From Scyliorhinus canicula (taxonomy: Eukaryota): 64,000 nucleotides of DNA. A program made the position numbers and the translations under genes. Below the pieces are notes generated by a model. The model was given only the letters and a program-made list of their open reading frames with translations. It searched no databases and was not told the DNA's origin. This document shows positions 1-64,000 of the stretch, piece by piece. The DNA is taken from NCBI RefSeq assembly GCF_902713615.1, contig NW_024055498.1, positions 124,001 to 188,000 of the forward strand, written 5' to 3'. Positions within the stretch are counted from its first letter, which is position 1; every line of letters starts with the position of its first letter.

Positions 1-330
1 GTTTGCGGATCCACAAAGTGTTTCCAAATCCTCCCACCCACCGCCTGACGCTGACTCTGCTTCTCCGGCTCCTTCCGCCAAAGGCCTCGACTCCGCGCAT
101 GCGCAATAATGTTCAGCCCTGGCAGCTGCACCACGCATGCTCCAGCTCCCTGGGAATGATTGACGGCAGTTGTGAACCAATAGAAAGAGGGGCGGGTCCG
201 GAGGACCAAGTGAGAAAGGCTGGTCCTCCAGCCAATTGGAGACAATGAGGGGCGGGGCTGAGCTGTCTCGAGGCCGCGGTCGGTTCCGGGGGAGTTGGCG
301 GTGCTCCGGGAGGTGCCAGGTTGGTGGAGA
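1..330. promoter_or_regulatory. CpG-rich promoter cassette type B, copy 1
   Basis: NRF1-type palindrome GCGCATGCGC at 95-104, CCAAT boxes and GGGGCGGG GC boxes. Near-identical to 4955-5340 and homologous (inverted) to 26820-27490. Confidence 0.6.
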
Positions 331-536
331 GGCATCAAAACATCCTTTTCAAGCTGAAACCATGAGAAATAACTTCTCAGTCCCCATATTTGCACCGAAC
401 AAGGTCACAACTTCTCGTGATAGGCCTTGGTTGACGCCATCTTTCTGGTGGGGTGGAGATGCCGCCTCTGGGCTGGGGTGAGCACAGGGAGAAGTCTCAC
501 AAAACCAGGGTAAAGTCCAACAGGTTTATTGGAAAT

Positions 537-571
537 CACAAGCTTTCGGACAGCGATTCCTTCCTCAGGTG
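537..571 (-). ncRNA. Minimal type I hammerhead ribozyme (Penelope pLTR)
   Basis: Minus strand reads CAC-CUGAGGA-A-GGA(AUCGCUG)UCC-GAA-AGCU-U-GUG: intact core, 3-bp stem II, palindromic AGCU stem III. Confidence 0.65.
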
Positions 572-605
572 AAGTGGAGGCAGGTTCACAGGTACAGCGT
601 AGATA

Positions 606-960
606 CATAGAACAGTACAGCACAGAACAGGCCCTTCGGCCCTCGATGTTGTGCCGAGCAATGATCACCCTACTCAAACCCACGTATACACTCTATACCC
701 GTAACCCAACAACCCCAACCCCCCACCCCCCCCCCCCCACTTAACCTTACTTTTAAGGACATTACAGGGCAATTTAGCATGGCCAATCCACCTAACCCGC
801 ACATCTTTGGACTGTGGGAGGAAACCGGAGCACCCGGAGGAAACCCACGCACACACGGGGAGGACGTGCAGACTCCACACAGACAGTGACCCAGCCGGGA
901 ACCGAACCTGGGACCCTGGAGCTGTGAAGCATTTATGCTAACCACCATGCTACCGTGCTG
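606..960 (-). mobile_element. tRNA-derived V-SINE (HE1-like), full length
   Basis: Minus strand has A/B-box head (ggtagcatggtggttagc...ggttcggttccc), V-domain 'gtgggtttcctccgggtgctccggtttcctccc', poly-G tract and CR1-like tail. Flanked by GCGTAGATA at 597-605 and 976-984. Confidence 0.9.
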
Positions 961-1535
961 CTTATCTACGCGCGTGCGTAGATAGGCAGAGACACAATTG
1001 CCAGATAATTACAGCTGGAATGTGAGTCTCTACAGGAACAGTGTGAGTGGAGTGAGGGATAATCACAGGTAATCGAGGTGCGAATTGTCTCAAACCAGGA
1101 CAGTGAGTAGGATTCTGTAAATCCGGGCAGTATGGTGGGGGTTACATGTAATGTGATATGAACCCGAGATCCCGGTTCAGGCCGGCCTCATGCGAGAAGA
1201 GTTTGACGACCAGTTTCTGCTCGGCAATTCTGGGTTGTGTGCCTTTTAAAAAATAAGTTTAGAACATACAGTGCAGAAGGAGGCCATTGAGACTGCACCG
1301 ACCCACATTAAGCCCTCACTTCTACCCTATCCCCGGAGCCCATTAACCCCTCCTAACCTTTTTGGATGCTAAGGACAATTTATCATGGTCAACCATAGGT
1401 GGGGCTATGGGGTTACAGGGACAGGGTAGGGGTGTGGGCCTAGGCAGGGTGCCCTTTCAGAGAATCAGTGCAGACTCGATGGGCCGAATAGCCTCCTCCT
1501 GCAGTGCAGGAATTCTATGGTTCTAATTCTATTCT

Positions 1536-2390
1536 ATGAATCTTTATAAAGCTCTGGTCACCACTGTTCAGGAAGGATGTGAAGTTTCTTGGAGAAGGTG
1601 CAGAGGAGATTTATCAGAATGGTTCCAGCAAAGGAGGTTGAGGGGAGATTTGATTCAGGTCCACAAGATTATGGCAGATTTCCATCAGGTGGACAAAGAA
1701 ACTCTGTTTCCATTCACTGATCGTACAAGCACTAGGGACATGGATTTAAAGTTTATGGTAAAACCTGGATTGATCTATATAAGATCCTGAGGGGTCTTGA
1801 CAAGTTGGATGTGGAGAGAATGTCTTCTCTTGTGGGAGAATCGAGAACAAGGGCATCACTGTTGCAAAATAAGGAGTCGCCCACTTCAGATGGGGATGAG
1901 GATTTTTTATTCTAGAGGGTTGTAAAACTTTGGCAATCACGTCCTTCAAAGGCAGTGGGAGCAGAGTTCTTGCATATTTTTAAGGCAGAGCTGGATAGAT
2001 TCTTGATGAGCAAGGGGGTGAAAGGTTATCAGGGGAAGGCAGGAATGTGGAGTTGAGGTTAGAATGAGATCAGCAGCAATCTTATTAAAAGGGAGCGGGG
2101 CCGAGTGGCCTGCTCCTAGTTTGTATGTAAAAGGTACAGGAGACATGAGGTGATATGAGATGTATGTTTTTACACAGCGAGCAGCAATAACCTGAAACTT
2201 GCTGCCTATCAGGGAGTTTGAAAATAGACACAATGAATCATTTGATTTCAAAAGGAAATTGGATACACAGTTGAGGGAAATAAACCTGCGAGGATACAGG
2301 GAGCAGGAGAATGGGACTGACTGGATTGCTCCAGAGAGCTAGCATGGATTCAATAGGCCGAATGCCCTTCTCTGTGCCATCATGTCTCTG
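1536..2390 (+). mobile_element. Stacked CR1 LINE 3' fragments
   Basis: RRLRGDLIQVHKIM motif in ORF 1536-1790 and repeated CR1 3'-UTR-like ends. Confidence 0.75.
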
Positions 2391-2554
2391 ACTCTTTTGT
2401 GTAATCTAGTTTTGTAATTTAACCCCGGAGGGTTCAGATATCACTCAGGATAATCTGTGCTACATTCCCTCCGAGGCCCTTCTATCCTTCCTCAGGTTTG
2501 TTGTCCAGAACTGAACACAGTTCTCCAGGTTTGGTCTAACCAGGGTTTGTGAAT

Positions 2555-2790
2555 CTCGGGGCTTTTCCAGTCACACTGAGACCTGAAATCTTCCCTCAGA
2601 GACAGAACAGACAAACCTTTTACCTTCCACACCCAGATGCTGCTGATATTCAGGTTTTGATGTGATTCTGTCAGATTGCGATGTGACGTTTGGTTTTTGT
2701 TTCCCGTCTGTTAAACCTCCACTTCCAGTATCCTATAAATTTACAGAAACCACACTGTCAGTTTAGGATAGAAATTCACAACATTCTTTC
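2555..2790 (-). pseudogene. Finger-less remnant of a ZNF coding-exon 5' part
   Basis: Matches the pre-finger segments at 19360-19600, 48440-48690, 58370-58620 and 63760-63990 ('gcttttccagtcacactga...cagaacagacaaac...gatattcagg'). Confidence 0.6.
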
Positions 2791-2979
2791 CTCACTAATT
2801 TTGATTAAATGTATTCCAGGAGGTTTGACCACATGACCTGACCCATCCTCCAGCCATTAATCGGTCAACACATCCATCCTTGTGACACACTGCCTTCCTC
2901 GGCCAATTGGGAAGCAAAATGACTCATTACCTTACAGGACAGTGTTTGACTGTTAGCCAATCAACCTTTATCCCATTTT

Positions 2980-3264
2980 NNNNNNNNNNNNNNNNNNNNN
3001 NNNNNNNNNNNNNNNNNNNNNNNNNNNNNNNNNNNNNNNNNNNNNNNNNNNNNNNNNNNNNNNNNNNNNNNNNNNNNNNNNNNNNNNNNNNNNNNNNNNN
3101 NNNNNNNNNNNNNNNNNNNNNNNNNNNNNNNNNNNNNNNNNNNNNNNNNNNNNNNNNNNNNNNNNNNNNNNNNNNNNNNNNNNNNNNNNNNNNNNNNNNN
3201 NNNNNNNNNNNNNNNNNNNNNNNNNNNNNNNNNNNNNNNNNNNNNNNNNNNNNNNNNNNNNNNN
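2980..3264. other. Assembly gap (N run)
   Basis: Run of N. Confidence 1.
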
Positions 3265-3267
3265 ACT

Positions 3268-3830
3268 CGCTCCCCCTCCCCCCCCCTCCACTCTCTCCCC
3301 CCTCCCCCCACTCTCTCCCCCTCCCCCCTCCCTCCACTCTCTCCCCCTCCCTCCACTCTCTCCCCCTCCCCCCCTCCCTCCACTCTCTCCCCCTCCCCCC
3401 CCCCTCCACTCTCTCCCCTCCCCCCTCCCTCCACTCTCTCTCCCCTCCCCCCCCTCCCTCCACTCTCTCCTCCCCCTCCCTCTCTCTCTCCCCCTCCCTC
3501 TTCTCTCCTCCCCCTCCCTCTTCTCTCTCCCCCTCCCTCTTCTCTCTCCCCCTCCCTCTTCTCTCTCTCCCCCTCCTCTTCCTCTCTCCCCCTCCCTCCT
3601 CTCTCGCCCCTCCTCTTCTCTCCCCCCCCCTTCTCTCTCCCCTCCCTCCTCTCTCCCCCTCCCTCCTCTCTCCCCTCCCTCCTCTTCTCTCCCTCCCTCC
3701 TCTCTCCCCCTCCCTCCTCTTCTCTCCCTCCCTCCTCTTCTCTCTCTCTCCCCCTCCCTTCTCCTCTCCCCCCTCCTCACCCTACCCCCACCCCCTCCTC
3801 TCCCTCCCAACTCCTCTCCCTCCCAACTCC
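3268..3830. repeat. Polypyrimidine (C/T) low-complexity tract
   Basis: Almost entirely C/T on the + strand. Confidence 0.95.
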
Positions 3831-3934
3831 TCTCCCCCCCCACATACCCTACCCCCCCTTCCTCTCCACCCCACACACTGGCTCCCTCCATACACTCTCC
3901 CCCCTCCCCACTCACATACATTAACTCCCCCCCC

Positions 3935-4578
3935 ACTCACATACATTCACTCCGCCCCCCCCCCCCACATACACACACTCCGCCCCCCCCCTCCCACATA
4001 CACTCACTCCACCCCCCCACATACACTCACTCCGCCCCCCCCTCCCACATACACTCACTCCACCCCCCCACATACACTCACTCCGCCCCCCCACATACAC
4101 TCACTCCGCCCCCCCACATACACTCACTCCGCCCCCCCTCCCACATACACTCACTCCGCCCCCCCCACATACACTCACTCCGCCCCCCCCACATACACTC
4201 ACTCCGCCCCCCCTCCCACATACACTCACTCCACCCCCCCCACATACACTCACTCCGCACCCCCCACATACACTCACTCCGCCCCCCCCACATACACTCA
4301 CTCCGCCCCCCACATACACTCACTCCGCCCCCCCACATACACTCACTCCACCCCCCCACATACACTCACTCCGCCCCCCCACATACATTCACTCCGCCCC
4401 CCCCCCACATACACTCACTCCGCCCCTCCACATACACTCACTCCGCCCCCCCCCCACATACACTCACTCCGCCCCCCCCACATACACTCACTCCGCGCGC
4501 CCCCCCGCATACTCACTCCGCCCCCCTCCCCCACATACACTCACTCCGCCCCCCCTCCCCCACATACACTCACTCCCT
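3935..4578. repeat. Minisatellite, ~21-25 bp unit CACATACACTCACTCCGCCCCCC
   Basis: More than 20 tandem copies with a variable C-run. Confidence 0.95.
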
Positions 4579-4859
4579 CCATTCTCACTCTGCTGCATCG
4601 AAGATACACCCTCCCTATCCTCCCCCATCATGCTGATGGACAGATGTTCACAGCATTTCCTTTTCTCAACGGAGAGATCTTAAGATCCTCAGAAGCAGGA
4701 ATCGGCCATTCGGCCCATCAATCCTGCACTTCGATTTAATAAGATCATGGCTGATCGGATTGTGACCCTAAACTTCATTTTCTTCCTGTCACCCATAACC
4801 CTTGACTGCCTTTCGGATCTAACTGAGCCTTGAATATATTTAATGAAGCAGCTTCCACT

Positions 4860-5340
4860 GCTGACTGGGAATTTCCTTCCTTGCCAGAGATCAGAGTCCT
4901 CATTGATTTTAGCCCCGCAGCTGCAAACCAGGGAGCTGACAATGATGGTGAAGGGTTTGCGGATCCACAAAGTGTTTCCAAATCCTCCCACCCACCGCCT
5001 GATGCTGACTCCGCTTCTCCGGCTCCTTCCGCCAAAGGCCTCGACTCCGCGCATGCGCAATAATGTTCAGCCCTGGCAGCTGCACCACGCATGCTCCCGC
5101 TCCCTGGGAATGATTGACGGCGGTCAAAGTGGGGGCGGGACTGCAGGACCAAGTCGGAGAGGCTGATCCTCCAACCAATCGGAGTGAATGAGAGGCGGGG
5201 CTGGAGAACCGTGTGGGAGAGGCTGGTCCTCCAGCCAATCGGAGACAATGAGGGGCGGGGCTCAGCTGTCACTGTTGAGTCTTGGGGCCGCGGTCGGTGC
5301 CGGCGGAGTTGGCGGTGCTCCGGGAGGACAGATCTGCCAG
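4860..5340. promoter_or_regulatory. CpG-rich promoter cassette type B, copy 2
   Basis: GCGCATGCGC at 5049-5058 and a repeated CCAATC + GGGCGGGG unit. Position 4955 aligns to position 1. Confidence 0.6.
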
Positions 5341-5656
5341 GTTGGTGGAGAGGCATCAAAACATCCTTTTCAAGCTGAAACTATGAGAAATAACTTCTCC
5401 GTCCCCATATTTGCGCTGAACAGAGCCACAACTTCTCGTGGTGGGCCTTGTTTGACGCCATCTTTCTGGTGGGGTGGAGATGTCGCCTCTGGGCTGGGGT
5501 GGGCACAGGGTGAAGTCTCACAAAACCAGGGTAAAGTCCAACAGGTTTATTGGAAATCACAAGCTTTCGGAGCGCTGCTCCTTCCTAGGTGAAGTGGAGG
5601 CAGGTTCACAAACATAGTATATATAGGCAGAGACACAATTGCCAGATAATCAAACA

Positions 5657-5840
5657 GGGCTGGTTTAGCACACTGGGCTAAATCACTGGCTTTTAAAGCA
5701 GACCAATGCAGGCCAGCAGCACGGGTTCAATTCCCGTACCGGCTTCCCTGAATAGGCTCCGGAATGTGGCGACTAGGGGCTTTTCACAGTAACTTCATTG
5801 AAGCCTGCTTGTGACAATAAGTGATTTTAATTCATTCATT
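5657..5840 (+). mobile_element. tRNA-derived SINE ('gggctggtttagc' head, (ttcat)n tail)
   Basis: B box GGTTCAATTCC. Same family at 22655-22828 (-) and 27925-28100 (+). Confidence 0.85.
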
Positions 5841-6081
5841 ACAGACTGGAATGACAGTCTGTATAGGAACAAACAGAGTGAGAGGAGTGAGGGATAATCA
5901 CAGTAATCGAGGTGTGAATTGTCTCAAACCAGGACAGTGAGTAGGATTCTGTAAACCCGGGCAGTATGGTCAGGGTTACATGTAATGTGATATGAACCCG
6001 AGATCCCGGTTCAGGCCGGCCTCATGCGAGCAGAGTTTGATGACCAGTTCCTGCTCGGCAATTTTGGGTTGTCTCTGTGTC

Positions 6082-6304
6082 TTTTTAAAAATAAATTTAG
6101 AATATCCAATTATTTTTTTTCCCAATTAAGGGGCAATTTAGCCTGGCCAATCCACCTAACCTGCACATCTTTGGGTTGTGGGCTGAAACCCATGTAGACA
6201 CGGGGAGAATGTGCAAACTCCAGAAGGATAGTGACCCAGGGCCAGGATTTGAACCTGGGTCCTCAGCCCTGCAGTCCCAGTGCTAACTGCTTGTCATGCT
6301 GCCC
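6082..6304 (-). mobile_element. V-SINE variant with short 'cccttaattgg...ctaaattta' tail
   Basis: Same family at 12825-13048, 19668-19880, 39092-39305, 39394-39620, 49305-49460 and 61953-62175. Confidence 0.85.
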
Positions 6305-6829
6305 TTGTTGTCCTGTGTCTTGAAGGCCGCCTTGGAGAATGATTAGCCGACGACTGGAGCCTCAATCTTTCTGGTGGGCAAGATGCAGCAAGGCGCATGT
6401 CCGGCCGCCATCTGTGTAAGGGCAACATTTTGAATGACTGGGAGGAGGTTGTTCCCCATTGTTCAGAATGGAGAAAACCTGTCCATCAAACTGGATTAGT
6501 CTTTGATCTAGGGAATTTGACCGTCCATTTCCCTGATTTGCAGGGACCCAGATGATAAGTAGAGAAGTCAAGGAAAAGAAGTGAATTCTGCTCTCTGGAT
6601 CTCTCTCTCCCTCCTGGGACATTGTGCCCCACGCCTCCAAAGATTTGTGGGTCTGTTATTTACTCTGGGCCTGAATCCATCTCCATCTGCTTTACCCCTG
6701 CTCTCCCGAATCACCTTCCACCATTGTTCTCTGTCTCCAGTAATGAATGAGTTTTAACATATTTTAAATATATTTAGCATGGTTCCATTGATCAGAAACT
6801 GAACTGGACTAGCCACATTCATAATGTGG

Positions 6830-7425
6830 CTGCCAGGTCAAAGGCCAGGAATCCTGCGGCGAGTAATTCACCACCTGACTCCCCTCAAAGCCTGTCCATC
6901 ATCTGTAAGGCACAAGTCAGGACTGTAATGGAATACTCTCCACTTGCCTGCATGAGCGCAGTTCTAACAACACTAAAGAAGCTCGACACCATCCAGGACA
7001 AAGCAGCCCGCTTGATTGCCCCCCTTCCACAAACATTAAAACCCTCCAGCACCAACTAACAGTGGCAGCCGTGTGTACCATCTACAAGATGCACTGCAGT
7101 AACTCAACAAGGTTCCTTAGACAACACATTCCAAACCCACGGCCACTACCATCTAGAAGGACAAGAGCAGCAGATATCTGGGGACCCCACCGCCTGGAGG
7201 ATTCCCTACAAGTCACTCACCACCCTGAGCTGGGAATATATCGCCGCTCCTCCTGTCACTGGGGCAACATCCTGGAACTCCCTCCCTAACAGCACAGTGC
7301 ATGTACCTACACGCCCAGGACTGCAGCGGTTCAAGAAGGCAACTCAGCACCACCTTCTGAAGGGCATCTAAGGATGGAGAATAAATGCTGGCCTAACCAG
7401 CATCCTGTACATTAATTTTTTTTAA
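6830..7425 (+). mobile_element. CR1/L2-group LINE 3' fragment (tail resembles that of the DeuSINE-like SINE)
   Basis: KAQVRTVMEYSPLA...LDTIQDKAARLI post-RT motif. 3' end 'gggca..ta.ggatgg..aataaatgctggc' resembles 59240-59310. Confidence 0.7.
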
Positions 7426-8556
7426 ATGTTATTGTACTTCCACCGACCATGCCTAAATGAGGTTTCCATCACTGCTCATCCCCCGACCATCTCACTGCAC
7501 CTTTCAGAGTCAGGAATTGCTTTTCCTGTGGCATAATGCATTTCTCTTCAACTTCTGAGCTTATATTGACCATTTTTATTCCCTGCAGTTCATTCTGCAC
7601 AAAGAGTGAAAATGTGAAATCTGTTTCCCTCCCCACAGATCCTGCTGAGTGTTTCCAGCATTTCCTCTTTTTATTTCAGCTTTCCAGCAACTGCAGTATT
7701 TGATTTTTTTATTGCAAGCGTCGCTCATGGAAACAGACAGACCAATTAAGAGCCAGTTTGTAGCAGGGTGGGTCCGGAGGCAGAATCTGGTCCATCGCCT
7801 CCAGTGTAAGTCTTTTTTCATTGAATCATTGAGTGATTACAATACAGACAGGGGCCGGGGCCATTCAGCCTGTCTTGCCTGTGCTAGCTCTCTGAAAGAT
7901 CAAATTAGCTTCTTCCACTTCCCTGCCCTTTCACTAACAAGAGAAAGACGAGCAGGGGGGAGATAAGAGAGAGAGAGAGTGAGTCAAGGGCAGAGAGGAG
8001 ATTACACAGTGAGAGAGAGACGAGCACTGAGGTGGAAATAAACGGTCTTGGTTATGATGTGGTTGGAAACCCATATTTAGGTGACACTGAGATTGTGAAC
8101 CGTCTGATTCAGACAGTTCCCAGGGAGAGGGATGGAGCCACTGGTGAGGGAGTGGAGTTTATAGCTGGGACTGAAGACAAGGCTTCAGTCTTGTCAATAA
8201 TTAAATTGAGAGAGGAAATTTCTGCTTATCCAGTACTGGATATCTGATTAGTCAGGACGGTATGTTACCTGGAGGGGAAACACAAGATGACGATGTTCAA
8301 TATGGAAGATTATTATTATTAATATATACCTGCTATCCCAGTCCTTTTGGGTGGTTCATGTTGATGGTTGGCAGACTTTTGTCGAGTTGTAGCTGTATAA
8401 ACTTCATCCCCTTCAACCCTGCTGCTCCACGTCGCTCTCTCTCTTTGTGTTTATGTGGGTTCTCTTTCACTCCCTTTTTTCTGTTTTAAATCAGTTTCAC
8501 AGGACATTGGAAAAGTCGCCAATTTATCATCACCTGAATATCATCAGATTTTGAAC

Positions 8557-9177
8557 ATGGAAGAGAAAAGCATCGTTCACAGTGAGGAGAAACCGTTCAC
8601 GTGTTCTGTGTGTGGACGAGGATTCAGACAATCATCTGACCTGTTAAAACATCAGCGCAGTCACACCGGGGAGAGACCGTTCACCTGCTCTCAGTGTGGG
8701 AAAGGATTCATTCAGTCATCCAACCTGCTGAGACACCAGCGGATTCACACAGATGAGAGGCCGTTCCAATGCCCAGACTGCGGGAAGTGCTATAAAAGTT
8801 CTGGGGATCTCAAGTCCCATCAACGTGTTCACACTGACGAGAAACCGTTCAGATGCTCTCACTGCGAGACTGGGTTCAGGCGATCATTTAACCTCACTCA
8901 ACACCAGCGAGTTCACACCGGGGAGAGACCATTCACCTGCTCTAACTGTATGAAAGGATTTATTACCCCATCCCAACTGCGGACACACCAACGCATTCAC
9001 ACTGGGGAGAAGCCATTCACTTGCTCCAAGTGTGGGAAGGGGTTCACTTGTGCATCAGCTATGCTGGTTCACCAGCGAATTCACACCAGAGAGAAGCCAT
9101 TCACCTGCCCTCATTGTGGGAAAGGATTCACTCAGTCATCCAACCTGCTGAGACACCAGCGGATTCACACTGATTAG
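8557..9177 (+). CDS. Tandem C2H2 zinc-finger protein, 7 fingers (MEEK-type)
   Basis: Seven C-x2-C-x12-H-x3-H units with TGERP/TDEKP linkers. ATG at 8557; candidate acceptors AG at 8493-8494 and 8501-8502. The stop TAG replaces a linker Glu codon. Confidence 0.75.
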
Positions 9178-10960
<1,783 letters not shown>

Positions 10961-11919
10961 TGCACAGAGGGTGTCTGTGTGTGCTGCCTGGAAACACAGT
11001 TTCTGATAATGGAATTCATATTGATCAGAGATCCTGGATTTCATTTCAAATTGTTACAGTGTTGCTCCCTAAAAACTAAATATACCATGTGTTTTTACCG
11101 TATTATCCATAACACTTAATACGAGCTCGGAAAATAAGAAACAATGAGATATTTGTTCAATGTTTTTATTTCTATCACATAACCCATTCCAGACAGAGAC
11201 CGTGAGATTACTGGATACTGACGGGAGGTCCCATCAGAAAGATCAGTGAGCATGTTATTCTAATCTGATCAATCTGCTCAAAGGTAGATCTGGTCAGGAA
11301 CACCAAGTGTTTATATCGATCCTTTTTGACTTTAGTAACGTGTTCTTAACTTGTCAACACACTCTGGTTATTTATTTATCAAAGTGGAACACATGAACCC
11401 ATTAATTCACCTGGTAAATGATGTCATGCTCTTTAGTCAGTCTGTGTGATATTACCACTACTTTTCTCATGGTTTAGAACTGAATATCTCCTCTCTTAAA
11501 AACTTAAGAATGTCTTTGTATTTAGTCCATTTCCTGACCCTCAGGCTCAGTGTCGAGAATATACATTGTTTGTCCTTTCGGATTATTTATCTCTTCATGT
11601 CCAATCTTATCCTCAGTCTGACCTCTGAGAACCTGTTTCTATTGGAGGTCCTTCGTTTTAATGTGTGTAAGTGACATTACTGTTGAATAATGTTTATTAA
11701 AGTTATTCAGATATTCTCTGCGTTGCCTCACTCTGTCTACATTCCCCATCACGAGAATCAATAAGGTTCTTACTTTTGTAGCCTTAGAGTTTTCTCTTGC
11801 TCAGTGCAAACATTTCTATTATATTCTTTCTCCTTGCAACTTGTTTACTTGAATTTCTGTAACACTGGGGCCTTTACACACACTTCCCCGAGGGGAACTC
11901 CGGAATTTTCTATATGTAA

Positions 11920-13955
11920 ACTGTGGTCGCCGAAACCCGAGTGCAGCTCGCCCTCAACCTGTGCTCCGACATGGCGCTGCTCGTTAAATCTTCCCGCACC
12001 GACGTGAAAGAGGCAGGAGAAACGGACGCGGCTGAGCAGTTCGAGCTGAAATCTTTCCTCGCCCGGCTCCAGAGGGAATGAAGGGGCCCGTGCTCCTCTT
12101 TTCCCTCCAAGCTCTCAATAGATGGCAGTGCAGGTGGCAATTTACTGCTGACATGGAGGTGACAACAGCCAACCTCAACATTAACGGCAGCTGGGACACA
12201 CTCCACAGGTTCCAGAACTTCTCGGTCCTCTGTGACGGGAAGTATGCGGCGTACTTCCTGCAGGAAACCAACACCGCTCTGGGAGACAAAGCCACGTGGC
12301 TCCTGGAGTGGGGGGGGGGGGGGGGGGCGGTCTACATGAGTCACCTATCCTCACGTTTAGGTGGGTTGGCTATCTTGTTGGTCCCACATTTTCAGACGGA
12401 GATCTTGAGGGTCAAGGAGCCAGTGCCAGGTCGGTTGCTGCACCTGACGGTCCGCGAGGGGGGTGAGGTACCTCACCTTGTGAATGTCTACGCCCCCTAG
12501 GCTGGCCAGCAGCAGACGGCTTTCTTCGAGCAAGTATCCACTCTCCATGGCATCATCGCTGCAGGCAAGTGTATCATTCCGGCGGGGGGAGGGGTTTAAT
12601 TTCAATTGCACATTCGGGACAAAGGACCGCCTCGGTACCCTGTGCAGCTCTCGTGCGGTGATGAAGTTAAGGAACCTGCTCGGGTTCTTTGACTGGTGGA
12701 TGTCTGGCAGACTCTCCATCCTGACTCCAGCGTCTTCACTTTTTTGAGGCCTGGGCTCGTAGTGTGCAGAATTGGCCGCCTCTACATTTCAAGGTCACAG
12801 CTGCCGTGTTTCCATTATTTTTCTTTTTTTTAATTTAGAGCATCCAATTCATTTTCTCCAATTAAGTGACAATTTAGCGTGGCCAATCCATCTACGCTGC
12901 AGATCTTTTGGGTTGTGGGGGTGAAACCCATGCAAATACGGGGAGAATGTGCAAACTCCACACGGACAGTGACCCAGAGCCGGGTTTGAACCTGGGACCT
13001 CGGTGCCGTGAGGCAGCCGTGCTAACGACTTGTGCCACCGTGCTACCCTGCCCCATTTCCTGATGGCCTCTGTGCAGCAGGTGCCGTGATTGCACCACTG
13101 TCTGGTCTGGGTGGGTCTCACCCTCAGACGTGGTCTGCGTACTGGCACTTCAACAACCTGCTGCTGGAGGACGAGCGGTTCCTTTGGCTCGTTCATCGGA
13201 TCTGGACCGGCTGGAGAAGGAAGCGGAGAGGCTTCCCCTCCCTGAGGTTATGATGGGACAAGACTCCCATGCCTACCTTCTGTCAGGAGTATGTGATGGG
13301 GTCGACAAGAAATCCAAGGTTGAGGAGTTTGAAAAGGAGGTACGTGACCTGGAGTCATGTCTCAGTCAGCCCGATGAGGATCCGGCCCTGTGGCTGTTGC
13401 ACTGGGAGAAGAAGTGCGCACTGCGGGATCTGCAACTTATCAGGTCCCGTGGCATGTATCTGAGGTCATAGATCCAGATCGTCATGGACCCCAGCTTTCC
13501 TACTTCAGGCAAAAATGCGCAGGGTCGGTCAGCTGTTCCTTACACTGCTGGCTGGCTGACGACAGGTCCCTCATCTCGGGTCAGGGCCCAAATTCAAAAC
13601 ATTTAGTGCCCATTTCTCCTGGATCTGTCCATCGAGTTTTGTGGTAGGACCTGCTGTAGATCAGCCCAGAAGGCGCTGTGAGATTTGATAACCTTCTCAG
13701 CCTGGGGGATCTGACCTGTGCCCACGACAGCCTGTCCAGGGGCTAAACCCCCGGGCTGACCGTGCAGACTTTCAGAGTTTTCTGGAACTTCCTGGGGAAC
13801 GACGACGCAGGGGTCCTGGGGGAAAGTCTGGCGACTGGGGAGATACCACCATTACCCTGCTGCCAAAGAGGGGGTATCTCCCCCACCTTAAAAACTGGTA
13901 ACCGGTCTCCCTCCTCAGCACGGATTACAAAATCTTCGCCAACATTTATTTCCCA
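11920..13955 (+). mobile_element. Degenerate Tx1-like (L1 group) LINE: ORF1 end, APE endonuclease and start of RT
   Basis: MEVTTANLNING...FLQET...GGLAILL...PGRLLHL...LVNVYAP (APE). Downstream WHFNNLLLEDERF and 'LKNW.PVSLLS.DYKI'-like RT start. Frameshifted, with a SINE at 12825-13048. Confidence 0.75.
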
Positions 13956-14199
13956 TCCCTAATTGTCCCAGAGAAGGTGGGAAGCTGCTTTCCTGAACCG
14001 CTGCAGTCGGTGTGGTGTTGGGACACCCACTGTGCGTTCCTGAGGGAATTCCAGGAGTTTGACCCAGCGACAGTAAAGAGTCAGTCGAAGGGGAAGCACG
14101 GGAGCACAGTGGTTAGCACTGTTGCCTCGCAGTGCCAGACCCAGGTTCGATTCCAGCCTTGGGTGACTCTCTCTCATCCTTTGCAGACTCCTTAAATCT

Positions 14200-14560
14200 A
14201 CTTCACATATTACTTCCCTACCTGTATGAGTCATTCATTCAATCCCATCATCCAACACTTTCATACAGATTGTAAATGGTTGGGAGCCCAGCACTGATCC
14301 TGGTGACATTCTACTTGTCACATCTTACCCACCCAGAAATGGCCCATTTATACCTACTGGCTGCTTCCAATTCGCTAACCAATCCTCTATCCATGCTGAT
14401 ATGTTGCTCCTACACCATGAGCTCTTATTTTGTGGAATAACCTTTGATGTGGCACCTTGGGAAATACCTTCTGGAAATCCAGATAAAACACATCTGCAGG
14501 TTTTCCTTTATTGACATCCCTTGTTACCTCCTCAAAGTACCTTGATAAATTAGTCACGAT
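14200..14560 (-). mobile_element. CR1 RT fragment
   Basis: DVFYLDFQKVFPKVPHQRL motif. Confidence 0.8.
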
Positions 14561-15649
14561 TGAGTCCCTGAACCTCATTTTCAAACTATATATCAAAAGA
14601 AAAATCAAATCTTCTCTACCCCAGGAAAGTCGAACAAATTAATGTATTTTCTGGTTGAAAGTTTATTGACGAAACTGAACATGGTTAAAAAAATCGAACA
14701 GAGAATTACTTGAGGATCAAAGACAACCCGAGTAAAAGGATGTTCACAATGTTCTGGTACCCCGTTCCTGTGACTCCCCGCTTTGGACACAGGGGCACTG
14801 AACCCTGGGGTCGCATCACCATCAGCCACTATCACCCTTGATTAGTTGGAGATCCATTTCTCAAGCCAGGCCTCCAGCACCTTCCCCTCTCTATTTGTGT
14901 ACAGGCTCCTTTACTCTCAGCTAAATTCAGCCCTCAGCTCCATCACCTGACTGTCATTGACACGAGCAGTACAGACAGAAAGGTGCACAAGGGAAGTCAG
15001 AATTTGTGGATTAGAACCTCCATAAAGGTCAGCAACTTCTTTAAAAAAAATTGAATTCCCAGTCAACAAATTGAAGAATCACACAACGGGACTTCACGTT
15101 TTATCACTTTTAATGCAACAAACAAACTAGATGCTACTGTAACCTACCCACAGAACTTTGGTATTTTAAAATAATAATAATCTTTATTATTGTCACAAAT
15201 AGGTCGACATTAACACTGCAATGAAATTACTGTGAAAATCTCCTAGTCGCCACAGTCCGGTGCCTGTTCGGTTGCCCACAGGGAGGATTCAGGATGCCAA
15301 ATTCATCTAACAAGCACACCTTTTGGAACTTGTGGGAGGAAACCGGAGCATCTGGAGGAAACCCACGCAGACACGGGGAGAACGTGCAGACTCTGTACAA
15401 CAGTGACCCAAGTGGGAGTTGAACCTGGGACTCTGGTGGTGAAGCACCAGTGCTAACCACTGTGCTACCATACCAAAGTTACGCAATCTAAATTTGAACT
15501 GCACGATTATAGTTACTCTGCCCTGCAAGTCGAAACTGAATCTCAGAACCAGTCCAAAGTGATGATTCATTCCCCAGGATTTACTTCCGTTCTTTTCTTT
15601 TCAAGTCAGGCAGCCTTTAATCCCAGAATTGTCTTTCACAGTGAAAGAT

Positions 15650-17620
15650 TAGCCAGCTGCCAGAAAACCGAGAGTAGGCATAAATAGGCCATTTTCTGGT
15701 TGGCAAGGTGTAATGAGTGGTGTGTCACAGGGATCAGTGCTGGAGCCTCAACGTTTTACAATGACTTTGATGACAGTACCAAAGGTATGCTCACTTAGTT
15801 TGCTGATGATGCAGGCAAAAAGGAAAAGGAGGTGGTGTTGCTCGGATAATAAGGGACGACATCAGAACATTAGTAAGGGTGGATCTCAGATCAGGAATAC
15901 AAAACGTGGAATATGTTTGGGTGGAGACAAGAAACAGCATGGGGCAGGAAACATTGGTGAGAGCTGTTATAGGCCACCAAACAGTAGGGGTAGTGTGGGA
16001 CATGGTATTAATCGGAGATTAGAGAATAGGTAAAACATTATAGCATGGGTAAAATATTAAGGAGTGACTTCAATCTGCATAAAGACTGGGTTAACCTAAT
16101 GGACACTGATGCTGTGGAGGACACGTTTCTGGAATGTGTTAGGGACATTTATCTACAGCAGTAAGTTGAGGAACCAACTAGAGAACAGGTGCTTGTAGAT
16201 CTAATATTATGCATTAAAAAAGGGCTAATCGATAATCGTGCTGAAAAATAACCTTTCAGGATGAGTGACCAGAATATTGAATATGAGGTATTCCAATCTG
16301 AAGCCAAGGTATTAAGTTTGAAGGAAATTATGACGGTAGAAGGGACAAATTAGCAGAGGTGGATTGGAGTAAATACATTAAAAGGTGTGACAGTCCACAG
16401 GCAATGGATAGACTTTCAATAATTATCACACTTTACATTCCTTCAGAGCACAAAAACCCCAAAAGGTCAGAGAACCAGAGGAAGTGAAGTATTGTATAAG
16501 ATTGAAAGAAAAGGCCGACAAAGTTATCAGAAATAGGAATAAACCTGAGGATTGTGAGGATTTTAGAATACAGCAAAGGACTAAGTCACTGAGAAAGCGA
16601 GGGAGAATAGAATATGAATGTGAAACAGCAAATTACATTATAATGGACTGTAAAAATGTCTATAGGTACGTAAAAAGGAAACGTTTTGTCCATTCCAGAT
16701 AGTCAGGAGAATCTAGAATAAGGAATAGAGATCTCTACAGCCACCTCGTTCAACACTCTGGGATGTAGATCATCAGATTTTGGGGATTTATTCACTTCCA
16801 ACCCCATTAATTTCTCCAGGACTACTTTTTCACGAATTCTCATCTCTTCCTGTTCCTCGTGCTCACGAGTCCCTTGGTTTGCATGTGTTTTGGAGAAAGT
16901 TTTGCATCTTCATCCGTGAAGACAGACACACATTGCTCAGTTTCTCTGCCATTTCCTGACTCCCCATCATGAACTCTCCTGTCTCTGCCTGGAATGGACC
17001 CACATTTGTATTTGACAGTGTTTTCCTTTCCAAATACCTATAGAAGCTTTTCCAGTCGGTTTTTATGTTTCCCCCCAGTTTTCTCTCGTATTCTATTGCT
17101 CTTTATCAGTTTCTTGGCCCTCCTTCTCTGAATTCTAAACCATTTCCCAATCCGCAGGTTTACTAATATTTTGACCACGTTCTGAACCTCTTCCATTGAT
17201 CTAATGGAATATTTAACTTTTCTTGTTAGCCAAGGTTGCATCACTTTTCCTGTTGGATTTTCGTTCCTTAAAGGAATCTATATTTGTTGTAAAAATGTAA
17301 AATAAAATTCGCAAAGATCCCATAGGCTGCTCTCGCCTTTGACCGAGAGCTGACTGGAGGTGATTTAACCCGAGGTTCAGTACACCTCAGGCGAGGGGCC
17401 TGGTTGAGAAGGCCAGGCCTTCATGAATAAAGTCAGCCAGTACGGGAGTTGAATCCTCACTGTTGGCCTTGCTCTGCATCACAAACCAGCCGTCCAGCCA
17501 ACTGAGCTGACCAATCCCTGATAAATATGTAATAATTCCTTAAATATTAGGTATTCCCCGTACCAATCAGTCTCCCAGTCCACCTCAAACAACTTGCCCC
17601 TCGTAACCCTGATAGTTTTC
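15650..17620. mobile_element. CR1 fragments in both orientations (15650-16730 +; 16730-17620 -)
   Basis: SGVSQGSVLEP, VGESCYRPPNS, NVYRYVKRKR and PWLTRKVK motifs typical of CR1 ORF2. Confidence 0.75.
17315..17510 (-). mobile_element. tRNA-derived SINE with 'agctcagttggctggacggctggtttgtgatgcag' head
   Basis: A box AGCTCAGTTGG and B-box-like GGATTCAACTCC. A similar head occurs at 49085-49160 on a different tail. Confidence 0.65.
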
Positions 17621-18105
17621 TTCTGTGCGGAACACCCAGATAAATTAAACAAAAGAACCATGTAACAACCAGGGCCCATCTCCACGGCAATGCGGCATGC
17701 TTTGCGTGGTTCCAAACAGAAATGGAAACTAAATATCTCCACACTTCCAAACACCCTTTCACTCTGTGATCCTTGTGCAATTTGAAGCCAGGTATCAGTA
17801 ACAAGGTTCAAAGAGAATCAGCCAACTGGAGGCAAAGTGGTGAGACCGCCTAGTCCAGCAGAAAGAAACCCTCCGACCATCCCCACTGACCACCTGTCAG
17901 AATGAACAAAATGCTGTCCTGGGTGCAGAGCAGAAACAATCACAGCAGAATCCAACCCCTGTAATCAATTGTGAAATTTTTGGTGTCACAGCAGGTCTGA
18001 TGAAACATGTAATCCCGTCTCACATTGAGAGGTGGACGGTGTCTCCTCAGTGTGAACTCGCTGGTGTGTCCGCAGGGTGGATGAATGACTGAATCCATGA
18101 CCACA

Positions 18106-19140
18106 CTAAGAGCAGCTGAATGGTCTCTCCCCAGTGTGAATTTGCTGGTGCGACTGCAGGTTGAATAACCGAGTGAATCCCTTCCCGCACTGAGAGCATG
18201 AGAATGGCTTCTCCCCAGTGTGAACTTGCTGATGTCTCCGCAGGTTGGATGAATCACGGAACCCTTTCTCACACTGAGGGCAGGTGAATGGGCTCTCCCC
18301 AGTGTGAATTCGCTGGTGTGTCTGCAGGCTGGATAATTGAGTGAATCCCTTCCTACACTGAGGGCAGGTGAATGGCCTCTCCCCAGTGTGAACTCGCTGG
18401 TGTGTCTGCAGGTGAGATAACCGAGTGAATCTCTTCCCACATGGAGAGCAGGTGAATGGCCGCTCCCCAGTGTGAACTTGCTGGTGTCTCTGCAGGTGAG
18501 ATAACCGAGTGAATTCCTTGCCACACTGAGAGCAGGTGAACGGTCTCTCCCCAGTGTGAACTCGCTGGTGTGACTGCAGGTGTGATAACCGAGTGAATTC
18601 CTTCCCACACTGTAAGCAGGTGAATGGCCTCTCCCCAGTGTGAACTCGCTGGTGTGTCAGCAGGTGAGATAACTGAGTAAATCCATTCCCACAGTGAGAG
18701 CAGGTGAATGGCCTCTCCCCAGTGTGAACTCGCTGGTGTGTCTGCAGGGTGGATGACTGAGTGAATCCCTTCCCACACTGAGAACAGGTGAATGGCCTCT
18801 CCCCAGTGTGAACTCGCTGGTGTTTCTGCAGTTTGGATACTTCAGCAAATCCTTTCCCACACTGAGAGCAAATGAACGGCCTGTCCCCAGTGTGAACTCG
18901 CTGATGTCTCAATAGGAGGGAAGAATCACAGAATCCTTTCCCACACTGAGAGCAGTAAGGTGGCCTCTCCCCAGTGTGAACTCGCTGGTGTTTCTGCAGG
19001 TTGGATAACTGAGTAAATGCCTTCCCACACTGAGAGCAGGTGAACGGCCTCTCCCCAGTGTGACTGCGTCGATGAACCTCCAGCACAGATGGGACTCGGA
19101 ATCCCTTCCCACAGTCCCCACATTTCCATGGTTTCTCCAT
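18106..19140 (-). CDS. Tandem C2H2 zinc-finger protein, 12 intact fingers (MEKPWKC-type)
   Basis: ATG at 19140 ([14 protein letters not shown]), 12 fingers with TGERP linkers, TAG within the 13th finger. Confidence 0.85.
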
Positions 19141-20094
19141 GTTTTGGGTCTCCTCGTGTCTCTCCAGGTTGGACAATCAGTTGAAGCCTCTTCCACATAC
19201 ACAGTACGGGTATGGTCTCTCTCCGCTATGAATGGTGTGATGTTCTTCACACCATGTAATTGGTTGAAGCTCTTTCCACAGTTAGTTCACTGGTGAAGCT
19301 CTTTCCACAGTTAGTTCACTGAAACTCTCTTACTTGGGTGTGTGTTGTGTGGGTCTCGGTGCTTTTCCAGTAACACTGATGTTTGAAATCTTTAGCTGAC
19401 AGTTTGGACAAATAGTCCTTCTTGATTCAAAGGCCAATGATATTCAGGTTCCAATAAAAGTACTGACTGTCAGAACGAGACGCAACATTTGAGATTTCTG
19501 TCTGTAATTCCTCATCTAATATCCTGTGAAAACAATTGACAAAATTCATCACAGTCAGTACAGGATAAAAACTTAGAACAGACAATTCTAGTTTCTATGT
19601 CATATTTTTTCCTCTCTCTTATTCCCCAAAAGCTCTAAATCTCCATCCCACACCTTCCTTCCCTTCTCTTTTTAAAAATAAATTTAGAGTTCCCAATTCA
19701 TTTTTTTTCCAATTAAGGGGCAATTTAGCATAGCCAAACCACCTACTGTGCACATTTTTGGGTTGTGGGGGCAAAACCCACTCAAACATGGGGAGAATAT
19801 GCAAATTCCACACACCCAGAGCCGGGATGGGACCTTGGCACTGTAAAGCTGCAGTGCCAACCACTGCACCACTGTGCAGCCTCTCCCCCTGTTGTATCAA
19901 ATAATAAGAATATTTACTGTTGTCACAAGTAGGCTTACATTAACGCTGCAATGAAGTTACTGTGAAAATCCCCTCGTCGCCACAGTACGGCGCTATTGAC
20001 CCTCCCTATTCTCCTGAAGATGCTGATTCAGGCTGATTGTCAGATCCATGCTCACAGCTTCCTGTCCAGGAGGTCACAACAAATATGAGCTGCA

Positions 20095-20340
20095 ACCAAA
20101 GAGAAAATACTGGAAAATCTCAGCAGGTCTGGCAGCTTCTGTAGGGAGAGAAAAGAGCTAATGCTTGGAGTACAGATGACCCTTAGTCAAAGCTAAAAGA
20201 CAGAGATAGTAGTAAAGATTTATGCATGAAAGATGACTCCATTCTCACTCCACAGTATAAAGAAGCTGACAGACCTGAACATTTATCCACATTTTGTCTT
20301 TACTTCCGATTTCCAGCATCCGCAGTATTTTGCTCTAATT
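20095..20340. mobile_element. Two inverted Penelope-like (family 2) 3'-end fragments
   Basis: 'gaaaatactggaaaatctcagcaggtctggcagc...gatgacccttagtcaaagct' and inverted 'gatttccagcatccgcagtattttgct'. Homologous to 20942-21065 and 49995-50093. Confidence 0.6.
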
Positions 20341-20419
20341 TGAACCTTCAGACCTCCTCCCACCCAGTCAGCTCCGTGGAATGTCCTCCAGCTGTTTTGT
20401 TTGGATTGTTGTCACCATC

Positions 20420-20900
20420 CGGGTCACTGGGAACCTGAGGCACCGCCCACTCGTCCGGCCGAATCCGCGCATGCGCTACGCTGCCCGCAGAAACAAGATG
20501 GCGGCCGTTAGCCCGGGCCTGTTCCCGGGAAAAAGCCCTGGAACAGAAAGCATCTGACGTGCAGGCTTCTGACGGGGCTTGCAACCTGCACCAGGTGTTT
20601 ATGAAATCTGGGCTCCCTCCCCACCCCACCTTCCGGCTCTATTCCTCTCTCCGCCCCAGCGACCCTCACCTGCCGAAAAAAGCCTCTCCCGCACTCGCAG
20701 GACTCGGAGCAAAGTGAAACTGCGCATGCTCTAGATACAACATTGCTCCTGCGTACTGGGCTCCTGGGGAGTGATCAGGGCAGATTCACAAACGCTGGGT
20801 ATGTTGGGTAATAACAGCACCATTGAAACTCCAGATAGGCAGTAGAAGATGTATTTTGTTACATCGTTGAGATAAAACACAAATTCGTGTAAATGGGTGT
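20420..20900 (-). promoter_or_regulatory. CpG promoter / first-exon cassette type A for the 19140 ZNF
   Basis: GCGCATGCGC at 20467-20476, YY1-like AAGATGGCGGC at 20495-20505, TGCGCATGC at ~20721 and an SBS-like block at ~20790-20825. Homologous to 32400-32900 and 49550-49985. Confidence 0.65.
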
Positions 20901-21467
20901 TGTGTTATGCTCTATATCCCAAAGTGATTTAAATGGCTGTTCTAAACAAAAGCAAATTGCTGTGGATGCTGGAATCTGAAACAAAGAGAAAATGTTGGAA
21001 AAGTTCAAAAGGTCTGGCAGCATTTGTAAGGAGAAAAAAGAGCCCAGATGCCCCTTTGTCAAAGCGAAAAGCCGTTGAAAGTGGAAGATATTTAACTGTA
21101 GGGTGAGGAAATGAAAGATGAGTCATAACCACAGAAACCAAGGGAAAAGAGTGCTAAAATGTTCAGGTTAAGTGGATTGGTTATGCTAAATTGCCCCTTT
21201 GTGTCCAAAATGTTCGTCGGCTTATGGGGATAGGTTGGAGGCATGGGCTTAATTAGGGTGGTCTTTACAAAGGCTGGTGCAGACTCGATGCACCGAATAG
21301 CCTTCTCCTGCACTGCTAATTCTATGAAAATGGCAGTCCCCAGAGAAAATAAAAGGGCAAATAGCAGAGAAACTAAAATCGGAGAGTATGTTGTGACAGA
21401 TGTAGATGTTGAGGGAAGGGGAGACACGACAGGGAGAGAAGTAAAATGAGGTGAAGGGGGGAAGAAT

Positions 21468-21705
21468 TGGATTGGATTTGTTTATTGTCACGCGTACTGA
21501 CGTACAGTGAAAAGTATTTTTCTGCAAGCAGCTCAACAGATCATTAAGTACATGAAAAGAAAAGAAATAAAAGAAAATACATAATAGGGCAACACAAGGT
21601 AAATAATGTAACTAAATAAGCACCGGCATCAGATGAAGCATTCAGGGGTGTTGTGTTACTGAGGTCAGTCCATAAGAGGGTCCTTTAGGAATCTGGTAAC
21701 AGTGG
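21468..21705 (-). mobile_element. 5'-truncated Rex1/Babar 3' end
   Basis: Near-identical to the tail at 23377-23630, ending in (ccaat)n-like repeats. Confidence 0.75.
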
Positions 21706-21880
21706 GAGAGGGGGGGATCAGATAGGGGGAAATATATATAAAGACAAAGAAATAAAAGGTAAAAGGCAATTAAAATGAAATGGAATGAAAACAAAGGGGT
21801 CGAGGTGGGTGAGAGCGAATCATCTGAAGTTGTTGAATTCAATGTAGAGATCGGAAGGCTGTAGCATGTCTAACCAGAAG

Positions 21881-22095
21881 ATAGAACATAGAACAAAGAA
21901 CAGTACAGCACAGAACAGGCCCTTCGGCCCTCGATGTTGCGCCGAGCCATGATCACCCTACTCAAACCCACGTATCCACCCTATACCCGTAACCCAACAA
22001 CCCCCCCCCCCCCCCCCCGCCCCTTAACCTTACTTTTTAGGACACTACGGGCAATTTAGCATGGCCAATCCACCTAACCCGCACATCTTTGGACT
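21881..22095 (-). mobile_element. 5'-truncated HE1-like V-SINE
   Basis: Near-identical to 606-815. Confidence 0.85.
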
Positions 22096-25000
22096 GATGA
22101 GATGCTGTTCATCCAGTTTGCGTTGAGCGTCACTGGAATATTGCAGCAGGCCAAGGACAGATAGGTGGGCATAGGAACAGGGTCTTGTGTTAAAATGGCA
22201 ATCAACAGAAAGGTCAGGGACCTGAATGCGCACAGACCGAAGGTCTACATTTGGTTTCTCTGATATAGAGGAGACCACATTGGGAGCAGTGAATGCAGTA
22301 GAGCAAATTGAAAGAGGTGCATGTGAAACGCTGCTTAAACCTGGAATGAATGTTTTGGGCCTGGGATGTTAATCATGGAAGAGGTAAAAGGACAGGTGTT
22401 GCACCTTCTGCGATTGCATGGGAAGATGCCATGGGTGATGGGAGAGGTGTTGGGTATGATGGAGGAGTGGACTAGTTTATCTTGGAGGGAATGGTCTTTG
22501 TGGAATGATGACAGAGGGAGTGAAAGGAAGATGTGTTTGGTGGTGACATCACGTTGACGTTGGTGAAAATGGCAAAGGATTATGCTTTGCATACGGAGGC
22601 TGGTGGTGAGAAATGTGAGAATGAGAGGGATTCTAGCCTTGTCCTTGGAAGGAAATGAAATGAAAATCGCTTATTGTCACAAGTAGGCTTCAAATGAAGT
22701 TACTGTGAAAAGCCCCTAGTCGCCACATTCCGGCGCCTGTTCGGGGAGGCTGATACAGGAATCGAACCGTGCTGCTAGCCTGCCTTGGTCTGCTTTCAAA
22801 GCCAGCGATTTAGCCCTGTGCTAAACAGGGGACGGGGCGAGGGTAGTGGTGTGGGAGATGGACCGCACAGTGTTAACGGCCCTGTCAACAGCTGTAGATG
22901 ATAAATCATGGTTGAGGATGAAGGAACACATTTGAAACACCACTTTGGTAAATGGCATAATCGGAACAAATGCGACGGAGGCGGAGGAGCTGAGAGAAAG
23001 GGAGGGAGTCCTTACAGGGTGTAGGGTGCGAAGATAGCTGTGGGAGTCAGTGGGATTGTGATAGATATTAGTAGACAGTCTATTGCCGGAAATGGAGCCA
23101 ACAAGGCAAAGGAAGAGGAGGGGAGGAGTCTGAGATGGACCAGGTCACAGTGATGAAGGGGTGGAAATTGGAAGCGAAGTTCATGAATTTTTGCAGTTCC
23201 GGACGAGAGCATTGAAGCAGCACCAATAGTCATCGGTTGTGGGAGGGGACCCGGGTAGGCCTGGAATAAGGAATGTTCCATATACCCCATAAAAAAGCAA
23301 GCATAGCTAGGACCCATGTGGGTACCCACTGCTACCTTCGATTTGGAGAAAGTAGGATGAATTAAAGGAGAAGTTGGATTGGATTTATTTATTGTCACAT
23401 GTACCGAGGTACAGTGAAAAATATTTTTCTGCAAGCAGCTCAACAGATCATTAAGTACATGGGAAGAAAAGGGAAATAAACAAAATTCAAGCAAATAGAA
23501 GAAAATACATAATAGGGCAACACAAGATATACAATGTAACTACATAAGCATTGGCATTGGATGAAGCATACAGGGTGTTAATTAGGTCAGTCAATAAGAG
23601 GGTCATTTAGGAGTCTGGTGACAGTGGGGAAGAAGCTGTTTTTGAGTCTGTTCGTGCGTGTTCTCAGACTTCTGTATCTCCTGCCCGATGGAAGAAGTTG
23701 GAAGAGTGAGTAGGCCGGGTGGCAGGGATCCTTGATTATGCTGCCCGCTTTCCCAGGCAGTGGGAGGTGTAGATGGAGTCCATGGATGAGAGGCAGGTTC
23801 GTGTGATGGACTGGGCGCTATTCACAACTCTATGAAGTTCCTTGCGGTCCTGGGCCGAGCAGTTGCCATACCAGGCTGTGATGCAGCCCGATAGGATGCT
23901 TTCTATGGATCATCTGTAAAAAATTGTTAAGGGTTAATGTGGACATGCCGAATTTCCTTAGTTTCCTGAGGAAGTATAGACGCTATTGTGCTTTCTTGGT
24001 GATAGCATCGCCGTGAGTGGACCAGGACAGATTTTTGGTGATTTGCACCCCTAGGAATTTGAAACTGCTAACCATCTCCACCTCGGCCCAGTTGATGCTG
24101 ACAGGGGGCACTTTGCTTCCTGAAGTCAATGACCAGCTCTTTACGTTTGCCGGCATTGTTGGAGAGATTGTTGTTGTTACACCACTCCACTAGGTTCTCT
24201 ATCTCCCTCCTGTATTCCGACTCGTCGTTATTCGAGATCCAGCCCACTATGGTCGTATCGTCAGCGAACTTGTAGAAGGAGTTGGAACCAAGTTTTACTA
24301 CACAGTCGTGTGTGTACAGGGAGTAGAATAGGGGGCTAAGTACGCAGCCTTGTGGGGCACCGGTATTGAGGACTATTGTGGAGGAGGTGTTGGTGTTCAT
24401 TCTTACTGACTGTGGTCTGTTGGTCAGAAAGTCAAGGATCCAGTTGCAGAATGGAGAGCCAAGTCCTAGGTTTTGGAGCTTTGATATGAGCTTGACTGGG
24501 ATTATGGTGTTGAAGGTGGAGCTGTCGTCAATAAATAGGAGTCTGATGTAGGAGTCCTTGTTTCCGAGATGTTCTGGGGATGAGTGCAGGGCCAGGGAAA
24601 TGGCATCTGATGTGGACCCGTTGCAGCGGTATGCGAACTGAAGTGGATCAAGGTGTTCGGGGCGTATGGAGGTGATGCGCTTCATGATCAGCCTCTCGAA
24701 GCACTTAATTACGACTGAAGTCAGGGCCACCTGGCGGTAGTCATTCAGGCACGTTGCCTGGTTCTTCTTTGGTACCGGTATGATTGTGGTCTTCTTGAAG
24801 CAGGTGGGGACCTCGGAGTGGAGTAGGGACAGGTTAAAGATGTCTGTGAATACCTCTGCCAGCTGGTATGCGCAGGCTCTGAGTGCACGACCAGGGATCC
24901 CATCCTGGCCCGTCACCTTCCACGGTTTCACTTTCAGGAAGGCCGATCGGACTTCGGAAGCTGTGATGGTGGGTATGGATGAATTATGGGCTGCTGGAGC

Positions 25001-26107
25001 ACTCGACAGCAGAATGTTGGTTACATGCTTGATCCGAGCATAGAACGCATTAAGTTCATCGGGGAGGGGTGCGCTGCTGCCAGAGATACTGCTTGGCTTC
25101 ACTTTGTAGCCCGTTATGTTGTTTAGTCCTTGCCACAAACACTGAGAGTCTGTCTGTGACTCTAGCTTAGTTTGATATTCTCTCTTGGCATCTCAGATGG
25201 GTTTGCGGAGGTCGTACCTGGATTTCCTGTATAGGTCAGGGTCATCTGCCTTGAACGCCTCAGATCTGTCCTTCAGTAGGGAGTCAATCTCGTGGTTGAG
25301 CCATGGTTTCTGGTTGGGGAACGTACGTACTGCCTTCTTTGGCACGCAGTCGTCCACACATTTGCCGATGAAGTCTGTGACGGTGGTGGCATACTCTTTA
25401 AGTCGCTGAGTTCTTAAATATGGACCAGTCCACTGTCTCTAAGCAGTCACGTAAGAGCTCTTCTGTCTCCTCGGACCAGCACTGCCAACCTTCTTAGCTG
25501 GATTCTCCCACTTGAGTTTCTGCTTGTAAGCCGGGAGAAGGAGCACTGTCTTATGGTCTGATTTCCCAAAGTGCGGTCAGGGGATGGGACGGTAGGCGCC
25601 CTCGATTTTTGAGTAGCAGTGGTCAAGAGTGCTGTCGCCCCTGGTGGGACAGGAGATGTGCTGGTGGAATTTTGGCAGTACGCTCTTGAGGTTGGCTTTG
25701 TTGAAGTCTCCGGCCACGATGAACAATGCTTCCGGGTGTTCTGTTTCGTCATTGTTTACAACTGTGTATGGTTCATCCAGCACCTTCCTCACTTCTGCCT
25801 GGGGTGGGATGTAGACCGCTGAGATAATGGCTGAAGTGAACTCACGTGGAAGATAGTATGAGCGGCACTTCACGGTCAGGTATTCCAGGTCTGGGGAGCA
25901 GTAGGTCACCAGGGTCACCACATCCAAGCACCAGGAGGAGTTGATGAGGAGGCAAACCCCTCCACCCTTCGCTTTGCCTGAAGATGCCGAGCCGTCCGCC
26001 TGGTGAATAGAGAAGCCTTCAGGTTGTATGGCACAGTCCAGTGAGGCGGGGGTGAGCCATGTCTCTGTGAAACAGAGCACACAGCAGTCTCTTACATCCC
26101 TCTGAGA

Positions 26108-26236
26108 TTCACCTGAGGAAGGAGCTGCGCTCCGAAAGCTCGTGTTTGAATCAAACCTGTTGGACTTTAACCTGGTGTTGTAAGACTTCTTACTGTGCTC
26201 ACCCCAGTCCAACGCCGGCATCTCCACATCATGGCT
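26108..26236 (+). mobile_element. 129-bp Penelope-pLTR-derived insertion carrying a hammerhead
   Basis: Flanked by TCCCTCTGAGA at 26097-26107 and 26237-26247. Matches 35604-35727. Confidence 0.85.
26110..26144 (+). ncRNA. Minimal type I hammerhead ribozyme
   Basis: CAC-CUGAGGA-A-GGAGC(UGC)GCUCC-GAA-AGCU-C-GUG: full core, 5-bp stem II, CUC cleavage triplet. Confidence 0.8.
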
Positions 26237-26819
26237 TCCCTCTGAGAGGTAAGTCTGGCGTTAAGTTCATCCAGCTTGTTTTCAATCGCTTCGCCGTTTG
26301 CCAGGAGTATGCTGGGGAGAGGGGTCTTGAAACCGCGTTGCTTCAGTCTAACCTGCAGACCGCCGCGTTTCCCTCGCTTCCTCGGTCAAGTTGTTGAGCA
26401 ATAGAACGAGTTCAGCCAGGCAGACTAGAGCGGTGGTGAATGGGAATTGTCCAGGCCTCTTTTATTCAAGTATTGTATAATTTTTTGTTTAAGTATTTAT
26501 TTCAAGTATTCCATATTTTTTTTAACCACCCTGTAAACCTGTCCACCAATGGACATGCACTTCCTCGGGTCCTACCATTGATGATTTATTCCCTTGCCTT
26601 GTTTGCAGATTCTTTACCCAGCGTGAAACCACAGGTTGACCGTGTGCTGTGTAAAACCGGACATTCCACAGGCCCCATTTTCCTGGAACAAAATGAAGAA
26701 GCTGCTGCTTTCCAGATCCTTTCATTTCCTCTCATCTGTTTAAAGCCACAAACAGAAAGGTCCAGTTTTCTCCTGGAGTTTGAGACAAATCAGCTTCAAA
26801 ATGATGCAGAGTTTCAGCC

Positions 26820-27490
26820 AATGAGGTCCGGGCTCAGCTCCACCCCTCATTCACTCTGATTGGTTGGAGGATCAGCTGCTCCCGCTAGTTCTCCAGTCCC
26901 GCCCCCTTTGTCTATTGGTCCGGAGCTGCTGTCAATCACTCCTCGGGGGCATGGTGAGCAGGAGCATGCGCAGTATTGAGAGTAACTCCGGTTCAGGCGA
27001 TCGTTTGGAAATTCTCAGTCGATCTGATACCGCCGGGTAAGCCGGGAGGGAGTCGGCGGGTGGCTTCATGAACACACCGTGCAGGCCGTAAGCCCCGAAT
27101 ACTCGGATACGACATTTGACGGCAAAAATTGCGCGGGCTTTTATCCCAGACAGGCCCAAATTAACCGCCCACTGAGGCTCTGTCCCGCCTCCCATTTACT
27201 CTGATTGGCTGGAGGACTACCTGCTCTCGTTCGGTCCTCCAGCCGTGCCACCTTTTCTATTGGTCCGAACCCGCCGTCAATCAGTCCCCGGGCATTGTGA
27301 GCTGAAGCAACCTCGTCACCATCATCGTCAGCTCCCTGGTTTGTAGGCCCAGGTTAACGGGCACCATCCTTCTTCCCACACTGGAGGGTGGTTCACAACA
27401 CAGGGTGGGGGGGATAATAAATAAGAGTTTACACTTTGCACTCAAATCAATGACGACTCTGATCTCTGGCAAGGAAGGAAACCCTGTCAG
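26820..27490 (+). promoter_or_regulatory. Promoter cassette type B (internally duplicated) upstream of the 28872 ZNF
   Basis: Reverse complement of 4860-5270. The ATTGG/CCGCCC unit is present twice (26830-26950 and 27175-27300). Confidence 0.6.
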
Positions 27491-28871
27491 GTGGGCGGGG
27501 AGGGTTCACCAACACCCGCTGAAGGCCCCAAACCAATTGATTTTATTGTCAGTCTGCAAACAGGAGCTGAAGAACCCAGACAGAGGGGAGGCAGGGAGGA
27601 AAGAGATGGGTTTGGATTTCAGCCCAGGGAGGAGGGAGAGTGTGTGGGACGGGGATTTACAGTTTTGGGGGAACAAGAGAGAAAGAAATGTTCCAGAGAA
27701 ACTAGAATTGCCTGTTCAGAATTTCTATCCTGGACTGATAGTGGTGGCTTTTGTAAACTCCTTTTCCAGGGAGTTAGAAGTAGGGAATTTACACAAAAAA
27801 ACAACCCAACAGAAAGGTTTGTCTCTTTGCAAATTCTATCCTGCATTTACTTTTGTAAAATGAGAGATTACAGCGATCAGGAAATATTATATGGAGTGGG
27901 GCATTATGGAGTGGAGTGGGAGAGGGGCTGGTTTAGCTCACTGGGCTAAATCGCTGGCTTTTAAAGCAGGCCAGCAGTACGGTTCGATTCCCGTACCAGC
28001 CTCCCCGGACAGGCGCCTGAATGTGGTGACTAGCGGCTTTTCACAGTAACTTCATTGAAGCCTACTCGTGACAATAAGCGATTTTCATTTCATCCATTTC
28101 ATTTTTCTCTATTGAAAACAAGGAAGTAAGCAGTGACCTGATAGAAATCTTGTAAATTATCAGTAGTTTGGAGAGGGGTGATGGGAGAGAGTCTAAAACT
28201 GGGTACGATCAATAAACGACGAGTCATAAATCCAAGATAGTTACAAATAAATCAAAGGGGGCAATACGGACAAATTTATTTACTTACAGGTTTAGAATGT
28301 GCAACTCATTACCATGGAAAGATGAGATAGGTGGGACAGTAGGAGATTTGTGCCAAGTATGGACAGCAGCAGAATCTGTGACAGAATGGCCTGTTTGTGT
28401 CTTAATATGTTCACAGTAATTCAATGCAATGACCTTTTGCAGAATATTTGCAGATGCAAACATCATGTCAAGATCTCACAGAGACCCTTGATTCATCAGG
28501 ACCGGCCTTTTGACATGGAAGGAGAAATGTTTGTTTTGTCTTTGGGGAAAAATGATAAAACTCACTTTGATTGGAAAAGCACCAAGACACATACATCTAA
28601 GTAATTTTCCACAGTTAGCTGGAACTGAGCTTTAACCAATCACACAGCATGAAATGAAATTGCAGCATTTACATCAGAGAGACACCGTATTCGGATTTCA
28701 ACTGATGATCCAAGTTGGAGAGACATAAGGACATTCGCACGACAGCAATCAAGAAGCAGCAATTGGACATTCAGCCCCGTGAGCCTGTTCCACCATTTAA
28801 TAACATCACTGCTGATCTGATAGTGACCTCAAATCTGCATCCCACCTACACCTGATAACTTGTCGATAACC

Positions 28872-29807
28872 ATGGAGAAACCATGGAAATGTGGGGACTG
28901 TGGAAAAGGATTCAAATCCCCGTCTGAATTGGAAACTCATCGACGTATTCACACTGGGGAAAGGCCGTTCACCTGCTCCCTTTGTGGGAAGGGATCCACT
29001 ACATTATCCAACCTCATCACACACCAGCATGTTCATACTGACCAGAGACCGTTTAAATGTGCTGACTGTGAGAAGAGCTTTAAAAGCAGAAAGGATTTAT
29101 TGTTCCACCAACGCAGTCACACTGGGGAGAGGCCGTTCACCTGCTCCATGTGTGGGAGGGGATTCACTCAGACATCGAACCTCCGGACACACCAACGTGT
29201 TCACACTGACAAGAGATCTTTTAAATGTTCTGACTGTGAGAAGAGCTTTAAAAGTAAAAAATGTTTAATGATACATCAACGCACTCACACTGGGGAGAGG
29301 CCGTTCACCTGCTCTGTGTGTGGGAAGGGATTCACTTGTTCATCCCAGCTTCTGACTCATCAATCTGTTCACACTGATCAGAGACCTTTTAATTGTTCTG
29401 ACTGTGAGAAAACATTTAAAAGCAAAAGGGATCTTCTGAAACACCAACGCGTTCACACTGGGGAGAGGCCATTCACCTGCTCCAAATGTGGGAAGGGATT
29501 CACTCGGTCAGCCCACCTTCTGAGACACCATCGAGTTCACACTGGGGAGAGACCGTTCAGCTGCCCTATGTGTCGGCAGGAATTCAATGATTCATCCAAC
29601 CTGCTGCAACACCAGCGAGTCCACACTGGACAGAGACCGTACTCTTGCCCCGTGTGTGACAAGAAATTCACTCAGTCATCCCACCTGACTACACACCAAC
29701 TTGTTCACACTGATCAGAAACCTTTTAAATGTTGTGAGTGTGAAAAGAGATTTAAAAGTAAACCGAATCTGCTGAAACACCAGCGACTTCACACTGAAAC
29801 AGAATAA
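28872..29807 (+). CDS. Tandem C2H2 zinc-finger protein, 11 fingers (MEKPWKC-type)
   Basis: Open frame with 11 fingers. The stop comes from the adjacent SINE tail; a stranded further finger lies at ~30160-30240. Confidence 0.85.
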   Translation: MEKPWKCGDCGKGFKSPSELETHRRIHTGERPFTCSLCGKGSTTLSNLITHQHVHTDQRPFKCADCEKSFKSRKDLLFHQRSHTGERPFTCSMCGRGFTQTSNLRTHQRVHTDKRSFKCSDCEKSFKSKKCLMIHQRTHTGERPFTCSVCGKGFTCSSQLLTHQSVHTDQRPFNCSDCEKTFKSKRDLLKHQRVHTGERPFTCSKCGKGFTRSAHLLRHHRVHTGERPFSCPMCRQEFNDSSNLLQHQRVHTGQRPYSCPVCDKKFTQSSHLTTHQLVHTDQKPFKCCECEKRFKSKPNLLKHQRLHTETE

Positions 29808-30130
29808 TAGAATTTGCAATGCAGAAGGAGCCACTCGGTCCATTGAGTCTGCACCGGCCCTTGGAAAGTGCACCCTACTTGAGCCCACACCTCCACCATA
29901 ACTCCGCAACCCCACCTAACCTTTTTGGACACTAAGGGCAATTTAGCCTGGAAAATCCACCTAACCTGCACATCTTTTGACTGGGAGGAAACCAGACCAC
30001 CCGATGGAAACCCACGCAGGCACAGGGAGAACGTGCAGACTCCGTGCAGACAGTGACCAAAGCCGGGAACTGAACCTGGGACCTTGGAGCTGTGAAGCAA
30101 CAGTGCTATCCATTGAGCTACCATGCTGCC
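29798..30130 (-). mobile_element. HE1-like V-SINE inserted at the end of the ZNF ORF
   Basis: Head 'gggcagcatggtagctcaatgg...ggttcagttccc', V-domain and CR1-like tail. Confidence 0.9.
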
Positions 30131-31012
30131 CACACATGGAAACGTTACTGGGGAGTCACTGGGAGAGGCTGTTCAACTGCTCCGCGTGTGGAAGGAGATT
30201 CACTCAGTCAAACAACCTGCTCAGACATCAGCAAGTTCACAGGCAACAGCAGTGTTTGGATTCAGCTGTTGTTGCTGCTGTTAGACACATCCAGGACTGA
30301 ATGATGCCTGGACGTCTGTTTCCGGTGGGGCTCCACAGTTTTCTGGTATATATCAATGATTTAGACTGAAATGAATGCACTAGGATTATACAAAAGTTGC
30401 TGATGTGTTTTAGACAATAAAGGAGAAAGCCATGGACTGGGTCAGATGGAGATAAAAGTGGGAAATGGAAATTTAGATAATGAGAGGTTAATAATGTTAA
30501 TAATGAAATAAATAAAGACAGGGCAGGACATCCCAGCCCAGCGGATTACACATCCAGTTCCATTTGGGAAAACCAGGGCACGGCCATTGCGCTGGAAATG
30601 TCATCAGCTGGAGCAGCAGGAAGCAAAGGTGATTGGTTCAGAGGTATTTTTGTGATCGAAAGACTGTTTCCAGCGGAGTTCTGGATTGTTCAGGACAAGA
30701 TTCCAAGTTTTGTGTGGTATATATGAATGATTTAGACTTTCACAAAGGGACATGGTTGAGACATTTGCAGTGTGTGATTGACAGTGAGGAATAAAGTTGG
30801 AGACTACAGGAAGATATCGGTAGACTGATCAGCTGGGCAGTAAAGAAGCAAATGGCGATCAATCTGGAGGAGTGTGAGGTAATAAATACACTTGTGGTCC
30901 GTGTACAAGGACACACAGAACTTTCTCTACTGTGGTATTCTGCAGTCTCTCTATTTAAATTATTATTATTCCCAACATGGGTCAACTTCACTTTTTCCCC
31001 AAATTGTACTTT

Positions 31013-31628
31013 GGGCGGGATTCTCCCAGCCCCTGGCCGGAGAATCCCCGCACCACACCGCCCCGACGCTGGCACGTGATTCTGCGCTCCGCGGAGAATT
31101 GGCGCTGTGCATTTGGTGCGGTGCCGGTTGCGGGCTGCTGTACGCGGCCGGGCCAACGATTCACCGGCTCGAATGGGCCGAGCGGCCGCTCTGAAAAGGC
31201 AGTCCCGCAGGCGCCATCCACACCTGCTGGCAGCTGGCGGGGACTTCCGCTCAGGGTCGGGGGCGGCCTGTGGGCGAGGGGGCTCCGACCCGGGGGGGGG
31301 GCCCTCCGATGGGGCTTGGCCCGTGATCGGGGCCCACCGATTTGCGGGTCAGCCTCTCGCTCCCCAGGCCTATTTGTCACGCGCCGGCCCCTGAACTCCC
31401 ACGCCATGTTGCATCGGGACGGCATGTTGAGGGAGGCCACCGCGCATGCGTGGGTTAGCGCGGCGCACAGTTCGGAGGGCTCCAGTTGGGAGGCTGGAGC
31501 AGCATGAACCGCTCCAGTGCCGTACTGGCCCAGAATTGGTACTCCCCGCGGGCCGTTCATGCTGTCGTTAAACGCGACGGCATTCCCGACGCCGTGGACA
31601 CTCTGCCGCCGAATGGGAGGATCCCACC
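31013..31628. mobile_element. GC-rich non-autonomous element with terminal inverted repeats (MITE-like)
   Basis: Left GGCGGGATTCTCCCA (31014-31028) versus right TGGGAGGATCCCACC (31614-31628), 13/15 complementary. No clear TSD. Confidence 0.6.
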
Positions 31629-31679
31629 TGAGATCTGCCAAATATTTCACACTGACTTACTCTATGTATGATCGTTCTG

Positions 31680-31870
31680 CAGGCTGTGTAACTGGCTGAA
31701 GCTCTTTTCACAGTCAGTTCACTGGAACACTCACTTGAGCGTATGTGTATCGGCACGTTTCCAGTTACAATAATATTTGAAATCTTTTCCATGGGCAGAA
31801 TAGACTTAACATTGCTCCTTCCACATTCAAAGGCCTGTAACATTCTGATCCTATTGAATCGAATAACTGT
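31680..31870 (-). pseudogene. Finger-less ZNF exon remnant
   Basis: 'ggctgtgtaactgg..aagctcttt.cacagtcagttcactggaacac...ccacattcaaaggcc' is shared with the pre-finger parts of the MEKPWKC-type genes. Confidence 0.6.
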
Positions 31871-32399
31871 TAACCGTGAACATGGCACGGTAGCACAGTG
31901 GGTAGCTGTGTTGCTTCACAGCGCCAGGGTTCCGTCTTTGATTCCTGCTTGGGTCACCGTCTGTGCGGAGTCTGCACGTTCGCCCCGTGTCTGCGAGGGT
32001 TTCCTCCCACAAGTCCCGAAAGATGTGCTTGTTAGGTGGATTGGCATTCTGAATTCTCCCTCAGTTTACCCGGACAGGCACCAGAGTGTACCGACTAGGG
32101 CCTTTTCACAGTAACTTCATTGCAGTGTTAATGTAAGCCTACTTGTCATAAAGATTATTATTTTTTTTAAATAAATTTTATAGTACCCAATTCATATTTT
32201 TTTCCAATTAAGGGGCAATTTACCATGGCCTCATTGAATTGCAGTTCAGCATCAGTAAATAGAGGAGAGGAACCAGTGACTGTGAGATTGACGCAGACAG
32301 ACTTAGCACCCTGAGAGAAGGAGTTAGGGAAAAGTTGGAAAAAGTTTTAAAAACTCATCGTGTACTGATAGGAAAATAGAGGTATTTTAGAAATTGAAT

Positions 32400-32900
32400 A
32401 TAGCAGCGCAGATATTCACAAGAATTTATGTGTTGTATTTATTAATTCGCTTCAATTGCTGAACAAAATTAGTTTTCTTCTGTTTGGATGCTTCAATGGC
32501 GCTGCCGTTACCCAGCATTCCACGCGCTTGTGAACGTGCCCTATTCACTCTGCGGGAGGTCAGTGCGCAGGCTCAGTGCTGAGCTCTCCGGAACATGCGC
32601 AGTGTCACCTTGCCCAGAGGCGGGTGAGTGCGGGTTTTTGTTAATGGGAGAGAGCGGGCGGGGCGGAGGGAGGAATGGAGCCGGGAGGTGAGGGTGGGGA
32701 GGGAACGGAGGCTTCATAAACACCCGGGATAGGCCCCAAGCCCAAATATCACCTCGCAGGCCCGGGGTTTGTAGGTCGGAGGCTTTTTCCTGAGAATAGG
32801 CCCAGGTTTAAAAACCATCTTGTTTCAGCAGGAGCAGTGCGCATGTGGGACTTTTTGGACCAGCTGGAGTGGGCGGGGCTTCGGGATCCCAGTGACCAGG
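32400..32900 (+). promoter_or_regulatory. Promoter / first-exon cassette type A for the 33927 ZNF
   Basis: TTACCCAGCATTCCACGCG (ZNF143/SBS-like) at ~32508, CATGCGCA, GC box, donor GTGAGT at 32624, 'ccatcttgtttc' and TGCGCATG. Confidence 0.65.
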
Positions 32901-33926
32901 AGAGAAAATCTTTGACTCGTTGATCTTCATATCAATCCGCTAATGGGTGGGAAATGCCTCAAGTGGTAAATAACGGCTGATTATAAGAGGAGGAGGGGGG
33001 GGGGGGGTATTGAGGAGGCCGAATGGATGTGGAGGCTCCATAAACACCCTGTGGAGATTCCAGGAAATGATTAAGAATCTAATGTTCAATCCTGCGGGGC
33101 AACATCCGGGAGACTGGACCCATTTGTTTGGGGAGGGGACAGTGCGCCTGTGCAGTGCACCCTGTCCTGACAGCAGGAAGAGAGAATGTTGCGAATTTCT
33201 CTCCTGGACTGACAGTGTTGGGTTCTGGAAACTCCTTTTACAGGGGGGTTAGAAGGGGAGGATTTACACACAGTAAACTCAAACCAAGAGAAATATTTTT
33301 CTCTTCTGAATTTTTAATCCTGCACTGACAGTGATGACTTTTTACAGGACATTAGAAGAGCAGAATTTTAAGGTGGAAAACTCACCCAAGATTCACTTCA
33401 AAAACTGAGAGTCACTTAGTTCATCAGTACCCAAATGTAAGTGTTTCTGTTTTACAGAAGGTTAAAGATTTAAACATTTGTGCAGCTGGAAATAGGGTGG
33501 AGCAAGATTTGCAAACCAGGATGTTACTTAACCGGGGCCAGTAGGTCAGTGAGAACAGGGGTGATGAGTGAGTGGGACACAGTTCAGAGGACATGGTAGC
33601 AGATATTTGGATGAACTCAAGTTTGGCAGGTTCCCTACCCTGAACAACATCACTGAACCAGTTTGGTTTTTACAACAATCCAGCAGTTTTTATGGTCACT
33701 TATTCCTCGTGCCGGCCCCACAAGTGACCAGATTCATTCGGCTCAGTTTTACAACCTGCCCTTGTCTGTTTGTAGGTTTGCTCTTACACCATTTTCTATT
33801 TTTAATCAATTTCACAGGGTATTAGAAAGGGACAATTTGCAGTTTGGAAGCTGAAACCAAATATCACATCAGGATCTGATTGAGTCGTCCAATTTATCGT
33901 AACCTGAATATCTTTGGATTTTGAAT

Positions 33927-34965
33927 ATGGAAGGAGAAAGGACCATTCGCAGTTGGGAGAAACTGAACACGTGCTCTATGTGTGGACGAGACTTCAGCCA
34001 ATTATCTGACCTCCGGAACCACAAGTGCAGACACAATGGGGAGAAAGCATGGACATGTGCAGACTGTGGGAAGGGATTCAATTATCCAGTTGAGCTGGAA
34101 ACTCATCGGCGCAGTCACACTGGGGAGAGACCGTTCACCTGCTCCACATGTGGGAAGGGATTCAGTCTGTCTTGCAATCTGTTGGCTCACCAGCGTGTTC
34201 ACTCTGATGAGAGACCTTTTAAATGCCCAGACTGCGGGAATTGCTATAAAAGTTCTGGGGAAGTGATGCGCCATCAACGTATTCACAGTGACGAGAGGCC
34301 TTTCAGATGCTCTGACTGTGGGACTGGGTTCAGGCAATTATCTGACCTCACTGTACATCAGCGAATTCACATTGGAGAGAGCCCGTTTACCTGCAACGAG
34401 TGTGGGAAGGGATTCAGTCGGTCGTCACGCCTGATGACACACCAGTGAATTCACACTGGAGAGAGACCATTCTCCTGCGCTGTTTGTGGGAAGGAATTCA
34501 CTAATTCTTCAGCACTGCTGAAACACCAGCGAGTTCACACTGGGGAAAGGCCATTCACCTGTTCTGTGTGTGGGAAGGGATTCACTGGGTCAACCGACCT
34601 GCTGGAACACCAGCGTATTCACAGCGGGGAGAGACCATTTGGCTGCTCCACGTGTGGGAAGAGATTCACTCAGTCATCAACCCTGCAGACACACCAGCGA
34701 GTTCACACTGGGGAGAAGCCATTCACCTGCACTGAGTGTGGGAAAGGATTCACTCAGTCATCCCACTTACAGACACACAAGCGCATTCACAATGGGGAGA
34801 GGCCTTTCATCTGCTGCATGTGTGGGAAGGGATTCAGTGATTTATCCAACTTGCTGAGACATCAGCGAGTTCACAATGGAGAGATTAATTCACCTGCTCT
34901 GTGTGTGCGAAGGGATTCACTTGTTCATCCAGCCTGCTGAGACACCAAGGCAGTCACACCGGTTA
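33927..34965 (+). pseudogene. C2H2 ZNF (MEGE-type), ~11 fingers in one frame, broken by one TGA at 34446-34448; last finger frameshifted
   Basis: ORFs 33921-34448 and 34566-34940 share a frame. HQ*IH replaces HQRIH. Could encode a truncated 5-finger protein. Confidence 0.8.
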
Positions 34966-34979
34966 TAGAGACTTTTTCG

Positions 34980-35727
34980 ATGGTTTTGCCAATGTACCAC
35001 GCCTCGGGACATCCTTTCCCTCAGCGTATGAGGTAGGTAACGTTGGCCGAGTCGCACAAGAATGTACCGTGTACCTGGTGGGTGGTGTTCGCACGTGTAA
35101 TGGTGGTATCCATGTCGATGATCTGACATGTCGTGCAGAGGTTGTGACCATGCAGACACTGTGACAGCAGATGAACGGACATTGCGCGACAATCACCAGG
35201 CAGGAATGTTCCCTTCCAGTCGAGGAACTCTTCAGCAGTCAAGGGCATTCAGCCTCTGATCTCCGGGTAAGTGTTCTCCAAGGCGGCCTTCAGGATGCGC
35301 GACAACGCAGAATCGCCGATCAGAAAGTAATAGCCAAATTCCGCACACAGGTACGGCCTCAACTGGGACCTGGGATTCATGTTGCATTACATTCGCCTCC
35401 CGCCATCAGGCCTGGCCTTGCAAAATTCTACCAACTGTCCTGGCTTGAGACAATTCACACCTCTTTAACCTGTGATTATCCTTCTCTCCAGTTGCACCGT
35501 CTGGACCTATAAAGACTTAATTACCTGCAAAGTCTCTAATTCAAAGTATCACTTTGCATCATTGACTTTGTCTATATATGTGGTTGTGGAATCCACCTCT
35601 TCTTTCACCTGAGGAAGGAGCAGTGCTCTGAAAGCTAGTGATTGGAAACAAACCTGTTGGACTTTAACCTGGTGTTGTAAGACTTTTTACTGTGCTCACC
35701 CCAGTCCAACGTCGGCATTTCCACGTC
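34980..35727 (+). mobile_element. Penelope-like element (family 1) 3' part with inverted 5' segment
   Basis: 34980-35145 reads on minus CTTCQII...CDSANVTYLIR*GKGCPEAWYIG; 35146 onward reads on plus TMQTL*QQMNGH...KVIAKF (GIY-YIG). Confidence 0.85.
35606..35640 (+). ncRNA. Minimal type I hammerhead ribozyme
   Basis: CAC-CUGAGGA-A-GGAGC(AGU)GCUCU-GAA-AGCU-A-GUG. Confidence 0.7.
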
Positions 35728-35945
35728 TTGTTTTAAGAGGAAGCTCTAAAAAATATGTCCACTAATTTTAATCTTCCCCAGAGACCCTATTGAGACCCCT
35801 CAGCATCTTGCATGTTTTTGCAAGATTCCCTCTCATCAACTCCAGTGGGTTCAGACCCAACTTGTTCAACCATTCCTCATAAGATAAGCCCTTCAGCAGA
35901 GGAATTAGCCCAGTGAACCATCTCTGAACCACTTCTAATGCAATT

Positions 35946-35952
35946 ATATATA

Positions 35953-35991
<39 letters not shown>
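35946..35991. repeat. (TA)n microsatellite
   Basis: Direct inspection. Confidence 0.95.
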
Positions 35992-35995
<4 letters not shown>

Positions 35996-36522
35996 TATTA
36001 TTTATTTTTCCAATTGGGTGTCAGACACCCAGTGTGAGGATTTTGGAGTCAGTGGAGAGGGTCAAGAGAAGTGCTGTTGAGGGAGAGCTGGGTGTTAAAC
36101 CCACTTCACTGATCTAGATTCTGCTCTTCCCTCCTCCTTTGGCTTGGTAAACATTTTGTTTTGTCTGATATTGTCCACCTGTGATGTCCCTCGGGAGTTT
36201 TTCTTTCTATCTTTAAGTTTGTTTTTGATGGTTTTATGTTGGTGACTCCTGTGTGGGAGGGGTGGAATTTATTGTTCCCGACCACAGAAATCTCGTCAGA
36301 ACCAGGAAGTGAAAGTGAGGAGCTAAAGATTCCTGCCTGCTCTAATAGTGTCGTTCGTTCAAACGTTTAAATCATTGGTGAGAACTCCGACTTTACTGCA
36401 GCATTTTACTGCAATACAGGTATGGAGTAGGAGAAACAGAGATAGTGGAAGAGACCGGGATAGAGAGATACAGAGAGCTGGAGAGACAGGGAAGAGAGAG
36501 AGACACAGCGAGGGAGGTATGG

Positions 36523-36808
36523 AGGGCAGCATGGTGGTTAGCACTGCTGCCGCACAGCTACAGGGCCTCAGGTGACTGTCTGTGTGGAGTTAGCAGTTTC
36601 TCCCCGTGTGTGCGTGGGTTTCCTCCGGGTGCTCCTGTTTCCTCCCACAGTCCAAAATGTGCAGGCTAGGTGATTGGCCAAGATAAATTGACCCTTAGAG
36701 TCCAAAGGGTTAGGTTAGGTTACAGGGATAGGGTGGCAGCCTGGGCTGAAGTACGGTGTTCTTTCCAAGGGCCGGTACAGACTCAGTGGGCCAAATGGCC
36801 TTCTGCAC
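36523..36808 (+). mobile_element. HE1-like V-SINE
   Basis: Head 'gggcagcatggtggttagc', V-domain and tail. Confidence 0.85.
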
Positions 36809-36809
36809 T

Positions 36810-38530
36810 GAACATAGAGAACATAGAACATTACAGCGCAGCACAGGCCCTTCGGCCCGTGATGTTGCGCCGACCTGTGAAACCACTCTAAAGCCCATCT
36901 ACACTATTCCCTTATCATCCATATGTCTATCCAATGACCATTTGAATGCCCTAAGTGTTAGCAAGTCCACTACTGTTGCAGGCAGGGCATTCCACGCCCT
37001 TACTACTCTCTGAGTAAAGAACCTGCCTCTGACGTCCTATATCTATCTCCCCTCAATTTAAAGCTATGTCCCCTCGTGCTAGATATCACCATCCGAGGAA
37101 TAAGGCTCTCACTGTCCACCCTATCTAATTCTCTGATCATCTTGTATGCCTCAATTAAGTCACCTCTTAACCTTCTCTCTAACGAAAACAGCCTCGAGTC
37201 CCTCAGCCTTCCCTCATAAGATCTTCCCTCCATACCAGGCAACATTCTGGTAAATCTCCTCTGTACGCTTTCCAATGCTTCCACATCCTTCCAATGATGT
37301 GGCGACCAGAATTGCACGCAATACTCCAAATGCGGCCGCACCAGAGTTTTGTACAGCTGCAACATGACCTCATGGCTCCGAAACTCAATTCTTCTACCAA
37401 TAAAAGCTAACACACCGTACGCCTTCTTAACAACCCTCTCAACCTGGGTTGCAACTTTCAGGGATCTATATACATGGACACCGAGATCTCTCTGCTCATC
37501 CACACTACCAAGAATCTTACCATTAGCCCAGTACTCTATCTTCCTGTTATTCCTTCCAAAACTTTTCTGCATTAAACTCCATTTGCCACCTGTCAGCCCA
37601 GCTCTGCAGCTTATCTATGTCCCTCTGTAACTTGTAACATCCTTCTGCACTGTCCACAGCTCCACCGACTTTAGTGTCATCTGCAAATTTACTCACCCAT
37701 CCTTCTACGCCCTCCTCCAGGTGATTTATAAAAATGACAAACAGCAGTGGCCCCAAAACAGATCCTTGTGGTACACCACTAGTAACTGGACTCCAGTCTG
37801 AACATTTCCCATCAACCACCACCCTTTGTCTTCTTCCAGCTAGCCAATTTCTGATCCAAACTGCTAAATCACCTTGAATCCCATGCCTCTGTATTTTCTG
37901 CAATAGCGTACCGTGGGGAACCACGGTAGCATGGTGGTTAGCATAAATGCTTCACAGCTCCAGGGTCCCAGGTTCGATTCCCGGCTGGGTCACTGTCTGT
38001 GCGGAATCTGCACGTCCTCCCCGTGTGTGTGTGGGTTTCCTCCGGGTGCTCCGGTTTCCTCCCAGTCCAAAGATGTGCGGGTTAGGTGGATTGGCCATGC
38101 TAAATTGCCCGTAGTGTCCTAAAAAGTNNNNNNNNNNNNNNNNNNNNNNNNNNNNNNNNNNNNNNNNNNNNNNNNNNNNNNNNNNNNNNNNNNNNNNNNN
38201 NNNNNNNNNNNNNNNNNNNNNNNNNNNNNNNNNNNNNNNNNNNNNNNNNNNNNNNNNNNNNNNNNNNNNNNNNNNNNNNNNNNNGGGGGGGGGGGTTGTT
38301 GGGTTACGCGTATAGGGTGGATACGTGGGTTTGAGTAGGGTGATCATTGCTCGGCACAACATGAAGGGGCTGTACTGTTCTATGTAAACACTTTACTGAA
38401 ATCCATATACACCACGTCAACTGCTTTACCCTCATCCACCTGTTTGGTCACCTTCTCAAAGAACTCAATAAGGTTTGTGAGGCACGACCTACCCTTCACA
38501 AAACCGTGTTGACTATCTCTCATCAAATTC
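36810..38530 (-). mobile_element. CR1 LINE RT and 3' UTR, split by a SINE at 37921-38384
   Basis: SGVPQGSVLGP, SKFADDTK, LYKTLVRPHLEYCVQFWSP and RRLRGDLIEAYK. Confidence 0.92.
37921..38384 (+). mobile_element. HE1-like V-SINE containing an assembly gap (N at 38128-38284) at its poly-G tract
   Basis: Near-identical to the reverse complement of 606-960. Confidence 0.88.
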
Positions 38531-39657
38531 TATGACTGAAAACTGTAAATTCTATGACAGAGAAAAAGACAACCAAGGAGGGAGAGAAAGAGAGGTCACG
38601 ACAAGCACATGAGAGAGACAGACAGTAGAGAGACTGACGGAGAATCAATCCTATATCAAACAGGAGGATTGAAATGATACCTTGTTGTACAGGAGAGATT
38701 GACGCCTCTTCTTCAGTGAGTCTGGATTTTTATTTGAAACATTCCCATGAATCTGTGCTGCACCTTCCAAGGCCAATATATATTCTTCCTGTGTTGTGAT
38801 GCCTTGGACTGAGCACAGCCTCCAGTTGGGTGGAACCAGATCTCTGTATCACTGAAACACAAGGTCAACCTATTTGTAAACTAGTTCCCTCCAGGTGAAG
38901 GCCAACAATCCATTGTCTTGTAACATTATTTTTCTATCTGTCGAGCAGATTTGGATGCTTAAATTTTTCTGCTTATCCATTCCTTGCTCCCACCATTCAG
39001 ATTGGAATTCCATCCACTAAAGTTTGGTCCAATCCCTTAACCTGTCACAATGCCGCTTTGTAACTTTCTCCCAACTTCTGATCCCATCTTTCTTTTTTTA
39101 AATTTAGAGTACCCAATTCTTTTTGTCCAATTAAGGGGAAATTTAGGGTGGCCAATCCACCTGCCCTGCACATCTTTGGGTGGTGGGGGTGAGACCCACG
39201 CAGACACGGGGAGAATGTGCAAACTCCACATGGACAGTGACCCGGGACCGAACCCGGGTCCTCACTGCCGTACGCAGCAGTGCTAACACTGCGCCACTGT
39301 GCTGTCCCTTCTTATCCCATCTACAATACTGATTTTTATGCCCTCGTAGCGTGATCAGCAAACTTAGAAATATGATCTTTAGTCTTTCACCCAGGGGCAG
39401 CATGGTGGTGCAGTGGTTAGCACTGCTGCCTCATGGCACCAAGGACCTGGGTTCAGTCACGGCCCCGGGTCACTGTCTGTGTAAAGCTTGCCCATTCTTC
39501 CCGTGTCTGCGTGGGCCTCACCCCCATAACCCAAAAGGATGTGCAAGGTAGATTATTTGGATATGCTAAAGTGCCTCTTAATTGGAAGAAAAATAATTGG
39601 GTATTCTAAATTTATATTAAAAATAGTCTTTTACCCAACTTGTTCATAAATGTAGTG

Positions 39658-41085
39658 AGTGTCTGAGACCCCAGTACAGATTCCCTGGCTGAAGGCTGGG
39701 GTGAGGGTGTCTGAGACCCCAGTCCAGATCCCTGGCTGAAGGCTGGGGTGAGGGTGTCTGAGACCCCAGTACAGATCCCTGGCTGAAGGCTGGGGTGAGG
39801 GTGTCTGAGATCCCAGTACAGATCCCTGGCTGAAGGCTGGGGTGAGGGTGTCTGAGACCCCAGTACAGATCCCTGGCTGAAGGCTGGGGTGAGGGTGTCT
39901 GAGACCCCAGTACAGATCCCTGGCTGAAGGCTGGGTTGAGGGTGTCTGAGACCCCAGTACAGATCCCTGGCTGAAGGCTGGGGTGAGGGTGTCTGAGACC
40001 CCAGTACAGATCCCTGGCTGGGGTGAGGGTGTCTGAGACCCCAGTACAGGTCCCTGGCTGGGGTGAGGGTGTCTGAGACCCCAGTACAGATCCCTGGCTG
40101 AAGGCTGGGGTGAGGGTGTCTCAGACCCCAGTACAGATCCCTGGCTGGGGTGAGGGTGTCTGAGACCCCAGTCCAGATCCCTGGCTGAAGGCTGGGATAA
40201 GGGTGTTTGAGACCCAGTACAGATCCCTGGCTGAAGGCCGGGTTGAGGGTGTCTGAGACCCCAGTACAGATCCCTGGCTGGGGTGAGGGTGTCTGAGACC
40301 CCAGTACAGATCCCTGGCTGAAGGCTGGGGTGAGGGTGTCTGAGACCCCAGTACAGATCCCTGGCTGAAGGCTGGGGTGAGGGTGTCTGAGACCCCAGTC
40401 CAGATCCCTGGCTGAAGGCTGGGGTGAGGGTGTCTGAGACCCCAGTACAGGTCCCTGGCTGAAGGCTGGGGTGAGGGTGTCTGAGACCCCAGTATAGATC
40501 CCTGGCTGAAGGCTGGGGTGAGGGTGTCTGAGACCCCAGTCCAGATCCCTGGCTGAAGGCTGGGGTGAGGGTGTCTGAGACCCCAGTACAGATCCCCGGC
40601 TGAAGGCTGGGGTGAGGGTGCCTGAGACCCCAGTACAGATCCCTGGCTGAAGGCTGGGGTGAGGGTGTCTGAGACCCCAGTCCAGATCCCTGGCTGAAGG
40701 CTGGGGTGAGGGTGTCTGAGACCCCAGTACAGATCCCTGGCTGAAGGCTGGGGTGAGGGTGTCTGAGACCCCAGTACAGATCCCCGGCTGAAGGCTGGGG
40801 TGAGGGTGCCTGAGACCCCAGTACAGATCCCTGGCTGAAGGCTGGGGTGAGGGTGTCTGAGACCCCAGTCCAGATCCCTGGCTGAAGGCTGGGGTGAGGG
40901 TGTCTGAGACCCCAGTACAGATCCCTGGCTGAAGGCTGGGGTGAGGGTGTCTGAGACCCCAGTACAGATCCCTGGCTGAAGGCTGGGGTGAGGGTGTCTG
41001 AGACCCCAGTACAGATCCCTGGCTGAAGGCTGGTGTGAGGGTGTCTGAGACCCCAGTACAGATCCCTGGCTGAAGGCCGGGATGA
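39658..41085. repeat. 47-bp minisatellite (GGGGTGAGGGTGTCTGAGACCCCAGTACAGATCCCTGGCTGAAGGCT), ~30 copies with 40-bp variants
   Basis: Period 47 (e.g. GAGACCCC at 39713 and 39760). Some units lack AAGGCTG. Confidence 0.97.
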
Positions 41086-41184
41086 GGAGGCTCCGTTAGT
41101 CACATTCTGCTCTCCATTGGTTCCCATTTTCCCTGCTCACTGTCTCCTTGCTCCTGGTTAGTTAGGGCTGAACTTCACTGACAG

Positions 41185-42408
41185 ATGATGGATGTCACTG
41201 GGCCATTGGAGAGTCTCGATCACCAGACCAGCTTCGTTAATACCCTCTCTGCCCTGTTCAACAAGGAGGATTTCAGCGACATCAAACTGATTGTGAACAA
41301 AAAGCTCACACTGAACGCCCACAAGTTCATCCTGGTCGTGCGCAGCGATGTCTTCAGGACCCTGTTGGACACTGAGTGTTGGACGGATGCTAAAGACCAG
41401 ACTGTCCACCTCACTGAGGAAGAGGACTGCCTGGATCACTTCCAGGATTTCCTGAGGTATCTCTACAGCGGGAGTGTCACCCTCAGCATTGTGAATGTGC
41501 TTCCTCTTCACCTTCTGTCAGAAAAGTACAACGTCCAGGAGCTGAGAGAATGTTGCCAGCAGTTCATGTTGGCCAATGTGGCTGCCCTGGGCTCCTCCAA
41601 CCGCGCCATCACATGGCAGAGATATGCCAAGCTGACTGGCCTGACCCAACTGGAAGAGAAATGCCTCCGGTTTATAGCCTGGAACATTGGCAGCATCATA
41701 AAGTCCCCAGACTGGACATCGATGGAACCCCACCAACTCTCTTCTTTCCTCCAAAGATCTGACCTGGTTGTGGAAGATGAAGTGGTCCTTTTCCAAGCCC
41801 TGGTGAGTTGGCTGTCCCTTCATCCTGCCCATACTGAGGAAATGCTGCAGCACATTCGCTACCCTATGATGCCCCCAGAGAAACTGTATGATCTCCAAGC
41901 CAGAGGAAGCCTGCCCGAGGCAATCTCTACCTATCTGCACCGGGAGAGCTTGCTGGTCTACCAAGTGCACCTTTTACCTACGGATGCCATCAGCCAACAC
42001 CATGATATTACCACCATCCCATTTACCATGAGGCTGTACACATCAGAAAGTTTCAGCCACGCCTGGGACATCAAAGGATATGACAATATGGGTAAAACAT
42101 CTATTCCGGCATCATTATCGAGCAGCAATTTCAAACTGAAGACTCAGTGGTATGTTACCTTTTCCCCAAAAGGTCAAAGGACCTTAATCAAGTGGCTAAA
42201 TGTCAATCGGATGCGTTGTGATAATGTTTGGCAGGACGATGACTTTTCCACTCTCTCTGCCTCGGTGAGCAATTGTGACCCAGCTGGTAAGACACATTCT
42301 CACAAGCTGAGCATTCTGCTTTACCGATGTGTCAATGGCGTGTGGTTTGTGAATGACATGAAGAGCCTGGAGGTTCCGCACTCCGGGAACCCCAGATCAA
42401 GGATCTGA
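41185..42408 (+). CDS. BTB/POZ-BACK protein (BTBD17/LGALS3BP-like) with MATH/TRAF-like C-terminus; single coding exon, C-terminal frameshift likely
   Basis: FSDIKL..LNAHKFIL..RSDVF..FLRYLYSG..LSEKYNVQEL (BTB); CLRFIAWN...LQRSDLVVEDEVVLFQAL..W...HIRYPMM (BACK). Acceptor-like CAG directly before the ATG; AATAAA at ~42913. Confidence 0.85.
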   Translation: MMDVTGPLESLDHQTSFVNTLSALFNKEDFSDIKLIVNKKLTLNAHKFILVVRSDVFRTLLDTECWTDAKDQTVHLTEEEDCLDHFQDFLRYLYSGSVTLSIVNVLPLHLLSEKYNVQELRECCQQFMLANVAALGSSNRAITWQRYAKLTGLTQLEEKCLRFIAWNIGSIIKSPDWTSMEPHQLSSFLQRSDLVVEDEVVLFQALVSWLSLHPAHTEEMLQHIRYPMMPPEKLYDLQARGSLPEAISTYLHRESLLVYQVHLLPTDAISQHHDITTIPFTMRLYTSESFSHAWDIKGYDNMGKTSIPASLSSSNFKLKTQWYVTFSPKGQRTLIKWLNVNRMRCDNVWQDDDFSTLSASVSNCDPAGKTHSHKLSILLYRCVNGVWFVNDMKSLEVPHSGNPRSRI

Positions 42409-43759
42409 TCCCCTTGTCGGAGCGGGAGTAATACATCAGCAATGACACAATGAAGCTGCATCTTATTGGACAAACCATCTGGGAGAAATGTCAGTAGATC
42501 CAGGCAAGATTGAATTGATGTCTTTCGGTCATGAAGGGTTTTGATGGAGTGGATGGGGAGAAATTTCCAACCAGCCAGAACCAGAGGATGTACAGATTTC
42601 AGATCATCTGCAAAGGAGCAAGAGGCCAGATGAGGAGGTGTTTATTTCAGGCAGAAGTTTTGATCTGGTTGGTGTGCACTGCCTGACTGGGTCACTACTT
42701 TCAATAATTACTTTCAAAAAGCAATTGGACACATACTCACAGTGGCAAAATTAGAGGTGTAGGAAAAGTGCCCTGGAGTGGGATGAACTGGAGAACTATT
42801 TCAAGGAGACAACACAGATATGATGGGTCAAATGGTCTTGTTTTGTGTTAAATGATTCTACAAATCTCTCATCTCTCCACATAACTGAACCCTTGTCTCC
42901 TGGTACTTTTCAAATAAAACTAATATCTCCAATTGTGCACAAACCCATTATTGTTTACTAATTATTTTCACAATTTATTTTTCAGCATTTTAAAACTTAA
43001 TTCTAACTGTAATTGCAGATCATTAAAAAAATAATTCTGACATTATTAAATGACACATATTTAGTTTACCAGGCCCTGTCTTTGTTATTACTACTGAAGA
43101 CCATGTTTCCATTTATATTACACAGGGCTCCGTCTTAGTTATTATGATACTAGACTCTGCATTGTTTTATATTACAATTTCTCAGGTTAATACTTCAATA
43201 GAACACATCTAGACCGGATGGACTACACCCCAGGGTTCTGAAAGAGATAGCTGAGGAGATTGTCAAGGCATTGGTGGTGATCTTTCAGGAATCACTGGAG
43301 GCAGGGAGGGTCCCAGAGGACTGGAAAATGGCTAATGTAACACCGCTGTTTAAGAAGGGAGAGAGGCAGAAGACTGTCTATGTGACGTTTAGATATTCTC
43401 CCCGTGTCTGCATGGGTTTTCTCCTGGTGCTCCGGTTTCCTCCCATAGTCCAAAGATGTGCAGGTTTGGTGGATTGGCCATGCTAAATTGCCCTTAAGTG
43501 TCCAAAATATTAGGTGGGGTTACGGGGATTGGGCAGGAGAGTGGGCCTAGGTAGGGCTCTTCCCAAGTGTCAGCGCAGACTCAATGGGCCGAATGGCCTC
43601 CTGCACTGTAGAGATTCTATGATTCAATTACTTGACCATTACACATAAACTAAAACTAATTATTAAACATGGCTTTGCCGACAGCTCCACAGTCCAGTCT
43701 GTAACAAGCTGACATGGTCATACTCAGTGAATCACACCTTATTGCCGATGTCTCGTTCA

Positions 43760-44600
43760 CACAAGGAGCAGGTACAGACCACTCGGCCCCTCGAGTCAGC
43801 TCTGCCATTTAATCAGATTGTGGCTGATCTCATAATAACCTCAAACCTGCATCCTGCCTACCCCCCCAACCACCACCACCCCCGGTAACCTATCACCACC
43901 TTACTGACCAAGAATTCAAAAATCTGCCTTAGAAATATTCGAAGACTCGGCTTCCACAGCCCTTTGAGGAAGAGACGCACGATTCTTGGAGAGAGAAAAA
44001 AATCTCATCTCTGTTTAAAATGAGCGACAGGTTGTTTAAACTGTGACCCCCCTAGTTCTGGATTCTCCAACAACAGGACATACCCTCTCCACATCCACCC
44101 TGTCAATATCCCTCAGGATCTTATATGTTTCAATCAAGTTGCCTCTTACTCTTCTAAACTGCAGCAGATAAAATCCTAATCTGTCCAACCTTTCCTGAGA
44201 CTATAACCCACCCAGTCCTAGTATTAGTCTGGTAAACCTTCTCTGAACTGCCTCCAACACATTTACATCCTTAAATAAGGAGACCAATACTATACTCAGT
44301 ATTGGAGACGTGGTTTCACAAGGAGGCCGATACTGTACTCAGTATGCGAGATGTGGTCTCACAAGGAGATCAATACTGTACTCAGTATTCGAGATGTGGT
44401 CTCACAAGGAGGCCGATACTGTACTCAGTATTCGAGATGTGGTTTCACAAGGAGACCAATACTGTACTCCGTTTTCGAGATGTGGTTTCACTCGTGCTCT
44501 GAATAACTGAAGCACAACCTTCCTATTTATGTAATCAATTTTCCCCTCACAATAAAGGGCAACATTCTGTTAGCTTTCCCAATTACCTGCTGTATCTGCT
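43760..44600 (-). mobile_element. CR1 3' fragment
   Basis: QIQQVIGKANRMLPFIVRG and CR1 3' UTR; contains a 43-bp tandem array. Confidence 0.8.
44278..44492. repeat. 43-bp tandem repeat, 5 units, derived from CR1 coding sequence
   Basis: Unit starts at 44278, 44321, 44364, 44407 and 44450. Minus strand spells VRPHLEY*VQYWSP. Confidence 0.92.
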
Positions 44601-45545
44601 TATCTATATCAACGATTTGGATGAGAATGTACAAGGCATGATCAGTAAGTTTGCAGATGACACTAAAATAGGTGGTATTGTAGACAGTGAGGAAGGTTAT
44701 TAGAAATTTCCGCAGGATCTTGATCAGCTGGGGAAGTGGGCCGAGAAATGGCAAATGGTGTTCAATACAGATAAGTGTGAGGTGTTGCATTTCAGAAAGT
44801 CAAATGAAGATAGGACTTTCACAGTGAATGGTAGGGCCTTAGGGAGTATCATGGAACAGAGGGACCTTGGCGTTCAGGTGCACGGTTCTTTAAAGGTGGA
44901 GTCACAGGTAGATAGGGCAATGAAGAAGGCTTTTGGCATGCTGGCCTTCATCAGTCAGGGCATTGAATCCAGAAGTTGGGAAGTTATGTTGCAATTGTAC
45001 AGGACGTTGGTGAGATCGCACCTGGAGTATTGTGTTCAGTTTTAGTCGCCTTGCTATAGGAAAGATGTTATTAAACTGGAGAGAGTGCAGAAGGGATTTA
45101 CAAGGATGTTGTCAGGACTCAAGGGACTGAGTTACAGGGAGAGAGGGACAGGCCAGGACCTTTTTCTTTGGAGTATAGGAGACTGAGCGATGATCTAATC
45201 GAGGTATACAAGATCATGAGAGGCATGGATAAGGTGAATACACTCAGCCTTTTCTCAGGGTTGGGGAATTGAGAACTAGAGGGCACAGGTTTAAGTTAAG
45301 AGGGGAAAGAATTAATGGGAATCTGAGGAGCAACTTTTTTATCCAGAGTGGTACGTATGTGGAATGAGCTACCGGAGAAAGTGGTTGAGGCAGGGACATT
45401 GACAACATTGAAAAGGCATATACGTGGATCGGGAAGATTAAGAGAGATATGGGCCAAATGCAGGCAAAGGGGTGAGCTTAGATGGGCTTGCATGGACCAG
45501 TTTGGGCCGAAGGGCCTGTCTCCGTGCCACAGATTCTATGATACC
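44600..45545 (+). mobile_element. CR1 RT C-terminus and 3' UTR
   Basis: SKFADDTK, FNTDKCEVLHF and LYRTLVRSHLEYCVQF. Confidence 0.9.
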
Positions 45546-47380
45546 CAGATTCCTCTGCAACTCAAGAGCTCTGCACTCTCTCACCATTTAGATAATGTGC
45601 TTCTCTTTTATTCTTCATGTCAAAATGTCCTGTCCCACCAGCAGGTCAGACCAGAGTAGAGATAGCAGCACGGAAGTATACAGTGTGAGAGATGGTCCTG
45701 GGTGTCCTCAACATTGATGCTGAGCCCCATGAAATCTCATGGTGTCGGGTCAAACATGGGCAAGGCAATCTCATGCTGATTACTGCCCTCCTTCAGCCAC
45801 CGAATCAATACTCCTCCATGTTGAACATTACTTGGAATAAGCACTGAGGGGGTGGGCATTCAAGGTACTGTGGGTGGGGGAATGCCCATCACCAAGACTC
45901 GCTTGGTACCACCACTGAGCTGTCTGTGTCCTGAAGGAGGTCTCGCTGCTGGACTGGGCGTGCGGCAGGTAGTGAGGGAACCAAGCAGGATAAATACACT
46001 TGACCTCATCCTCACCAACTTACCGGTCACAGATTCATCTGTCCATGATTATATTGGGACCACTGCGCGGTCTGTGTCTATTTTCAGGTCAGCAAACTGT
46101 AACTATTGGAGTGTTGCAGGGATCAGTGCCGGGGCCAAAACTATTTCCTACCGATATCAATGATGTGGATGAAGGAACCAACTGTTTCTGCCAAACTTGT
46201 TGTTGATACAGAGATCGGTAGGAGGGCAAGTTGGTTAAGGAGGATACAAAGAGTCTGAAAAGGGTCAGATATGTTCAAGTGAGTGGACATTAACTTTAGC
46301 AGATGGAGTAAATGTGGGAAAATGTGAGGATGTCCATTTGGCAGCAAGAATAGAAAAAACAGAACATTATTTAAATGGAGAGAGAGTGCATAATGATGCT
46401 GGACGGAGTGGACTGGGTGTCCCAAAATAATCCCAGAAAGGTAACATGCAGGAACGGCGAGTAATTAGGAAGCCTTTTCTGTCAGGGGGCTGGAATATAA
46501 AATATAGCCTCCATAGTCCTGCCTATCACTGTGCTAAATGGGATAGATTCAGGACAGATCTAAATGAAACTGGGCATTCATGAGGTGCTGTGAGCCATCA
46601 GCAGCACAATATTCAAACACAATCTGTAAACTCATGGGCCAGCACATTCCTCACTCTACCATTGCCATCAAGCCAAGAGTGGAGGAGAACATGTCAGGAG
46701 CAGCACCAGGTTTCCCTAAAACACATTCCAATCTGGTGACCCTATAACAGGAGACTATAAGCTTGCTAAACAGCGGAAGCAGCATGCTCTAGGCAGGGCT
46801 AAGCGATCTCACACACAGCGGTTCAGATCAAAGCTGCTGTCCTGCTACATCTATACGGTGGTGAACAATTAAACAAATCACAGTAGGAGGAGGTCCCACA
46901 AACATCACCATCCTCAGTGATTGGGGAGACAAGTACATCAGTACAAATGACTGGGTTTGTGTTTAGTGATCCTGGGTTTGTTACCAATACCTCCCCTGGA
47001 TGACAAAGCTAAGACAGACACACTGCAAGCGATGGGGAGCTGGGATATGGCTGTGAGAGTAACTGACGGTGTGAGAACTGAAATAGTCTGGAGTTAGAAA
47101 GGAGGAAAGGCCACAAAAATGCAGCAGTCAAGTAACAGAACATCAATTCATCTCCTCTTATCCTGGAGAAATGAAGGTCTCGATTGTGTGTCTGAAACAG
47201 TATTAGCTCATTTGACATTGATCCAGAGGAATAAACTCCAGCCCAGTTATTGGGATTATTAACATCAGCAAAAACAAACTCCAACTGTCAGAATGAACAT
47301 GGTTCAGTCCTGGATGTGATTAACAGCAGCAATAACAGCAGAATCCAAACCCTGCAGACATTTATCAACCTGTTGCTGTG

Positions 47381-48262
47381 TCAGATGAACTTCTCATCCT
47401 CAAAGAAGGTGAACGGTCTCACCCCGGTGTGAGTGTGCTGGTGTGTCAGCAGGTGGGATGAGCGAGTGAATCCCTTCCCACAGTCCGAGCAGGTGAATGG
47501 CCTCTCCCCAGTGTGAACTCGCTGGTGTCTCAGCAGAACACTTGTGGTTTTAAAGCTCTTCTCACATTCAGAACATTTGAAAGGTTTCTTATCCGAGTGA
47601 ACAAGTTTATGTGATCTGAGGCTGGTTAAATAAATGAATCCTTTTCCACATAAGGAGCAGGTGAATGACCTCTCCCCAGTGCTAACCCGCTGGTGTTTCT
47701 GGAGGCCAGATAACTGAGTAAATCCCTTCCCACATACTGTACATCTGAACGGCCTCTCCTCATTGTGAACGCGCTGGTGTATCAGCAGATCACTTGTGGT
47801 TTTATAACCGTTCTCACATTCAGTACATTTGAAAGCTCTGTTATCACTGTGAACCAGTCTGTGAGTAGCGAGGTGGGATGATTGTGTGAATCCTTTCCCA
47901 CACACAGAGCAGGTAAATGGTCTCTCCCCAGTGTGAGTGCGTTCGTGTTCAATGAGATTCTGTGATCGTTTGAATAGCTTCCCACAGTGAGAGCAGCTGA
48001 ACTGTCTCTCAGTGCGAACAACCTGGTGCTTGACCAGGTCCTCGGAGCTTTTAGAGTTGTTATCACAGTCTCACTGGTTAAACAGCTTCTCATCAATGTG
48101 AACTTGCTGGTGGGTCAGCAGGTGGGATGACTGAATGAATCCCTTCTCACACATGGAGCAGGTGAACGGCGTCTCTCCAGTGTGACTGCGTCGATGTATT
48201 TCCAGCAGGGATGGGTAATTGAATCCCTTCCCACAGTCCCCACATTTCCACGGTTTCTCCAT
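47381..48262 (-). pseudogene. C2H2 ZNF (MEKPWKC-type), ~10 finger positions in one frame with one TGA at 48071-48073
   Basis: ORFs 48071-48262 and 47381-47905 share a frame and the sequence between them is open. The third finger is degenerate. Confidence 0.8.
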
Positions 48263-49549
48263 GGTGTCGGTGTTGTTGTGTCTGTCCAGTTTGGATGGTC
48301 AGTGGAAGCCTCGTCCACACACACAACACGTGTTTCTCCTGGCAGTGAATGGGGTGATGTTTTTTCAGGCTGTGTAACTGGTTAAAGCTCTTTCCACAGT
48401 CAGTTCACTGAAACTCTCACTCAGGTGTGTGTGTCTCGGTGCTTTTCCTGTCACACTGACATTTGAAATCTTTCCCCACAGACAGAACAGACAAACATTT
48501 CTCCTTCCACATTCAAAGACGGATGGTATTCAGGTCCTCATGAATTGAGTAACTCTGTCAGATCTCGATGTGATGTTTGGTTTGAGTTTCCCATCAGCTA
48601 ATCATCATCCTCTTGTACTTTGTAAAAGACATCGACAGTGTCAGTATTACCATTTGTACAGGATAGAAATTTAGAACCGTCAATTACAGTTTCTATGATT
48701 TTTTCTCTCTCTTGTTTCCCCAAACTTATGGTCCAATCAAACTTCCTTCTCAACTAAACCAGAATGTTGTTTCCAGTGTCTATGAGGCATTCTATACCCT
48801 GAGGTGTCCACCGGTGTGGAAGGTTTCAAGTGTTCCGGAAGACATCGCACGCCCCCTCTCCAGGACCACCCGGGGAATGACAAGACCACAGAAGAGGTGC
48901 CGACAGCCAGAGTTACCCCCTGCCGCTCTGTAAATTGCTCTTTTAATCAGGCCCGGGAGCAGATCCTCTGACTTATTCAGTCCCTCCACACTGGGCAGGC
49001 ACTGATTCGGAGTGTGGGGTTGAAATGTAAACCAAATGGAGAAGCAGTTCCTTCCGGTAACTATACAGGGGCTATATAGCTGATTTAGCTCAGTGGGCTA
49101 GATAGCTGGTTTGTGATGCAGAATAAGGCCAACGGCATGGGTTCAATTCTCGTACCAGCTTACCCAAACAAACGCCGGAATGTGGCGCTAGGGGCTTTTC
49201 ACAGAAACTTCATACTTGTGACAATAAAAGGTTATTATTATTAGGGGCTAACCTTTCACTGAAAATAATTATAAGGCTCAAATTGGGAAGCATTGCTGTC
49301 TCACCCGGCCTCGGGTCACTGTCCGTGTGAAGTTGACACATATTCCCCGTGTCTCTGTGAGTCTCCCCCCACAACCCAAAAGGGGAGCTGAATTGGCCAC
49401 GCTATATTGCTCTTTAATTGGAATAAAACTGGATGCTCTAAATTCATTTTTTTTAAATAAAATTATATGACCCAAATACCCCTCTAGGCCGCGAGCATCA
49501 TGCCCAACCCGAAAGTGGGGAATATGTTTTAAAACGTGCTGTCCTGGAT

Positions 49550-49985
49550 TGTTTCTCACCGGACACGAGGACCCGGTGAGAACAGAAACCTGAAGCTCCG
49601 CCTACTCTCTGCTGCGTCATAAGGCCACAGCGCATGCGCTCCGCGCTGAACCAAAATAGTGACCGTCAGGCATAAGCTGTGTCTGGGGAAAAAAGATCCG
49701 CGGAGCTGGAAACGCGGGACCTGCAGTCTCATTCGGGGTTTGAGGCCCTCACCAGGTGTTTAGAAACCCTCCCTATCCAGATCCGGCCCCATCGATCCCT
49801 CAGAGATTCCGCATCCTTCCCGCTGCACAGACGACAAAAGAGCGACTCTCCCCATCGCCATAACTTACACTGCGCATGCTCCCATAGTGGGCGATGCTGC
49901 GCCTGTGCAGTACTGTACCTTGCTCTGGTGTGAATAGGGGACATTCACAAGCGCAGGAATGCTGGGTAACGAAATCGCCATTGAA
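49550..49985 (-). promoter_or_regulatory. Promoter / first-exon cassette type A between divergent ZNFs at 48262(-) and 50890(+)
   Basis: GCGCATGCGC at ~49630, TGCGCATGC at ~49871, and the reverse complement of TTACCCAGCATTCCTGCGC at ~49951-49969. Confidence 0.65.
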
Positions 49986-49993
49986 AATACTAA

Positions 49994-50095
49994 AATGAAG
50001 TGAAAATGCTGGAAAATCTCAGCAAGTTTGGCAGCATCTGTAGAGAGAAAAAAGAGCTCACGTTTCGAGTCCAGATGACCCTTTGTCAAAGCTGG
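49994..50095 (-). mobile_element. Short Penelope family-2 3'-end fragment with variant hammerhead
   Basis: Minus strand: AGCU-UUGACAA-A-GGGUC(AUCUG)GACUC-GAA-ACGU-G-AGCU. Candidate TSD AAATACTAA at 49985-49993 and 50096-50104. Confidence 0.65.
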
Positions 50096-50889
50096 AAATA
50101 CTAATCGAAAATACTAATTAGTTAGTCGTGATCTTTTTTGCTGTGATGTGGATATTGGAGGAAAATGGGAAATTTATAAAATTAGGAACCAGGTAATACA
50201 TAAACCCATGTGCACAGACCCTTCATTATCCTAGTAACTGTCAGGATTGTATTTGCGTGGATATTCCAGGTCAGTTTTAATAATTCATTCATGGAAGGTG
50301 CGTGTGGCTGGTTCAGCCAACATTTATTGCCAATCTCTGGTGGCCCTTGAGAAGTTGCTGGTGAGTTGCCTTCCTGAACTGCTGCAGTCATTGTAGTGTA
50401 GGAACACTCACGGTGCCGTTAGGAAGGGAATTCCAGGATTTTCCTGGAGGAATGGCAATATATCTCCTTGTCAGGGTGGTGAGTGGCTTGGAGGGAAATT
50501 TCCAGGTGGTGTTTTTTCCCAAGTGTCTGCACCCCTTATCCTTCTCGGTGGCAGTGGACATGGATTTTATTTTATTGCAGGTCTTATATAGATTTTAAAA
50601 ATAAAATCTTTGGAAGGACGTTAGTGAACATGTTGAACAATTCCAGCCACTTTCTTACCACTTCACCTTAGTTCCAACCCCGCAATTTACCAGATGTGTT
50701 CAGCTGAATTTCACAACTTGCCTTTGTGTTTTTGTGGCTTGTTTCTCATGTTTCCCTCTTTCTGTTTTCAGTTCATTTTTCAGGGTATTAGAAGATGAGA
50801 AATTACAGACAATCGTAAATCAAAGACCAGGTCAAGATCTGACACAGTCACTCGATTCTTCAGGATCTGAATATCATCAGCTTTTGAAC

Positions 50890-52068
50890 ATGGAAGGAAA
50901 AAGTGCCGTTCACAGTGGGGTAAAACTGCATATGTGTTCTGTGTGTGGACACAGTTTCAAGCGTTCATCTGGCCTGATGAGACACAAGTGCAGTCACAAT
51001 GGGGAAAGACTGTATAAATGTGGAGACTGTGGGAGAGGATTCAATTATCGAGTTGGCCTGGAATGTCACCGACACACACACTGGAGAGAGACCTTTCACC
51101 TGCTCAGTGTGGGGAAGGGATTCACACAGTTGGCTGGCCTGTTGATACACCAGTGCATTCACAGCAGGGAGAGGCAGTTCACCTGCTCCAAATGTGGAAA
51201 GGGATTTACTCGTCGGCACATTCACACAGGGGAGAGGCCATTCACCTGCTCGGTGTGTGGGAAGGGAAGCACTGATTTCTCTGCTCTGCAGAAACACACG
51301 AGCGAGTTCACACAGACAAGAGAGAGTTTAATCGATTAAACTGATTGTGGAAAGAGTTTTAAAAGTCCACGCACACTGAGGGAGCATCAGTACATTCACA
51401 CCGGTTCCACACCGTTCAGCTGCTCTCACTGCCGAAAGGGGTTCAGGACATCTTTCCACCTTATGGCACACTCGCACTGGAGACAGGCCGTTCACGTGCT
51501 GTGAATGTGGGAAGGGATTTAATCGATCATCCAACCTGCAGAAACACCAACGTGTTCACAGTGGGGAGAGACCGTTTAAATGCCCAGACTGCAGGAAGTG
51601 CGATAAAGGTTCTGAGGAATTGCGGCACCATCAACGTGTTCCCTGACGAGAGATCGTTCACGTGTTCTCACTGCGGGACTGGGTTCAGGAGAACAAGCGA
51701 CCTCACTGTACACCAGCGAATCCATACTGAGGAGAGGCCGTTCACCTGCCATGTGTGTGGGAAGGGATTCACTTGTTTTGTCCCATCTCACTGCACACCA
51801 ACATGTCCACAGGACTGAGAGACGATTTAAATGTTCTGACTGTGAGAAGAGCTTTAAAAGCAGAAAACTTCTGCTCACACACAAGCGTAATCTCTCTGGA
51901 GAGAGACTATTCACCTGCACTGAGTGTGGGAAAGGATTCACCCGGTCATCCACTTTGCTGAGGCACCAGCAGGTTCACAGCAAAGAGAAGCCATTCACTT
52001 GTTCCACATGCCGGAAGGGATTTACCCAGTCATACAACCTGCTGAGACACCAGCGAGTTCATCAGTGA
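50890..52068 (+). pseudogene. C2H2 ZNF pseudogene (MEGK-type), multiple frameshifts
   Basis: Finger fragments are spread over ORFs 50734-51339, 51501-51818 and 51751-52068. Confidence 0.85.
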
Positions 52069-52620
52069 TTACAAGGCTGTGATTCTGCTATTATTTCTGC
52101 TGTTAATGACATGCAGGACTGTTTATTCTGATAGTTGGGAGTTTATTTCTGATGTAAAGCAGCCTCATTGGACTTGGTGTGTGCCCCACAGCATTTCTCA
52201 TCATCTCTGCAAACCTTGGTTTACATTTGCATTGAACTGAACATGAAAAATAAACAGATCACAGTCCAATCTTGCAGCTGTATATTGACAGGGGAAAGCC
52301 TGTTCTGTAACTCGAGGATAAAGCTGTGTAAGCTCTGAATGTTTGTAATCATCAGGTTTGAGCTATTTGATAGACATCTGTTCAAAGCTGTTAACTTGTC
52401 AGATATTGAAGGAATTACTCTGAAAGTAAACTCACCGATTTCTAACCTCAGACTCTGGTCCTGCTGTAATGAACACTCAGCATCCATTAGTGCTGATTTA
52501 CAGTGAATCACTGATTATTCTGTGGGATCTTTGTTACTTGTTTTATGAAATATCTCTCCCCATTAGTGCTGAACTGCTGGATAACTCGGATTGCACTTGG
52601 ACATGATTTGGATTTAGTTT

Positions 52621-52984
52621 AAAGATGTGCAGGTTAGCTGGATTGGCTATGCTAAATTGTCCCTTTGTGTCCAAAGAGGTGCAGGTTAGCTGGATTGGCT
52701 ATGCTAAATTATCCCTTAGTGTCCAAAGAGGTGCAGGTTAGCTGGATTGGCTATGCTAAATTATCCCTCAGTGTCCAAAGAGGTGCAGGTTAGCTGGATT
52801 GGCTATGCTAAATTATCCCTTAGTGTCCAAAGAGGTGCAGGTTAGCTGGATTGGCTATGCTAAATTGTCCCTTAGTGTCCAAAGAGGTGCAGGTTAGCTG
52901 GATTGGCTATGCTAAATTATCCCTTAGTGTCCAAAGAGGTGCAGGTTAGCTGGATTGGCTATGCTAAATTGTCCCTTAGTGTCC
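52621..52984 (+). repeat. 52-bp tandem repeat, 7 units, derived from a V-SINE internal segment
   Basis: Unit starts at 52621, 52673, 52725 ... 52933; a normal SINE tail follows to ~53100. Confidence 0.95.
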
Positions 52985-53314
52985 AAAGATGTGAAGGTTG
53001 GGTGGGATTACAGGGATAAGGCAGGGTAGCCGTCCCAGGTAAGGTGCTCTTTTGGAGGGTCGGTACAGACTGATGGGCTGAATGGCCTCCTTCTGATTCT
53101 GTGTCAATAAAGGGTCTATGTGCCTAGATAAATTGGTAATTTGTAGCCGATAAACAATGTTTATGTCCTGACTTGTAGTCTGGCGTCTTCGTGATTTGTG
53201 AGGAAAGATTTAATTCACTCACTCAGCACCTTGAGGGGAACCAGACTGAGGTTTAATGAACATAATGAGCAGGAATAGGCCATTTGGTCCTTCGAGCCTG
53301 TCCTGCTATTCTTG

Positions 53315-53665
53315 TTTTATTTGTCCAGGGGATGTGTCTATCACTAGCTGAGCCAGCATTTATTGCCCATTACTAAATTGTCCTTGAACTGATTTGCCAT
53401 TTCAGAGGTCATTTCTGTGGGTCTGGAGTCACATGTAGGCCAGACCAGATAAGGGTGGCATATTTACTTCCCTGAAGGGCATTAGATAGGTTAGAACAAC
53501 AATTGATAATTGTTTTCATGGTCATCATAAGATTTTTAATTTAAGATTTTTATTGAATTCAAATTTGACCATCTGCCATAGTGGGATTCAAACCCAGATC
53601 CCAGGAACAGTCCCCTGGGTCTCTGGGTTACTGACCCTGTGACAATACCACTACATCACCGCCTC
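53315..53665 (-). mobile_element. DeuSINE/SacSINE-like SINE
   Basis: Reverse complement of the element at 58930-59312; Deu-like 'gtctggcctacatgtgactccagacccaca'. Confidence 0.7.
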
Positions 53666-54264
53666 CTCGATCATCACTGATTGTCTACTCCAATTCCACC
53701 TCCCTGTACTCTCCCCATAGCTCTCAATTCCCTTTATACACAAAAATATATCAATTTGTCTTAACTACACTCACTGACTGAGCATCCATTGCTCTCTGGG
53801 AGAGAGAATTCCAGAAATTCACAACCTTGGTGAAGAAATTGCTCATCACAATCTGAAATGGGCAACCCTTTATTCTGAGACTGAGAGTCAGTGTCCCAGA
53901 TTCCCCAGTCAGGAAAATAAAACATCTTCACAGCGTCTAACCACTCCAGACCTTTATGAATCATATGTTCTAATGGGATCACCTCTCATTTTTCTAACCA
54001 CCACAAAATTTAGGCCTAGTCTGATTTTATCAGCACCCAGTCACGAAGTCACGAATAATAAGGATATATTCTAGCATTTCGCCTACACTTGATGTTTGGC
54101 TAACTGGACGGTAGGTTCCCATTTTATCTCTCTCTACTTTCTGGAATAGTGAGTGTAGGATTCGTATGTTTTCTACTTTTCAGTCCTTGGGAAGTAAGGA
54201 AGTAGGGTGTCTGGACCAGAGGATATAGTCACCATTTAGTCCCATTAATTTCTCCACTCTCTAT

Positions 54265-54829
54265 TGTTATGGGCCAGGGTTTAGAGAACCCCAAAGTGTA
54301 TCATGGAATTCACCTGACCCACAACTTTTAATAGATTGTGATATGGGGAGCACACAGCCTACTCTACAGGTACAGCAGAAATGGAAAAGTATTTTTTTAA
54401 AGCAAAACAATGTTTATTCTATGAACTCAAGTTAACCTTTTTGAAACATAGTGAACATCTTAGCAACCATTAATTCAAATACAACCCCCAAAGAATACAA
54501 CACCAAGTAATGCTTGCGCTGTCCTTTTAACATCTAGAAGACTTACAAAAAACAACCTTTTAAAAGAAGATCAGGTTAAAGTCAGTACTGAAAACATTTA
54601 TAATTCTGAATTCACCAAATGATCAAGAGATAGTGTTTTGATGGCAGAGAGAACAGCAGAACGCCTACTTGGTCTGGCTTTAGCTCCAACACTGAAAACA
54701 AAACTAAAACACACCCTGCAGCCTGCTTAAAAACGAAAGTGAAAAGCAGACAGACAGCCTAGCTCCACCCACTCTCTGACATCACTGGAGTAGTTATCAC
54801 CCATTTCTTAAAGGTAGTCTCACATTACA
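54265..54829 (-). mobile_element. Solo LTR (565 bp)
   Basis: Termini TGTTATG...CATTACA with 4-bp TSD CTAT (54261-54264 and 54830-54833). AATAAA on the minus strand near 54413. Confidence 0.75.
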
Positions 54830-55465
54830 CTATTTCTATAGGTTCCTCATTCGGACTGGATAAGGGAATCTGTAACCTGCATCTGCAAAGCTGTCTGCAG
54901 CTCAGTCAGGATTCATGCAGCTTCCACTCTTCATCAATCAAACACATTTTCAATGGGAATTAAATGGACTTTTTCATTTTTTAAACTTTTATTCACATTA
55001 TAAATGTCAGAAAGCATCATTCAATCAACAACTTTTCTGTAAAATTCTATAAAATGATGTTGAAACGTGTGTCTGACTGGTTTTTCATTATTACTGGCAT
55101 TTGATTAACATATTTGTATTGTTGACCAATTTTTTAAAAGTTGACTCTTCCTTGTATTAAGGTTGCCGTCCGCCCCCTGCACTGAACCCTTAGTTCCCCC
55201 TTGTAATTAGAACGTTTTTGTTTCCTACGATGATGACAGATAAAAAGTATTTGTTTTGTTTCTGTTATTTCCTTATTTCAATTATAATTTCCCCTTTATC
55301 TGTTTCTCATTGGGGCATGTTTACTTTCACTCATCTCTTCCTATCTACACACCTACAGAAATATCTGCTTTGTAAACTCCACGAGTCCAGACTCAAATTC
55401 CCATTTACATTTAATTCAGGCTGTTGTTTCTCAAGTCGATGATCCCGACCACTGTGATCCCACTC

Positions 55466-56064
55466 CTTTTTTAAAATTGTTTTCTTTTTATTACTTTATC
55501 AGAGTTACAAAGCCAGATCTCAGAGTGTGGACAGGGGCAAACCCCTAATCCAGCTCCTTGCCTGCTCCAAAAACCAATTCAAATTGAATCCAATTCATGG
55601 TCCCCACGAGAGCGACATCCCAGATCCAGGCACTAGAAGGATGAGGGGGGATCTTATTGTAACTTACATGATACTGTGAGGTCTGGATAGAGAGGACGCG
55701 GAGAGGATGTTTCCACTTGTAGGAAAACTAGAAGCAGAGGACACCATCTCAGGCTAAAGGACGATCCTTTAAAACAGAGATGAGGAGGAATTTCTTCAGC
55801 CAGAGGGTGATTAATCTGTAGAACTCATTGCTGTGAAGGCTAAATCACGGAGTGTCTTTAAGACAGAGATAGATAGGTTATTGATTAATAAGGGGATCAG
55901 GAGTTATGGGGAGAAGGCAGGAGAATGGGGATGAGAAAAATATCAGCCATGATTGAATGGCGGAGCAGACTCAATGGGCCGAGTGGCCTAATTCTGCTCC
56001 GATGTCTTGTGGGCTTATTACACCTGACCTCACGCTGACCTTAGCCAAAAGACCGAGAGGCGAT
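55466..56064 (-). mobile_element. U2 snRNA-derived retroposon (candidate U2-SINE) interrupted by a CR1 fragment
   Basis: Starts ATCGCCTCTCGGTCTTTTGGCTAAGGTCA (U2 5' end); body has TTTTTGGAGCAGG..TGGATTAGGGGTTTGCCCCTGTCCAC (U2 Sm/SLIII region); A-rich tail. TSD GTGATCCCACTC at 55454-55465 and GTGATTCCACTC at 56065-56076. Confidence 0.8.
55636..56017 (+). mobile_element. 5'-truncated CR1 inserted in the U2-derived element
   Basis: RRMRGDLIVTY-like start and a CR1 3' UTR nearly identical to 60600-60965. Confidence 0.85.
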
Positions 56065-56264
56065 GTGATTCCACTCTTAACACCACTTGAAAGATCCAGA
56101 GTGAGGAATCATTACCTGAAAAGAGGATTGAGCTCAGGAATGATTTTAAAACAGTTGATTGGGAAGCAACAAACTTGAGTTAAATGGACAGAAATAGTGA
56201 ACACTTTTTTAGGTGAGGATGGTTTCTGGCTCCTGGAGGACAAACAGAAGGATGGTGCCGAGTG

Positions 56265-56471
56265 AGTGTTGGTGTCCATGGCTGGTGGCTGCCGTCTCCT
56301 CTGAACGGTTCACTGGTGTTGGTGTCCATGGCTGGTAGCTGCTGCCGCCTCTGAACGGTTCACTGGTGTTGGTGTCCATGGCTGGTGGCTGCCGTCTCCT
56401 CTGAACGGTTCACTGGTGTCGGTGTCCATGGCTGGTGGCTGCTGCCGCCTCCTCTGAACGGTTCACTGGTG
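56265..56471. repeat. ~50-bp tandem repeat, 4 units
   Basis: GGTGTTGGTGTCCATGGCTGGTGGCTGCCGTCTCCTCTGAACGGTTCACT repeated. Confidence 0.92.
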
Positions 56472-57338
56472 TGAGCCAGATTTCGATGTTTGGATGAAGC
56501 CAATCACTTTGAAATCTCCTTGTTCTTGAGAGCCATTGTTAATTGTTGCACACAGTTGGGTAACGACTGGCTCATAATGTCCAATTGTATAAGTGTTAAA
56601 AATGTCTTCTTTCAGGGGCTATGCTCAAGACATTGTCCTTGGCTGAGATAACAGGTCTGTCCCGTGTTTGTCAGTCAGCAAGTTGACATAGAAGCTTTCT
56701 TCAGAATACAGAGGGAGAGCTATTTCTGGAATATGCCATAAATTTCTGATGATTTTACATAAGTCGATTAAACTGTGATTTCTTACAATCTATTACTTGG
56801 ATTGAACTTGTCTCCATTCCTGGTCTGAGGGGATTTCTGGACAAGATGGGAGATGGGAAGGATAACATTCTGGACTCTCAATTCTCCACCAATTCCCATT
56901 CCCTTTCTGGGCGATAACAGAGGCTTCACTGTGTGTAATGTACAAATCAGTGAGAATTGGCAGCAAGGGCTGATCAGCACTTTCTAATCGGAAATGTTAA
57001 TCAGTGGAACAAATCAGACACTGAATTGCAGATTTTGTACCAAAGGTCATTTTGTGATTGAAGGAAAAGTCCAGAACATTGTTGTGAACTAATTTCCAAT
57101 GAGAGTTTCTGAATTATGGGGAAAGATCACAGACAGCGTTTCCAGAATTCTGCAGCCCCGAGAACACAATCAGCTATAGATCCAGAATAATTAATTCCAG
57201 CTCAGTTAAACAGTGGATTAACATTAGCAGAAACAAACCCCATCTGTCAGAACAAATGTTATTCGGGCCTGGTTGTCAGTAACAGCGGCAATAACAGCAG
57301 AATCCAATCCCTGAGTCACTTGTGACGTCGCTGGTGTT

Positions 57339-58232
57339 TCAGCAATTGGGATGAATCAATGAACCCCTTCCCACACTTGGGCAGGTGAACAGCCTCTCCC
57401 CAGTGTGAACCCGTTCATGTCTCAGCAGTTGGAATGAATCAATGAACCCCTTCCCACACTCGGGGCAGGTGAACGGCCTCTCCCCAGTGTGAACCCGTTC
57501 ATGTCTCAGCAGTTGGGATGAATCAGTGAATCCCTTCCCACATTCGGAGCAGGTGAATGGCCTTTCCCCAGTGTGAACCTGTTCATGTCTCAGCAACTGG
57601 CATGAATCAGTGAATCCCTTCCCACACTCTGAGCAGGTGAACGGCCTCTCCCCACTGTGAACCCGCTGGTGTAATGCTAGGTTAGATGACTGAGTGAATC
57701 CCCTCCCACACAAAGAGCAGGCGAATGGTCGCTCCCCTCTGTGAATTCGTTGGTGTACGATGAAGCTGCTAGAATGCCTGAAGCTCTTTCCACAGTCAGT
57801 GCAGCTGAATGGTTTCTCCCCAGTGTGAACTCGCTGGTGTTTCTGCAGCGTGGATGAAAGCCTAAAGCTCATTCCACAGTCAGTGCAGCTGAATGGTTTC
57901 TCCCCAGTGTGAATTCGCTGGTGTGACACTAGGTTGGATGAGTTAATGAATCCCTTCCCACACACAGAGCAGGTGAATGGCCTCTCCCCAGTGTGAACCC
58001 GCTTGTGTAATGCTAAGTGTGTTGAGCGAGCGAATCCCTTCCCGCATACAGAGCAGGTGAATGGCCTCTCCCCAGTATGAAGCCGCTGGTGTATTGCTAA
58101 GTTTGATGACCGAGTGAATCCCTTCCCACACACGGAGCAGGTGAACGGCCTGTCCCCACTGTGAGTGCGTCGATGAGTTACCAGCTGGGAGGGGAAAGTG
58201 AATACCTCCCCACATTTCCACAGTTTCTCCAT
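57339..58232 (-). CDS. Tandem C2H2 zinc-finger protein, 9 intact fingers (MEKLWKC)
   Basis: ATG at 58232. First finger has an in-frame deletion (KCGEVF); 9 canonical fingers follow; the last finger is frameshifted. Confidence 0.8.
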   Translation of the reverse strand: MEKLWKCGEVFTFPSQLVTHRRTHSGDRPFTCSVCGKGFTRSSNLAIHQRLHTGERPFTCSVCGKGFARSTHLALHKRVHTGERPFTCSVCGKGFINSSNLVSHQRIHTGEKPFSCTDCGMSFRLSSTLQKHQRVHTGEKPFSCTDCGKSFRHSSSFIVHQRIHRGERPFACSLCGRGFTQSSNLALHQRVHSGERPFTCSECGKGFTDSCQLLRHEQVHTGERPFTCSECGKGFTDSSQLLRHERVHTGERPFTCPECGKGFIDSFQLLRHERVHTGERLFTCPSVGRGSLIHPNC

Positions 58233-58929
58233 GGTGCCAGTGTCCTTGTGTCTCTCCACACAGAACAAGTGTACAGTTTCTTGCCAGAGCAATTAAGTTA
58301 TATTTTTTCAAAGCTGTGTAAACGCTACAGTCAGTTTTCAGGAACACATATTCGGGTGTTCGTGTTTCTCGGTGTTCTTCCAGTCAAACTGATATTTTAA
58401 ATATTTTTCCAAATGAGAACCTTCTTCTTTCCACATTCAGAAGTTGATGATATTCAGGTCCTGAAGAATAGAGTTATTCTGTTGAATGTTGATCTGATGT
58501 TTTGTTTGAGATTTCCGATGGCAAATTCTCCTCACCTTCTAATATCCTGTAAAAGGTGTTACAAAAGTCATCACTGTCAGTTCAGGATAGAAATTCTAAT
58601 GAGACAATTTTAATTTCTCTGGCATATTTTTTCCTCTCTTGTTCCCCCAAAGTAGTAAATCCCCGCCCCACACACTCTCCCTCCTCCTTGGGCTGAAATC
58701 CAAACCCATCTCACCATCTTCTCCGTTACTTTCCTCAACTCCAAGTTTTCTCCCTCTCTCTCCTCTGCCTGAGTTCAGTTCTCCAAAACACCCTGAAAAA
58801 GGAAGTTCTGTCAGTCCCAGATAGACATTCAGAAGAGACCAAAATTCTTCTTGGTTTCAGTTTGCTGCGTGCACATCTTTTCCCCTTCTCACCCTGTATA
58901 GGAGTTTCCAGAATCCATGTTAGTCAATG

Positions 58930-59312
58930 GCGGTGGTTGCGTAATGGTATTGTCACTGGACTAATTAACCAGAGACCCAGACCCAGAACAATGCTCTGGG
59001 GGGGGGGGGGGGGGGGGGGGGGGGGTCCCAGGTTCAAATCCGGCCACTGCAGATGGTGAAGTTTGAATTCAATAAAAATCTGGAATTAAAAGACTAATGG
59101 TGACCATGAAACCATTGATGATTGTTAAAAAAACATCTGGTTCACGAATGCCATTTAAGGAAGGAAATCTGCCATCGTTGTCTGGCCTACATGTGACTCC
59201 AGACCCACAGCAATATGGTTGACCTTTAAATGCCCCCTCAAGGGCAATTAGGGATGGGCAACAAATGCTGGCACAGACTGCGACGTCCACATCCCATCAA
59301 CGAATTTAAAAA
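58930..59312 (+). mobile_element. DeuSINE/SacSINE-like SINE with poly-G insert
   Basis: tRNA-like head with GGTTCAAATCC, Deu-like core and LINE-like tail. Confidence 0.7.
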
Positions 59313-59339
59313 ATGTCCAGGAATCAATTCGCAAATTTC

Positions 59340-59900
59340 TCTCTTCCTGATTTCTGAGCCTGAATGGTGGCGCATGCGCCCTCATGTACATCGTCCAATA
59401 GAAAGATGGCGAATGCGCATGCGCCTTTCTGATGAACCCCAGACAATGGCAGCCGTTATCTGGGATACTCACCAGGAAAGGTCGTTCAGCCGCAAGCACG
59501 GGTCCACTAACTGTTTATTCTGGCTTTGAATCTTCCACGGAGTGGTTATGAATTCTCTCAGGTTATTCTGCAGACTTCATTCCTCCCGCTTACTCAGCGG
59601 CTGCATTATCCAAAGCGCTGCCGATCTGTCCACTCTGTCCAGTTCCAGCATCATTACTGCGCATGCTCGTCACAGCTCCGCGCTGCGCATGGAAGTCCCC
59701 GCCTGGAGGTGCGGGGGGCGGGGCAACTATAGGGCGGGGCCGCTGTCTGCGGGGGGGCGGGGCCACTGGCAACGAGGGGCGGGGCTCCTATCTCCGAGTC
59801 CCGGCCCTGCGCTCTGCAAGCCGCAGACGTCACCGCGGAACAGAGTGATTCCTATTGGCTGATTCAGGAAGGTTACATTATGACGTCACAATGCGGCGAT
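59340..59900. promoter_or_regulatory. CpG-island promoter upstream of the 58232 ZNF
   Basis: GCGCATGCGC at ~59370 and ~59415, AAGATGGCG at ~59403, four GC boxes at 59710-59785, ATTGG, and full CRE TGACGTCA at 59881-59888. Confidence 0.7.
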
Positions 59901-60034
59901 TGTATCGGAGGAAATCCACGTTTGCCCCTTTTCCAAGTCACAACAGCAGCTTAAAGTACAACAGGTTTATTTCAAATCAGAAACTTTTGAAGGAGCAGCG
60001 CTCCGAAAGCTTGTGACTTAAAATAAACCCTTCA

Positions 60035-60339
60035 ATGAAGCCTACCGATTGGCCCACCGAGCCTGCACCGACCCACTTAAGCCCTCACTCCACCCTATCC
60101 CCATCACCCAATAGCCCCACCTATCCTTTTTGGTCACTGAGGGCAATTTATCATGGCAAGGGTAATCCACCTCACCTGCATGTCTTTGGACTGTGGGAGG
60201 AAACCTGAGCACCCAGGGAAAACTCACACAGACACAGGGAGAACGTGCAGACTCCGCTTAGTGACCCAGCGGGGAATCGATCCTGGGACCCTGGCGCTGT
60301 GAAGCCACAGTGCTATCCACTTGTGCTACTGTGCTGCCC
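60035..60339 (-). mobile_element. HE1-like V-SINE
   Basis: Head 'gggcagcacagtagcacaagtgg...ggatcgattccc' and V-domain. Confidence 0.85.
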
Positions 60340-62600
60340 AAGGAAGGCAAATGCAATGTTAACACTCATGTCGAGAGGGCTAGAATACAAAAGCAGGGCT
60401 GTACTTCTGAGGCTGTATAGGCTCTGGTCAGGTAACGTTTGGAGTTTTGGGCCCCGTATCAAAGGAACAATGTGCCAGCCTTGGAAAAGGGTCCATAGGA
60501 GGTTCACAAGAATGATCCCTGGAATGAAGAACTTGTCGTATGAGGACTCTGGGTCTGCACTTGTTGAGAGTTCAGAAGGGTGGGGGGGGGGGGAGATTTT
60601 ACTGAAACGTACAGGATACTGTGAGTCCTGGATAGAGTGGATGTGGAGAGGATGTTTCCACTTGCAGGAAAAACTAGAACCAGAGGGCTCAATCTCAGAC
60701 TAAAGGTACCATTCTTGAAAACAGAGATTTAGGAATTTCTTCAGCCAGAGGGTGGTGAATTTGTGGCACTTTGCCGCAGAAAGCTGTGGAGGACAAATCA
60801 CTGAGTGTCTTTAAGACAGAGATAGATAGATTCTTGATTAATAAGGGGATCAGGTGTTCTGGGGAGAAGGCAGAAGAATGGGGATGAAAAAATATCAGCC
60901 ATGATTGAATGGTAGAGCAGACTCTATGGGGCGAGTGGCCTAATTCTGCTCCTATATCTTATGGTGTTAGATCCTGAGTTTTTATTTTCTACAATAACCT
61001 TTGATATGACAACCTATCAAATGCCTTCTGGAAATCTAAGGACAGTACATTCACCTGTTCCCTTTTAGCCACAGTACACGTGACTCCATCAAATAACTCT
61101 GATAAATTGGGTAAATATGATTTCCCTTTCACAAAACCATAATCTGCCTGATTACCTTGAATTTTCCTAACATGTTCCCTATGACAGATGTTTTGCTGAC
61201 TGGCCTGTCGTTTCCAGCTATCTGCCCCCCTCCCATTGTGAATAAAGGAGTTACTTTTGTTATTTTCCAATTTAATGGATTCCTCCCTGTATCGAGCAAA
61301 TTTTGAACAATGAACCGGGTGCATCAACTCTCTCATTAGTTGCTTCTTTCAAGATCTTATGGTGAAGTCGACCCGAATCCAGGGTTTTGTCAGCCTGCAG
61401 ACTCAAACATTGCTCATTAACACTTCCCTGGTGATTGTAATTTATTGAAACTCTATCTGTCTTTATATTTCTAGCCAGCTTTCTCTGGCACTCTAATTAT
61501 TCCGGTCTTATTATTATTTTTGTGTTTATATTTTATTCTTTATATTCTGCCTAATGTTCTGACCTGAAATCTGCCTTTGCGCTGTTACGTGCTTTTTAAA
61601 AAACATTGCTATGTCTTTAACTTTTTTAGTTAAAGACAGATGCTGTGTCCTCACCATGGCATTTTCCATTCTTACGAGAATGTATCTATTCTGTGTATAC
61701 TGAAATATCCCGTTCAATGTCTGCTACTGAATCTCTATTGACCTGACAATTTGAAAGTTCATTTTAGCTAGCTCTGCATTGATGCCCAAGTAATTGCTTT
61801 TATTTAATCTTAACTTACTCGTCTTGGATTCAATCTTCTTCCCCTCAAACTGCATGTCAAATTCAATCATTTTATAATCACTGTTACCTGGGGACGCCTT
61901 CACCGTGAGGTTATCAATTAATCCTTGTTCCACAATACCGAGTCTGGTATAACCTTTTTTTTAAATTTAGAGGACACAATTTTTTTTTTTCCAATTAAGG
62001 GGCGATTTAGCGTGGCCAATCCACCTAATCTGCACATCTTTTGGGTTGTGGGGGTGAAACCCACGCAGACATGGGGAGAATGTGCAAACTCCACATGGAC
62101 AGTGACCCAAGGCCAGGATTCGAACCTGGGTCCTTAGCGCCGCAGTCCCAGTGCTATCCACTGCACCACATGTCACATATCTGGTATAACCTGACCTCTG
62201 GTTGGCTCCAAAATGTGCTGATTGTAGAAACTATTGCAACTATTCTGTGAAATCCTCACCTATGCTACCTTCGACCATCTGATTTTTCGAGTCTATAAGT
62301 TGACTAAAATCCTCCTTGATTATCGCTGTACCTTTTCTGACAAGCTCCCATTATCTCTTCCTTTACACTCTGTCCTACTGTGTCGTTATAATTAGGAGGC
62401 TTGCACACCACTCCCAGAAGTAAATTCTTGCCTTTATCATTTTTTATCTCAATTCAAACCACTCCTACATCCTGGTTTCCTGAGCTTAGGTCATCCCTGT
62501 CTAATGTGCCAACAGCATCAATAATTAACAGAGCCGCTCTTCCACCTTTTCCTAGATTTCTAGCCTTCCTAAATTTCACATACAGATCCTTTAGTTTTGT
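60340..62600. mobile_element. CR1 fragments (60340-60968 +; 60990-62600 -) with a SINE at 61953-62175
   Basis: KANAML..SRGLEYKS, GFVKGKS..NL..LDFQKAFD and GNSDYKMIEF motifs. Confidence 0.8.
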
Positions 62601-62997
62601 CCTTTTATTCTTTTTGTAGCGTTTATCTGATGTAATTTTAAATGTGTTCTCTCTGTCTCTTCCTGCCACAGTCTGTTTATCATTTCCCATATTCTTACCT
62701 TTCTCTCTTGTCTTACGCTTTGCTTTACCACATCTTCCAAAACAAATCCGAAAAGATCCAACAATGGAACAGTCGGTAACAGGACATCAATCAGTCTCCT
62801 CCTATCTTAGAGAAATCAAGGACTGGAACACTGTCGTCAACATAGAGCTAATCTAATTAATCTACAGAATATTAAACTCCGGCCGAGTCACAGGAATGAT
62901 TAACATCAACTGAAACAAACTCTGACAACTGTCAGAATGAACACGGTTCAGTTCTGGATGTGATTAACAGCAGCAGTAACAGAATCCAATCCCTATA

Positions 62998-63960
<963 letters not shown>

Positions 63961-64000
63961 TTCAGAACAGATAATTCAAGTTTCTGGGTAATAATTGTTT

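Follow-up and report, generated by a model that had tools for sequence, protein, structure and literature searches.

Structure of the U2-derived element and its nested insertion

The window analysed here is a 64,000-nucleotide stretch of the Scyliorhinus canicula genome (contig NW_024055498.1, positions 124,001 to 188,000 of the forward strand; assembly GCF_902713615.1), and the positions below are those of the window. On the minus strand, the segment 56064-55466 starts with ATCGCCTCTCGG, which corresponds to U2 snRNA nucleotide (nt) 1, and ends in an A-rich tail. The segment is flanked by a 12-bp target-site duplication with one mismatch, GAGTGGAATCAC at 56076-56065 and GAGTGGGATCAC at 55465-55454, of which the 5' copy may extend to AAGAGTGGAATCAC at 56078. 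The probability of 11 or more matches out of 12 at a fixed position is 37/4^12, about 2e-6.

The 5' part of the element (56017-56064, minus strand) corresponds to nt 1-48 of the consensus of subfamily A, described below. It contains U2 nt 1-27 (stem-loop I), followed by GAGCGTG-type remnants of a first U2 segment and then by a second U2-like segment (AGGTCAGGTGTAAT). The 3' part (55490-55631, minus strand) corresponds to consensus nt 49-190, and contains the stem-loop IIb-like region, a 16-nt insert-duplication (GAATTGG...), the Sm-like site GGTTTTTGG, the stem-loop III-like hairpin GGGGTTTGCCCC, and a remnant of the 5' half of stem-loop IV ending in GATAAAGTAAT. The A-rich tail of this copy (AAAAAGAAAACAATTTTAAAAAAG) lies at 55489-55466, minus strand, and the tails differ from copy to copy.

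The two parts are separated by a 5'-truncated, CR1-like LINE 3' fragment of 381 bp (55636-56016, plus strand), which lies antisense to the SINE and is flanked by a 4-bp duplication (TAAT at 56020-56017 and TAGT at 55635-55632). The removal of 55632-56016, that is, the LINE fragment plus its 4-bp duplication, gave a 190-nt sequence that aligned without any gap to the family consensus, with 182/190 identical positions (95.8%). A second copy of the LINE fragment, 84% identical, is present in the window at 60590-60964. The frameshifted translation of the fragment carries RRNFFSQRVINL-type motifs, whereas a Pfam search of the ORF remnant found no family. The assignment to CR1, which was also made in the original prediction, is plausible, but it rests on motifs of chicken CR1 ORF2 and not on a library match.

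The locus lies about 1.3 kb downstream of the stop codon of a C2H2 zinc-finger ORF on the same strand. At least 14 further paralogues of the locus are present, and all 14 paralogous loci that were retrieved carry an insert of similar length at the same site, indicating that the locus was duplicated segmentally after the LINE insertion.

The original prediction described a remodelled U2-derived retroelement with a target-site duplication and an A-rich tail, interrupted by a LINE fragment, and this observation was confirmed. The predicted rejoined junction was slightly off; by the consensus, the junction is GGTGTAAT|GCCTGG. The altered Sm site, the GGGGT-TT-GCCCC hairpin and the loss of the stem-loop IIa region were all real, but they belong to the whole family, and only 8 substitutions are specific to this locus. 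The hairpin change is smaller than proposed, because the U2 of this genome reads GGGGC-TT-GCTCC at this position. The hairpin thus differs by two one-sided changes that each keep pairing, not by a compensatory pair. Likewise, the tail that had been described as non-U2 is partly U2-derived: its conserved part up to GTAAT aligns with the 5' half of U2 stem-loop IV, and one of the sampled copies (L055) is intermediate in this region.

Descent of the element from U2 snRNA

The family consensus aligned to the U2 of the same genome with 136 identical of 159 aligned pairs (z about 18 against shuffles), indicating that U2 descent is far beyond chance. With the Rfam U2 model (RF00004), uninterrupted copies gave E = 3e-4 to 6e-7, and copies scored 32-48 bits, in contrast to 162-192 bits for true U2 genes. 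The interrupted window copy scored only 19.5 bits (E = 0.66), below the gathering threshold of 46 bits. Other Rfam hits near the element (Prion_pknot, snoRNAs and others) were all below threshold and are explained by tandem repeats or low complexity.

The scores of subfamily A copies were 36-37 bits, whereas some subfamily B1 copies just reached the gathering score (46-48 bits). Stem-loop I, an Sm-like site and a stem-loop III-like hairpin are kept in the consensus, and the first and the core hairpin of the last were also predicted by folding. However, the z of the fold was only -2.5, compared to -4.8 for true U2, and this adds little. These features raise the possibility, also offered in the original prediction, of a variant U2 snRNA locus, intact or decayed, that is transcribed in place to make a variant spliceosomal RNA. 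Conversely, the copies carry target-site duplications and A-rich tails, have unrelated 5' flanks and diverge from the consensus. The branch-point recognition sequence GUAGUA reads GUAAUG in subfamily A, the window copy is broken by the 381-bp insertion, and no copy with the U2 proximal promoter motif was found in the searches described below. A variant snRNA locus is thus not supported for this copy, and this explanation is very unlikely.

A dispersed family with independent insertions

A first search with the 3' part of the element returned 1,895 candidates, and independent chromosomal copies were 92-96% identical to it. In those copies, the head and the body are contiguous. Diagnostic words were then counted in the 4.2-Gb genome at up to 3 mismatches. 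A body 41-mer had 1,504 matches, the subfamily A head junction 485, the subfamily B junction 455, and the subfamily A 3' end 937, whereas the reversed-pattern control gave 0 in every case. These results indicate that the same derived structure recurs at least about 1,500 times.

Full-length copies begin with ATCGCTTCTCGG, which is U2 nt 1, and consist of about 190 nt of conserved, non-coding core followed by a short, variable A-rich tail. By an automatic test, 23 of 28 full-length copies have a target-site duplication. Seventeen duplications of 10-19 bp, counting that of the window, have a median length of 14 bp and show T at positions -3 to -1 and A at +1, +2 and +4, although the A at +1 and +2 is partly forced by how duplications next to an A-tail are delimited. 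The flanks of 44 copies share no repeat at a fixed position, and 16 of 44 sampled copies lack an intact head, reflecting frequent 5' truncation. The sample is biased, since the copies labelled L016-L030 were the best BLAST hits and those labelled L051-L080 were required to carry an exact 41-mer.

The family also occurs in sequencing runs labelled with a second, closely related organism, in which a contig covers the 5' flank of one sampled copy (L025) and runs into the element.

The start at U2 nt 1, the A-rich tail and the target-site duplication would also be expected for an ordinary processed pseudogene of canonical U2 that decayed and rearranged in place, and such U2 retrocopies are known in mammals (Garcia-Perez 2007, as cited in PMC4494074). 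However, nearly all of the differences from U2 are shared by hundreds to about 1,500 independent copies, and only 8 of 190 positions are specific to this locus. The family matches are not assembly duplicates of one locus, because their flanks and duplications differ. The finding of only a few copies with private differences, which had been named beforehand as the result that would overturn the SINE reading, was clearly not obtained. The processed-pseudogene explanation is thus refuted by the shared derived characters. The inference in the original prediction that the source transcript was already a derived U2 variant, that is, that the element belongs to an snRNA-derived SINE family, is supported.

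Subfamilies and inferred re-addition of the U2 head

Several subfamilies were found, which differ between stem-loop I and stem-loop IIb. Subfamily B3 (U2 nt 1-27 joined to about nt 60 onward) is an internally deleted U2. Subfamilies B1 (U2 nt 1-38 or 1-45, then element nt 12 onward) and A (U2 nt 1 to about 36, then an element starting near U2 nt 23) carry a second U2 5' segment in front of a 5'-truncated element, which explains the duplicated motif noticed in the original prediction. A subfamily B2 and odd forms (copies L055 and L062) were also distinguished. The designation of subfamily B as old and A as young was rejected, since the within-subfamily divergence in the body is similar (4.2% and 3.5%) and the two consensuses differ at only 4 of 133 body positions.

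The presence of head re-addition junctions is also compatible with recurrent chimeras, made each time by template switching between U2 snRNA and another abundant RNA during LINE reverse transcription, as with U6-L1 chimeras. However, the junction points are identical across hundreds of copies (485 and 455 matches to the junction words), whereas independent switches would scatter. Moreover, the body is itself U2-derived, not LINE or mRNA sequence, and the 3' end shows no excess over the body. This explanation is therefore very unlikely.

Searches for a source locus, a LINE partner and a transcript

The U2-type promoter motif GCTGTAAAA, placed 55-70 nt before the head word, found 22 true U2 genes but no subfamily A head. 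Looser versions for the A, B1 and B3 heads gave 1, 0 and 2 matches, respectively, none with the rest of the promoter motif or at the right distance. These results indicate that no source locus with a U2-type promoter was detected by these searches.

The 3' end word had fewer matches (937) than the body word (1,504), indicating that no larger family shares the tail, and no LINE-derived tail or specific LINE partner was identified. The L1 ORF1 domain PF02994 is present in the genome. In the assembled contigs of runs presumed to be RNA, pieces of the element were found, some of them at the ends of contigs up to 5.2 kb long, which shows neither a discrete transcript nor its absence.

The absence of a detectable outside promoter could suggest a conventional polymerase III SINE, in which a cryptic internal promoter in the U2-derived head makes every full-length copy a potential source. 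In the head, TGGCTAAGATG matches 9 of 11 positions of the A-box consensus TRGCNNAGTGG, and the repeated success of newly headed subfamilies suggests that the head does something useful. In contrast, the A-box-like match is weak and no convincing B box was seen. In addition, T4 at nt 14-17 and T5 at the Sm-like site (about nt 107-111) should stop polymerase III long before the shared 3' end near nt 190-196, an argument also used against polymerase III for crocodilian SINEU (Kojima 2015, PMC4494074). As judged from the sequence, this explanation is unlikely.

Discussion

The element is, with high confidence, one retroposed copy, belonging to subfamily A, of a roughly 200-bp non-autonomous retroposon family whose whole body descends from U2 snRNA, an snRNA-derived SINE of the SINEU kind. 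The analysis directly establishes the history of the locus, in which the SINE inserted with a 12-14 bp target-site duplication, the 5'-truncated CR1-like LINE inserted into it at consensus nt 48, and the whole locus was then copied by segmental duplication. It likewise establishes the family properties, namely at least about 1,500 copies, precise 5' ends at U2 nt 1 with frequent 5' truncation, short A-rich tails, duplications at T-rich|A-rich sites without a shared target repeat, and several subfamilies. The mechanism, in contrast, is inferred. Copies would have been made by target-primed reverse transcription by an L1-like LINE, inferred from target sites only, whose endonuclease prefers TT|AAAA-like sites and which primes on the A-rich 3' end. 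In this view, B3 is the oldest design, and B1 and A arose when a fresh U2 5' segment (nt 1 to about 36-45) was joined in front of a 5'-truncated element, most likely by the reverse transcriptase switching template onto U2 snRNA. Source transcripts were probably made by RNA polymerase II from a few master loci with an outside promoter, since the T4 and T5 runs would stop polymerase III. The window copy itself is regarded as an inert relic with no likely function.

The closest known relative is crocodilian SINEU, especially SINEU-3 (Kojima 2015, Genome Biol Evol 7:1702, PMC4494074). SINEU-3 is a short non-coding retroposon that is essentially an internally deleted U2 snRNA (5' 32 bp, then a middle 83 bp, then about 40 bp at the 3' end), with a poly(A) tail, about 1,600 copies, no recognisable internal promoter and oligo-T runs inside. 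Subfamily B3 has the same design. SINEU-3 inserts almost only into one Mariner transposon and is attributed to site-specific Tx1-Mar LINEs. The present family is dispersed in a cartilaginous fish, at T-rich|A-rich sites with no shared target, its deletion end-points differ, and its 3' end still aligns with U2 stem-loop IV. The Tx1-Mar partner and the preference for the Mariner-N4 target are properties of the crocodilian families, not of the SINEU class. The features of the class itself, a 5' region derived from U1 or U2 snRNA and beginning at or near snRNA nt 1, a length under 500 bp without coding sequence, the 3' polyA tail stated for all groups of SINEU (PMC4494074), many copies sharing one derived structure, and insertion by LINE machinery as seen from target-site duplications and 5' truncation, were all found here. 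An origin independent of crocodilian SINEU is inferred from the different deletion points and hosts.

SINEU-1 and SINEU-2 of crocodilians, described in the same paper, show the same recurrent addition of a new U1 or U2 5' fragment in front of an existing element, creating subfamilies. Their bodies are not U2-derived and some carry U1 heads, whereas head and body are both U2-derived in the copies examined here. The monomeric Alu ancestors (FLAM/FRAM) and L1-mobilised Alu likewise represent an internally deleted small-RNA gene turned into a retroposon, with an A-rich tail instead of a LINE-derived tail, target-site duplications of about 14 bp at TT|AAAA-like sites and a master-gene style succession of subfamilies. 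However, Alu keeps the polymerase III internal promoter of 7SL RNA, whereas U2 genes are polymerase II genes with outside promoters, which leaves the transcription of the present family unexplained. Ordinary U2 retropseudogenes and snRNA-L1 chimeras in mammals also combine snRNA sequence with a poly(A) tract and a target-site duplication made by L1, but they are one-off copies of the canonical snRNA, whereas here a derived sequence has been copied more than a thousand times.

A more speculative possibility, which is considered unlikely on present evidence, is that the first 27-45 nt of U2 form a functional module for the retroposon and not a passive relic. This module could act as an internal element that recruits the snRNA transcription machinery, or could give the RNA a cap, stability or a location that favours capture by the LINE protein. 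This would explain why freshly added U2 heads repeatedly founded successful subfamilies here, why the same occurred in crocodilians (independently, by inference), and why no promoter-bearing master locus can be found.

In the papers searched, snRNA-derived SINEs are described only from crocodilians, and full-text searches found no paper linking such elements to cartilaginous fishes, although the family may already be catalogued in Repbase or Dfam. Some copies reach the Rfam U2 threshold and can thus inflate U2 gene counts in automatic annotation, and dated, target-site-duplicated insertions of this kind are useful presence/absence markers for phylogeny. The family provides a second system for asking how a retroposon derived from a polymerase II snRNA gene is transcribed, and its non-site-specific, L1-like integration would make it easier to study than the crocodilian families, which are tied to one target transposon. 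A second family in a distant vertebrate lineage, probably of independent origin and with the same head re-addition behaviour, would show that the snRNA-to-SINE route recurs.

Structure of the interrupted element and its nested insertion

Read on the minus strand, the sequence from position 56064 begins ATCGCCTCTCGGTCTTTTGGCTAAGG, which is U2 snRNA from its first nucleotide. After 48 nt the U2-like sequence stops, whereas it resumes at 55631 and runs to GATAAAGTAAT, which ends at 55490 and is followed by a 24-nt A-rich tail (55489-55466). The element is bracketed by GAGTGGAATCAC (56076-56065) and GAGTGGGATCAC (55465-55454), and the probability of 11 or more matches out of 12 at a fixed position is about 2e-6. 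The Rfam U2 model detected the interrupted copy only weakly (19.5 bits, E = 0.66). These results confirm the observation in the original prediction, that a remodelled U2-derived retroelement with a target-site duplication and an A-rich tail lies at this position.

The 3' part of the element (55466-55636, minus strand) gave 1,895 first-look candidates in the 4.22-Gb genome, and the 40 candidates that were scored were 92-100% identical. Fourteen of these (loci L002-L015) carry an insert of similar length at the same site, and are paralogues of the whole 3.1-kb locus around the SINE, with identities of 93-97%. They lie on contigs C428, C284, C61, C78, C77, C618, C359, C45, C262 (twice), C632, C107, C35, and C352 of the genome assembly, which are mostly small and unplaced. 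The locus is a segmentally duplicated block with at least 14 further copies, probably an amplified zinc-finger gene cluster. An ORF of 317 aa with about 10 C2H2 zinc fingers is located at 57339-58292 on the minus strand, and the 84-bp finger units were detected by TRF as 10 tandem copies (57329-58164). The SINE lies about 1.3 kb downstream of the stop codon of this ORF on the same strand, possibly in a 3' UTR. A 50-bp tandem repeat with 4.1 copies (91% matching) at 56266-56472 causes the spurious below-threshold Rfam hits to Prion_pknot.

In contrast, the head and the body are contiguous in the other loci (L016-L030), which are on chromosome-scale contigs. When 55632-56016 was cut out of the window copy, the remaining 190 nt aligned to the family consensus without a single gap, with 182 identical positions (95.8%). 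The insert therefore corresponds to 55636-56016, with a 4-bp duplication (TAAT and TAGT). On the plus strand, its frameshifted translation shows motifs such as RRNFFSQRVINL and GDLI, which resemble the C-terminal part of chicken CR1 ORF2. Pfam has no model for that region, and the designation "CR1-like" thus denotes a resemblance in motifs only. A second copy of the same LINE end lies at 60590-60964, 84% identical to the nested fragment over 375 bp. It belongs to a longer remnant (60245-60964, plus strand) with an ORF remnant of 152 aa that has no Pfam match. Another copy of the SINE family, at locus L077 (937-1622), is split by a nested insertion of about 490 bp near consensus nt 57-60, a different site from that in the window copy.

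Size of the family

The copies in the genome were counted by word searches allowing 3 mismatches, and the reversed-pattern control found nothing in any case. A 41-mer of the body gave 1,504 matches, the subfamily A head junction gave 485, the subfamily B junction gave 455, and the subfamily A 3' end gave 937. These are lower bounds, since diverged copies fall outside 3 mismatches. For subfamily A, the head-junction word has about half as many matches as the 3' end word, which fits the 5' truncation typical of LINE-made copies, although CpG decay in the head word contributes too.

Descent from U2 snRNA and subfamily structure

The true U2 snRNA genes of this genome score 162-192 bits on the Rfam model. 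They lie in tandem arrays on contigs C26 (12.68-13.13 Mb, spaced about 970 bp apart) and C20 (74.9-75.06 Mb, spaced about 3.2-4 kb apart), and also occur on C5, C15, and C18. Of these, 22 genes carry the proximal promoter motif GCTGTAAAA(A/G)(A/G)GGGA about 45 nt upstream of the start, whereas the C26 genes did not match that exact pattern.

The subfamily A consensus aligned to the U2 of this genome over almost its whole length, with 136 identical of 159 aligned pairs (z about 18). The regions that are kept are nt 1-27 (stem-loop I, identical), the stem-loop IIb region, the Sm-like site, the stem-loop III core hairpin, and a remnant of the 5' half of stem-loop IV. Conversely, stem-loop IIa and the 3' half of stem-loop IV are lost, and the GUAGUA branch-point recognition sequence reads GUAAUG. 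A 16-nt insert-duplication before the Sm-like site and 4 nt after GGAGCAGG are added. The original prediction described the hairpin GGGGT-TT-GCCCC as altered from GGAGC-TT-GCTCC with pairing kept. The U2 of this genome has GGGGC-TT-GCTCC, and the hairpin of the SINE therefore differs by two one-sided changes. Uninterrupted copies score 32-48 bits on the Rfam U2 model, and two copies of subfamily B1 just pass the 46-bit threshold.

Four subfamilies were distinguished. In B3 (for example, loci L071, L072, and L065), U2 nt 1-27 is joined directly to about nt 60, giving an internally deleted U2. In B1 (L052, L053, and L074; L076, L078, and two further places in the genome), U2 nt 1-38 or 1-45, including GTGTAGTA, is followed by the B3 sequence from its nt 12 (GCCTTTTGGCTCAG...). 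B2 (L059, L060, L064, and L073) is a mutated B1-like form. Subfamily A, which comprises the window copy and most of the sampled copies, consists of U2 nt 1-27, then GAGCGTGAG, and then a second U2-like stretch, AGGTCAGGTGTAATGCCTG (roughly U2 nt 23-42). The duplicated AGGTCA.GTG motif pointed out in the original prediction is therefore interpreted as the scar of a new U2 5' segment placed in front of a 5'-truncated element.

Two odd copies may be early branches of the family. In L055 (C1:72774977), the 3' half is closer to canonical U2 (GTCCACTC, GCGCATTGAC), whereas L062 (C1:205558200) looks like an un-headed precursor of subfamily A with a further truncated U2 in front. In the body, the A and B consensuses differ at only 4 of 133 positions, and copies diverge from their own consensus by 3.5% (A) and 4.2% (B), in a sample that is biased towards conserved copies.

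Integration of the copies

Of 28 full-length copies, 23 have a target-site duplication by an automatic test. The 17 duplications of 10-19 bp, counting that of the window copy, have a median length of 14 bp. Among these 17, T was found in 8, 10, and 7 at positions -3, -2, and -1, respectively, and A was found in 13, 12, and 10 at positions +1, +2, and +4, respectively. The enrichment of A is partly forced by the adjoining A-tail, whereas the enrichment of T is not. The flanks share only scattered unrelated repeats, with no fixed target. For L025, the downstream flank (1721-1757) enters a very abundant repeat, at which the summed contig depth is up to about 1.1 million in the public sequencing run X7, against at most about 140,000 on the SINE. 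At L018 and L023 (C7:9846415 on the plus strand and 9856779 on the minus strand), the same SINE insertion, with the same duplication and flanks, occurs twice in inverted orientation about 10 kb apart, which is a local inverted duplication.

The tails are short and differ between copies, and the 3' end shows no excess of copies over the body, indicating that no more abundant family, such as a LINE, shares it. An L1 ORF1-type domain is present in the genome, although no specific partner LINE emerged from these analyses. Whereas the duplications, the tails, and the absence of a fixed target are direct results of the analysis, the mechanism, poly(A)-primed target-primed reverse transcription by an L1-like LINE, is inferred from them.

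Transcription of the family

The element contains a T4 run and a T5 run, which would stop polymerase III about 80-180 nt before the shared 3' end, and full-length copies start exactly at U2 nt 1. This points to polymerase II transcription from an outside snRNA-type promoter at a few master loci. However, searches combining the promoter motif with the head, which recovered 22 true U2 genes, found no such locus for A, B1, or B3, and the mode of transcription thus remains a matter of inference.

In public runs, examined as assembled contigs, pieces of the element occur in runs presumed to be RNA from at least two studies and in a second, closely related organism, although some of those pieces lie at the ends of contigs up to 5.2 kb long. 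In run X7, which is from the second organism, one contig covers the 5' flank of L025 with 2 differences and runs 26 nt into the element, suggesting, but not proving, a shared insertion.

Relation to crocodilian SINEU

SINEU was defined as U1- or U2-headed, poly(A)-tailed SINEs, "found only from crocodilians" (Kojima, 2015, PMC4494074). SINEU-3 is an internally deleted U2 with about 1,600 copies. The SINEU families are all attributed to site-specific Tx1-Mar LINEs, with their transcription left unexplained. Later reviews cite only the crocodilian work, and full-text searches of the literature, which did not extend to the entries of Repbase and Dfam, found nothing on such elements in cartilaginous fishes.

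The present family conforms to the structural criteria of the class and repeats both of its themes, internal deletion and head re-addition, whereas it differs in host, in deletion points, and in having no target specificity. As far as the searchable literature shows, it is an addition to the SINEU kind. These results support the interpretation in the original prediction, that the source transcript was already a derived U2 variant, and of the two readings offered there, an snRNA-derived SINE family or a variant snRNA locus, they support the SINE family. The window copy is an inert, interrupted, and later duplicated member of this U2-derived SINE family.
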